Translations under genes and position numbers: made by a program
Origin: Albugo candida
Lineage: Eukaryota
Direction: 5' to 3'
Length of the DNA: 64,000 nucleotides
NCBI GenBank assembly: GCA_040437565.1
Contig: JBDOQK010000018.1
Span: 124,001 to 188,000, forward strand
The notes under the pieces: generated by a model
The model's database searches: none
Told to the model about the DNA's origin: nothing
What the model saw: the letters and a program-made list of their open reading frames with translations, nothing else
Shown here: positions 1 to 64,000 of the stretch, one piece after another
How the letters are laid out: every line of letters starts with the position of its first letter
Numbering within the stretch: the stretch's first letter is position 1

Positions 1-1751
1 TCGACGCTGGTGCTTTGTCTATAATGGAAAGCTATTCATCTCTGAACACGTTGCCGATGGTCGACAACGAAAAGTGGCTTCGTAAAGTTCTCCGCGACAT
101 TCTTCAGTTCAAGGGTGTTCTCATCACGGATTATAAGGAAGTGCAAAACCTGGTGGATTACCATCACACTGCGAGCAATTATACTGAAGCGCTGAAACGA
201 TCTATCAGAGCTGGTGTCGACATTTCCATGATCGTCGATTACAGTATTGATTGGATTGATATGCTGAAGAAGATCATGAAAGAAGATCCCTCTATGATAC
301 CTTTCGTTGAGACTGCCATCAAACGAGTTATATACGTGAAGAACCAGCTGAACCTCTACGATCAACCTTATTCTGGTAAGGAACTTCTTGCCAACATTGG
401 ATCACAAGAAAGCATAGATTTGGCGATCCAAGTCGCCAGGGACTCGATTGTGCTGTTGCGAAATAACGACAGTGTTTTGCCGTTCAACCCAACTTCGAGA
501 ATTTTTCTCACTGGGAATGCAGCAAATAATGCGGGTGGCATGAGCGGTGGATGGAGTCATGCGTGGCAAGGACAAGATGGAAATGATCTTTTCAAGGAGA
601 GAATCACAATTCTCGATGGCCTGAAAAAGCTTGCCCAGAGACTCACATACACGGTAGGTTTAAATTACACCCAAGAGTATGACGAACAAGAAGTTTTGAA
701 GGCGCAAAATATGGCCAAGGAGGCAGATGTGTGTGTTGTCGCTCTTGCTGAGCACTCAGGTGTTGAGAAGCCTTTTGACATCGATGATTTGGCTCTTCCT
801 CTGAACCAGACCAAGTTTCTTGATGCGATGAAAATGTCGTGCAAGAAGCTTGTGCTTGTTCTAGTGCAAGCAAGACCGCGTACCTTTCCGGTCACCTCTG
901 ATATTCATGCAATACTCAATACTATGCTCGTTGGACCGCATGGTGGACAAGCAATTGCTGAGATATTGATGGGTTTGTACAATCCCAATGGACGACAAGT
1001 AGTCCCGTACTCAATGAAAGATGGACACAACAGTATTCCCTACAATGCCCCTGTCGACACGTTGTGTGGATATGGTCCATGTGTGGCCGACTTTCCGTTC
1101 GGATTTGGGCTATCTTACACGAAGTATGTGTACTCGAATCTCAGAATGAGCACGCAAACTGTCGCATGTGCAGGAACTCTTACTGTTAAGGTGGATGTAT
1201 CGAATCAGGGTTCCATGGCGGGGAGGGAAGCAGTTCTTCTTTTTATCCAACAAAAGACACGCTCTCATGTTCCGGAGATAAAGAATCTCAAGAGCTTCGA
1301 GAAAATCTCGCTCGCCATTGGTGAGACTAAGACCGTGACATTCGAACTTCAACAAGATGCATGGACGTATCTATCNNNNNNNNNNNNNNNNNNNNNNNNN
1401 NNNNNNNNNNNNNNNNNNNNNNNNNNNNNNNNNNNNNNNNNNNNNNNNNNNNNNNNNNNNNNNNNNNNNNNNNNNGTTCTTCTTTTTATCCAACAAAAGA
1501 CACGCTCTCATGTTCCGGAGATAAAGAATCTCAAGAGCTTCGAGAAAATCTCGCTCGCCATTGGTGAGACTAAGACCGTGACATTCGAACTTCAACAAGA
1601 TGCATGGACGTATCTATCTCCGGAGATCGAGGAAAACTTTCGTGTTGTTTGCGAGCCAGGAGCCTTTTTCGTTGCAATAAAGTACGACACGTTGTGCAAG
1701 TTCGACGGTAGCGAAACAAACGAAATGTGTGGTAAATTTACCGTTGCTTGA
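1..1751 (+). CDS. GH3 beta-glucosidase/exo-glucanase, copy 1 (5'-truncated by window edge)
   Basis: GVLITDY nucleophile motif, SIVLLRN, GGWSxxWQG, FPFGFGLSYT and a C-terminal Fn3-like domain (GREAVLLF..LKSFEKI). 1233-1375 is repeated at 1476-1618 across an N gap (artifact). Confidence 0.93.
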   Translation, partial: DAGALSIMESYSSLNTLPMVDNEKWLRKVLRDILQFKGVLITDYKEVQNLVDYHHTASNYTEALKRSIRAGVDISMIVDYSIDWIDMLKKIMKEDPSMIPFVETAIKRVIYVKNQLNLYDQPYSGKELLANIGSQESIDLAIQVARDSIVLLRNNDSVLPFNPTSRIFLTGNAANNAGGMSGGWSHAWQGQDGNDLFKERITILDGLKKLAQRLTYTVGLNYTQEYDEQEVLKAQNMAKEADVCVVALAEHSGVEKPFDIDDLALPLNQTKFLDAMKMSCKKLVLVLVQARPRTFPVTSDIHAILNTMLVGPHGGQAIAEILMGLYNPNGRQVVPYSMKDGHNSIPYNAPVDTLCGYGPCVADFPFGFGLSYTKYVYSNLRMSTQTVACAGTLTVKVDVSNQGSMAGREAVLLFIQQKTRSHVPEIKNLKSFEKISLAIGETKTVTFELQQDAWTYLXXXXXXXXXXXXXXXXXXXXXXXXXXXXXXXXXXVLLFIQQKTRSHVPEIKNLKSFEKISLAIGETKTVTFELQQDAWTYLSPEIEENFRVVCEPGAFFVAIKYDTLCKFDGSETNEMCGKFTVA

Positions 1752-3479
1752 GCTATGCGAGTATGTTGCCTCAGAGTATCGGCTAGATTTTCAGTGTAGA
1801 TTTTCAGTGGTGTAAAGATCTCGGTTGTTTGGTCTGAGACTCATGAATACACGTAGATGAATCATCCTCTTTGTACAAATATGCGATGGCTGGGGAAAGA
1901 TACTGTTGCATTTTACTTGACGTCAGAAAACTGAGTATCACCGTTTCTATTAGCATTGCGCTTAGTGAAGGGCGGACCTAGAATAGGTAAAGATCGACTG
2001 ATAGCGAGGCGGGAATTAGCATTGCCGATGCAAAGGATCGCCGAGAATGGCTGGTGTGACGTAATCTCAACTACCTTGTGGTGTGTGAAAACCTGCCGAG
2101 ACGAAGCATTTTATCAGGTAAATGGACATGTTCTGTGTCGCGGAAGGAAAGCCGTCTCATAGCTGATTCAGAAATATGCTCATATTTCAGTATAGGACGA
2201 GATTGATCGTAAGATACATCCGTGCTCGAGACAGCTTGCCCGGCTGATGGAATCGTTTAGTGAGAGGTTCAAAAGGTTCGCTTGTTCAGTTAAGTTGATG
2301 CGCCGTTGAGAAAGTCAAAGAAGCGCCGCTGAATGCTAGATGAAATTTTCCGTTGTTGATCGAGACTTCCTTGTATTTACGTCAAAAGCTAGAATACTGA
2401 GTGCTTAACATGTTGTAAACTGCGCCGTGTCTGTAAAAATACACTCCGACACATTCAAGCAATTGTTAACTCGGTCATTGAGAAGGTGAAGCAGTCTTCA
2501 GCTTCCACTTTTTCGTCAAGTTTGTGTAAACACTTTCGAGCTTGAGGTGAATAGCTGCCATCAGGTCTACACTTCCATATGGACTCATCAATAGTGTTCT
2601 AAACCGTACCCTCTAAAGCCTCAGACGTCTACTTATCTGCAAGCACGGCATTTTCTAAAACAGCATACATGTGCGGCTCACGAAGCGAGAGAGATGCCTA
2701 CAGTACGTAAATGGAAAAACGCAGTTCATCATCGACAACGAGTTCATTAGCAACCTCTTTTTAAGAAATGATAGTCGTGTTTTCCTACAATGCGTAGAAT
2801 TCGGATAGCCGACTTTTAGAAGCCGTACTGGAGGAAAAATCGGCTTAGATTCAATAAGCTTGCTACAAAAGCGCAAAAATCTTCACCTTAATTTTTAGGT
2901 TTCGTGCAAAAGCTATCAAGCAGGACCCGGCAGATAAGGGAGGTATATGTGCAGAAAAGCCGAGCAATTTTCACTCCCTATTCGTCTGCTCCTTACAATA
3001 GCTGATCGGAACCCATTACGTAATTTAAAACGAATGCACAAGAGTTGTATTCGCAACCCTAAGTAACCCCTTTATGTGAAGTTGCTAATGCAATTTCTGC
3101 TTGTGAGAGAGTCGGACCAGTTCTTTGAACTGAAGAAAGGCGAACAATTTTCCAGGGTGGTGTGTGCTTGCTAGCAAAGAGAGCGTTACTAATGGAAGAG
3201 CCAATATGCAATCTGATCAGTAATGAGTGTCGTGCCTAAATCTTGAAGGAAATGACAAGCGGAAAGGCTCGAACTTTTCCGTATAGAGCATGACGGCCTA
3301 AGTTGAAAAATGAAGCCCTGTTGTATCTTAAATCATCTAAGCACAAACAAAAATCCATCATCTTGCACACAAGCATCACTAGTGCAAACTCGCCTAAGCA
3401 GCGAATATCTTGGTAGACTCACAATCACCACAGTATCCTACATACAATTTCAACCTACGGGTACAAGAATTTGGCTATA

Positions 3480-4526
3480 ATGCCAAGACTTCTACAATCG
3501 CTATGCGTTTTAGGCGCTGTATTCATTCCGGGCACGCACGGTGACGACTCCAAGGTTGACACTATATACGGGAGCCTGTCTGCCGAGCACCGAATCGGAC
3601 AGCTATTTCAACTCGAGGCGGCGTCGACAATCATGGATGGAGAAAAAGTGAACCAAGCCAACCTTCTGAAACTCGCACAGCTCGGCATCGGATCCTATCT
3701 CAACAACTTTGGTGTGTTCAACAGAAATGGATTTCAGGAAAATTTGAACGGTTCAGAAATACGGCAGATAATCGACAATATGATGGACGTCAGTTTGAAG
3801 GAAGACCCTAATAACCCGATCCTGTACGGCCTTGACTCAGTTCATGGAGCCAATTTTGTCGGGAAGGCAACGATCTTCCCTGCTCAGATCAATATTGGTT
3901 CCACTTTCGATGTGAAGTACGCATTTCAGGTCGGAGTGGTAGCCTCTAATGACACGGCTGGTGCTGGCTCCAAGTATGTATTTGGTCCCGTTGCAGACGT
4001 GGCTCTTAGTAAGCGGAGTTGTCGTATTCAAGAAACATTTGGCCAAGACAGCTATCTGGTCTCCCGTATGACTGCTGAGAGCGTGAAAGGTATTCAGAAC
4101 AATGGACTTGTTACCGCATGTCTCAAACATTTTCTCGGATATCAGCACAANNNNNNNNNNNNNNNNNNNNNNNNNNNNNNNNNNNNNNNNNNNNNNNNNN
4201 NNNNNNNNNNNNNNNNNNNNNNNNNNNNNNNNNNNNNNNNNNNNNNNNNNGTTCTTCTTTTTATCCAACAAAAGACACGCTCTCATGTTCCGGAGATAAA
4301 GAATCTCAAGAGCTTCGAGAAAATCTCGCTCGCCATTGGTGAGACTAAGACCGTGACATTCGAACTTCAACAAGATGCATGGACGTATCTATCCCCGAAG
4401 ATCGAGGAAAATTTTCGTGTTGTTTGCGAGCCAGGAGCCTTTTTCGTTGCAATAAAGTACGACACGCTGTGCAAATTTGACGGTGAAGAAACAAACGAAA
4501 TGTGTGGTAGATTTACCGTTGTTTGA
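3480..4526 (+). CDS. Secreted GH3 beta-glucosidase, copy 2 (middle missing in gap 4151-4250)
   Basis: Signal peptide MPRLLQSLCVLGAVFIPGTHG; LYGLDSVHGANFV, FGPVADV, ETFGQD and ACLKHF motifs. The C-terminus is nearly identical to copy 1. Confidence 0.9.
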   Translation: MPRLLQSLCVLGAVFIPGTHGDDSKVDTIYGSLSAEHRIGQLFQLEAASTIMDGEKVNQANLLKLAQLGIGSYLNNFGVFNRNGFQENLNGSEIRQIIDNMMDVSLKEDPNNPILYGLDSVHGANFVGKATIFPAQINIGSTFDVKYAFQVGVVASNDTAGAGSKYVFGPVADVALSKRSCRIQETFGQDSYLVSRMTAESVKGIQNNGLVTACLKHFLGYQHXXXXXXXXXXXXXXXXXXXXXXXXXXXXXXXXXXVLLFIQQKTRSHVPEIKNLKSFEKISLAIGETKTVTFELQQDAWTYLSPKIEENFRVVCEPGAFFVAIKYDTLCKFDGEETNEMCGRFTVV

Positions 4527-4729
4527 GCAATCCTAGTAGGTTGCGTTTTGCGTTGTGTTGTGGGATGATTGTAGTATCGTAAATACAATCTGTTTGTTTT
4601 GAATAAGTTCTGTTTTTTTCTATTGATTAATCGAGTGGAAAGCAGAAGACGCATGTTACCTCGTAGGACGGGCAGAAGATTACGGTGACTATAATTGAAG
4701 TGAATTTGGACCATTTTCAATCCTTAACT

Positions 4730-5550
4730 GTATAGAGATTTTAGCATCAGATTTCTGATATAGCTAAAAGGTCTGGTGTACAGTGCTGTGGAATCCATTT
4801 CGTGCGCTCAAATCCAGTTCAGATTGCGTTCAGTTCGAAGCATGGAAGTGGCATTAGGAGTAGCGTACTTTGTTAGCATCATCATAGCATCTTCAGAATT
4901 GCTGTCATCATCTCACGCCGCAGTTGCATCGTACTCAATGACATCATCTAATACTTGATGATCTCCTGGATGTAATTCTATAAATCTCGTTATGTCAACT
5001 TCCTGATCGTCCGCCACCATAAGTAATCACTACTTTTGTGTGCAGAAAACACGAGCACGGTTAATAGATCTGGAAAGTGTGCTTGAAAGTAATACTGCTA
5101 CTGTCCAAGAAATGGATAATCATTCCATTCGTTCCTTCCGAAACGTCTGACTTCCATCGGAATATGAATTACCATAAGAATATGGCAGAGTCACCGAAAT
5201 AACTTTGTCACTGCGAGCTCCTCGCTCCCAGACATGGAGATTTCACCGTGGGTACCTTCGATGTGGCGTGCCACATTACACAGAGTTTTGATGAAATATT
5301 TAGCCGAATACTTGAAGCCTGCTTGTGGCTTTTGTATAAGCAGATGTCGGAATAGCGACATCACATTGCTACTGCATTGTGGCCGAAAGGATAGAGTTCG
5401 TATGCTGTTTCTACTCGGCTGTACAACTGCAAGATGTTAATCAGTGCGGAGCAGATTACATCGAGAAAGTATCGTGTAGTCTACAAGCGGTAGATAGCCG
5501 TGTACCTATCCAAATTAGAGGGGAAAGTACCCAATATAAAACATGGAACG
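4730..5550 (-). pseudogene. Degenerate copy of the F-box/cytochrome b5 gene at 9696-10721
   Basis: Colinear nucleotide similarity to about 9705-10580, e.g. gatctcctggatgtaattctataaat vs gacctcctggatgtaattttataaat. HPGG has become HPGD, a Trp TGG has become TGA at 4913-4915, and there are indels. Confidence 0.85.
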
Positions 5551-5584
5551 GCTTCTATCGACATTTTTGATTGGAGTTGACGCC

Positions 5585-6032
5585 ACTGAGGTATTATACT
5601 GACTTCTCAATTTGCCGGCTACTAAGTAACCCGCCAATTTAGTAAAACAACTCGAAAAAATTAACCTTTTTCAACTCCTTCCTCTCGAAAACAATGGTTC
5701 AAGTCGACATATCGACAGAACCAAGGGTGCTAGCGTCCACTTGTAGTGACGTGGCAACCCTCATGAGTCACCCTGTTTTGGGTGATTGTATGATTGTTGA
5801 TCAGTCATCACCCCTGTGTGGTAACGTGGAAAGTACCCCCACCCCNNNNNNNNNNNNNNNNNNNNNNNNNNNNNNNNNNNNNNNNNNNNNNNNNNNNNNN
5901 NNNNNNNNNNNNNNNNNNNNNNNNNNNNNNNNNNNNNNNNNNNNNATGTTATTTAAGATAGCCTAGGCAACTAGAGAAGTCAGTTAGTCTAATTCTAGTA
6001 ATATAGACACCTCCAACTGAGGTATTATACTG
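5585..6032 (+). mobile_element. Candidate transposable element insertion (interior collapsed in gap 5846-5945)
   Basis: 17-bp direct repeat ACTGAGGTATTATACTG at 5585-5601 and 6016-6032. Imperfect ~35-bp inverted repeats at 5598-5630 and 5948-5984. An ORF starts at 5694 and runs into the gap, and this gap lacks duplicated flanks. Confidence 0.5.
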
Positions 6033-6985
6033 TCGTCAGATAATTTCAATTAGTGCATCTCATTGATCCGCCCATTAAATAATACATTGCTTTTAAGACT
6101 CAAAATTAGTGTTTATATACACGACAAGCCACAGACGTATTCCTCAAACGTATTCGCAAGCACGGCATTATTTAGATTATGTGAAAAAATCGGAAGGTCA
6201 GGAGCAGGGAGTTGTAAAATGATATTACATTTGAAAATCGCTCAAAGCTAGAGAAATGTTGTAATACGTGGGCAGCCATGATACCGAAGATCGCACTCTA
6301 TTGCACAATGGCTCGATTCGATGATTCTAGTGTTATACTGGTAAAGTGTGCTGCGCTCTTTATCTGAGGCTACATTGGTTGAAAATGCGAGATTTATTTA
6401 GATGAACACATCAACGACTCGGTTTAGGCCAGGAGAAGACTTGTATAGACACCAGGCGAATATTATTCTCATACTTCTGACTATCACACACAAAGCGACA
6501 ACCAATCAAGCCAATTAATATTGAAATTTAATAAATAAGAGAGTCTATTCCACAACCTTCAGAATGATCCATTAACCATATGCTGTAAAGCGCTGAAATT
6601 GCTGCTTCTCGTGAGAACCGAATGAACACACTGCTTCGGAGAAGGATAGATCCAGATTATTATATGAATGTGCGTTAAATGGGAGAGGTCTAGTAGCAGA
6701 CATGCCATCACGCAGTCTGTAGACGAATTTTGGTCTGCATGAGACGGAAATGGTATGCAACAAGCGCAGGGAACCGAATCGTCAAGCAACTGCTAAGAAG
6801 GCATAGGATGAGCACGTATTTATATTTTATCCTGAGCAATCTAAACTCACAAAGAAACTTATCAACTTGCACCCAAGTTTTATACAGTCAAACTTCTCGA
6901 GTGCAGTGTACATCGTAGCACATTTCGATTTCTTATATTGTCAACAGTTTACTTACAACTCGCTCGTACAACATCTTGGTCAGCT

Positions 6986-9498
6986 ATGTCAAAAAGTCTA
7001 CAATCGCTATGCGTTCTAGGCGTTGCATGTATCTCGCGCACGTACGGCCGTGACGTCGAGGTTGACACTATCTACAACAAGTTGAGTCTCGATCACAAGC
7101 TTGGGCAACTCTTTCAACTCGAAGCGGCATTAACAGTAATGGATGGGAAAGATTTGAATTTCACCGAGCTTGATATGTACGCAAAACTCGGGATTGGATC
7201 CTATTTCAACAACTTTGGTGTTTTCGACAAGGATGGTTTTCAGGAGAATTTAGACGGCGTGGAAATACGAGATATAATTGACAATATGATGAACGTTAGT
7301 TTGGAGAAAGAGCCTCTGAACCCCATCCTTTATGGTCTTGACTCGGTTCATGGAGCCAATTTTGTCGGGAAAGCAACAATATTTCCTGCACAAATCAATG
7401 TTGGATCTACTTTCGATGTGACATACTCGTATGAGATCGGAGTGATAACCTCCAATGACATGGCTGGGGCCGGCTCCAAGTATAGCTTTGGTCCAGTCTT
7501 AGATGTGGCTCTCAACTTACGAAGTCCTCGTGTTCAAGAAACGTATGGTCAAGACAGTTATCTTGTGTCTCGCATGGGTGCTGAGAATGTAAAAGGTATA
7601 CAGAATTCTGGACTTGTCAGCGCATGCCCCAAACATTTTCTCGGGTATCAGCACAACGCGATCGGATACGACCGAACGAATGTTGATATTAGCAGGTTTA
7701 ACCTCGTGAACACTGCTCTCAGACCTTTCATGGCGGCGATTGACGCCGGCGCATTGTCTATAATGGAAAGCTATTCATCTCTGAACACAATGCCGATGGT
7801 CGACAACGCTGAGTGGCTACATACCGTTCTTCGCGATGTGCTTCATTTTAAGGGTGTTCTCATTACTGATTATAAGGAAGTGCAAAACCTCGTCGATTTT
7901 CATCACACGGCCGAAAGCTATGCAGGTGCACTGAAACGATCTATTCGAGCTGGTGTTGACGTTTCTATGGTTGTTGATTTAACCATCGATTGGATTGAAA
8001 TTCTGAAACAGATACTGGATGACGATAAGACTATGGGACCTTACATCGAGGCTGCTGTCAAACGAGTTATATACGTGAAAAGGCAACTGAATCTATACAA
8101 GAATCCTTATTCGGGAATGGAACATCTTGCCAATATTGGATCTCAAGAAAGCGTAGACTTGGCGATCCAGGTCGCCAGAGACTCCATTGTGCTATTACGA
8201 AACAACGCCTTTGTCTTGCCGCTGAAACCATTTACAAGAGTCTTCCTCACCGGAAATGGCATTGATAACGCGGGTGCGCAGAGTGGTGGATGGAGTCACA
8301 TGTGGCAAGGGAAAGACGGTAATGAGTACTTCAAAGAGAGAATCACAATTCTCGACGGATTAAGACAGTATGTGCCGGTGCCCCTACTCACATATATGGA
8401 TATCAATGAGGAGTTTGCCGAACTGGAAGTTGTGCCAGCCCTAGTCTTGGCCAAATTGGCGGATGTCTGTGTTGTCGCTCTCGCTGAGCACCCAGGTGTT
8501 GAAAAGCCTTATGACATCGACAACTTGGCTCTCCCTCCGAGCCAAGCCAGATTTCTGGATGCGATGAGATTGGCCTGCAATCAGATTGTACTTGTTCTGA
8601 TCCAAGCGAGACCACGCACCTTTGACGACTCACCTGATATTGACGCGATAGTGAACACAATGCTCGTAGGGCCGTATGGTGGACAAGCAATCGCAGAGAT
8701 CCTGGTGGGTTTATACAATCCTAATGGACGTCAGGTACTTCCGTACTCAATGAAAGACGGCCTTAACGGTATTCCTTATAACGCCCCTGTCGACACGCTG
8801 TGCGGAAGTGATGCATGTTTGGCGGAGTATCCATTCGGACATGGTCTGTCCTACTCTATATTTCTCTACTCGAACCTCAGATTGAGCACANNNNNNNNNN
8901 NNNNNNNNNNNNNNNNNNNNNNNNNNNNNNNNNNNNNNNNNNNNNNNNNNNNNNNNNNNNNNNNNNNNNNNNNNNNNNNNNNNNNNNNNNTAACGGTATT
9001 CCTTATAACGCCCCTGTCGACACGCTGTGCGGAAGTGATGCATGTTTGGCGGAGTATCCATTCGGACATGGTCTGTCCTACTCTATATTTCTCTACTCGA
9101 ACCTCAGATTGAGCACACGAAATGTCTCATGCTGGGGAACTCTGAATGTTTCCGTGGATGTAACCAATCTGGGGATCCTTCCAGGAAAGGAAGCAGTTCT
9201 CCTTTTTATCCAACAAAAAACACGTTCTCATGTTCCAGAGGTCAAGAATCTCAAAGCTTTCGAGAAAATTTTTCTCCTTCCCGGTATCACAGAGACCGTG
9301 ACATTCCAACTTCAACAAGATGCATGGACGTATCTGTCTCCGAATCTCAATGAAACGAATCTCAACGACAGCTTTCGTCCAGTTTGTGAGCCAGGAGCCT
9401 TTTACGTTGCAATGAAGTACGATACACTATGCAAATTTGACGACAGTGAAACAAACGAAATGTGTGGTCAGTTTACCGTTGTCAAGGAATTTCAGTAG
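6986..9498 (+). CDS. Secreted GH3 beta-glucosidase, copy 3 (full length once the gap duplication is removed)
   Basis: Signal peptide MSKSLQSLCVLGVACISRTYG, DSVHG, KHF, ITDY, EKP and an Fn3 domain. 8764-8890 is duplicated at 8991-9117 across the gap, which explains the apparent frameshift. Confidence 0.93.
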
Positions 9499-9695
9499 AT
9501 TGCGTTTTGATGTGGTATGGTTGTATAATCGTGAAATACAATCTATTTGTTTTGGATGAGCTATGTTTTATTTTAGCGATTATGTAGAATGGAAAGCGCG
9601 TCAGAAGACACATATTACCTCGTATGACAAGCCGAAGGTTACGGTGACTTTGAGAAGTTCAAGTTTTATAAATAAATTTAGGCGATTATGAATGT

Positions 9696-10721
9696 TTATC
9701 TGTATAAAAATTGCAGCATCAGATCTCTCATATAGCTAGAGGGTCTGGTGTATTGTAAAATCCATTTTGTGCGCTTCCATCGCGCTAAAACACGGGTCAG
9801 ATTGCCTTCAGTTTGAAACGCGGAAGTGGCATCAGGCATTGCATACTTTGTGAGCATCATCATAGCATCTCCAGAATGCTGTGCTGCTTCCCATAGTGCA
9901 GTTGCATCGTGTCCAATTACATCTTCTAAAACTTGATGACCTCCTGGATGTAATTTTATAAATTCCGTTATGTCAAAGACCTGATTGTATATTACGATGC
10001 ACTTTCGATCCTCTTGTGTGGAGTACACATGAGCAAGTTCAATGAATCTGGAAAGTCTATGCTGAAAGTAATACTGCCGCAGTGGAAGATACGGATACAC
10101 CATTCCATTCATTTCTTCTTGTACGCCAAAATCTCGTCGGAATATCTGTTGCCATAATAATGCAGCAGAGTCTCCGAATCGATTTTGCCACTGCGAACTA
10201 ACCATTCCACAGATATTGAGATCTTTTGCCGTGAGAAATTCCGCGACATTGATGAGTGTCACATCACACAGAGTTGTGAGCTTGACCTCCATCGAATACT
10301 TGGAGGCGGTTTCTCTAGCCAGTGATTTACTTGATAAAAGTTTCCGTGACGATGTCTTGATGAGGAAACCGAGCAATCTGCTCGCAACCTTGAATGTAGA
10401 CGCCCAGATAGCAGCTTCAAACATGATCACACTCATCGTGATCAATAGAGGAGTGTTCATCGACTGGATCCGGTCGGCCGACCAGCTGCTAATAGCTGTT
10501 TTGATGTTAACTATATCGAAGAAAGCCTCTCGCAATCTGTCTGAAGTAGAAACACCATGTACCCATACGAACGGTAACATGATACAAACAAACAAATGGA
10601 GGCATAGCATAAATATAATTGCCGTTGGATGTGTCTTTGACTGATACTTCTTTTGTATGTAGCAGCATTTGTCGGAACATGCAGATGTAAGCACTACTTG
10701 CAAAGACTTTGGGATCTTCAT
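9696..10721 (-). CDS. F-box-like + cytochrome b5 heme-binding domain protein (start may be 10721, an internal Met, or 10292)
   Basis: F-box-like LTTLCDVTLINVAEFLTAKDLNICGMVSSQW...LW. b5 domain CIVIYNQVFDITEFIKLHPGGHQVLEDVIGHDATALWEAAQHS with both heme His ligands. Hydrophobic N-terminal segments. Confidence 0.8.
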   Translation of the reverse strand: MKIPKSLQVVLTSACSDKCCYIQKKYQSKTHPTAIIFMLCLHLFVCIMLPFVWVHGVSTSDRLREAFFDIVNIKTAISSWSADRIQSMNTPLLITMSVIMFEAAIWASTFKVASRLLGFLIKTSSRKLLSSKSLARETASKYSMEVKLTTLCDVTLINVAEFLTAKDLNICGMVSSQWQNRFGDSAALLWQQIFRRDFGVQEEMNGMVYPYLPLRQYYFQHRLSRFIELAHVYSTQEDRKCIVIYNQVFDITEFIKLHPGGHQVLEDVIGHDATALWEAAQHSGDAMMMLTKYAMPDATSAFQTEGNLTRVLARWKRTKWILQYTRPSSYMRDLMLQFLYR

Positions 10722-11893
10722 ACTTCTAGTTGATGACTAATTGGAAAATGACTTATAAGCGTCATGAGTTCTTTTTTTGAATCTGCACGAAATGTAATGT
10801 AAAGCTGAGTCGTTGGAAGAGGGGGCCGATCACATTTTCGCAAATACGTACTACAATGGTTCAAACCTCGTGATAAATGATAGCATACAGCTCCTTTTCT
10901 GCGGTCTATCGATCACAAAAAATGTTGGTGATCACAATTTGCAGAAAGGCGTATTTTCTGGAAGAAACAAACAAAAAGTGAGTTTATATGTGCACGCAGC
11001 TATATCCATCACGCCATTTGAAAATATATGAAGAGCTCTTACTGATAAGAGAATGAAAGGGCCGACGGTCTGATACCGCTTGCTACTCTCAATAACAACA
11101 ATGCAACACAAAGAAGGAGTAACCAGCAGCTGCACTTAAGTAGCTTGGATATGAAACTGCTGATAAAAGATTTCAAAACAAAGTCGCGCATGGGAGCGGT
11201 CTTTATCGATTGGAGTGCTGTGACACATCTTGATCTTCACCTTCTCTAGCCGAACACGCCGCCTGAAGCTGCAAGTTATCTGAATCGCTGTCAGATAACT
11301 TGCAGCTTCAGGCGGCGTGTTCGGCTAGAGAAGGTGAAGATCAAGNNNNNNNNNNNNNNNNNNNNNNNNNNNNNNNNNNNNNNNNNNNNNNNNNNNNNNN
11401 NNNNNNNNNNNNNNNNNNNNNNNNNNNNNNNNNNNNNNNNNNNNNATAAGCGTCATGAGTTCTTTTTTTGAATCTGCACGAAATGTAATGTAAAGCTGAG
11501 TCGTTGGAAGAGGGGGCCGATCACATTTTCGCAAATACGTACTACAATGGTTCAAACCTCGTGATAAATGATAGCATACAGCTCCTTTTCTGCGGTCTAT
11601 CGATCACAAAAAATGTTGGTGATCACAATTTGCAGAAAGGCGTATTTTCTGGAAGAAACAAACAAAAAGTGAGTTTATATGTGCACGCAGCTATATCCAT
11701 CACGCCATTTGAAAATATATGAAGAGCTCTTACTGATAAGAGAATGAAAGGGCCGACGGTCTGATACCGCTTGCTACTCTCAATAACAACAATGCAACAC
11801 AAAGAAGGAGTAACCAGCAGCTGCACTTAAGTAGCTTGGATATGAAACTGCTGATAAAAGATTTCAAAACAAAGTCGCGCATGGGAGCGGTCT

Positions 11894-13762
11894 TTATCGA
11901 TTGGAGTGCTGTGACACATCTTGATCTTCACCTTCTCTAGCCGAACACGCCGCCTGAAGCTGCAAGTTATCTGACAGCGATTCAGAGCCTACTTTTTGAT
12001 CAGGATGTTTCGTTAAATTTTTTTTGAAAGCCTGCCGAATTTTCTGTATGTTGAGTTGTCGTCTGATGAGTTTATCAAGCGGTCGTTGCATATCCGCGGA
12101 AGCTTCGAGCCAAATTCCGAGAATGGAATCAAATAGTGTAAATGTATAGATGTCTTGCAGCGCTAACTTGGGATACAAAATGCCCGAAGTCATTATCAAG
12201 CTCTCATTTTGATATCCTCCGATGTACGGGCGTATACATGCTTCCCATTTAGCACATGGATTGGGTGTTGCCGAGTTGACAGCATTGTATGAAGTCTCTA
12301 TTTCGCGATACCACAATTTTATGGCTTTCAAAGCTTGGTCAATTTGGAAAGCCATGACATCGTTCAACTGCATGCTCAGTATGGAAAGATCACTACAATG
12401 TCACAGAAAATTATTCAAAAACCCGGTCAGCGATGTCAAATACGAACATGAAAGTTGGTTGAAGACATTGGTTGACGATTTTCGGTAGCAAGTATGTTGT
12501 TGATGAAGATGGATTTTGCAGCGCTTGGGTACCCAAATTTTTTAAGAAGACAACATGCAGTCTCTCCAAATATCTCATCTGACCAAGTAGATCAGTACAA
12601 GAGCAAAACCGGCTCTGTATCGTACCAAATCGTTGCTTTTCGACTGTTTTGCTTGTTTAGCACTTGGTGCCACTGCGCGATACACTTCCAATGCAACCTG
12701 GCATCAAGCCGAGTTATTTGAGCACACAAAATGATTTCACACGCCACTCACGTTGTCTACATGCTCTAAAATGGTCTCGGTCAAGTCGCTTAGCCGCGTC
12801 TTAACCTCATAAATTATTTCTTTGTAATCATTTGAAATTGATTTCAATTGCGGGATTCGATACAGGAAAGAAACTTTCAATTTTATCAGCGTACTAGGCA
12901 CGCAATCGCGACTGGGCATTATCTGTTGATCAATCTTCTCTTGAAATTCGACCAATGCAAGTACATGGTCACATGCGCTCACGATTTGATCCGTTAAGCG
13001 ATGCAAAGCGAGCATATCTTCCATATTGGTCACCAGTTTATCGTACCTCTCAGTGCTGTCTTTTCCTTCGGCATCACTATTTCCATGAAGCACTCCTTCC
13101 CGTTGTGAGGCTTCCGACCGAAGACTACCGGCTTTGTTGCCGTGAGAAGCTTTGTGAAGTATCGGCTGATTTAGATATTCTTGTTTTTTTTTAATCCAGT
13201 AGCCATATTCCCGAAGTGTTGGCAAGAATGATGACATCAATTTCAGAAATGTACAACAATACCAAGTCTCTCGCAATCCAGCAATCTCATGAAGACAGCA
13301 CGAACATGTTGCAGATGCATTAACTGGTAGGATTTGGTCAAGATCCGGTAAGGAGGTTGATACGAGAAGATCGACGAGGGAGGTGAGGCGAATTGCCATC
13401 GCATTGATTTCGTGGGGAAATGAGCGAGCTGGCTTCTTCAAATCCGCATAGACTCGAGCACAGTTGCAAAAAAATGCATTGAGACTACTTGTATGCCGAT
13501 GATAAGATCGAGTAGATGGGAGCTGATATGGACTCAGCGATGGAGTTGACAAAGAAATACACTTTCGACATGTTTTGGAACTTTTTGATCTCTTTTCGTA
13601 CGAACTATCCTCACAAAACACACACATTTTCCCGTCTTCTTGTGGCTTTTGATCCGTTCCGATATGACGATGAATATGGCTCTCATTGTCTATCAAGTTG
13701 TTCCTCGAGTGAACTGACTCTTCGTCTGCCTCACCGGCAGAACTTTGATGACGAGATTTCAT
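11894..13762 (-). CDS. Hypothetical multi-exon protein
   Basis: 341-aa and 159-aa same-strand ORFs can be linked by GT-AG introns and short exons between 12380 and 12750. No recognised family. Confidence 0.6.
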
Positions 13763-14059
13763 TCAATTTGCATTAATGCAATGGTCTGTTATTTGCTGAG
13801 CCTTCTAGGAGCTCCAAAGAGTATATGAAAAGTCTTTCTGTAAATTCTTATGGTCAGCACACCCGTAAAGTAAAAAAACTGCGGATGACGGACGGACCTC
13901 AAAAATTGTTAGTTATTTCTCTCTGCACAATGGGATCTCCACCATCAACAAATACACACCAAAATTAGCACCGCATCCAAAAATAAATGGGCCATGAGCA
14001 GATCGATCGTGTCCGCTTTCGATCCATACAAGTGACCGACGGGAGGGACCCTTCAAATC

Positions 14060-14066
14060 TCATTCT
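14060..14066 (+). promoter_or_regulatory. Oomycete initiator-like element (YCATTYY) upstream of PKA-C
   Basis: TCATTCT lies about 70 nt before ATG 14134. The motif is short and could be a chance match. Confidence 0.3.
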
Positions 14067-14133
14067 TGCGCCTCGCAATCCTCATCGGGGTATTTCTTCT
14101 ACTGGTTCACGTCTTACAAAATAACGCAAGAGT

Positions 14134-15221
14134 ATGGCGACTTCTGCTGGTGTCCACCCAGTCAGCGGTGGATCTTCTGCAACAGATGCAAGTGGGAAGA
14201 AATCAAATAAACTGGCTGCTCCATTAGATGCTACACAGTTCGAGATGGGTGTCACGCTGGGCACGGGATCCTTTGGACGAGTTCGATTTGCGACGCATAA
14301 GGTACTTGTTATGTATTTCGCGAAGAGAAACGATCCCTCTGACATGCTTTCCAGTCAACTTGCACGTATTGGGCTATAAAGATACTGAAGAAAGCTGAGA
14401 TTATCCGTCTGCAGCAAGTGGAGCACATGTTATCGGAAAAAAGCATCTTACTATGCCTGGATCATCCATTTATTGTCAATCTGGCTGGAACGTATCAGGA
14501 CCCCAAATACCTATACATGGTCCTGGAATACATCGTCGGAGGAGAATTTTTCACGCATCTTCGGAAAGCCGGTCGATTTGATAATAACTCGACAAAGTTT
14601 TACGCTGCACAAGTGGTCTCGATTTTTGAGTATCTGCATGGGCAGGACTTTGTCTATCGGGATCTCAAACCTGAGAATCTCTTACTGGACGCAGAGGGAT
14701 ATCTTAAGCTCACAGATTTTGGATTCGCAAAGCGTGTCGCCTTCAAAACATATACTCTCTGCGGAACACCAGAATATATCGCACCAGAAGTTTTGCTGAA
14801 TAAAGGTCACGGTAAAGGAGTGGATTGGTGGACATTGGGTATTCTAATGTACGAGATGCTGGCAGGACAGCCTCCTTTCTGTGATGAGGACCCGATGGGA
14901 ATTTATCAACAAATACTTTCGGGAAGAGTGAGCTTTCCTCGATTTTTCGATCGAAATGCTAAGGCACTGATCAAAAGGTTACTAACTGCGGATCTGACTA
15001 AACGATATGGTTCTTTGAAAAACGGAGTTGACGATATAAAGAAACACAAATATTTCTCAGGAGTGAACTGGGTTGATCTTCTTGCAAGAAAGAGCAAAGC
15101 GCCTATCATTCCAAGGTTTGACACGCCCAATGACACGTCCAACTTTGACCCTTATCCAGATTCAGCAGATGATGTCATAGTTCCAGTTTACAATGGTAAA
15201 GATCCTTTTGTAGATTTCTAA
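14134..15221 (+). CDS. PKAC: cAMP-dependent protein kinase catalytic subunit
   Basis: GTGSFGRV; intron 14302-14354 joins to YWAIKILKK; YRDLKPEN, DFGFAK, TLCGTPEYIAPE, C-terminal FVDF. Confidence 0.95.
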
Positions 15222-15444
15222 CTCTTTCGTGCATATCGAAAAACTCTGCAAGGATTGTGGGGCTTCCTTGCTGTATCTATAAAATCGGGTATCCCTACCT
15301 AATGTGCTGCAATTGCCGAGCTCTGGAATGATTTTGTAGCAGGAAGTGAATGAAAAAGATATTCTGACTTTTACCTATGAAACAACATTCAAGTGCACAC
15401 ATAAACACATCAATAGCACACGATAACGCTACCAGGTGCCACAT

Positions 15445-16806
15445 TTACGTGAGGACTTTTCCCAAATATAATGCTAGTCTATCCATGATGTCCTTGTAAA
15501 TAATCGCATCAGAAGCTCGGACAAACATAATCATTTTGCGGATATCATCACGTAGCTGCAATTTGCTTCCAATTTCATGCTGCTGCAATATTTGTAGGTG
15601 TGACTCCAAAAGATATATGAGGCGTAACACCACCCGTTTTTCATGTTCTTTACTGACAACGCAACAAGAGCCTTCTTCCAGCACTTTCTCCGCTATATCG
15701 CACACACTTGCATCGGAATCAAGATCTTCAGGTTCTAATTCTTGCACTCGAGTGATCATCAACAAAGCATCCGAAATCTCTCCTTTTCTCAATGCGAAAG
15801 AAGTCTGTGTGTGGTCAAATCGATATTGGCAATTTTTTAAGATTTCATCTTTTTCCTTGTAAAAGCTAGTATTATCAAACTCCATATGTAGCTGCGCCTC
15901 CACCGTATCGTATGGATTTCGATAATGCAGGAATCCGTATAATGCAAGTAAGGCATGGTTTGATAGTGGACCATAGTTGATATATAGCTGAGTTCCTGCG
16001 CTAAGATGCTGGTGGGTTGTAAGCTGAAACATTCCAGAATCAGCGTCGTATTTGTGTATCATCTCAGCTCTCGGATCGTGATTGAGCATATCAAACACCG
16101 GGACCATCGCTTTGACGCAATTTTTTTTACAAGGATCAAATGTGAATGGAAGTGTGAACGCTGTTTCATAATCAATCTCAATAGAAACAAATCGACTCCA
16201 AATTATGGAGAGCGCCCATTTATAATTTGCAAAGGAAAAGACTGTGCTCGAACAAACAGATGATGGAAGTATGATTTTCAATTCTGGAAGCACATGTTTT
16301 TCAATGAATTCATAGTCTTCGTGTAAGCGTTCTTGCATTTCATGTGCGACATAGTAGAGATTAGTTCCGTCCAATGCTTTCACTTCGTCTGAAGTATAGT
16401 ATAATAAGTTCCGATGTTCTTTCGGTAATAATTGCAAGTGTTTTGCCCATTTCGATTCGTTTTGGAGTACATACATCTCAAACAGTAATAAAATTGCGAG
16501 TAGCATCTCTTCATGTTTCTCAATACTTGCATTAAGTGAGGTCACAGAAACCGTAATGATTTCATACGCCCGATCTTCTTTGGAAATAGTTGCAAGCGAA
16601 TATAACGATGTCAGTGGAATTTGAAACACGACCGTATGAGGAGCAATATCTTCCGCAATAAAGACGCCTCGTTCACTCGGAGTAGAGGTTTCAGATAAAG
16701 TGGGATGGTCATAAACAAAGTCTGTACACATGTAGGCTTCAAGTGATCGCTTGGCCCACTCATTGTACCCACAAAACTTTGCTTCCCCGTCGTTAGGCCC
16801 TCCCAT
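15445..16806 (-). CDS. SET-domain protein lysine methyltransferase (Rubisco LSMT/SETD3-like)
   Basis: RGVFIAEDI, WALSIIWSR, MVPVFDMLNH and QLYINYGPLSNHALLALYGF motifs, followed by an LSMT substrate-binding-like C-terminus. Confidence 0.88.
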   Translation of the reverse strand: MGGPNDGEAKFCGYNEWAKRSLEAYMCTDFVYDHPTLSETSTPSERGVFIAEDIAPHTVVFQIPLTSLYSLATISKEDRAYEIITVSVTSLNASIEKHEEMLLAILLLFEMYVLQNESKWAKHLQLLPKEHRNLLYYTSDEVKALDGTNLYYVAHEMQERLHEDYEFIEKHVLPELKIILPSSVCSSTVFSFANYKWALSIIWSRFVSIEIDYETAFTLPFTFDPCKKNCVKAMVPVFDMLNHDPRAEMIHKYDADSGMFQLTTHQHLSAGTQLYINYGPLSNHALLALYGFLHYRNPYDTVEAQLHMEFDNTSFYKEKDEILKNCQYRFDHTQTSFALRKGEISDALLMITRVQELEPEDLDSDASVCDIAEKVLEEGSCCVVSKEHEKRVVLRLIYLLESHLQILQQHEIGSKLQLRDDIRKMIMFVRASDAIIYKDIMDRLALYLGKVLT

Positions 16807-17005
16807 CCCTTCTACTGATTATTTCACACTAATTAGTTGCTCTGAGAGACAATGCAGTCGGAAATATGGAGCATTTGCATATTCATCTGTCTTTTACTCG
16901 GCTTTTCCTCATGCGCATCTTCATGAGGGTATACATTCATCAAGCAACTTCGACAGCTCCTCTAAATGTCGTACGAAGGTATGCCAAAATTGAGTCTACG
17001 GAAGA

Positions 17006-20000
17006 ATGGCCCCCAAGCTTAATCGACAACGGGAAAATNNNNNNNNNNNNNNNNNNNNNNNNNNNNNNNNNNNNNNNNNNNNNNNNNNNNNNNNNNNNNN
17101 NNNNNNNNNNNNNNNNNNNNNNNNNNNNNNNNNNNNNNGCTTAATCGACAACGGGAAAATCTCGAAAAAACTAAAGCTTCCTCGAGTTCTCGTGCACGCG
17201 AACATCTTGTATCGTACGCAAGCGAATTATCAACTGCTTCTACCTTTATTGGATTCAATGCATTCCAATCGTCCGACTCACAGACAGACAATCGGATCGC
17301 TATTCGTGCAAGTTATAACGGTGATGATCATGAAATCGCGATTATACTGAAATCATTGGGAAAGAAGGGAATAGGAAGTAAAATGAAAGCGCTTGCAAAC
17401 TTGCAGCGAGACATTATCCCATCGCGTCCACCGATTGCACTGCGTCCTCTGTTGAGCTCTTTCTGCAACTTTTATATTCTTGAGTTTCATGCGTCAGGTG
17501 GTGGGGCAGATAATGCTGCTCGTTCTCTTGCCACGACACAATTGCGAGAAACATGGAACTCTGTTCTCTTAGCTTTAGTGGAAAAAATGAAACCAAAAGC
17601 ATTCTCTCCTCATATCTCTCGTCTTCTTCCAGCGTGGTTTCTGGCTATGCACGACGTCAGCAATCAAGTTGGCAGAATCGCAACATTAGCTTTTGAGATT
17701 CTATTTCCCACTTGGCAACAGCGTCGTGAGATTGTGGAATCAGAGTTATATGGTCTTTTGGAGACATTCAAAGTGTATGTAAAGCCTTTGGACGCGAAGA
17801 AGAGACCAATTATGCAAGAAAAGCGAGGAAAAAAAGAAGGAAAAAGAAATACGTCTACTGAAGATATCCAGAATTACGAAGATGAGAATTATGAACGCTG
17901 TATCAGTGCAGCGCTTCGTGCGATGAACACAACACTGAAATATCTGACAACAAACTCAGACGACAATTCTGAGTCACAAAACTCAGAATTGCGAGTGGCG
18001 TCACTCTTAGAACTCACAAGTACTCCTCAATTTGCACGTTTAGCAGTCGATCGAAGCGGATCGACCGCCAATGATAGTAACAAATCCGTATCATATCAGC
18101 CCACCATCCGTCTGGCAATCTGGAAGCTCATGCGAACAATTATTTCCAGCGAAATTCTCTGCAGCTACTTACAATCCTCACAGAGTCGTTTGGAGCACTA
18201 TGCAAAACTGATTCTGGGCCACGCGGTAATTGAGCGAGCGATTGACAATCAATCGGATGCCTGGGAACTCGTGTTGGAACTTCTTCAAAGATTCTCTGAG
18301 ATTTTCGAGGTGGACAGCATCGCGCAATATTTCGATGTGGCAGTAAGGCCACGCATTTTAGCACAAATCCGAGTCGGGTTTCAGGGAGCACCAGCTATAT
18401 TTCGTATGCTTTTGCCATTCGTCTCGTTACTACCAACCAAAGTTTTAGCAAAAACACAGAAAAACTCTCAATTTATTGTGGATATTTTACAGCAATTCTG
18501 GCAGTTTCTTTGCAAAACTGGTCGGGAACAAGATAAGCAAGTTGCGTTGTCTTGTTATTTTGAATTATTGACAGCATCACTATCCATTTTTGTTACAAAC
18601 GACCGAGAAGAGTTAGTTCTATCTTTTCGCGAGGGTTCTTCCGAACACGATCTGACTCTGGCTGCTGACACGTATGTTGAGCAGTTCAAGAGCGTCATGT
18701 TGGCATTGTTTACGAGTGCATATGTGATCCCAACTTGTGGAGAGGTCGTTGCATGTAAATTCTCCGATAAAATCGCTATTCAATATGGAAAGGAACTTGT
18801 GAGTTTATTTAAGACAGTGTCTCGATCATCCCAACCCATCGCTCAACGTGTGAGCAGATCGTTCATTCAAAGCTTCCAATATTGGATTTCGGCTGTATTG
18901 CTGTCTGCGGTATCGTTTGAGCAGCTCGAGCATATCGCGACACGATGGATGCTGATTCTTCAACTCGATCAAGAAGACAGCCAAGATCCAAAGGCTCGTG
19001 TGCTGACCATCGATTGCATTGAAAAGCTGACCGCACGTTGTATCGCTGCATTAATGCCTGAGAAGCAACTCCCAGACATTGGTCGTCTATCAGCTCTTTT
19101 GCAGCTGCTACTTGGACTCAACAAGGCGTATGGAGTAGATGTACTATTGTCACACATTTCCGTCGACGAAGTGTACCCAAATTTGTATCGACCGCTTTTC
19201 CAGCATCTCGCACCGTTGAAATACGCATATCCCGACTCAGAACAACTCGAAGAGGCCTTTTTCACTGCTTTAAAGCTCGTCCATTACCTTATTCCAAAAA
19301 TGACTGGGCACATCTCGACTTTTCTCGCTCAGTTATTTCAAGATGCAATAGTGCAAGACTGTTTATCATGCGTCAACGTACTTCATCACAGTCTTCAATT
19401 CCCGCTAGCACTGCCCCTTGTGGAGGAGTGGCTCTATATCTCAGCTTCAACATCAATGGTAAACGAAATTTGGCAATCTGAAAAGATCGATAAATTTGTG
19501 CTACACAATCTGGAAATAGAGGATCCGGCTTTTGATTCATTGGATGCGTTGCTGGGGGCTGCATTAGGAGAGAAAGAAGCTTGCCCTCTTGTAAGTTGTG
19601 CCACAGTTGAACGAATTTGCCTATTTCTCATGGAGAAGCAGCATTTGCTCTGTCAGAAAGTATGGCCGTCTATCGTCTCATTTTTTACAAAACTTCACCG
19701 CTTATGCACAAATGTTAAAGAATTGGAACGGACAGAAATGAGCTTTGTAATTCATGTCTTCTTTGACTTTACGTTTGAATCGAACGAGTATTTGATCCTC
19801 AAAGAGCTTTTTACTGTGTGGAAGAGTTCTCTACAGACAAAATTTGTAAATGGTATTGCTACCGCGCTTCTCGCGTATTTGGAAGGAGACGAAGAAGCGA
19901 TACCCAATATGAGCGTATGGACGACCGTCACAGCCCGATACTTGGAAATGACTCAGTGGGAAGCGAAAGACGGCGAATTACTTTTACTCCACAACCGTAT

Positions 20001-22508
20001 CGACGCGATCGGTGGGCTTCCACCGAAAGGATCCATCCCTCCATTTCTGACATGTTTTGGTGCGCTGGTCGCAGAGAGTACGACTGCCAGAGCCATAATC
20101 GGCAATTTTCTCACTTCTCAATCGTACAAAAGTATTTTGGAATTGCTAGTGATCGATATTTTCCATCGTATTTTATGGATTCGCATGCATTTCGACCAAA
20201 TTTTGTGTGATCACGACGAAATGGTGTCGTTCGCTACAAATGTATTCCGTTTCATCGCTGAAAGTTTGGTATTAAGTCCGTTGTACAGCGAAATTGCTGA
20301 CTCGGACTTTTTGGATGCTGCGTGGAATACAATAATTCGCAATCCGAATACGTTGACACCCGTTTTACAGCAATGGAAAGGTGTTTTGACATTAGACGAT
20401 AAAGACTCTAAGACACTTGATGAAGTGGCCTTTACTTCCACAGAGATTGATGAATTATGCAGTCTCACGACTGCTGTCGTCACGTGTTTATTGGCTCCGC
20501 ATCGCGTCACGAGCGCTGCTCAAATGCATCTGGACGATCCAACAACGGATGAGAACGAACTCGAGCGCTTCCTACAAGCTGCTTGTCTCCACAATTCGAC
20601 TCTATCGCTCACAAAAATCGACCGGCCGCTTCCAATCACTATCCTCTCCGCTCTCAAGAACCTTCAATGCGATGTGAGTACCGAGATGATTGCGTCGCTG
20701 AAGACGGATGCCGCAAGTTCGGTACAAAAATGGCATGAAAGGGTCGACTTTGTCCTGGCAGCACTTCAATCAGAACCGACTGATTCACCGATTTCTAAAG
20801 AGTGTGTGGTTGTGTCACAAAATCTCATTCGACAGCTCTTTTCATCGGCAGATAGCTCTGTTGGATCCATGCAAGCTCATAGAGACACAACTCTGTGGCT
20901 TTTGCAGGACGAATGCTCAGAAACGTATCCGTTAGAGCTATTACATTGTCGGAATAAAGCACTTGAGCTTTTTTCAGCTGCTTTGGCCGCGCAAAACACC
21001 AACGACAGCCTCGCGTATGTCTACGAATTCGCATCGCATCATCGAGAAGCGCTGTTTCTCATGCTTTTGTATACCGTGCGGGATGGAATATATCTTCCAC
21101 GATACATGCGATCCTGCCGATGGAAATCATCAAGCTATGGCCGCATCAAGGCGTGTCTTATTATGGCCGAGAGCTTTGCATGCAAACCAGTCACCCAGCA
21201 TGTTTTATCCGCATTATTTCAATGTTTGGATGGACAAGATCAAGCGAATCGGCTTCTCATGCGCGTATTTGGTGACGTCGACGCGATCATGCAAGCCTTC
21301 AGCCCAGAAATCTCTCTCGATCTGCTCACGATTCGACTAGCGTATGTATTGCTCGTGAGCTGTCAAACACTCCAGCTTCAGGATCCTACGTCCGAATGCA
21401 ATCAAGACGACGACCAAACCGCCGAGAAAATTGCACTGGCAATCGAAATCATCCCTTCGTCGTTGCAGGGAACACTTGAGCACATTATGACTATGAAAGG
21501 TACACACCTCGCGCAAAAGCTATTTGCATGCGATCTTTTCCTGCAATTATTTCCAACAATGCTGCATGAGCCTGCAATCTCCATAGAGAGTTCCCGAATT
21601 ACGTCCGCATTGACCACATTTGCTATTCAGAAAAACTTTCTCGATACCCTTCTCACCGATTGTGCCGATTGTCTGATGCAAGTATCGCGATCCAACCTCT
21701 TAATGATCGATTCACGGCCTTTAATGGAGCGATATATGGGACGTCCAGAAATGCCGACTGCGAGTGCCATCACCGCGCAGATTGGAACACAAGTTATGTT
21801 CCAGACAGCGCTGATGCTTCCGTGTATGCTTCGAGCTTGGTGGAATGATACATGTTCTCGGAGTTTGCGGTCCTGGGTGACAAAGTATTTCAACGAGGTA
21901 ATTCTCATTAGCCTTTAAAATCTAGCTGACATTCTCTTGTAGCATGTAACACTGGCGCTGGTGCGTCATGAGCTGGAAGCAATGGAACGGTTGAAAGACC
22001 AAGGTGTTTGGGATCCAGAGTACGTGAACAGATAACGCTTTTCACTCACGCATGCTGATAGCTATGTTTGTATTATAGTGAAATCACAGTCAAAGGAAGT
22101 CGAGTGTCACGAAGAATCACTGCGACTTATGTGAAAGACGACTGTGTTTTGGAAATGATTCTTCAGATTCCAGCATGTTACCCGTTGTATAGCGTCGACG
22201 TAGCGTGTGGTAAGCGTATCGGTATCTCAGAAGATCGCTGGCGACGTGGGATCCTTCACATTGTCCAAACGTGTGCTCAGAATGGCGCGCTTATGGATGC
22301 AGTGATGCTGTGGAAACGTAACGTGGATCAGGAATTTCAAGGTGTCGTTCCGTGTCCGATATGCTATTGGATTTTATACCCCAAGACGATGGCATTTCCT
22401 AATCTCACATGCAAAACATGCAAGACAACGTACCACAAAGCTTGTCTATACAAATGGTTTATGCAATCGGGGAAGAGCGTATGCACAATCTGTCAACAGC
22501 CTTTATAA
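17006..22508 (+). CDS. LTN1: E3 ubiquitin ligase listerin (ribosome quality control)
   Basis: Removing the gap duplication joins MAPKLNRQREN to ASSSSRA..FIGF..LKSLGKK, the listerin N-terminus. Introns at about 21898-21942 and 22020-22078. C-terminal RWD plus RING (CPIC..CKTC..YHKACLYKWF..C..C). Confidence 0.92.
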
Positions 22509-22514
22509 ATGAGA

Positions 22515-22977
22515 TCACATCATAACACAATTGCAATCAATCGGCGAAGTAGCAGTGCGTATTGCTGCAACATTCCGCGCCGTGGAGTCTACGCATTGAA
22601 TATGAGCCTAAGAAGTATACACTACACACTGTATACCTTTTTTCGCAGCAAGTACATTGGAGCGAACGACGACGTTGATGGGCGTTGGATGCGTGGGGAA
22701 GGAAGGAATACGAGCACTAGAAAGCGTTTGGCGATCTTGAAGAAGTCCACGGCCCATACAAATGAAGCGAATTTGACTCACGTCTTGAGCTCTAGGCACA
22801 TCTGTGGAATACATTAAAAATGAGAATGCAGGCGGCGGTATGGCTACCTGTCGGCCAATGCTGTAGCAAAGTAGCTTTCAGGGAACCAATGCCAGTTGCA
22901 GGTGGCATACGGAGAATTACATGCGTATTTTCATGATTTGCGAATAAGAAACGAAGTGCCAAGTCATTTTCTTGCAT
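22515..22977 (-). CDS. UBL3: Membrane-anchored ubiquitin-fold protein (UBL3/MUB family)
   Basis: Three exons: LALRFLFAN...LKATLLQHWPT / DVPRAQDVSQIRFICMGRGLLQD...TPINVVVR / ...DCNCVMM* after intron 22636-22589. Ends in the CaaX box CVMM. Confidence 0.85.
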
Positions 22978-23130
22978 AGTTTTCTCTCGTCTTTTTGCGA
23001 CAGAAAACCGAACTCAAAATTTCAGAGAGAATTCCTGGAAAGGATTGCTATAAATGCGTGAAACGAACAAGTGCTCTCACTTGATTCAACGAATTTGCTA
23101 CCTGTGTAAGATTATTAATACTCAGAAAGT

Positions 23131-24747
23131 TCACCAGATCGCAACGGAATTCTGAAGTCGAACAACTTCCTTGCGTGACAATACATTGCCGCTGATACCG
23201 CTTTGTTGTTGCGAAATTGTTTCTGCAACCAATTCTTCCCGAATGCTTGAAATTGAGTTCATCTCTTGCAAATACTTGTGATCGTGCCAACTCATTGCCG
23301 CATCATTCGCTTCGTCGTCGGATGCAAATTTGAGAGATTTGTGATGGTAACGTTTGCAATTGGCTGTAGCGGTCGTAATAACATCTTCAGCTTTTACACA
23401 GTTTTCGTCGCGCTTCCGTTTATAGCTCGTCGCTCTTGTGAAGATTGATTTTAAGAGTACGGATAAGGATCCTAGAGGACATGGAAACCAGGTGGAGAGA
23501 GACATCCAAACTTGGTTATTTTGTAAGAGTTGCTTCTGTTTGCGCTGCTTTATTCGCTGCAGAAACGGGTAGAGCTCATCCTGCATATTCTCTAATTTCT
23601 TCCGATGAGAATGGACTCGAATCGGTTTGCAAGCTTTGAGGATTTTATATAGCTGATTTAGTTCCGGTAGATGTACATCATTTGTAAGCTGCGCGTGATG
23701 GCACTGATGCTTCAGACTCACGAGAAGCTGAATTCCACATTGATACACACTCTCAATCGTATCCGAGCTGTACTTTTTGAGTCGTATGCTCCATTCTTGA
23801 CTAACGAGCAATGATATCCAGACTAGAATCGCACTCATCTCTTCTTTCACGTCTTCCAACTCTTTTAAAGTGTGATCAAACATCAGGTACACAAATCGAT
23901 CATAAAATCGCTCCAAAAGAGTAGAACTAAACTGTGAATAAATTCCTTGGAGTTTAAGTAACTCATCCAAAATCTTTCTTTCACATTCTGTCATAACGTG
24001 TTTTTTTCCAACTTTTGACGCTGTAAGCTGACACTTCCATAATGGTGTCCCATGCAACGGAATTCCGTACTGATTCCCGTCCACAAGCAATGGAACCAAA
24101 ATATTAGAAATCGCATGGGGCGACAGCTGATTATCCTTCGTGCCAATTCTATCCTTCACCGATGAAATCGACTGGGAGACATCCGACATTTGGTAAATAG
24201 AATTCGTCCAATGAGTCATGACTGCATGTACCGAGTCTTTCAAGATCGCAAATTGTCTTCCCCAATAATTCCTTTCCAGCCATGATAAAAGGTACGATGA
24301 GGCGAATTGCAACACAGGGAGCATTGGAAACTCATTGTGTGTAGACTCATGCCTCAAATCGACAATCCACAATGGAATTCCAATACGTTGAGCCAGCGTG
24401 CTTACAGCCATTGCAATGCTGTTTTTGTTTTGTATGCCGTCTACCAGTCCATTCACACATCGAACAATGACACAAGCATACATCATGCGAAGCTCTAGTT
24501 CTGAGCGCGTGCTTTGACCAATCTCCGAACACGCGCTGTGTGCGATCTGCTCGTGCAGTTCAATCTCGACCAATTTTGCCGTTGATTCGATAGATATCGG
24601 CAAGGAGGAGCGACTTCGCCATAATGCAATGCGTTCTAGACCAACTTGTCTCAAACACACATCGTCAGAATACACATTGTTATATACTTGCAGCCATTCT
24701 GACCAGTTATACCATGCGGCACAAGTCGATGCGTGATTGGATGACAT
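23131..24747 (-). CDS. LAS1: Las1-like pre-rRNA ITS2 endonuclease (HEPN)
   Basis: WYNWSEWLQVY, WRSRSSLPISIESTA, LRMMYACVIVRCVNGLVD, and IGIPLWIVDLRHESTH (HEPN RxxxxH motif). Confidence 0.9.
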   Translation of the reverse strand: MSSNHASTCAAWYNWSEWLQVYNNVYSDDVCLRQVGLERIALWRSRSSLPISIESTAKLVEIELHEQIAHSACSEIGQSTRSELELRMMYACVIVRCVNGLVDGIQNKNSIAMAVSTLAQRIGIPLWIVDLRHESTHNEFPMLPVLQFASSYLLSWLERNYWGRQFAILKDSVHAVMTHWTNSIYQMSDVSQSISSVKDRIGTKDNQLSPHAISNILVPLLVDGNQYGIPLHGTPLWKCQLTASKVGKKHVMTECERKILDELLKLQGIYSQFSSTLLERFYDRFVYLMFDHTLKELEDVKEEMSAILVWISLLVSQEWSIRLKKYSSDTIESVYQCGIQLLVSLKHQCHHAQLTNDVHLPELNQLYKILKACKPIRVHSHRKKLENMQDELYPFLQRIKQRKQKQLLQNNQVWMSLSTWFPCPLGSLSVLLKSIFTRATSYKRKRDENCVKAEDVITTATANCKRYHHKSLKFASDDEANDAAMSWHDHKYLQEMNSISSIREELVAETISQQQSGISGNVLSRKEVVRLQNSVAIW

Positions 24748-24780
24748 CCAAATGAATATTTGCCAATCATCGAGGTAAGC

Positions 24781-24890
24781 AATCTCTTGCAACATTCACC
24801 AAACGAAGCAATCAGCAACATTCACCAAACAAGATCTCATGCAACATTCAGCAAACGAGATCTCGTGCAACATTCACCGAGTGAAATCTT
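24781..24890. repeat. Tandem 26-bp repeat, about 4 copies (core GCAACATTCA)
   Basis: GCAACATTCA starts at 24789, 24815, 24841 and 24867. Confidence 0.9.
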
Positions 24891-24968
24891 GGTATACTTT
24901 ATATTCGATGCAGTATGAATCAATCCTTCCTAAGACTAATCACCAAGCGAGTCTACAGCCTCCTATGT

Positions 24969-26894
24969 TTATTTTTTTTTCAAGCTGATCGGCCGGATAC
25001 GACTGGGTAGTCGCTCTCTAACTGGCTTTGCTCGATACCATACAAATCCCACAATCAGCACGACATATGCCGCTAAAAACAAAATGACAATCTCGTGAAT
25101 ACCCAATGACAAATTCGCAGAACTATTTGGCCCCATAAAGTTTTTCTCTTCCAAAATGGTCTTGGCTTCAATCGAGAAAGCGATCGCTAGTTCCTCGATA
25201 GCGACATGTAAGGTCTCCTCAATTGGTACAATTCGAGTCGGAGCTCGTCCATCAGCAGACGCCGTTCCAATTTGATAGCAGCAATCCGGCATCAGGTGTA
25301 TGATTTGATGAACTCGATATAAACTTGGGTCAGCCTCCCAAGAGTACTCTTGGATGTGCGTGATAAGTCGGGTTTGCGAGGATGATCCATCCAGCTTGAT
25401 CGTATTACGATGGAAAAATATGTAATTGCCTTGTACATCGTGTTGAATCATCGCCAGTCCGCAGTATAGTTTCATATCTTCCATTAAAAGTCCTCCAACT
25501 GCTGGAGGATATGGAATGGTATATGAAGGCTGGCTTGTATTAAGCCATGCTAGCCGGAAAAGATCTTTATCCCCCCACAGGAGCGATAAATCTTCTAGTA
25601 CACGTGGCTCGTGTGTAGAATAAAACATCAGTTTCTCAAGGGCGGCCCTGCTTTTCTTCCGATTGATCAAAAGCTGACCACTTTCCTGTTCAAAACCTTC
25701 CCGATACTGGACACCAGTGATTTCCCATAACAGACTCGTTCGAGTAAGCTCAAATAATGAATTGGATGGCTGCCAGTAATCTGGCCAGAAAAGCGCTCCA
25801 GTTCGCACAAATTCTGGTTCTTGGAATAGATAGGTTGGATCCTTTGTAGGGATATTGTCACCATCCAGGAGCAGAACGTTGTCAAAATTACTATAATACA
25901 ATGCATACGGCTTGACATGAAATCCTTTGGCTCGTCGATCGAATATTGGACGCATTCGGACATTATATATCGTCAGCAGCTGATGGATAATTGGATTATC
26001 TATGGACATCTCGTCTGGACGGTACCACATCTCGATTGGTAATTCACAACCATGTAATCTCAACATCCGAACAGAAGCATACAAAGAGGGGAGAATTTTG
26101 TCATAAACGATCATGACAATTCCGTTTCGATCTTTGATTTCAGCATTCGAAGATAAAGCAAAAGATGGTGCAATTGGTCGATGTCGATATCGAACGGATT
26201 CGACTGCAAAATCTGAAGTCGTACGAGCTTGTTCGCAAGTATATGAACCTTTCGGAATTGAATCGCAAGTACTGACCATGAGCTTAAATTCTTGTCCAGA
26301 CGAACGATTGCGTACTGCACAATATCCTGCCATTCCTGGTCCGATGGCTGTCGAGCAGTTCAAAAAATTGGATTGTTTTTCTGGTGCATCTCTATTCTTC
26401 AGAACCGAGTACAATATAGGTGTTCGTGGTATGACAGCATACCCTTCGGGGTTGGCACTTTTTTCTGTAGGCTTATCATGACAGGTATACAGACGCTGCC
26501 AGCCGAGACAATCAAACGTCTCATCTGCCCAAATTTCTTGCACAATGTCGGCTTTGATATCACGTTCCTGTGACGGAGCCGAGTCAAGCGGTTCGGCTCT
26601 CCATTGTGAAGATAATGTATCAACGTGATTTATTATAATTTTTCCTGATTGCGCTTTTGATTCGATTAAGTGCGTATAATATTTTTTCGAAAGCCAAAGG
26701 CACAGTATGATGAGACCAACAGGCCATTTGCGGTGTTTTACAAAATTGTACACACGCAAGCATCGCTGCAGACACTGCGCACTGATCCGCTGGAAAAACA
26801 TCTTCATTGGAAATTGATGACCTTGGGTCAACTGACTCTGCTTCACTATGCTTTCCTTGATGGTTGTCTGAATGATATGCCGCTTTTGTTCCAA
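24969..26894 (-). CDS. GT71 alpha-mannosyltransferase-like glycosyltransferase
   Basis: N-terminal TM; LRLHGCELPIEMW, KPYAL, LLLDGDNIP (DxD), GALFWPDYW, EQESGQLLINR, WGDKDLFRLAW; C-terminal TM. Confidence 0.9.
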   Translation of the reverse strand: MEQKRHIIQTTIKESIVKQSQLTQGHQFPMKMFFQRISAQCLQRCLRVYNFVKHRKWPVGLIILCLWLSKKYYTHLIESKAQSGKIIINHVDTLSSQWRAEPLDSAPSQERDIKADIVQEIWADETFDCLGWQRLYTCHDKPTEKSANPEGYAVIPRTPILYSVLKNRDAPEKQSNFLNCSTAIGPGMAGYCAVRNRSSGQEFKLMVSTCDSIPKGSYTCEQARTTSDFAVESVRYRHRPIAPSFALSSNAEIKDRNGIVMIVYDKILPSLYASVRMLRLHGCELPIEMWYRPDEMSIDNPIIHQLLTIYNVRMRPIFDRRAKGFHVKPYALYYSNFDNVLLLDGDNIPTKDPTYLFQEPEFVRTGALFWPDYWQPSNSLFELTRTSLLWEITGVQYREGFEQESGQLLINRKKSRAALEKLMFYSTHEPRVLEDLSLLWGDKDLFRLAWLNTSQPSYTIPYPPAVGGLLMEDMKLYCGLAMIQHDVQGNYIFFHRNTIKLDGSSSQTRLITHIQEYSWEADPSLYRVHQIIHLMPDCCYQIGTASADGRAPTRIVPIEETLHVAIEELAIAFSIEAKTILEEKNFMGPNSSANLSLGIHEIVILFLAAYVVLIVGFVWYRAKPVRERLPSRIRPISLKKK

Positions 26895-27374
26895 TTCAGT
26901 TATACGGCTTACAAAAATAAGATTTCGTGCTCGCAGTCAAACACGAACAACTGCAGCATCGATTGACGCGGCCGTTAAAATCAATAACTGATACAAAGCT
27001 TCAGTGTCCGCGATCTGTCGCTCTAAATGCTGGATGAACTTTGTAGTTGTTGGAAAACGACAAAATGAGTACGAGAAGCAACTGAAACAAGTGAAATAGA
27101 ATTATTCAGAATGCGCGTGGTGGAGCAAGCCTTGGAAAAAGGTGCATGGGCACTATTTATATCAAAAAAGTAAAACGGATGGAGGTTTTCACCAGCAGAA
27201 CGAGAATGTGCGGATGGCAAGTATTCATTCCAAAAGTCTTTGCAACGGAAGCAATGGCGCACCACTTGCCTTTGGTCAAATTACGACTCTTTATGTGTAC
27301 AGTCTGCAAAGTCCGTATACAAATTCTCATATTTTTCTTGCATCGTTACTCTGCGAAATGAACGTCTTGATTGT

Positions 27375-29304
27375 TCATCTTTTTTCTTGTAGTTCTTGCA
27401 CTGTAATTCCTTTCGAAATTGCTGAAGCGGCTGCTCCAAACATTTCTTCTTTCTTGGACACGCTTAAATGAGATCGAGTAGGAGTCTGGCTGGATGGAGT
27501 CCGACGGACCCGGTTCACACGTTTCTCGCTATTTCGTTTCTTTGGAACCAATAAGGCGTTTTGACTTGGAGAACTTAGTATGTCACTTTGCTGTTGTTCA
27601 ACAACCGTGGCAAGTTGATGTTGATGAATCAGGGATCGAAGTGCTTGTCGCAAAGCCCATGTAAAATGCATCAATGTGACATATGGAACTGTCCATCGTG
27701 TGAATAGATACAAAATTAATACCAATAACAGATATTTGTTGGGTATCATCACATGTAACAAGCAACTTGCAATTAAACATAACAGTACTCTAGCCGTATA
27801 ACCGGAATCCTCCCATGAAAACATCATTTCAATACTGGAAATGATATGCGATATCCATGCCATATTGTTCTGCACAGACTGTAAAGAGTGCCGCGTCTCT
27901 TGATCGATGCTGACATGTGTCATTTTATTCATCAAATGCGTGAATCCAACCGGTAGACTATATTGCCGGAAATGGCCATTCGCGCCCGATAATTCTCCAC
28001 TAGTGGTCTCATCTTTTCCTTCGGCAAACGACTGCAAGTTGGACGCAAAATAATTTCTCAAAATCAATGCGATAAGTGCGATATGAATAACCACCGGAAC
28101 CCATTCTAATGATAAACACAGCCACACACAGAATCCGAAACACAGGCATGATCGGGTAGGATATTCCCAATTCAAGGTGGGAGAAACACGCCAAGCCACC
28201 TCCAAGTACGGCCAAAGGATATCCAATAGCACCCAAAAGTTACTATACAATCGCGCGGCCTGGAATTCGGGCCATTCATACACATATTGCTGTTCCGATG
28301 CAAAGTATGAGCAAAACTCAGCGGTACGAGAGAACTTGTAATGCAGTAAAACATGAATTCGACCAGCACGAGCATCGTTATTTAATCCAGCACGATGTAA
28401 TTTTTCGGGTAGTAGTAGATCGAGCCATTTGTTATGGCGCCTTTGATCCATCAACTCGCGTAATGCTATAGTTGCTTCGCCAAGTTTCGTTGGCTGACTC
28501 AGTTGCCCGTAATTATACACTTCAAACACCAATTCTGCTCCTGGAGCACATACATTGAACACAAAAGTCTCATGCCATCGCGGATTGAGCGTTCGAGATT
28601 TCTTTTTTGTGCATCGAACGCTCCGTAAATCACTTCCCCATTCCTGTCCATGAGACCATTTCCCAGTGAGAATGACACGCACAAAAGGATCACTCGTAAT
28701 TGAATCCGTCGACGGTAAGCCTATTGCTTCCACTACTTTTGCGTAAATCTGCCCAATATGCACCCGACCATCAATCACGGGATCTGGAGTAGTTGAAATC
28801 TGCAGATGCATTCTGTTGTCATATTTGCGATCGCAGCTTTATATAATCTGCCTACCTCCGTGGACGCTTGCCCTGACCACTCCAACGAGGCGAAATGCTC
28901 GTCAACAGCGGCGTAGCACGCATTGCAAACTCGCATCGGCTACTTATGAATGCAGGAATTGAGGTCAAAGTAAGTATTATGATGAATCGGCGTACAAGAG
29001 GATCTGTGGATGTGATGCGGCGCTCATGAGGTGAGCAATTATTGCAAATGACGTTCCCGCATCGGCGACAATGATGCTGCACAAACATGATATAAGTCCT
29101 TTGCGTCATTCAATGTAGTCGCCTTTGCTTACGCACTTTGCGTGTCAATAACGTGAAAGGGGTATTACAATGCATGCAATTTGACTTCTCGTCGTCTTGT
29201 ACCCAATTCAGCATACGATCATTATCACTCGAGGAGCTTGTGGTGCTAGTCTTTGACCGCGTGCGCAGCCCCGCTGATGGCAAAGAATCGAATAGAGAAG
29301 CCAT
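27375..29304 (-). CDS. FYVE + C2 domain membrane protein (MCTP-like C-terminus)
   Basis: FYVE WVQD..CMHC..FTLLTRK|HHCRRCGNVICNNC split by an intron; C2 domain SDPFV..TLNPRWHETFVF; C-terminal hydrophobic helices. Confidence 0.85.
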
Positions 29305-29364
29305 TTTTATTGTATGCAAAGAGCGAGGCGTTAGTTGGTCCTTAAATCGTGTACTACACATGAT

Positions 29365-30582
29365 TCAAGAATGGATGTCAGAGTGTTTGGTGAATACTTT
29401 GCCTGGAACGAAATTGAGCCTCGGTTTTGGTTTGTCTCTTTGAATGCACTGCTTGAATTCCAAATGCGCAGATTCCAAGGCTTGACGAAACAATTCGATC
29501 TGCTGGGCTACTCCCTCATCTTCTTCGTCCTCGAATTTTGATTCCTCAAAGATCACATTGGGATCCTGCCGTGCTAGTTCCATTTTTTTGACATCTTTCA
29601 GTGAGTGATTGACAGCGTCGCTCGTGTCCGACGTGGATGCATTTATCGAATCGGTCGACTGAACGTAGCTTGTTTTCGCTCGATTTTTCCTTTTCTTTTT
29701 TTTCTTCTTCCCTACGATGCTCATTGCTGTTGACGACACGGATGCTAAGCTTTGATCAGTTTGGTGAACGTCAGTCTTCCCGTTGATAAAGTCGACTAAC
29801 TCTTCGATACTTGGCTGATCAACTTGTTCGAGTTGGCTATCTACACCAGCAATATCTAATCCAAAAAGCTGGTCGGTCTCAGTCGTGAGGTTATCCAATT
29901 CAAATTCTTGTCGAATTTTATCAGATGCTCCTGTAGTCGACATAATCTGAGTTATAGCACGGCAGGTATCGTCAATCAAGGGCTGAATTTCGAGTTGCGA
30001 TGCAATCTGTTAAGCCAGATACATATTTACTGCCAGATCGACGTAGAAAACAGAAAACAGAACGCACCTACTTTTGCTAAATCACAAAGCGTCTTTGAGT
30101 CTAATCCATAGAATTCTTGTTTCCACAAGAGTAATGCATCATCATGACCTTCTATTTGAGCTTGATACAAGCAGCTATACACAAGGACACGGTCATTCGG
30201 TTTGGTACAAATGTATCGACATAACGTCTAAGGTACCTGCAATAATATAGAGCCAACTCAGCGCTATGACTCGGTACATCAAGCATGGGTACTCGATGTT
30301 CATGCAGAGCATTCTCGACAATTTCTTTTTCAAATGCTAGCAAAATGCTTTTAGCAGGGTAATTCAGTTTTAGACCAGCACTATACTTTGCATAAGCATC
30401 CACAAAGTGGGTGACATCATGGCTTCCTCGTGAGCGACTTGAACTTCTCTTCCTTCCATGCATTCTAATATGAATTGGAAGGCACCGCTTTTGGCATGTC
30501 CTTCACTGCCAAATGGGAGCATTTCGTTTTCGTGCCCATCATAGCGCTCCATGAAACTCTTAGAAGCTCCGATTTTGCTCAT
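29365..30582 (-). CDS. SKP1-like protein with C-terminal extension (type II, ASK20/ASK21-like)
   Basis: The 4-exon reconstruction gives ILECMEGREVQVAHEEAMMSPTL..LALYYC..WKQEFYGLDSKTLCDLAKIASQLEIQPLIDDTCRAITQIM..KIRQEFEL, then SIEELVDFING, poly-K and FEDEED..IELFRQAL. Confidence 0.8.
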
Positions 30583-30820
30583 TTCCAATAATTAGAGTAT
30601 GTACAAGTACGGATGTACGCTACTTTCAGAAATCTTAGGTTCTTGCGTTCGTGTAAAAATTGAGCCTATTTCGTTGTTCTCGCTGTATAATCAAATTCGG
30701 CATTTCGACAGGAATATATCTAGAATAGGGTAGCAATTTTGGCCAATCCTCTGGATAATCATATTTATGGCGATGCTTATTCTATGCTTTGACGTATCAG
30801 AATGGCAAATCAATCTCAAA

Positions 30821-31587
30821 CTAGTGGTTTTTGTATTGGCACTCATGAGTTGTCCAATGGTCTCCATCAATGGACCCATTGACCAGCTTCAAGAATTTAT
30901 TCAAAACTTGATTGGCCTTCGTTCGGTCTTGAGTACGAAGCCAGATTTCAAATCGATAAAAGTTGACCATATCCTTTTTATCCTTTTTATTCTAAAATTC
31001 GGTAGGGTTAGCTCATTGCCGTAGTAACATCATATACTGAACGTACCTTGTGTATAACACGTACGCCAGTAATCTCATCGCCTTCGTCTAATTGCTCACC
31101 AATAGCGCCGAGTACCGTGATTTCCCACAACTTATCAAGGATTGGTCCAGTCAGCTCTAGCAAAAGTGGATTGGTCTATATGTCAGCAAGAACAAAGGCT
31201 AGATAGAAGACATCTCAAACCTTTTCGAATAGACCACTCTCCTCCTGATCTATTCTGCGGGTCTTCCCATTCTGGCACAATCCCTTCCCTGAACACGGCG
31301 AACGATTCCACATAACGATCTCCTATACGTTTTCTAGTATATCCGTCGAACAAGACCTGACTAGAGGTAAACAAAGTCAGGCGAGTTCATCGTGCAACGA
31401 TTGGTCCAGAACTTGACCTCGGTTTCAGGATATTGTTCCAATATCCCCAAAATTTACCGACGGTTTTGAAAGTGCACATTTTGAATAAAGTGTCTGCATA
31501 CGATAAATTCTTTTGTTGCTCACGCAATTCCCATATAGACCAAGCTGTCTCTAAAGGGTATAATTCATCATCTTGATCGGTTCCCAT
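30821..31587 (-). CDS. eIF4E: Translation initiation factor 4E family
   Basis: YPLETAWSIW, FKTVGKFWGYW, FREGIVPEWEDPQNRSGGEW, LWEITVLGAIGE, ITGVRV and RFEIWLR over 4 exons. Confidence 0.92.
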
Positions 31588-32195
31588 CGTTTCTGTGCGA
31601 CTTCTAATCAGAGTATTCAGGTGCTCTGGCTAGGGTTATCCGAATGTGCGCATACACTGTTAACGCGCTGAGAACTGATGTATACTCTGTTGCTAGCTTC
31701 GGAATTGATTCTACTCTCTGGGATCGAGCAGCTGCATGCAGTCTTGTTGAAATAAGAACCACTATTTAACGTGGATGAGAACAATATAGAAGGTACCGAA
31801 TAGAACTTTACTCTAACAACATCTGCAGATATATCGTTATATCAATAGACTTGGAGCAACTCGATGAAAAAGGAATTGGACTTGATGTATTGTCGACTCA
31901 AAAATCACAATCTTCGACTCAATATATCTTAAGAAAGGTATACATGCTCAATAGCGTATACCATTTTTGGGTGCCCGTCACTATCGAATATGTGCTGCAT
32001 ATTCGCATTCGCTGCGAACGCAAAGTCGGACGCCCTAATGAGAATGATGCTGGCATATGCTGAGAGTAGGGTTTTCCATGACTGGAGCAGTTCTATTCTT
32101 TCTTTACCAATCAATTTAATTATATCTATCACAAAGTATCTTTAATTTTCATCGATATTAAAGTCGCGACATTTTGCATTCTAATCCTACATGCG

Positions 32196-35100
32196 ATGCC
32201 GAACGATGTTCCTCTCACACTAAAGGCCAGACTATCTCACACTCGATCGCGTAAACTTTGCACGTTTATAGGTGGATGCAAAAGGGTGGCTGTTACGAAA
32301 GGATTGTGCGTTCGGCACGGCGGCGGAAAAAAATGCATGTTACGCGATTGTAATAAAGGAGCCCAAGCCGGTGGGTATTGTCGGCAGCACGGAGGAGGAG
32401 CACGTTGCCAAATAGATGGGTGTAAAAAATTTGATGCTGGGAGGGGATTCTGTAGGGCTCACGGCGGCGGGAAACGTTGCCAAGAGAAAAACTGCGTGAA
32501 AGCCGATGTTGGAGGAGGGTATTGCACGGCTCACGGTGGTGGAAAGCGCTGTAGAATTACGGGATGCGTAAAAATAGCGCAAGAAGGCGGCAAATGTCGA
32601 GCGCACGGTGGTGTACGACGATGTCGTCATTCAGATTGTGCGAATCTAGCCAGAGGGCATAACGGATTTTGTAGCCAGCATGGAGGCGCTCAATTGTGTG
32701 CTTCGCGAGGGTGTCGAAGATTAGCAAAGGGTGGGACGAAACCTCTGTATTGTTTGAATTGTGTGGCCAAGTGTGACGGTGCAGTGAATCAAAATGGATT
32801 AGATGTGAGCTGGCTGGTAGATGCGATGGCTAGTAGCGACGAAGCTCAGAAAGAGATGGTACCAAAACTTGTAACAGGTGCAAAAAGCAGCAATAATTTA
32901 CACCACATGAATGGCCCAAGTCAGTCAATAACAACTTCACATTATTCCGCGCTGACCATATTAAGTGAAAGGGTTGAAAAGAAAAATTTGCCAGTTTGTT
33001 CGGAAGGGTTTCAAGCGATGGAAAGAGACGAGCAGAGTACAGCTGAGGATACAGGGGATTTGCTGGAAGATGATGGTGAGGATTTCTGCATTTCTCAAAC
33101 AGGTTCTTGTCTCCTGAATGGATGCGCGAAAAGCTTTGGTGGGAGTTGCAATTGTTCAGGAAAGTGTGAATGTTGCGCAACAACAAATGGAGAAGAGTAT
33201 TCAATCACTGGTCGGATTGAAAGAAAGTGTTGCAGTCAAAGTACGCACCGCTCCACCTTGACACAACCAAGTATAACAGAGAACCCAGTTGCCGCCGCAA
33301 ACATCACTTGTTGTGATAAAACGGATGGAATGACTATAAAACGAACCAANNNNNNNNNNNNNNNNNNNNNNNNNNNNNNNNNNNNNNNNNNNNNNNNNNN
33401 NNNNNNNNNNNNNNNNNNNNNNNNNNNNNNNNNNNNNNNNNNNNNNNNNATGCATGTTACGCGATTGTAATAAAGGAGCCCAAGCCGGTGGGTATTGTCG
33501 GCAGCACGGAGGAGGAGCACGTTGCCAAATAGATGGGTGTAAAAAATTTGATGCTGGGAGGGGATTCTGTAGGGCTCACGGCGGCGGGAAACGTTGCCAA
33601 GAGAAAAACTGCGTGAAAGCCGATGTTGGAGGAGGGTATTGCACGGCTCACGGTGGTGGAAAGCGCTGTAGAATTACGGGATGCGTAAAAATAGCGCAAG
33701 AAGGCGGCAAATGTCGAGCGCACGGTGGTGTACGACGATGTCGTCATTCAGATTGTGCGAATCTAGCCAGAGGGCATAACGGATTTTGTAGCCAGCATGG
33801 AGGCGCTCAATTGTGTGCTTCGCGAGGGTGTCGAAGATTAGCAAAGGGTGGGACGAAACCTCTGTATTGTTTGAATTGTGTGGCCAAGTGTGACGGTGCA
33901 GTGAATCAAAATGGATTAGATGTGAGCTGGCTGGTAGATGCGATGGCTAGTAGCGACGAAGCTCAGAAAGAGATGGTACCAAAACTTGTAACAGGTGCAA
34001 AAAGCAGCAATAATTTACACCACATGAATGGCCCAAGTCAGTCAATAACAACTTCACATTATTCCGCGCTGACCATATTAAGTGAAAGGGTTGAAAAGAA
34101 AAATTTGCCAGTTTGTTCGGAAGGGTTTCAAGCGATGGAAAGAGACGAGCAGAGTACAGCTGAGGATACAGGGGATTTGCTGGAAGATGATGGTGAGGAT
34201 TTCTGCATTTCTCAAACAGGTTCTTGTCTCCTGAATGGATGCGCGAAAAGCTTTGGTGGGAGTTGCAATTGTTCAGGAAAGTGTGAATGTTGCGCAACAA
34301 CAAATGGAGAAGAGTATTCAATCACTGGTCGGATTGAAAGAAAGTGTTGCAGTCAAAGTACGCACCGCTCCACCTTGACACAACCAAGTATAACAGAGAA
34401 CCCAGTTGCCGCCGCAAACATCACTTGTTGTGATAAAACGGATGGAATGACTATAAAACGAACCAAACTGAGGCTTGGTCTGCCGAAGAATTTGGTTTTA
34501 ACGAAAGTTGTGGCTTTGCTGAAAACCTTGTCAAATGTACGCAGCGTTCATGTTTTGACTGAATTCGGGCATGATAAGAATGGAGAAGATATGGCGATAG
34601 TCATGATAGTGGGAACAAGCTACCTTGATGTCACCGAACTGGAGCTTTTACGAACAGTATCCGGAACCAGAGACATGTATGCTATTCTTGAGCAATCCGA
34701 GATGCCGTGGTCACAACAAGAGATAATATTCTACATTCCGGAAATGATGTGTAAAAACGCCTGTGGAAATACAGTAATCAGTGCGATTCATTCGAGCAAT
34801 TTGCAGGAAAACCTTAATGGCGTTCAACTCGAATTTGAACAGCGATTAGTCATTTGTCGAGGCTATAATCTTCAGCCGGCCCAACTTCGCGAAACTATTC
34901 GTTTAGTCGGTTTCGAACCACAACTTAAGCAGGTAGCCCCGATACCAAAGGAATTTATGTTCCGAACTCGTGCATTTTTAGACCAAAAGACAAGCTGCAG
35001 ACTACGCGGTATTCTTGCTGATGTGGAAGGTGTGGAGCAGATTTCAGTGATGCACAGTTTTAAACGAGTTTTCGTGTCTGGCTTTATTGAATCGTCACAA

Positions 35101-35403
35101 AAGATCATCGACCACGCTGCAAATCATGACTTGAAATTGATCCTGACTGATACAGAGTCAGGACATGTCAGTCTCACTCACGAGATGGCTAACACGATCC
35201 ACTCCGCGCTCAATCACGAGTGCGACAATCAGACCTGCTCCCGTATTGGATGTGAGCAATATAGGGCGACAGTAGCTCATACAGCAGCTCTGGCTGCCGG
35301 GTGGATCGTTCCTGGGTGTGCGATGGTTTGGGGAGGCGAATGCACTTGTGGTGAGGACTGCAAGTGCAAAGGGTGTCCCAAACACGATCCAATCACATTC
35401 TGA
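32196..35403 (+). CDS. Cys/His finger repeat (WRKY19-like) + HMA domains + metallothionein-like Cys motifs, about 696 aa
   Basis: Six Cx4-5C..A..G.CxxHGG repeats, HMA motif MMCKNACG, C-terminal GCAMVWGGECTCGEDCKCKGCPKH. 32333-33349 is duplicated at 33450-34466 across a gap (artifact). Confidence 0.85.
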
Positions 35404-35703
35404 AGGTGGTCGATAATCACATAAAGTGAAGCGAGCCTCCGTGTACAGTTACCATGTGATGTCTGGTTCGATTATCTGAAAAGATACGTCATGGCGAGGA
35501 TCATGCAACATATGAGCGTAGTTTTAGAATTTGATCACCTTATTGGCTTCCGTCGATTAGGAACGACACGATGGGTCTACGTACTGCTTTTACATCTCCG
35601 TTGGCAAAGCTTCAATGATATCGAGTAGCTAATACATGTTAGGAGTCGTAGTGTATCACTGACACTCAACTTTGGGATACTTGAGTTAAACTTCAAGCAC
35701 ACA

Positions 35704-36823
<1,120 letters not shown>

Positions 36824-36991
36824 TCACTTCGATGTGCTTGATTCAAATATCCAGAGTCTATTTGTTGTCGCATTTGCTGATAATGAACGCTGTTGCTAGT
36901 CCATCTTACGCTCAGAACATTGGTTGCATCATTACGGGCTCTCGTGTCTTTTGACTGATCAAACTCAATCGCCCTCCGAGTTGATTGTCTA

Positions 36992-37879
36992 CTACTCGCG
37001 ACCTGAGGAATCATCATCTTGTCTCAGAAGCTCTTTCCCTAAACTATTTTGACTTTCCAAATACGGCAAAAATCGCATGCATGCACTCATGAGATTCATT
37101 CCCTCTTCATTGCAGTAGCAATCTGTCCATTGTTGCATACAGTGCTTACAAGTATCCACACTTATCTCGAGATCGCTTGGTGGAGTTGTATTTGATGCTT
37201 GAGCTTTATCAGTTGTTATTGATTCCTTTTTTTGGGTGTCACTTTCGGCTTTTGAGTTATTTGTAAGATATGAACACTTACTTGGCGTAACACTTGGAGC
37301 AGTAATTATCGGATTGGATAATTGCTTTATATTTTCAATCTGTAGAAAAGATTGTAGAACATGGGCCTGAATAAAAGAATTCGCCTGCTGGCAATGATGA
37401 AAGTGATTACCAAGTATTCGTAACAATAGATGACGTAAGAACAGCCCAAGTGAGTCAATTCGGTCTCTCACAGTGTTGTGCTGATTGGAGCGGAATAATC
37501 GACGACGTGGAAATGGATAATCTGCAATCTCATACAAGTAATGCTGACAATGTTCACAGTGTCCGGATGATACATGATTAATCAATTGTTTGCGAAGTCG
37601 ATAAAAGTCCGAATATCTTCGTCTGACGATAAATTTTGTACCACTTTTATGATTCCTTACGACAATAGTGTACACAGTACATGGCCGCGAGCGGCTCGAA
37701 ACAACTGCAGGAAAGCGTTTGGAAATACATTTGGATCCGTCACAAGTTGTTGACACAGCCGAGTTGTGTTCTCTTATAGAGCATGGCCGAGTTTGTTCCT
37801 CTAGGAAGTTTGGGTCGTCCACTTGAAAATGTTCTTTGACCGCAGTAATGACAACCGAAAGAGAATCTTCATCAATCAT
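36992..37879 (-). CDS. PX domain protein
   Basis: VYTIVV...VRRRYSDFYRLRKQL...FPRRRLF...RIDSLGLFLRHLL. Confidence 0.85.
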   Translation of the reverse strand: MIDEDSLSVVITAVKEHFQVDDPNFLEEQTRPCSIREHNSAVSTTCDGSKCISKRFPAVVSSRSRPCTVYTIVVRNHKSGTKFIVRRRYSDFYRLRKQLINHVSSGHCEHCQHYLYEIADYPFPRRRLFRSNQHNTVRDRIDSLGLFLRHLLLRILGNHFHHCQQANSFIQAHVLQSFLQIENIKQLSNPIITAPSVTPSKCSYLTNNSKAESDTQKKESITTDKAQASNTTPPSDLEISVDTCKHCMQQWTDCYCNEEGMNLMSACMRFLPYLESQNSLGKELLRQDDDSSGRE

Positions 37880-38542
37880 GATTTAGGTAACGCTTTATAC
37901 TAGCTAGNNNNNNNNNNNNNNNNNNNNNNNNNNNNNNNNNNNNNNNNNNNNNNNNNNNNNNNNNNNNNNNNNNNNNNNNNNNNNNNNNNNNNNNNNNNNN
38001 NNNNNNNACCGAAAGAGAATCTTCATCAATCATGATTTAGGTAACGCTTTATACTAGCTAGGGCTGATTGTTACTGGGTAACAATTTACTGGGTAAGCAG
38101 CTGCGAAATTGGTGCAAATGATTATATAACCTGAAAAGCCTATATGCAGCGCGAAAGACGGCTTTGATTTATTTGTGAATCGTTGGCTGCTAATTATTGA
38201 CTGTATTGATCCTACAATTACCCGCTTTCGGTGGGTGATCGAGTCATCCGGTAAGTATTCACGTAGGTGGGTCGTGAGTATGATTTGCTGCTGGTATTGA
38301 AGGTAAAAATCCTGCACTACAACCGTAGTGTTCATCTGTCATCAATGAGGTAGAAAACTACACTTGGATTATATCTGAATATCGCATCACAAATCACGGC
38401 CTCTATTTGGCCTGATGAACAACTCTTGCAACAGTTTTTTACACCTCGCTTTGTTCAAATTCATCCTACTTAGTTCCTAGTTCACGCGAGCTGTTGAAAA
38501 GTTGGTCTTGTAAATCAAGGCGAATCGTCTATTTCATTAGTA

Positions 38543-40087
38543 ATGCGTAAAAATATACGCATTTCATGTGAACCGAACTTAATGCGCGTCTCATCTGAAG
38601 TCCAAAGGGGGCTCCTTCAAACGATCCAACACTCGTCTTTCCCCACACTGACCCTGCAGATCCCTTCTCCAAATAAGTCAGATGATGGCTTGAGATCCTC
38701 ACTATCATACGAAGATCCTGATGGTGACTTGATTGTTCCCAGAAAGAAGTCAAATGTGCGACGTAAGCGGCCGAATCGCAACGCTTTAGTCACCACTACC
38801 AACCTTATGCACTTGCGAGTCGCAGCCTCATCTGATGTTGACGAATGTGGCACTCAACTATGGCGTGGAGCACTTTTACTGTCCGAGTTACTCCTCGACA
38901 ATAATGTCATGCTACCTCACGTCATGCTTCTATTTCTAAATATCAACTCATTAGCTAACTCTAGAAACTTATCGAGGATGTTTCCGTATTGGAAGTAGGA
39001 TGTGGTATCGGGCTGGTGGCCATCATTGCTTCGAGATATTCTCGCATTTTCTTTGCTACGGACAATGACTTGGAAACTCTCAAGCTGACGCAGCACAACA
39101 TCGACCGAAATGTTCATGTACGCTTTCGATGACTTTCTGATGGAAAACTGACAATTCATTTAGGGCCGTATAAGGGTACGACATCTCGATTGGACAGATC
39201 TGACACCAGTGGAGCGAAATGGAATTTTTGGATGGACATCTGACGAATTAACCGCCTTTCAGAGTGCTAGCGTCATTTTGGCTAGGTACAAATATGCCGC
39301 GAGATATGAATATGGCTAATTCAAGACTTCGTCCAAGTGATATCTTCTATGACGATAGAAGCACGCTGCAGTTTCTGAAGTTCTTGTATGGAAGATTTAA
39401 TAAGTCTGAGTTCCTCGTGATGTATCTTACCGTCGAGAAGCGTGTTGTGTTCGCTATTGATACCATGTCATCAATATCACTTGGTTACGATGTCTTTCAG
39501 CAATCGATTTGCTCACATCCCAATATTCGAACTAAGACTGTTGGAAAGAGCCATCAATATCAGTGTTCGGCCTGTGATCGTAATCAGAGGTATTTTGTGG
39601 CGTCTCCNNNNNNNNNNNNNNNNNNNNNNNNNNNNNNNNNNNNNNNNNNNNNNNNNNNNNNNNNNNNNNNNNNNNNNNNNNNNNNNNNNNNNNNNNNNNN
39701 NNNNNNNATAGAAGCACGCTGCAGTTTCTGAAGTTCTTGTATGGAAGATTTAATAAGTCTGAGTTCCTCGTGATGTATCTTACCGTCGAGAAGCGTGTTG
39801 TGTTCGCTATTGATACCATGTCATCAATATCACTTGGTTACGATGTCTTTCAGCAATCGATTTGCTCACATCCCAATATTCGAACTAAGACTGTTGGAAA
39901 GAGCCATCAATATCAGTGTTCGGCCTGTGATCGTAATCAGAGGTATTTTGTGGCGTCTCCAATTCCTGTCATCTCAATACCTCAAGTGTTTCAGTATGTT
40001 CGGATGACCACATTGGAGCTATGGCGAGTTGATGGAATCATTGTCAATGAGAATGAGTCGATAGTGGACAAGAAGTCTGCCGTTTGA
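38543..40087 (+). CDS. Seven-beta-strand lysine methyltransferase (METTL22-like, Methyltransf_16)
   Basis: DPDGDLIVPR, CGTQLWRGALLLSE, VLEVGCGIGL, VRHLDW, ILASDIFYDD, LTVEKRVVF; multi-exon with a gap-flank duplication at 39608-39707. Confidence 0.85.
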
Positions 40088-40763
40088 TGATTTCTCAAAC
40101 TGACACAACAATTGCTACAGATTTTTTGCACTTGAAACAAGCTACATGAGTAAGAAATTCTCCTCTGGTAAAGTTCTCGTCTTCAAATAAAACAAAATGA
40201 GCGGTTGCCGACATATTGGACCAATATCCTCGCCTTACTATCAGACTAAGTCGTTAATAGCCATAAGTGATGTGATCTCATAGCGCGTTCGAATTTGTTG
40301 CCATCTGAGTGATTTATAAGGCTCTCGGCACCAAAANNNNNNNNNNNNNNNNNNNNNNNNNNNNNNNNNNNNNNNNNNNNNNNNNNNNNNNNNNNNNNNN
40401 NNNNNNNNNNNNNNNNNNNNNNNNNNNNNNNNNNNNGACCAATATCCTCGCCTTACTATCAGACTAAGTCGTTAATAGCCATAAGTGATGTGATCTCATA
40501 GCGCGTTCGAATTTGTTGCCATCTGAGTGATTTATAAGGCTCTCGGCACCAAAAAGGGAAATCCGTGCAAATCTTATCTTTTGGAATGATATTTACGAGT
40601 TTACTGCTTCCTCCGTTGTTCTACTTTATATGCGGTTCGGTTTGTTTTGCACCTTACAAGATTGTGGTTCCGATTCCAAAATCATCAAGATATCTGTGCT
40701 GTGAAGCCTATCTAACGAGACGAAGACGGATGCTCGCTTGAGGTGGCGATGGAGCTATCGCTC

Positions 40764-41454
40764 TCATATTTGATTAAATATGTAATACAGAACGAAACAT
40801 ACAAAGACAAGCAAAAGCGAAAGTAAGCATGCAAATAAGATGTTACGATGCCGCTTTCGTAGCGCTTCTTCCCACAAAGGGCTCGATATAATCGGAATCA
40901 ATTCGGATGATGTGTTTAAATCCGGTCTGGAACAATACAACTCTGCTTTCTCTTGTGTTGTCAGTCGTCTTTTAGAAAAGATAATTTTACATTAGTATGA
41001 CTGCATGCTCGAAAGACTTAGAACCATACCTTGGCATGCAGCGAGAAGCGATATTTTTCTCTCTTTCAGGTGGTGCTTTGTGATTCTCGAGCTGGAATAT
41101 GACGGAGCATAGTTTTAGTGGCTGTGAACATGCCAGCTGACCTATTTTCACTCGAAGAATCGACGAATTTATACCATGTTTGGGTATCTCATCATGAATG
41201 TTTGCGTCGATTGGAGTCGATGCAAGTTCTTCATTATTATAGACAGGATCTTCGGTGTTACTTTCCTCGGGGTAGCAATTGTACATGCTCCATCGCTTAT
41301 CGCATGGCGGCTGCGGCAAGGGAATAGCACCATACGTCGTATTTGCAGAATTTATGTAATGCAAACGTGTGTACTTGTTTTGCGAAAAGTGAGACCCCTG
41401 TGGGGGTGTATGCACGCTATCAGTCGGCTGCAACTCACAATTTTCATTCGGCAT
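40764..41454 (-). CDS. Hypothetical tail-anchored membrane protein
   Basis: ORF 41454-40987 can be spliced (AG|GTATGG ... AAAG|) to an exon ending RKRHRNILFACLLSLLLVFVCFVLYYIFNQI*. Confidence 0.45.
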
Positions 41455-44400
41455 TTTATCAGAGCTTCTGAGCAGCGCGACCTTTTGGATAACATGCCAG
41501 CAAAAGAGGAAATACGTAGCTTAGTCATCGTGCGATTGAATCATGTAAGATGGACATATTTCTTTATTTCTTTTTTCCCCCAGCTGCAGAGTTTGTGAAT
41601 AGATATGAACGGGAGGCAGTGGTCTGAGAGAGCACGCCGTGTGATAAGTGATTCGAATCCAGCTAGGTGATTCTTAGGAAGAGTTTTGGTAAAATCTAGC
41701 TTATCCAGTGTATAAGCTGAGATTCTAGCTAATGTCATTAGTGAGAACAAATAATTCGTTCAGACTGTGATGCTACTACTTATGTGTCTATCTATATGTT
41801 GCGCTGTACAGATCATTATATAGTGCGGCAATTAATGTGTTTAACGCTGTCGCTCGCACATATGCTAAAGCCCCTTCCGAAGTGAGAATAACTGTGAGCG
41901 TATGAAGTTGCGATATTTTGACTGTATCAGCGAATTCCATGAAATCAACAGATTCCGGAAAGATTGCATGAGCAGAGAAAGATGACTTCTTTCACAGAGC
42001 TCCCGTTTGAATGCTACGAGAAGCTTCATAAAGCAAGCTAGATCCTCCGAGACAAATCATGCGCTGTGAGGCTATTTTTCCTCTCCAAGTGCGTCAAGCC
42101 CTGTCAGAGTGACAGCCAATTCGGAAATCTCTTAAGCTCCCTCTGACTTTGTGAGCAAGAAACCCCGTGAGTCCTTTGCAAGAGATCGGTGATCTTTCCA
42201 CCATGTCATTCTGCGGTTCTAAATAAGTGTGAAAAGTGTGAAGATGTACGCCTCTAAGAAAGTAAAATCGTCCAAAGCTTTATCTTTGGTGCATAATGCA
42301 CATGGTACCGTTCAAATACAAATCGAGATCAACGATGGATTGAAATACACACTGATACTGGAGAAAATCTTTATCTTGATCCATCCCGTCGTTGCCAGAT
42401 TGCATCTGCTTTTGCAACATGAGCAGTCTGCAAGTCACGGTAGGATAGCGCATATGTGGTCCTTACTATCCCGAACAATGAACTCAGCAATGATGCAGAG
42501 AGAAGTAGTAGCGGTGAAGGCTTTTGGATACTTCTTAGCAAAAAAGCTATTCTAGAGCGCCACCATGCACAAGTCAATCTATTGAGCTGCAACTGATTTT
42601 AGAATTGCTTGCTCTCGCATCAAGCTCCATCCACATATCTATATATTGTGAGAATCAAAAGGCGGTTTTCGACAGCCAGTAACACCGAAAATGTACAGCT
42701 TGCGCCTTATTTCAGGTGGGATTCACAGTATCCATTCGATTACTTCTCGAACACGGTTTCATAGGAACTTGAAAGCTTAACAGTGCCAGAAATCTAGCAC
42801 GAGTCGTGGCCTTTGATGCGGAGAGGTATCGAGGATGTCGTGGAAATACGCGACGAGAGAGTGCACTCGTGTGCTGGGTAAACGATTTCTATTTATCGGC
42901 CCCTTGGCTTAGTGACGTATCTCAGCATAAGACCACAACTGTATCGCTTTTGACGAGATGTTGGATTCTTTTGGGCATCATGCTTACGTTGGGCTCACTG
43001 ATAATAATAAACAACATTTGACTATGCGTAAGCTATCTGAATCTCAGATGTACATATACATTTGTACAATGCTTCCCGGCAGCCTCAAGCCGATGTTTTT
43101 TTAGAATATATTTTTTTATACTCGCTGTCGTAGAATGAAGCAGTCTCATGTCTTACAAGCTTGCTAAGTCACAATCGGTGAGGAAATATGAGGAGAAGGA
43201 GATGTTGACCATCATCATGTCGTGTGCTCACTTTGACACGCTACATCGAAGCTTTATTTGCACCAGTACCTTTACCTGAGATTTGCGATTCTTTGTAAGC
43301 GAGACTCCCGGTCATCTAATTATCGCACAGCTTGCTCGTACTCCGACAAAAATGGTGCATCATACTTAGTCGAATCTATCTGTGTCTTGTCATAGTCTTT
43401 CTCCGAGGAGCGGAGTTGTGCTAGTATGATGTGCTAAAAGATCACGTGTGACGTGCATTCCTCCAATTTTGCATCGCTTTTTATCCGCCGGTATTCAAAT
43501 TAAACGCAATATTTAGCTTACGCTGAGAAAACTTCAATTTTAGTATCCAGAGCTGGATAAAAATGGGTTTGAGCTTATCCTATCTTCCTTTTTTTCGCTG
43601 GTAACCATGCCTTTTAGCTTGGATTCTTTCCGTAGTGTGCGTCTGATGCATGCATGGGATATCAGAATAGTGGAAGTTCAGAGAAAGTTGAAAATTGATC
43701 TATTTCTTACACCGCTCAAATCAAACACATTTCATCGCATTTAACGATCGTCTTGCCGTTAGCCTATCAATAAAATAGAAAAGCGTCAGAAGGGAATTTA
43801 AGACGATATGCAGCTTCAGACGAATGATAGCCACAATGCTTGTAGGTTAAGGATATTGTGATGATATCAACAAGCAAAAGTAGCCGAATAAGATCGCTTT
43901 CTATAGAGATCAAGATTACACGAAAGAGTTGTTGGGGATGGACGTTTCTCAGCTATTTGAAATGAAATGTAAGTTCGATACTTTCAGGAAGTTGGTAAAA
44001 ATGGGGGTTGAAGTGAGAGAAAAATCAATGATGTTATAAAAGAGTGACAAAAATCTTATTCACGGAAAGAACCGACTCGTGCGTCACGAGGAACGATAGG
44101 TGGCGTAAACGATCGTATGAGACGATAGTGACTGGATTGGAGTTGCATGATGGACAGGCATGCGAAGAGATTGAGAGGACATGTGGCTCCGTTGGAGCTC
44201 AATCTTCGTCTATAATCAATGCTGGCTCGGTGATGTTGTGGGCTACGAGCTTGGGGATATCAAAGATGGCGATGAAGTACTAGAGCGGCAAGTATCCATG
44301 CTGCCATTCATTGAATTAGTTCATGACCACTGTAAAAGCTTTTCTTGTTTCGAGACAACGCTACTAATAATGTCGTATCGAGGTGTTGCGTGGTTAGAGT

Positions 44401-45897
44401 ACACTCCGACTCAAATCCTTTGTGAGACTCTCAGGTTTCATGTCCCATCACGTGCACTCAGATGGATTGCAGTTTCAAAGATGTGCATGAGCTTCGCAAT
44501 GCAGTCAAAGCGGCATCGGACACAGAGACGAAATAACAGCTTTTTATACGCTTTTAAAGTCGATGCGTCTTCGATGTTCAAGGTCTATCAGTACCAGGAA
44601 GAGCATTGTTTGCATCAATTCAATCTCTTTTGCGCCAAATGCATTAAATATAAATCCTCTTTTGGTCCAAAGCACCGACTACTAATGATTGCAATTTCAA
44701 TTTGATGGGTGAGAACTGGTTCCGATCACAAATAATATGTCTTTTAATTTCTATAAGGCTGCAATACTACTCTTGTTAAAATCTGCGCCATCGCTACGAT
44801 ATACCATGTTTAACTATCGAGCGATTTTAAGTCAATTGATGTTGATATACCTGCTTGATTGATCTGCTCTCACCCGTGGTTCCCACACGAAGCCTCAGCT
44901 TTGATAACTCTGGATAGTTATTTCTGTGAAGCTGAAGAGTTAAACGTCATGGAGAGCGCCTACAGCTATCCTCTATCACNNNNNNNNNNNNNNNNNNNNN
45001 NNNNNNNNNNNNNNNNNNNNNNNNNNNNNNNNNNNNNNNNNNNNNNNNNNNNNNNNNNNNNNNNNNNNNNNNNNNNNNNTGCAGTTTCAAAGATGTGCAT
45101 GAGCTTCGCAATGCAGTCAAAGCGGCATCGGACACAGAGACGAAATAACAGCTTTTTATACGCTTTTAAAGTCGATGCGTCTTCGATGTTCAAGGTCTAT
45201 CAGTACCAGGAAGAGCATTGTTTGCATCAATTCAATCTCTTTTGCGCCAAATGCATTAAATATAAATCCTCTTTTGGTCCAAAGCACCGACTACTAATGA
45301 TTGCAATTTCAATTTGATGGGTGAGAACTGGTTCCGATCACAAATAATATGTCTTTTAATTTCTATAAGGCTGCAATACTACTCTTGTTAAAATCTGCGC
45401 CATCGCTACGATATACCATGTTTAACTATCGAGCGATTTTAAGTCAATTGATGTTGATATACCTGCTTGATTGATCTGCTCTCACCCGTGGTTCCCACAC
45501 GAAGCCTCAGCTTTGATAACTCTGGATAGTTATTTCTGTGAAGCTGAAGAGTTAAACGTCATGGAGAGCGCCTACAGCTATCCTCTATCACGGTGCAGCC
45601 TATCCATATTTTCCAATACCGGTCACAAGAGTATACTTGCTTGACCTGTTAATTCTGAAAAAGCGTCATTATTGGAGTAGTAATTACCTTTCAATGTATC
45701 GAGGCTTCTTACACAATCATTTCGAAAAGCGTGATCTGAACAAAACCAACAAAACGTGGCTTGCTCTCTTCTTGCAGCATGAGAAAGGGAAACTTGAAAT
45801 GTGATCAATGTGCTAGCTTTAAAGCATAGGCTGTCGAAAGCTTGTGAGATGAGAGTACATTCAAGTACGTGCTTGCCTCAATCTTTTTTCTAATGCT

Positions 45898-47904
45898 TCA
45901 TGCACACCGTAAATTCTGTCGCCAGCTCGGAATTGATCGAGGCTGAATTGGGATGTGACCAAAGCTCTTAGCTGTCACATCCCGAATAGCATCGATACAC
46001 GGAATGAGAAGACTATGCGCTTGACTTTCCTCGCGATGTCTGCTCCTCTCTTCAAGTTCTACCTTAGTAAGCTGGTTCTTCAAAGAAGACTGTGTCGGAT
46101 CCATAAGCTTCGACTGCACTTCCTCCATCGTTATCTTATGATCGTTCTTACACCATATCAACTTGGGACGATCTGGCAGTTGGTGCTGATTCTTCATCGC
46201 TCTTTCCTCTAGCATATTGCGTCGTATTCTAGCAGAATGTATGGCGTCCCTATAATTGATCCGAAGGAATTCCTGTGGTTAAATAAATCTGTGAGCTCCA
46301 GCTTGATTTATTTTCTAAGAAAACAGGGCTTCGTACTGTAGAATTTGGATCACTCCTTTGTGGGTCTTGCTTTTCCTCTTGTGTTCTCATTGCTTCTTCT
46401 TCTTTTTTCATTTTGTGAATTACAACTTTTTGCTTCTTTTCGGAAAAGAGCTTTTGCATCTGTTGAAGACATCAGGGGAATCAGTATTGCGGCTACGCTT
46501 TACATAAGCCCATAAAAGCTTTACCTTCATCGCCTTCTCCTTTTCTCGTTTTTGCTCTTGTCGACACCTTTCCTCATCGCGCGATTTTTTCGCTGCTTTC
46601 CATTCCCTCACCAGCTGTCGATTTTTGGCACGTCTTCTTTCCGATTCCTTTTTCTGTTTATTCATTTCAATCAATTCATCAGATGCTGTGGCATCGTTAC
46701 AACACATGTCACTAAGGGGCATTGACTTAATTCTGCTTGATTCAGCTTTGATATTATCGATTGTGTGACGTCTTTTTTTTTCTTTGAGTAGTTTCCAATA
46801 TGATATTTCTTGTTTCTTTGTACCTACAAGCTTGAGATATTCGAGATACCAATAGAAATGGGTTTGTATGGCATCAGTAGAGCGCATAACAATTTTTTTA
46901 GAGCACTTGCATAGTGCCTTGGATACGCGTCTACCTAGCTGACTCTTGCCCATATAATTGATTAGATTGGATTCCGTTGCATCTGTACGCGTTTTGATAC
47001 CATGTGCGATGACCTCATTCATCAGTATGTCTTCACTTAAGTGGTACTCGTTAAGAATTTTCAAAAATAACTCATGCTCCATATCATCCCAGCCTTCTTT
47101 GTGTCCTTTTACTTGCAGGATTTTTTCGTCCAGAGCTCTTACGTTGGTAATCAAAAGTTTTTCATGATTTACTTGGCTGACTGTCAATTCAGCGGATAAT
47201 GAAGCTGATTTGAGTCTCGAAGCCTTTCCGGCCTTTGGTTGACGTGAATCATATACCGACCATTGAGCCAAATTGCTTTCAAAAGCTCTTAGATCTTTCT
47301 CTAGTAATAACTCCCGCATGGTGTAATCGTCAAAAAGCAAAGATTTTTCTTGAGTGAATGAACATACACGGTTCTCATAACAGTCCATCCTTTTGTGTAA
47401 CTCTGCTAGATTTTCCGGATCTGCCTGGGCGGTCTTCATTTTCTCAAAAGCATAATTGCCGCTTCTTCGAACAAGCTCAACTTGTTGCTGTAGCTTTTTC
47501 GTATCAGCCTTACGCGAATTGTCCAATTGATTGATCCATTTACAAAGAGATTCCGACTTCGTGCAAAACATTCTGCTTTTATCGAGTGACATGATTGCGT
47601 TAGATCGAAGTGCTTCACACTCCTTTTCCAAGTTTCGAATTCGCCCTCTATACAAATATTGCTTGTCTATCCACTCCTTCTCCCTAATACCTATCTTGGT
47701 TGACGATGTAAGTGAAGTTGAACGGACAGCCTTACGTGTATACAGAACGTCTTCGTGTCGAAACTGACGATTCTTGTCCGGATTGCGAGCAAATTGCTGC
47801 ATGCTTTTGTCTGAGCGTGTGCCGTTTTGAGTAGACAAATCTCTTCCCGCGAATCTTTCCATCATGTAGTTGTATTGGTCGTGTGAAGGTGCGACTGAGA
47901 GCAC
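45898..47904 (-). CDS. Coiled-coil protein, CCDC112-like
   Basis: GWDDMEHELFLK and HFYWYLEYLKLVGTKKQEISYWK resemble CCDC112 conserved blocks; charged coiled coil; final exon ending IPSWRQNL. Start uncertain. Confidence 0.7.
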
Positions 47905-49509
47905 TTCTTTTTATTCGATTGGTCTTCCAACGCGAGAGTCGAATTGGTAGGTGGTGATTGACCAATTTTATTATTATCACACTTTGGTTTTTTAGAACAA
48001 GCGATGACAATTCCACTATTTGTCCTCGTACTCTTTCAACTTGCATACGCTTCCAAATTTTGACGTATTGGAGCAAAAAGAGCATGCTACTGCGGACGTG
48101 TTTATAGGCATATTGATATCACGGTGAAGCTCATTCAGCAGCTTTTCAAATATTTTTTATTTCAAGGATTTACGAGTTGGGTTGCATTACAACGCAGAGT
48201 GAAGGCAGATATTGTTCATGAGCGATTTAGTTTTGAAGTGAGATGCAATCTATGACCTACAATTACTTCTGATACTTTGTAGGCATTTTCGATCCCATTG
48301 TCAGCATTCTAGTATAGCGTCTGGTAGCAGGAACTCATTCTGATCTTTTTGCATGGCTGAGTAGGAGAGTTTCATTGTGCTCGAGAAAAGCAATCCCGTA
48401 ATACATCGTACGTGAGCGACGTTGTATATTCCGAATTGCATCGTCGAAATGTGATAGTGTCTCCGATACGTGCCCGGTGCAACTGATACGTATAACGTGC
48501 AGGTCAAACAACCAAACAAATGCCCGGCATACCTGCATAAAAAAGCTCTAATTGTTCGTGATGCCCGAGCGTGGGTGTTTCAAGTTATTTTCATTACCTC
48601 TCCTTGAAGTGAGCACGTTTTCTGTGCGTATCAGTCGAATTCCGCTTGCCGCTATGCAATGTGCTTAACTGTTCTTGAAAAGGATAGTCGGGCTTGCGTT
48701 CTACAATAGTTGTCAATATGTGAGTCTTCGTGGAGGCCGTGCTTGAAATGCAATCACACGTGAAATAGATGCTCATTTCTTAGATGACAGTACAATATCG
48801 AAGCACTATACTCTCAAATGCCTTATGCCTGTCGCGGATTTAGACACGGTGCCATATTGTAATGATTCCCTGGTCGAGAGAATAGTTCAATGAGAAGTAC
48901 ATTGGTGCATGACACATTGGCCGAACGACTAGTAAAGAAAGCCGACGTTATCGTCCTACTTTTATCCCATGAATCCATCTCCAAACACTATCACTTGGCT
49001 CATTTTTTACGACGTGCATGAAGTCCCGCTTAGTACCGTGTACTATAGACCGATAACGGCACTTTGACATACCACGATGTGCTTCACGGTCTGAAAGCTC
49101 TCCGGCAATCTGACGGGACTATTTCTTGTCGCTAGAGAGATAAGAATGACACGTCGAAACATTGTCGAATAATCTTTATCCCAGATCACGCATTTGAGCA
49201 TATACTGCCTACCCATAAAATACGGTTTATATACGATGCCTGACGATGTCCTTCTTTCTCCAAATTGCTGTGAAAGGGAGCAACACACTCGTATATCACC
49301 CCACACGGTGAAATTATATACTTTCCGATGCATCAAATAGCTCTTATGTCTATATTTTTGTAGCACGATAACGATCGAACAACGATATGTGTATAGAAGA
49401 TTGATTGTTGATTATAATACATGCATGATCTACTCACAAATGATGACTATGGTATCGCAGAAATAGCTCTCATTATGAATCGGACGCCGTGGCCAAAAGA
49501 GGCGACATG

Positions 49510-50349
49510 CTAGTACACAATCTGAACGTCTTTCACCTCTTCAAATAGTTTTTCGTACAGTTCTTTTTCTGTAAAATTTGGTTTTGACGGCGTTATCAAA
49601 ATGCAACTTGTAGGTCGCTTGGATTGCGCTGAAGCTCCCAAGTCCACCTAAAATATTGCTTTAGAAACGACTTCAAACAGCTTTAAAACAGATCTACCTT
49701 AGATGGTGTGAAGATATAAGGTATGTCATTCTCTTCGCAAAGAACTGGAATATGAGCAACAACGTCAACCGGAGATATATCTCCAGCAATGACACACAGT
49801 CCTTTTTCTCCTTTACGAATGGCTTTCACCACTTCTTTGACGCCATGTTTGATTGCACGGCCTTTGGTTGCTTTTCTGATCAATTTATACACTCGTTTTG
49901 TATGCTTTTTGCTTGCAAGCGGTTTTGAAATCACTGAAACGTGAAGANNNNNNNNNNNNNNNNNNNNNNNNNNNNNNNNNNNNNNNNNNNNNNNNNNNNN
50001 NNNNNNNNNNNNNNNNNNNNNNNNNNNNNNNNNNNNNNNNNNNNNNNGATGGTGTGAAGATATAAGGTATGTCATTCTCTTCGCAAAGAACTGGAATATG
50101 AGCAACAACGTCAACCGGAGATATATCTCCAGCAATGACACACAGTCCTTTTTCTCCTTTACGAATGGCTTTCACCACTTCTTTGACGCCATGTTTGATT
50201 GCACGGCCTTTGGTTGCTTTTCTGATCAATTTATACACTCGTTTTGTATGCTTTTTGCTTGCAAGCGGTTTTGAAATCACTGAAACGTGAAGAATTCGGT
50301 CTTCATACGTCGGAGCTGACTTGGATGATTCTTTAGGCTGGTCACTCAT
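49510..50349 (-). CDS. NHP2: H/ACA snoRNP subunit 2 (L7Ae family)
   Basis: ISKPLASKK, GVKEVVKAIRKGEKGLCVIAGDISPVDVVAHIPVLCEE, then after an intron VDLGASAQSKRPTSC. The internal duplication across gap 49948-50047 is an artifact. Confidence 0.93.
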
Positions 50350-51695
50350 TGTGGCGAATCGTACGTGCAACTTTCACGCAACATCTACATCAACGCTGAG
50401 ATTATACCGAGTCTGCGTGCATGAGGCAGCTAAACTCAATTTCAACATAATGATTATAGCGTTGTGTATAATGATGCAAGCGAAATGTATTAAAAGTGAA
50501 CAATAAATTATAAGACATTGCATGAATGAAGCAATATCAGATTTAAACCTGACAAAAAATGCGGTTTGAATGGTCTACAAACAGACAAAACGGCTTTGTT
50601 TCCGTTAGTCATCATAATCACGTTGTGAACAAATCCGTATCCGGAGTTGACGTTATCGTCATAGTACTGCTAGCCAAAATTCTTCCTACTCCGCGGTGGG
50701 TTAAAGCTGTGTTTTCAATATTGAGATATCACGCTCTTGTGGTAATAGCGATGATGGGGACAAATTATGTACATGAGCCACGGACGATCTATCAAGACAA
50801 CTCACTGATTTGCAACTCTCCTGTTTGCGTTTGAGCTACAGCTGCCTTGTTTGAATCGTACGCATTTCTTGCATTTCAGCAAAATGACTGAACATATTTT
50901 CCCATCAGATAGAAACGTGCCTGCTACCTGTGTACAATGTTTACACCTTTTCCAAACATTCCTAGATCAAGCCTTAAATTTTCACAATCATTGCACCTGT
51001 ATTCCAAAATGCTTTGGCACTTGACAGGTAGCTCCAATTGTCAATCGATAGGCACTCGAGACGGGCTATCAGCATGACACATCATACATAAGCTAGAAGA
51101 CGTCTTTCTGGTATCTTCTAGCTTCTGTTCTATACAATCCATGCACTCACCTTAGCTGTTAAATAGATATCGGCACACATCATATGTCTTTTTTGTCACT
51201 CGATGTTGATTGTCTACTCGCGTTCTATGCAATTATGAGCTGCAAGGCCTTTGAGTCGTACCAACATCTTCAAAGGGGGAGATACATGCTCTGACTGATA
51301 AGTCAGTTCATGAATTGTGTTCTCTACTCATTTAATCGATTCTGTGTTGAACTTTAGAAAATCTTGAAAAAGAACTACTGTAAAGCCACCGGAATCATCT
51401 GGATGATCTCTACACAAGCTACATCATAATTGTATCGAACGGCGCCCAATCTTCCTAGGTTCGGAGCCGGACGTAATGTCCCTTCCTATACATAACATAA
51501 CACACGGTCATATTCCGCATATTCTTCCAAGTAAATCGAGATCAAAACACCGCACTGTTTGACGACGGCTTACAGCATTATTGCTAGTAGTATGCTTTAA
51601 GCTCCAATATCTATTCTCTGACAATCAAAATCTTCTGTACTAATCAAGCCAAAAACTCGCAATTGCACGCTAACTGAGCTACAAATACCTCTGCG

Positions 51696-54110
51696 ATGTA
51701 CGCAAATACCCCAGGAAAGCTTACAGGGTACTCGAGAGACTTTACCGACAGTCCAAAATCGCCTGAATGGAGTGCGAAACAATCTTTTCGCGAATCAACA
51801 GCACATTGCAGCACGTGCAGCACAAAAATCTCTCGACTTAAACGCCGCTATCGATGTCGATCGTGCAATTGTGTCGCCTGTCACTCGTGCGCACCGAAAC
51901 TTTTCGCTTTGATGGATTCTGGAGAGTGCGTTGCTTGCAACGGACGAGTTCAAAATAAGGACAACCGATCCGTTTTGCAGCCATTTGACGAAAGTGAGTG
52001 CCAAAGTCGCTTGAGGCTCTTCGAGTCTGATGATAAAGATGAATGGTTCTCCGACGAAATGTATAGCCAGCAAAAAAATGTCTTCGTTCCGGACATTGCA
52101 CCAAATCAAGCGCGGATAGAAAGACCGATTACACCAAAAGCCACAGAAGCGGTCATTTCACGAAATACATTTAACGATACTGCCAGATCGATTATGCGTC
52201 AAGCGGTGCTGCGAGATGCTTCTCCGTTGCACACAAGGTCTACAAAAACGGAGAAAGGTGGCTTCCGACGCACTTTACGTCGAATATTTGGTTTTAACAC
52301 ATCAAAGCCCAAAAGTATCAACACAACGGTCAAGAGGCAAGATACGCAAGCGAAAGTTGAGAGTCCATCATCTTTGATAGCGCCCGTTGAGTCAAAAGTC
52401 GAAATAGTGCTAGCAGATCAGCATCTTCTTGACTCGGTTGATTCAGTTGACTCGGTTGAATCTGCTCCTGTGAAGCTACAACGTCGGGATACATTTGAGA
52501 ATCTTTTTGATTTCGACAGTCTTGATGTCACGATCTTTACTGAACAGCAAAAATCTTCTGCTTGGGATAAGATCTCACAAAGCACCGATCACCCTGAAGT
52601 ACTCACTCAATTCACTCAGCGTCGCTCTTCATTTGATGATTCTACCGCACCCTCGCTTCGTAACAAAGAGAACTCTGCACCCGGGGCTGAGCCTTACAAA
52701 ACTCTTTCAACCCGCTCCGACCCGATCGATCAGCTCTCTTTGGATATGGATATTTCATACACCCAGAGTGACGTTTCTAATGAAATATGTAAAGAAAGCC
52801 CTGAGCCTGAGTCTCAAGTGGAAGCTTCGCATAGACACGGAGTCGCTACTCCAAAGAATGCAGACGAAGATACGCAGCGACTTGCCGATAAAGTTTTAGC
52901 TCTGGAGAAAGAGTTGGCGCTTTTGAAGGAAATGGTACAGTCGGACATTCATCAAACCTCCTCAAAGTCTAAAACGACACGGTCCCACCATATTGAAAAT
53001 GAAGATTTCATAGAGACCGGAATACGGTCAACATCGTATGATGCGCTGTTTGAAGTAGAGAGCACAGAGACGTCGACCAAAGTTGAAAAACCAACGATTC
53101 AGGTGTACGATAGATCCAACAGTTTTTTAAATTACGAGGAAGGAAACGCGCAGAGGTCTCCGAAAGCAAAGGAATCAATAGTTCAGACAAAAAGGGACTC
53201 TAAAAGTGCGGGGCTGTTTGAGGATGAAGATTCGCAAAGTCTGACCGAAATAGAGGAACCAACGATCCAGGCGTACAATAGATCTTATAGTTCGGTAGCG
53301 TTCGAGGAAGAAAACACGCCGACCCTGACGCAAGCAGATGGCGCAAGGATGCAAAATGGAAGAAGTTCTATCAGCGTTACGCTTTTCGAAGAAGAGATAT
53401 TGGAGGATATACATCAAGAAGAAAAACCCAAGCTCTTGCCTTTTTCTGCTGATAATGACGACTCGGAGGGCCATTCAGAGGAAGAAATTGATTGGAGTCG
53501 CATTCGTCGAGCTCGTCAGCCGTTGGGAAATGGAAGCTTGAACGCTGACGGAATAAAATCATCGCAAGGGGCTTCGCTCAATGAGGCGACAGAATCTGCG
53601 ACGAAAGAAGAATTCTCAGTCTTTTCAGATGGCTTTGATCCCCTTGACCATCTTGATGACGATTTGCTGCTTCGAGTGCAAAGGCCCGCAAAGACTTTTA
53701 CACACTTGGTGCAAAAAGAATCGGTGGAGAAACCCCGCTTGAAAGTAGTAAGCTCGTCAAGATTGCAAGAATCTCTTCCAAGAGAGATCAAGACAAAAGC
53801 CGAAGACTCTGCCCAGTCGATTGATCTCATGGATAGTTCATTACAAATAGAGTATGACGAATCATGGAATCAAATGCTACAAGAAGAAAAAGAACGGAAG
53901 AAAAAATCGCAACTACGGCAATACCGGAAAAAGCAAAGTGGGCTTCACGCAACTTCCCGTTCCACGCGACGTCGACAAATCGCAAGCTTAAGTGATGATT
54001 CTCTTTCTGAGCCTTTGGCTATCCTTCCTCCAGTTTCTACAAAGTTGGAGTTGGGAAAGAAGAGCAAGGGAAATCGCAATTCCCGTCATCGTAATCAGAT
54101 TGATCGTTAG
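51696..54110 (+). CDS. Hypothetical protein with N-terminal degenerate FYVE-type zinc finger and long disordered region
   Basis: 804-aa ORF; W...CSTC..KISRLKRRYRCRSCNCVACHSC...CVAC; Ser/Glu-rich tail with a short coiled coil. Confidence 0.75.
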   Translation: MYANTPGKLTGYSRDFTDSPKSPEWSAKQSFRESTAHCSTCSTKISRLKRRYRCRSCNCVACHSCAPKLFALMDSGECVACNGRVQNKDNRSVLQPFDESECQSRLRLFESDDKDEWFSDEMYSQQKNVFVPDIAPNQARIERPITPKATEAVISRNTFNDTARSIMRQAVLRDASPLHTRSTKTEKGGFRRTLRRIFGFNTSKPKSINTTVKRQDTQAKVESPSSLIAPVESKVEIVLADQHLLDSVDSVDSVESAPVKLQRRDTFENLFDFDSLDVTIFTEQQKSSAWDKISQSTDHPEVLTQFTQRRSSFDDSTAPSLRNKENSAPGAEPYKTLSTRSDPIDQLSLDMDISYTQSDVSNEICKESPEPESQVEASHRHGVATPKNADEDTQRLADKVLALEKELALLKEMVQSDIHQTSSKSKTTRSHHIENEDFIETGIRSTSYDALFEVESTETSTKVEKPTIQVYDRSNSFLNYEEGNAQRSPKAKESIVQTKRDSKSAGLFEDEDSQSLTEIEEPTIQAYNRSYSSVAFEEENTPTLTQADGARMQNGRSSISVTLFEEEILEDIHQEEKPKLLPFSADNDDSEGHSEEEIDWSRIRRARQPLGNGSLNADGIKSSQGASLNEATESATKEEFSVFSDGFDPLDHLDDDLLLRVQRPAKTFTHLVQKESVEKPRLKVVSSSRLQESLPREIKTKAEDSAQSIDLMDSSLQIEYDESWNQMLQEEKERKKKSQLRQYRKKQSGLHATSRSTRRRQIASLSDDSLSEPLAILPPVSTKLELGKKSKGNRNSRHRNQIDR

Positions 54111-55699
54111 CGTCAATGAGTGCAAGTAGGACAGGAATGGCTCGTCTGTGTGCTCCATACAATCCCTTATGATGCACCGATGAAAACATTGTAGCTGCTT
54201 GAAAAATGGCATTATCACCCGAAGAGATTTGCGCTTGAGTGGCGACCTATTGTTGGAAGAATACATTGGCTCTCGGTCACCATCAAATCGTCAAGTACAT
54301 CGCTCAATTCGTTCTCTCATCCTACGTCATCATCAAGTTGTAATGTCCATTTACGTATCGTATATCGTGGCGTGCCTTACACAAGCATCTCTGGTGCATA
54401 GAAAATGCTGTTTCAGTGATCATTATGTATCGATCTTCTCGCTTCCACAAAAACATTGACTTTGCAAAATACGTGAAATTGACGACAAGCGTACAACCAT
54501 GCTGAGGAAGACTCCAATATTTCCCGGTAGATTTATGTCCAAAATTGAGACTTCCACCATCACGAAGTTCAAACACGAGTGATATGAGTACAATGCCCGG
54601 ATGACAGAAAAAAATCGGCCATTTGTTGCTATTTCCCTCGAAGGTCGTCGTCAGTTTTTTTTGTCAGAAAGGTACACTTTGATGCACTGGCCACTATTCT
54701 GCAACATTCTGGTTGGAATAATCGAGCACCGGCGTCATTCAGGTTATCATTAGCTGTTGTCGGCATTAGTGCTGCATTAGTTTCGCCCAACTCCTTGCAT
54801 GACGACCGCTATGGCGCCTGCAGCGATGAATTCTGTTTGAGCGTGAAAAATCGGTCGCATCTTTACGGTGCTTTTGGACCATTTGTGGACTTTGTAGATG
54901 AAATTTGCGTGCAACGATCTGTGATGTATTCGTATTCCGAGACGTTTTGCATCCACGTGACAATGATACGGGCCACAGAAAAAATCTTCAAAATCAGTAT
55001 TTGGAAGATGGAATGATTGAACGATCGTTGGAATGATATATGACATCCAGGTTCAAAGAAGCCACGCCAATCATTCGCAGCTGATACAAAAAGCGCAACA
55101 TGAATGCAATCATATAAAACGCGGCTTTATGCGACTCACCTCTATGCGGTATGGGAGTTATGCATTGCTTCATTCTGGATAATGGACAGGCAACAAATGC
55201 AAGGAGCGACATCATAGCAGAACGAAGGGTAGATGAGCTGAAGTCACAATGCTAGCGGTACAGATTAACTGGTTCAAGTGTGGTAGAATTGTGCTGTAGA
55301 CGAATTACGTGCAATGTGGAAATACTATCAAATTGATTGTTTGCGTGCTGTATCTATCCAACTACAGGCNNNNNNNNNNNNNNNNNNNNNNNNNNNNNNN
55401 NNNNNNNNNNNNNNNNNNNNNNNNNNNNNNNNNNNNNNNNNNNNNNNNNNNNNNNNNNNNNNNNNNNNNAGGGTAGATGAGCTGAAGTCACAATGCTAGC
55501 GGTACAGATTAACTGGTTCAAGTGTGGTAGAATTGTGCTGTAGACGAATTACGTGCAATGTGGAAATACTATCAAATTGATTGTTTGCGTGCTGTATCTA
55601 TCCAACTACAGGCTACGCCACGGAGCAATTTGATGAAAATCATTGGGTAGTAGTGCTTCCACCAAGCTATTCTTCATCTCTAGAGCATAATTATGTTAG

Positions 55700-56059
55700 T
55701 TAAATCACGCAAAGAATTGGTTGCTGACCTTTTCTGCCGACTTGTTTTGTCTTCTGAACAATGAGTGCTAAAAGTATACATATACCAATAGGCCCCAAAA
55801 GAAAAATCGCAAGATGGTGAACCGGACGCGCTTGTAAAGAAGACACAAACATTGTGTGTGCAGAATCGTTTGTATGGACACGAGATTCCAGAAAGCTCAT
55901 TGAGTCATTTTTGCAGCCGATTGATACGACACGATTGCAAGGTGGAGGCGTATGAACTGGATTCTCCTCATATCGCTGATTCCTCAGGGCTCTATCTGAC
56001 TGCGTCAGGACAAGACAAGAGCACAAAAAGAAAGTGAGTAAAGAGGTGTCCCTTTGCAT
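55700..56059 (-). CDS. Small secreted/membrane protein, RxLR-effector candidate
   Basis: Signal peptide MQRDTSLLTFFLCSCLVLTQS, then DRALRNQRYEEN, and a C-terminal TM helix LAIFLLGPIGICILLALIV. Confidence 0.6.
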   Translation of the reverse strand: MQRDTSLLTFFLCSCLVLTQSDRALRNQRYEENPVHTPPPCNRVVSIGCKNDSMSFLESRVHTNDSAHTMFVSSLQARPVHHLAIFLLGPIGICILLALIVQKTKQVGRKGQQPILCVI

Positions 56060-59000
56060 TTATCATCAGCTGTGGTGAATGATCGAAATGCAAAAATGTA
56101 ACTGTCCGAAAGGTACGCTAACATTGTTGTAGCACTTTGTCAGCTTGTGTGCATACCGTAGCCACGAAGCATGATGTAAGGCTACGAGTGTCTGCAATGA
56201 TCCGATTGTTGGTTCATAACACTGGTCAGCACATTGAGCATCTCTTCTTCGCGTCAATCATGTTTGATCTTTGGTGAAAGGGTCGCGCATCTCTGATCTT
56301 GCATCTATAATGCAGACCATCGCCGTTTCTTGCTATACAGTGTTGTGTATGGTCTCATCCTGATGTGCTGCTGGCACTTATACAGTCTTCTTCTCCATCG
56401 ATATCAGCGCGAATGATAAGCTGGCCGAGTATGCGCCAAGTGAAATCGCATCGGCCGTTCGAACCGGAAGCACGTCATAAACAATAATTGGTTATGCGTT
56501 TTCTCGTGTTTAGATTGCTACAGTACACGTAAAAGGAGTCACGACATAGACTGATCCTCTCGAAAGATCCGTAGTGTCACCAATCCCATTATCATTCTGC
56601 ACAGACGTAGATAAGTAAACATCAGCTATGATTGACCGTTGACAGTCACTCAGGGTGCTAATCGAAAGGATGCAGCACTTCCCTGAGATGTATTTGAAAC
56701 ACATTTAGGAACTCAAGCATATAGTGAAGAGCTGCATGCGAGTATATTCCATTCCTGATGATCGAAACTGTGTTCAGGAATGCTAGCTTTCGATAAAGAC
56801 AAAAGGAAATGCGCTAATAGCACATAAACAATTTAGAGAAACATACATATTGCCGCTTTAAAACAGCACATTGGGTATCAGTATTGCGTGCCAAAATACT
56901 GAAAACACAGCACTCGCGTGCAAAAATTGAGAAACGCTAGCCAGTTGAAGGCTTTTACGGATTTAGCAACTGCGGAAGTGGCGAAGGCGCCTTAGATTGT
57001 AAAAGGGGTCCAGGGAACAAGTCAAGCACGGAAAGTCAATATGTTAAACCTTGTCGACCCAATGTGTGCAGATAATCAATATCCATCTCAAGAATGTACA
57101 CAAGACTCTTTCCGAGAAAAAGTGTTGCAAGTTGTTCGATAGGAGAAAACGGTATTTCCATATTGAAAGGAATCATGCACCTCCATGAGGTCAGCAGTAG
57201 CTACGTTTTGTGAATCCTAGTCCATCTCACTAACCACTTATTGGCAGAAACATCGAAGCACCCATCCTAGTGAACATCGGTCTTTGTCCCCATTCAAAGT
57301 GCGGCAAATTATCAAATAGGAACGTGGTCATTGATGGGAGCCGTTAGGTGCCACCTTTACTCACCAATCACTAAAATTCGACATTGTAAGCATGGGAATA
57401 AAGCTCACATGAGCTTTCCGTAAGAACTTTACGGTTCAGATTTATTGCTTAGACTTCGTCGCTACGCCGTCATAAATACATGTAGTCTGTCCCAGTAATT
57501 TTAGCTCTGCATCCGATGTCTGGTGAGCCTCCATTGCTCGATCCAATCTGCCCTCACCTCCCTGACCACAATATCTGCGATGAAGATACCAACCATTGAA
57601 TCTTGTGAAGTTGGAAATTTCTGGGTTAAAGGTACAACTTCTAGTTTATACGAGATCCTGAATGAGTTTACGTTATTGGCGCACTAACGCACGGGTCAAA
57701 TCGCCATGACCGGTTGGGCAGATGGCACACTGTACTTATCGTAAGTGGGCTGATCGGGCGTAATTCTGTATGTGTTGCTATAAGCTGTGGTACTAATAAT
57801 GTATTGATGATGAAAACTCTATGCATATCATATAGTCGCTCATAGATGAAGCGGGCTGTGAGCTTCATGTTTTTTGAATACAGTGAAAGTAAGAAGCTCA
57901 AAGGAGCGCATATTGAAGTATAGCAGGAAGTTAGTCAGGTAACATAAATCTAAAAACTATAAGGATAGAAGAAGCTAAAGTGTAGATCGTAGCTCCGGCG
58001 ACTTCCAAACGAGCGATTTCATACGCTTTTGTACAGTAACATACCCCGATAGAAATGCTTTATAAATCACTAGACTCTCTCCATAGGAACCCCTTATGCG
58101 GGAGCTCATGGCTCAATTGTCCGCAAAAATAATGTGGGGAGACATCCATTCCATTGAAACTGCTAAGTGAAATCGAAAGCATACCAGCTCGCTGCGCCTA
58201 GGTGCTTCCGTACGTGTTGTGCTGGTGTGCTACGATCCGACTGATAGATTCTATAAAGGCTTTTCCAATCTGACGCGGTCCTGAGTGAGTTGACGAGGCA
58301 ACCGACATCTTCACACAGGTTTCAATTTACGGATTGAACGATTGACGCCACCGTTAGAAGATAATATTTGATTCTCTATCACAAACATTTCGAATTGGCG
58401 GCGTCAAATGACATCAGGCGTGGCGATGCGCTATCGGAGCGCTAGCATTTAGGTGCTCACGTATAGTAGCATAGTAATCCATTAAAGTCTTTACTGCCTA
58501 ATTTATCTGCAAGCGAAAGTGCTTGATGACAAACATTTCTATCTTAAAATGTGGGATAATGAGGTTCATGTGATCCGTCAAAATCTCCTGAAGTTAGCAA
58601 AAGAACGAGAGATAACGCATCATTGGCGACGTCACATATAGTGATAACAAGAAAAGAACTGATGCTGATGTCATCCACACCTTCAAGTATGGTTTGCGAG
58701 TTGAGGCTCCAATATTATCGTAAGCCTTTACAGAGTGTGATCTAAGCCGTCCTGGATTTCTAATATTGTGGGCTTTTCTTACTCGGTCATGAATGAAACC
58801 AATGGCATTGGGCTCAAGCTTGATTTTGTTGCCCTCACAAAAATGCGTGACCAGGATTACATACAAAATGTAATTCGAAAGAATGTAAACGTAATGCTAG
58901 CACGACCTCTTACTCTCTTAAAAGTACGCAGTTGACTCTTTCTGCAAGATGGAAGATTTGGTGTGACTGCTTATGCAGCATATCGAGTCACTAAAATTTT

Positions 59001-59181
59001 TCCAGANNNNNNNNNNNNNNNNNNNNNNNNNNNNNNNNNNNNNNNNNNNNNNNNNNNNNNNNNNNNNNNNNNNNNNNNNNNNNNNNNNNNNNNNNNNNNN
59101 NNNNNNGCCATCCGTTTGTCTAATACTTAGGTTTTTTATCTCTTCTATCGCGCTCCAGAAGTCGACTCGTGATTTACAACA

Positions 59182-59802
59182 ATGGGAGCTTATAAATACT
59201 TGGAAGAGTTATGGAAACGAAAGCAGTCAGACGTATTGCGCTTTTTGATTCGTGTACGCGCATGGGAATACCGTCAGCAACCTGTCATCTATCGTGCACC
59301 ACGTCCTACACGTATCGACAAGGCTCGTCGTCTAGGTTATAAAGCAAAGCAAGGCTACGTGATTGTACGTGCCGCAGTTCGTCGTGGTGGACGTAAGCGC
59401 CCCAACTCCAAGGGTATCGTATACGGTAAACCCAAGCATCACGGTATCAATCAATTGAAATTTGCCCGAAACTTGAGATCAGTTGCCGAAGAACGTGCTG
59501 GAGCTCGATTCACAAACTTGCGAGTTCTAAACTCGTACTGGATCAATCAAGATGCCACCTACAAGTACTATGAGGTAATCATGGTCGATCATTCACATAA
59601 AGTCATCCGCCAGGACCCTCGTATCAGCTGGATTGTAAACCCTACGCATAAACGCAGAGAAAAGCGTGGCCTTACTTCTGCTGGACGCCAGGGTCGTGGT
59701 TTGCGCAAGCGTGGGCACCGAGCCAACAAAATCCAAGGTGGATCAAGTCGTCACAACTGGAAGCGTCGCAATACTCTATCGCTGCGTCGATACAGATCTT
59801 AG
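59182..59802 (+). CDS. RPL15: 60S ribosomal protein L15 (eL15)
   Basis: [29 protein letters not shown]...RVLNSYW...RGLTSAG. Confidence 0.98.
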
Positions 59803-59971
59803 GCTTCTTCTGTACTTTCCAAGTGCTATTTTGCAGTTCCTTCGAGCTTCCCATACTTTGATCGAACTTTGTTGTGAATACAGAATTACGATCTAGTGAT
59901 TGTTAGGTTTCTTACGTTCTTGACACCCTATGAAAAAGTTGTTTTGACTGTCTAGACCATTCAAAAGTACG

Positions 59972-61084
59972 ATGCCGGCAATGCATTGCTGCCAACTCGT
60001 GAGTTATCATGAGGAGCTGGTACGCGCGCTATTAACGACGGACAGTAGACATACATCACGTAGCTTAATCATATAGAATCCTAGCTATCGTAAGACAATG
60101 GAAGATCGAATCAAGATCATTGACGGCTTCATGGGGAATAGTAAGCAAGGTTTCTTTGCCGTTTACGACGGCCACGGCGGTTTGATGACTATCCAGCATT
60201 GCATTATTCGTTATCGCTACATTTACGCGCGTATGCAGGAATGGAGGTAGCGACGTTTCTGCAGCAAGTTTTGCATCAAGAAATCGCAAAGCAGATTTCG
60301 GTCGAAGAGAGTGATTGCACAATTGAAAAAAAGCTACAAAGGTGCGTTGAAGCTATAGAGAGATATGTGATTATCGTATGATTTATTGTAGGGCGTACGC
60401 AGTGACCGATGTCATGTGTTGCAAATCAGTTGCAGGCTTTGCTGGCTCCACAGCAATAACGGTCCTATTGCTTGAGAATGAAAAGCACCAGAGAGTTCTG
60501 TATACGTCTAATGTTGGAGATAGGTACAATAGTGAATCACTATCCAACCTCTTCTAATCTATCATATTCCAGTCGTGCAGTGCTATGCCATCGAGGAAAT
60601 GCCTGCCGTTTATCAGTGGATCATCTTGCAATACAGCCAGAAGAAGTAGACCGGATTATCAAATGTGGAGGATTTGTGATGCATGATCGTGTTCTTGGCG
60701 TTTTGGCTGTCTCCAGGTAATTACAGCATACCCACACGGAGCCAATGCACTTAGCACGTTACACAAGGAGCTTTGGCGATCGCGCATTCAAAAACTATGT
60801 GATTGCCCAACCAAGCACAAATGTGAAAATGTACGACACAAGAATTGATAATGCATTGCCACTTTGTTGATTTGATGGCTCGTAGAATTGAACCAGTCCT
60901 AGATTTCCCTTTTCTCGTTATTGGGTGTGATGGACTATGGAACGAGTTTGAAGATCAGGAAATTATTGATTTCGTATCAAGTATTGAGCATTCGAAACGA
61001 GAGAATGCCGCTAAATTGCTGACAGGCTTGGTATTGGAAAAGAATGGTGATGATAATGTCACCGCTGTCGTTATATATATATAG
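59972..61084 (+). CDS. Protein phosphatase 2C (PPM family)
   Basis: Spliced exons give [46 protein letters not shown] and DNVT. Confidence 0.9.
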
Positions 61085-61187
61085 GTTGAGTGGGACGATA
61101 TGGCCTACGTATCTAGCAGCCATTGCACTAGGTATAAAGAAGGGAGTATGTGAATGCAAAAAAAATCTTTGTGAAATGCTATTACGG

Positions 61188-61676
61188 CTATGAACACTGC
61201 TCATGAACACCTGATTCCTGTTTGGGTGGACTTGGTGATTGTTCGGTACTTGGAGGGTGTGGTTGTGGTTGTTCTGGTGTGTAGGCGTCATGACCTACCT
61301 CATGTGGAGTAGATGTAGATGTAGGTGGAGGAGTTGTAGATGTAGGCGTAGGTGTGGGTGGAGGAGGTGGAGGAGATGTAGAGGTAGGTGAAGGAGGCGT
61401 TGGTGCGGGTGGAGGAGGTGGAGGAGGTGGAGGTGGTGAATGCTCCTTTTCATCCTCCTCCTTATAATTTTCATCCTCACCCTCTTTCTCTTTCTCTTTC
61501 TTGGAATCATTATCATCATCGTCATCATTCTGTTTTGATAGGTCGATATCCTTCTCAGTGAGATCAATCCCATTAAGGCGCCGAATGTACTGAGGTTGTT
61601 TTCCGGCAAAGTTCCCATTACATAGTATAAATGATAAGATGAGAGATAGCATCGTCTGAAGAACGATGGAATTCAT
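61188..61676 (-). CDS. Secreted acidic, proline-rich (extensin-like) protein
   Basis: Signal peptide MNSIVLQTMLSLILSFILCNG, IRRL, a D/E/K-rich tract, then SPPPPPPPPPP and SPPPPPP with TP repeats. Confidence 0.75.
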   Translation of the reverse strand: MNSIVLQTMLSLILSFILCNGNFAGKQPQYIRRLNGIDLTEKDIDLSKQNDDDDDNDSKKEKEKEGEDENYKEEDEKEHSPPPPPPPPPPAPTPPSPTSTSPPPPPPTPTPTSTTPPPTSTSTPHEVGHDAYTPEQPQPHPPSTEQSPSPPKQESGVHEQCS

Positions 61677-62082
61677 TTCCAAACTCGAAAGTGAAAAAGG
61701 ATCACTACAATGAATAGTAGCAGTTTTCACGTCTCAAAATGAAGCTAATCCAAGCTGTTGCTGATGGAGAGCAATTGTAAAGTGAGTAGTGTTGGTATAC
61801 TGAAGTCGATCCGTGTCGATATGGCCTTTACGGGGTATGACTCATCAGTCGTTCGGAGAAGGAGACAACGCATACAAAGGTTGACGCTTTCCCGATTGAC
61901 GTGTTACAGGTGGTGTAGCACGTCATTTATTCTTCAGGTGAGTTGTATTATAGAATATAAGCGCGATCATCATTCAGTATACGTTATATAAAGGGTATAG
62001 ATATTTCTGTCGAGTAAGGTGGTAGCCTACTTCCTCACCAAATGTGAATACCGGTGCATCACTGGTATACCAAGTCGTTTGA

Positions 62083-62615
62083 ATGCCGGAAGTGAAAGGA
62101 TTTGGGGACTATTTGACCAAAGAGGAGCATCGAGGTCACATGTCAAGAAGCCCAAGAGGTTACCTGTCATCGACGAGGAACTATAACACATTTGATGAAG
62201 ATCCTGTAAGCATACTGAAATATTCGGCCTGATCACATGCTCTTTGATACTCATTCTTAGAATGTGAAAAGAATGCTTCATACCAGTCTTCAAATCGAAC
62301 AAAGCATTAAATCCATGTCTGAATCGGAGATTATAGCAAAGAACGCGTTAGTAGAGTTAGAATTACAACGTGCGCAATTGCAAGATATGCGAGGTATGGT
62401 AACCGAGACATCAACTCTGACATCTCAGACAAGAGCCTTACTACACACAATCGCCGAGCGAACATATCGAAGAAAGGTGCATACTTACTGACGCATACTT
62501 TACGTGTCGTTCTATCTCCTGTTACATCTTGTATTGTAAGGTTTTTCTGTGGATGGTGATCGTAATTCTGATTATAGCGGACTTGCTTATATTTTATTTG
62601 ATATACGTACGCTGA
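62083..62615 (+). CDS. Short Vti1/Qb-like SNARE lacking the N-terminal helical domain
   Basis: Exons MPEVKG...DEDP | NVKRML..ESEIIAKNALVELELQRAQL..RRK | VFLWMVIVILIIADLLIFYLIYVR*: SNARE motif plus TM anchor. Confidence 0.7.
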
Positions 62616-63401
62616 AAAGGGAATGTAGATGTCAATATTTTCAGTCGCATGTGTTATATGACATTTTACCTACGATACCGGTATAGGCAGCTAAGCTACC
62701 CGCATTAGCTGATGGGCGAGCTGTCTATCTTTCATCATCAGACTCAGACGAAAAAGCCGGTCCTTTTCTAAACTTACACGCATTCTCCATCTGAACCCTT
62801 TTTTGGCATCGAGTCGTACTTTGAAAATCGCGCTCTTTACCACATCACCTCCAATAACGCTACATAAGCCAGTCAGTTTATTGCTTCCAGAAAGATGACA
62901 GAACTATTTCTGAGTTACCGGGACGAATTTGAACAGTATCGGGATGATGCTTTAGAGCAGATCAANNNNNNNNNNNNNNNNNNNNNNNNNNNNNNNNNNN
63001 NNNNNNNNNNNNNNNNNNNNNNNNNNNNNNNNNNNNNNNNNNNNNNNNNNNNNNNNNNNNNNNNNATCGTAATTCTGATTATAGCGGACTTGCTTATATT
63101 TTATTTGATATACGTACGCTGAAAAGGGAATGTAGATGTCAATATTTTCAGTCGCATGTGTTATATGACATTTTACCTACGATACCGGTATAGGCAGCTA
63201 AGCTACCCGCATTAGCTGATGGGCGAGCTGTCTATCTTTCATCATCAGACTCAGACGAAAAAGCCGGTCCTTTTCTAAACTTACACGCATTCTCCATCTG
63301 AACCCTTTTTTGGCATCGAGTCGTACTTTGAAAATCGCGCTCTTTACCACATCACCTCCAATAACGCTACATAAGCCAGTCAGTTTATTGCTTCCAGAAA
63401 G

Positions 63402-64000
63402 ATGACAGAACTATTTCTGAGTTACCGGGACGAATTTGAACAGTATCGGGATGATGCTTTAGAGCAGATCAAGCTATTGGAAACTACGGTCGAAGAAGGT
63501 TGGTGACAATGATTTATCGATGCGTAGCTCTCAGCTTTCATCGCAGATCAACGCGAGGTAATAGTTCGGAAGGCAGAGGGCAACATTGAAGAGGCTGAGC
63601 GTTACGTATGCAGACTTTGCATCAATACGATTTCCGATCGAAAACATCATTATCTTCTTTCTAGCTGCGAATACTCGAAAATGAATCACGTGCTGGTGAC
63701 TCGCAAGAGCGTAGGAAAATGCATCAGCAGTTGCGGAGTTGTAAATCACATGTCGATCGTCTCAAATCGCGACTCGATCGCACGAAACTGATCGGTCAAA
63801 GTCAACAAGAGCTTAACGCTCGACCAGAGCAGATGACCGCGGTGAGAAAATTGATCGGACCAGTGTCCACGTTTGTGTTTAATACTGCTGCGTCCTGTTT
63901 GGTAGCAAGAGAATATGATGCGATATCAGAAACGGCTGGATAGGTACATCAAATAAAGTCAAGTTCATTTTTTTCTGCTTTTCAGTGACAGAATGGGCTG
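63402..64000 (+). CDS. VTI1: Vti1-like Qb-SNARE (3'-truncated by window edge)
   Basis: MTELFLSYRDEFEQY...AEGNIEEAERYLRILENESR...RKMHQQLRSCKSHVDRLK (V-SNARE N-terminal domain). The copy at 62895 is a gap-flank duplication. Confidence 0.8.

Follow-up and report, generated by a model that had tools for sequence, protein, structure and literature searches.

A putative metal-sensing regulator of Albugo candida that combines WRKY19-type zinc fingers, HMA-fold units and two cysteine modules

Within the 64,000-nucleotide stretch of Albugo candida DNA that we analysed (the window), positions 32196-35403 of the forward strand form a single gene, as judged from comparison of its open reading frame (ORF) pieces with a 696-residue protein (P0001) from other, independent assemblies. 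The encoded protein carries a basic zinc-finger array, an acidic disordered linker, three units of predicted HMA fold and two related Cys modules (Table 1), and we tentatively propose that it is a soluble intracellular metal-sensing regulator. Its sequence makes binding of a thiophilic metal probable, and the bound metal is reasonably likely to be copper, as Cu(I). The order of basic fingers followed by an acidic disordered linker is transcription-factor-like, and we infer, as the weakest step of the proposal, that the fingers would regulate genes by binding nucleic acid.

Table 1. Features of the gene and its product (window coordinates; residues are those of the 696-residue protein)
Feature	Position	Strand	Basis and remarks
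5' part of ORF	32196..33349	+	ATG at 32196; codes for residues 1-384 plus an incomplete codon 385; ends at gap
Zinc-finger array, residues 22-189	32259..32762	+	Pfam PF24906; Cys/His spacing; AF2
Acidic disordered Ser/Thr-rich linker, residues 196-376	32781..33323	+	pLDDT <50; D+E 25, K+R 14, S+T 38 of 181
Cys module 1, residues 305-327	33108..33176	+	C-x4-C-x7-CxCx3CxCC; duplicate copy 34225-34293
Scaffold gap, 100 N	33350..33449	.	N run in sequence
Exact duplicate of 32333-33349, 1017 nt	33450..34466	+	Assembly artefact, outside true gene; P0001 lacks the duplication
3' part of ORF	34467..35403	+	Picks up from 33349; stop codon 35401-35403
Ferredoxin-like unit 1, residues 379-466	34447..34710	+	AF2 pLDDT 83-93; predicted HMA fold, metal-binding Cys absent
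Ferredoxin-like unit 2, residues 468-543	34714..34941	+	Sequence-detectable HMA domain
Ferredoxin-like unit 3, residues 546-611	34948..35145	+	AF2; degenerate HMA duplicate without Cys
Tail, residues 635-667	35215..35313	+	Conserved H635-x-C637, C642, C647, Y650; invariant hydrophobic helix AHTAALAxGW
Cys module 2, residues 668-691	35314..35385	+	GC-x7-CxCx3CxCx2Cx2H; sequence GCAMVWGGECTCGEDCKCKGCPKH

Gene model

Translation comparison showed ORF pieces 32196-33349 and 33454-35403 to be identical to residues 1-384 and 48-696 of P0001, respectively, in agreement with the first-pass annotation, which had described one ORF of about 696 residues once the duplication at the gap was removed. As P0001 does not contain the duplication, the second copy is an artefact, and gap and duplication inside the ORF both stem from assembly. 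In addition, 33451-35600 is contiguous in contigs (of unspecified kind) from three sequencing runs: X1 and X6 each span it with one 2434-nt contig, X10 with one of 36671 nt that differs at 5 bases.

The position of the gap and duplication within the ORF, together with short C-terminal-only database entries (P0121, P0128 and P0129), would fit a long ORF that is itself artefactual, be it a separate finger gene and HMA gene read through as one or a mis-assembly. We consider this highly improbable, however, given that the same unbroken 696-residue ORF is present in other assemblies, and that its domain order recurs in brown algae and, across 96-100% of the query length, in no fewer than 24 orthologues belonging to many genera. 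Furthermore, the cluster of P0128 includes a 673-residue member, so the short C-terminal forms look truncated.

Neighbouring genes (Las1-like, mannosyltransferase, C2 and PX) offer no functional pointer, with no metal-related Pfam domain among these genomic neighbours. An effector was ruled out as the gene product, as the N terminus is not signal-peptide-like and the family is kept in free-living brown algae.

The zinc-finger array

Six C-x4/5-C-x9/10-C-x2-H (CCCH) units of ~24 residues start at residues 22, 47, 71, 95, 119 and 143, and are followed by a seventh, C4 unit (C168, C173, C186 and C189), which is the arrangement initially described. The suspected WRKY19-like character of these fingers was likewise borne out by HMMER, with the Pfam profile Zf_WRKY19 (PF24906; 24 residues long, gathering score 27 bits) matching six stretches of the window protein at 102 bits (E 1.4e-29). 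All 27 orthologues match this profile, and across them the finger Cys and His residues are invariant or at least 90% conserved. The finger region is strongly basic, with 39 K+R and 9 D+E in residues 1-195 (net charge about +30), and was modelled by AF2 at a pLDDT of 84.6 over residues 1-199. No cluster of five K/R in seven residues occurs in the window protein; some orthologues have one directly ahead of finger 1.

Among solved folds no significant counterpart of the array was returned, the best Foldseek match against the PDB having an E of 2.2, and a VIA wide search with the finger model gave 10 chains at Z≥2 and none at Z≥5, with residues before ~146 barely covered. The best VIA match (Z 3.1) was an A20-type ubiquitin-binding zinc finger, on the seventh unit only (residues 164-197), and neither the Foldseek nor the VIA fold search produced a DNA-binding counterpart. 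We know of no nucleic-acid binding by Zf_WRKY19 fingers.

The Cys modules and tail

A central Cys cluster had been picked out in the first-pass annotation, and this (GCAKSFGGSCNC...CECC, residues 309-327) is indeed present within module 1, inside the acidic linker. Module 1 was found in 24 of the 27 orthologues, while the CxCx3-4CxCx2Cx2H of module 2 (C677-H691 in the window protein) was found in 26. The two modules align in hhalign over 21 columns with a probability of 94.3% (E 9.8e-8), which agrees with the earlier view that the C-terminal cluster repeats the central one, and on this alignment we regard them as true internal repeats of each other. The Cys motifs of the protein, which has 49 Cys in its 696 residues, are invariant or nearly so in the 27 orthologues. 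A helix in the tail (residues 648-661) is predicted by AF2 at low pLDDT; it is conserved and carries the highest Kyte-Doolittle 19-residue mean of the whole protein, 1.52, and at this value it is no clear membrane helix.

The HMA-fold units

AF2 predicted three β-α-β-β-α-β units at a pLDDT >90 overall, and Foldseek matched these to tandem HMA domains, including CopA (5.9e-7), ATP7B domains and MerP (TM 0.85, rmsd 1.7). Searching the family profile against the PDB again gave MerP as the best match (1osd, E 9.9e-8), along with CopA, CopZ, Atx1 and ATP7A/B; ZntA and a cadmium ATPase also matched, with copper proteins in the majority. Three HMA units had been claimed, and structure prediction supports this fold for all of them, but only the middle one is HMA by sequence. 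Unit 2 aligned in hhalign with unit 3 at a probability of 86% (E 5e-6, 65 columns), and with unit 1 at 56% (E 1e-4, partial). Pfam HMA (PF00403) found no match in the window protein at E≤1; it matched 23 of the 27 orthologues (best E 1.3e-9).

The loop of unit 2, MMCKNACG at 34744-34767 (C480 and C484), had been taken to be of the MxCxxC type, and this does not hold: in all 27 orthologues it reads MMCxxxCG, a CxxxC loop one residue longer than GMxCxxC. The latter is not present in unit 2, and a Cys pair is missing from units 1 and 3. We could not tie the CxxxC spacing to a characterised metal site.

Distribution of the family

The architecture had been presented as an oomycete one, yet the same domain order was found both across oomycete orders and in brown algae, which share fingers, HMA and Cys module, with apparently one protein of the family per species among the matches examined. 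In the proteins from Ectocarpus siliculosus (CBN79244.1; P0158) and Laminaria digitata (P0153) the WRKY19 fingers are 47-51% identical, and an HMA with the loop MMCMENCG is followed by a hydrophobic helix and then by GCAMAWGxxCxCGDDCxCxNCPQH. These homologues differ from the window protein in having one HMA by Pfam, no evident central module and a long low-complexity linker. The top three 19-residue hydropathy windows in the brown-algal homologues reach at most 1.34. CBN79244.1 is listed as a 'putative copper transporter', which is an annotation name only, the protein being uncharacterised.

Comparison with known systems

The window protein shares with Saccharomyces cerevisiae Mac1 and Schizosaccharomyces pombe Cuf1 an N-terminal Zn-dependent basic domain, an acidic middle and a C-terminal sensor, and its two modules parallel the two Cys-rich repeats of Mac1. 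It differs in that module 1 is without the final Cx2H, that the fingers are of the unrelated Zf_WRKY19 type, and that it has three HMA-fold units where Mac1 and Cuf1, to our knowledge, have none; the likeness is at the motif level only. At that level, the C-terminal cluster had been compared with fungal copper-factor motifs, and C677-H691 does fit the pattern Cys-X-Cys-X(3/4)-Cys-X-Cys-X2-Cys-X2-His, with X3 as in Cuf1, that the accessible part of one source describes near the C terminus of Cuf1 and Mac1 as sensing and coordinating copper (PMC3338643). The accessible part of a further source likewise has the C-terminal Cys-rich motifs of Mac1 sensing copper (PMC6473158). A copper-fist domain is absent from the window protein (no other Pfam at E≤1) and from the 27 orthologues (E≤0.1), and there was none among the 33 module-bearing phmmer matches that were scanned. 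Chlamydomonas CRR1 and Drosophila MTF-1 are transcription factors in whose copper sensing a C-terminal cluster, rich in Cys and resembling metallothionein, takes part; they bind DNA through SBP and C2H2 domains, respectively, and are not known to contain an HMA domain.

With MerP, CopZ, Atx1, CopA and ATP7A/B the window protein has in common the HMA fold and a Cys pair at the strand 1-helix 1 loop, and with CopA and ATP7B also the tandem arrangement of units. Unlike HMA chaperones and P1B ATPases, however, its loop is MMCxxxCG, two of its three units have lost their Cys, and there is no ATPase or membrane part. Several assignments were rejected in this context: a P1B-type copper ATPase or transporter, as no ATPase Pfam was found and the hydropathy peaks at 1.52, on the tail helix; CCS (copper chaperone for SOD1), as Foldseek matched CCS domain I only and no SOD-like Pfam was found; and metallothionein (PF00131/PF01439), as profile matches were sub-threshold and this is a 696-residue multidomain protein.

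A literature search turned up no publication that deals with PITG_02325 or with this architecture, consistent with the initial impression that the latter is not a characterised one, and no account of gene-regulatory copper sensing in oomycetes, brown algae or diatoms. An Ectocarpus copper-stress paper mentions, in its accessible passages, only a P1B ATPase (PMC4108028). Among oomycete proteins with these fingers, the search found functional work on one alone, PiLLP of Phytophthora infestans (PITG_15862, 'loricrin-like protein'; P0293), a finger-only paralogue of 308 residues that is 47% identical across 81% of the finger region and has neither HMA nor Cys modules. In the accessible part of that study, the authors, taking PiLLP for a wall protein, read its HGGG repeats as glycine-rich, and silencing gave lower catalase transcripts and H2O2 tolerance as well as oospore phenotypes (PMC5298957). 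PiLLP-mRFP was located in the cytoplasm and the oogonial wall, with nuclei not reported in that part of the source and the asexual-stage result called uninformative by the authors (PMC5298957).

Proposed function and alternatives

In the proposed mechanism, the CxxxC loop of the HMA domain would receive Cu(I), perhaps handed over by an Atx1-type chaperone, and the metal would then form thiolate clusters in both Cys modules. Folding of these otherwise disordered module segments may alter the exposure of the acidic linker and finger array, which could switch the action of the protein on its targets, most likely the transcription of metal-homeostasis genes. The logic would be that of Mac1 and Cuf1, with an unrelated targeting domain. 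The fall in catalase transcripts on silencing of the finger-only PiLLP speaks for a regulator. Counting against one are fingers with no significant solved counterpart, the PiLLP-mRFP location, the lack of a K/R cluster in the window protein and of metal-related domains among its neighbours, the non-canonical HMA loop, the missing Pfam HMA match and the tail, which is modelled at low confidence.

The same parts could instead make up a metallochaperone, buffer or trafficking scaffold that stores or passes on Cu(I) or Zn(II) without gene-regulatory output, the fingers being structural or for protein contacts, and HMA domains are indeed typical of chaperones and of P1B ATPase N termini. Small proteins of just one or two Cys modules also exist (P0138, P0146, P0147 and P0151), and the module aligns gap-free, position by position, with the β domain of vertebrate metallothionein-1 as P-x-C-x4-GG-x-CxCx3CxCx2C (E 1.5, not significant), although it has fewer Cys, a terminal His and a place within a 696-residue multidomain protein. 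Pfam Metallothio matches, all sub-threshold, were seen in 1 of 27 orthologues (E 0.023) and 4 of 33 module-bearing proteins. Given the resemblance to this β domain, a buffer role, or binding of Zn or Cd, is possible. Proteins of Thraustotheca and Achlya (P0027 and P0033) in which the same fingers are fused to a RING domain would fit a role in protein targeting, and the weak A20-finger likeness points likewise. None-the-less, we find a chaperone or buffer somewhat unlikely, as seven conserved basic fingers and a long acidic linker would be superfluous for a buffer, the entire architecture is kept from oomycetes to brown algae, and two modules plus one Cys-bearing HMA in 696 residues amount to a low storage capacity. 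Such a protein would still be a new HMA architecture, albeit of modest interest.

Two further readings concern what is sensed. A sensor of the same kind might respond to a thiophilic metal other than copper, such as Zn(II) or Cd(II), which would suit the binding of Zn and Cd besides Cu by metallothionein β domains, the presence of MerP, ZntA and a cadmium ATPase among the HMA relatives, and a loop that departs from the MxCxxC typical of Cu; this is clearly unlikely in our view, since it is for copper sensing by Cuf1 and Mac1 that the His-ending terminal pattern has been described, and copper proteins make up most of the family-profile matches. We judge quite improbable a sensor of redox state or oxidative stress, rather than of copper supply, whose Cys modules and CxxxC loop would serve as thiol switches that form disulphides or release Zn. 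The high Cys content, the non-canonical loop and the effects of PiLLP silencing on catalase transcripts and H2O2 tolerance are in keeping with this, but the PiLLP data come from a protein without the entire C-terminal cassette, and the HMA fold together with Cuf1/Mac1 and metallothionein-type spacing points to metal thiolate clusters.

As a putative metal-sensing regulator, the family is a concrete and highly conserved candidate for copper sensing at the level of gene regulation in oomycetes, brown algae and diatoms. If correct, this would give a first functional context to the WRKY19-type finger array, which is widespread but unexplained in plants and stramenopiles, and to the HMA variant with a CxxxC loop. 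Copper compounds serve in the control of oomycete diseases, so that knowledge of a copper-response circuit in the pathogen would also be of applied relevance.

The shared order in Ectocarpus and Laminaria, and the pairing of module and HMA with another N terminus in diatoms, suggest at the sequence level that HMA plus Cys module is a portable sensing cassette. A more far-reaching possibility, which we regard as doubtful, is that stramenopiles have a previously undescribed class of copper regulators of their own, built on such a cassette, here made up of an HMA with CxxxC loop and between one and three GC-x7-CxCx3CxCx2CPxH modules. Such a cassette would predate the oomycete-ochrophyte split and be joined to different N-terminal targeting domains, namely WRKY19-type arrays in brown algae and oomycetes and, in diatoms, a different conserved region. 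In oomycetes, copper homeostasis would have the protein as its master factor, in the role of Mac1, Cuf1 and Ace1. Diatom proteins have the Cys module beside HMA-like segments and a different N terminus; P0143 gave a weak Pfam HMA match (E 0.012) and weak HMA matches only by phmmer against the PDB. Pfam at E≤10 on P0143, P0141 and P0166 returned nothing beyond that weak match on P0143, and residues 95-215 of P0143, from the N-terminal region of the diatom proteins, had no usable match in ESM Atlas. One idea is that the 'TWWQHRR' stretch of this region is a candidate homeodomain-like segment.

Gene structure and genomic context

The gene under study (window 32196-35403) is interrupted by a gap, and the 1017 nt upstream of it (32333-33349) are an exact repeat of 33450-34466 downstream. 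The window holds 15 gaps of exactly 100 N, at sites from 1376 to 63065, and is therefore a scaffolded draft in which this 1017-nt duplication is an assembly artefact. P0001, a 696-aa database protein from independent assemblies, matches the second ORF at 100% identity, with its residues 1-384 corresponding to the first ORF piece and 48-696 to the second, and the length of ~696 aa given in the first-pass annotation after removal of the duplication is therefore exact. Likewise, contigs of three public runs span 33451-35600 unbroken. Within the gene, a 36.7 kb contig from the public run X10 shows five single-base differences from the window (33933, 34734, 34815, 35238, 35241) and no indels, which suggests variation between strains in a conserved ORF. 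The remaining 100-N gaps of the draft may conceal further artefactual duplications of this sort, with ORFs split or lengthened as a result. No metal-related gene was found among the neighbouring ORFs (23131-29943 and 36992-37879).

Coordinates of features in the window (nt) and in the window protein (residues, numbered as in P0001)
Feature	Position	Strand	Basis
First ORF piece	start 32196, into gap at 33350	+	ORF listing, reading of 31800-35800
Gap	33350-33449		100 N
Second ORF piece	33454-35403	+	ORF listing; direction as in first piece
Ferredoxin-like unit 1	residues 379-466		predicted structure
Ferredoxin-like unit 2	residues 468-543		predicted structure; family-profile HMA matches
Ferredoxin-like unit 3	residues 546-611		predicted structure
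Las1-like ORF	23131-24795	-
Putative mannosyltransferase ORF	24969-26807	-
C2-domain protein ORF	27375-28811	-
PX-domain protein ORF	36992-37879	-

A divergent HMA domain predicted from fold and family profile

The three ferredoxin-like units (residues 379-611) are predicted with beta-alpha-beta-beta-alpha-beta topology and pLDDT >90. Foldseek placed tandem HMA domains at the top for this segment (CopA, 5.9e-7; ATP7B domains 3-4 and 5-6), along with the single HMA domains of MerP (TM 0.85, rmsd 1.7 A), PacS, HMA7 and CCS domain I; RRM and ACT proteins, whose general fold is common to HMA, were also listed. Pfam HMA had no match in the window protein even at E<=1, and matched 23 of 27 aligned orthologues (best 1.3e-9). 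Using a profile of these 27 sequences against PDB we detected 36 sequences at E<=1, all HMA-type metal-binding domains or proteins containing one (MerP 9.9e-8, CopA, CopZ, Atx1, ATP7A/B, ZntA, mercuric reductase, plant HIPP) and all confined to profile positions ~426-546, that is, unit 2. In profile-profile comparisons, unit 2 matched unit 3 at 86% (E 5e-6, 65 columns) and unit 1 partially at 56% (E 1e-4), with 4% between units 1 and 3, which indicates that unit 3 is a degenerate HMA duplicate and that the HMA likeness of unit 1 lies chiefly in its fold. Thus, where three HMA units had been proposed, the fold is predicted for all three but only unit 2 is HMA by sequence.

The metal loop of unit 2, M-M-C-x3-C-G, is one residue longer than MTCSAC of MerP in the HMMER alignment. 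MMCxxxC is present in 27/27 orthologues and canonical MxCxxC at that loop in none, and the MxCxxC-type loop of the first-pass annotation must be replaced by CxxxC. With its fold, family-level sequence match and non-canonical loop, the window protein holds a divergent HMA domain.

Two homologous Cys modules

The tail (residues 635-696) contains conserved H635, C637, C642, C647 and Y650, an invariant hydrophobic helix (AHTAALAxGW) and the metallothionein-like Cys module 2 (668-691; GC-x7-CxCx3CxCx2Cx2H). It was modelled with low confidence, as expected if its fold is metal-dependent, although the low confidence does not itself speak for such dependence. CxCx3-4CxCx2Cx2H occurs in 26/27 orthologues, the exception being a Hyaloperonospora sequence, in which one Cys is replaced by F. 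The module 2 spacing matches exactly the X3 (Cuf1) form of CxCx(3/4)CxCx2Cx2H, which the fungal factors Cuf1 and Mac1 have close to the C terminus for sensing and coordinating copper (PMC3338643); PMC6473158 likewise attributes copper sensing to the Cys-rich motifs at the C terminus of Mac1 homologues. A gapless alignment of the module with the metallothionein-1 beta domain was not significant (E 1.5).

Cys module 1 (305-327) lies within a disordered (pLDDT <50), acidic, Ser/Thr-rich linker (196-376) and has no terminal Cx2H. It is present in 24/27 orthologues, missing from both Aphanomyces sequences and from the orthologue P0009. Over GC-x7-CxCx3CxC, hhalign matched the two modules at 94.3% (E 9.8e-8, 21 columns); the C-terminal cluster is a genuine internal repeat of the central one, as had been suggested, and the Cys motifs proved to be conserved.

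Finger array

Residues 22-189 comprise six C-x4/5-C-x9/10-C-x2-H-GG units of ~24 residues (starts at 22, 47, 71, 95, 119 and 143) and a seventh of C4 type (C168, C173, C186, C189), in agreement with the initial count. Zf_WRKY19 was the sole Pfam family detected (102 bits against a cut-off of 27, 6 stretches), which classes the window protein as a bona fide Zf_WRKY19 protein. Residues 1-195 are strongly basic (K+R 39, D+E 9), and the finger region modelled alone (33 sequences) reached pLDDT 84.6.

Arrays of the same fingers are fused to RING domains in P0027 (Thraustotheca) and P0033 (Achlya), the latter also carrying a Rad60-SLD/SUMO-like domain (precomputed Pfam), and these fusions hint that the array can act as a targeting module for ubiquitin/SUMO enzymes.

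Distribution across lineages

Searching with the 649-aa piece returned 324 proteins at E<=0.001 among 8000 candidates. Full-length relatives (96-100% of query covered, 29-64% identity) occur in Albugo laibachii (64%), which as the closest named relative assigns the window to an Albugo-like oomycete, and in Pythium, Globisporangium, many Phytophthora, Bremia, Plasmopara and Nothophytophthora, the best local alignment in Hyaloperonospora covers 61%, and additional searches found relatives from further oomycete orders in Lagenidium, Peronospora, Aphanomyces and Saprolegnia. PF24906 and PF00403 were found together in 17 among the 120 matches listed (precomputed domains), all named ones being oomycete. 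Plant 'loricrin-like' or 'WRKY19-like' proteins matched through the fingers alone (~20% coverage), and finger-only proteins are very numerous (967 matches among shorter proteins).

With the 69-residue tail as query (phmmer, full library) there were 43 matches at E<=0.001, ~17 of them spanning the whole tail and representing oomycete-type orthologues, the rest matching the module alone. Pfam analysis of 33 of the matches gave HMA in 11, Zf_WRKY19 with HMA in 3, no family in 18, sub-threshold metallothionein in 4 and a copper-fist domain in none. Named module-bearing members were Ectocarpus siliculosus CBN79244.1 ('putative copper transporter'), Laminaria digitata, Discosporangium mesarthrocarpum and the diatom Leptocylindrus danicus. 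The Ectocarpus protein has fingers (47-51% identity), HMA with MMCMENCG, hydrophobic helix and module (48% identity over 44 residues) in the same order, which extends this arrangement from several oomycete orders to a brown alga.

In the diatom proteins P0141, P0143 and P0139 the N-terminal region is of another kind, and an HMA-like segment is combined with two modules that are 56-59% identical to those of the window protein; Pfam found no family in diatom-type proteins besides a weak HMA match. Their family, from Leptocylindrus danicus and unnamed marine proteins, shows a conserved N-terminal 'YEPLPR.GLAHP...LTTLRTWWQHRR' and a 'SIDWENMEDFDVNVDHS' motif between the two GC-x7-CxCx3CxCx2CPxH modules; the N-terminal region might be a putative DNA-binding domain.

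Four short proteins (P0138, P0146, P0147, P0151; 94-152 aa) contain little beyond one or two module copies and may be stand-alone stramenopile metallothionein-like proteins, or fragments. Short C-terminal-only entries look truncated; the cluster of one, P0128, includes a 673-aa member. Zf_WRKY19 proteins labelled 'Zetaproteobacteria bacterium' MAG (P0191, P0199, P0203, P0211), three on one 15,459-nt contig, are probably eukaryotic contamination of the bin; if real, they would be an unexpected bacterial case of this finger.

Metal binding and gene regulation

The first-pass annotation proposed a metal sensor coupled to putative nucleic-acid-binding fingers. Its metal-binding half is well supported, because both the invariant Cys pair of the HMA domain and the two homologous modules of Cys and His are conserved from oomycetes to brown algae and the module spacing is one described for Cu(I) sensing; we consider it likely that the cassette of HMA and Cys modules binds metal. 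That this binding regulates genes is an inference, and the full copper-sensing-regulator mechanism is plausible while falling somewhat short of probable. One point for it is the layout, in which a basic multi-finger array, a disordered acidic middle and a sensor at the C terminus resemble Mac1/Cuf1. Others are that the cassette follows another N terminus in diatoms, as a portable sensor would lead one to expect, and that some orthologues have a K/R cluster directly N-terminal of finger 1. Silencing of the P. infestans 'loricrin-like' protein PiLLP (PITG_15862, P0293), a finger-only paralogue carrying PF24906 zinc fingers, also lowered catalase transcripts (PMC5298957). PiLLP is not reported in nuclei there, which counts against regulation. 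Also against it, WRKY19-type fingers are not known to bind nucleic acid, the window protein has no strong basic cluster, fold searches gave the finger model no significant solved counterpart, and the same fingers occur with RING domains.

A further point against it is the likeness of the module to metallothionein, which would also fit a buffer or chaperone role. A transporter was rejected, with no ATPase domain and the highest 19-residue hydropathy (1.52) on the conserved tail helix; no signal-peptide-like start was seen in the window protein. The window protein would work most like Mac1/Cuf1 but lies outside that family because Pfam finds no copper-fist domain in it or its 27 orthologues; the assignment to Cys-cluster copper-sensing regulators, in a variant form with a predicted regulatory half, is partly supported.

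In the paper texts searched, neither this architecture nor PITG_02325 was described; the homologues could be listed in the expression supplements of copper-stress studies. PMC5298957 presents PiLLP as a 'loricrin-like, glycine-rich wall protein' with 'GGX repeats'. These are the HGGG ends of CCCH fingers, and for this reason the glycine-rich reading may need revisiting.
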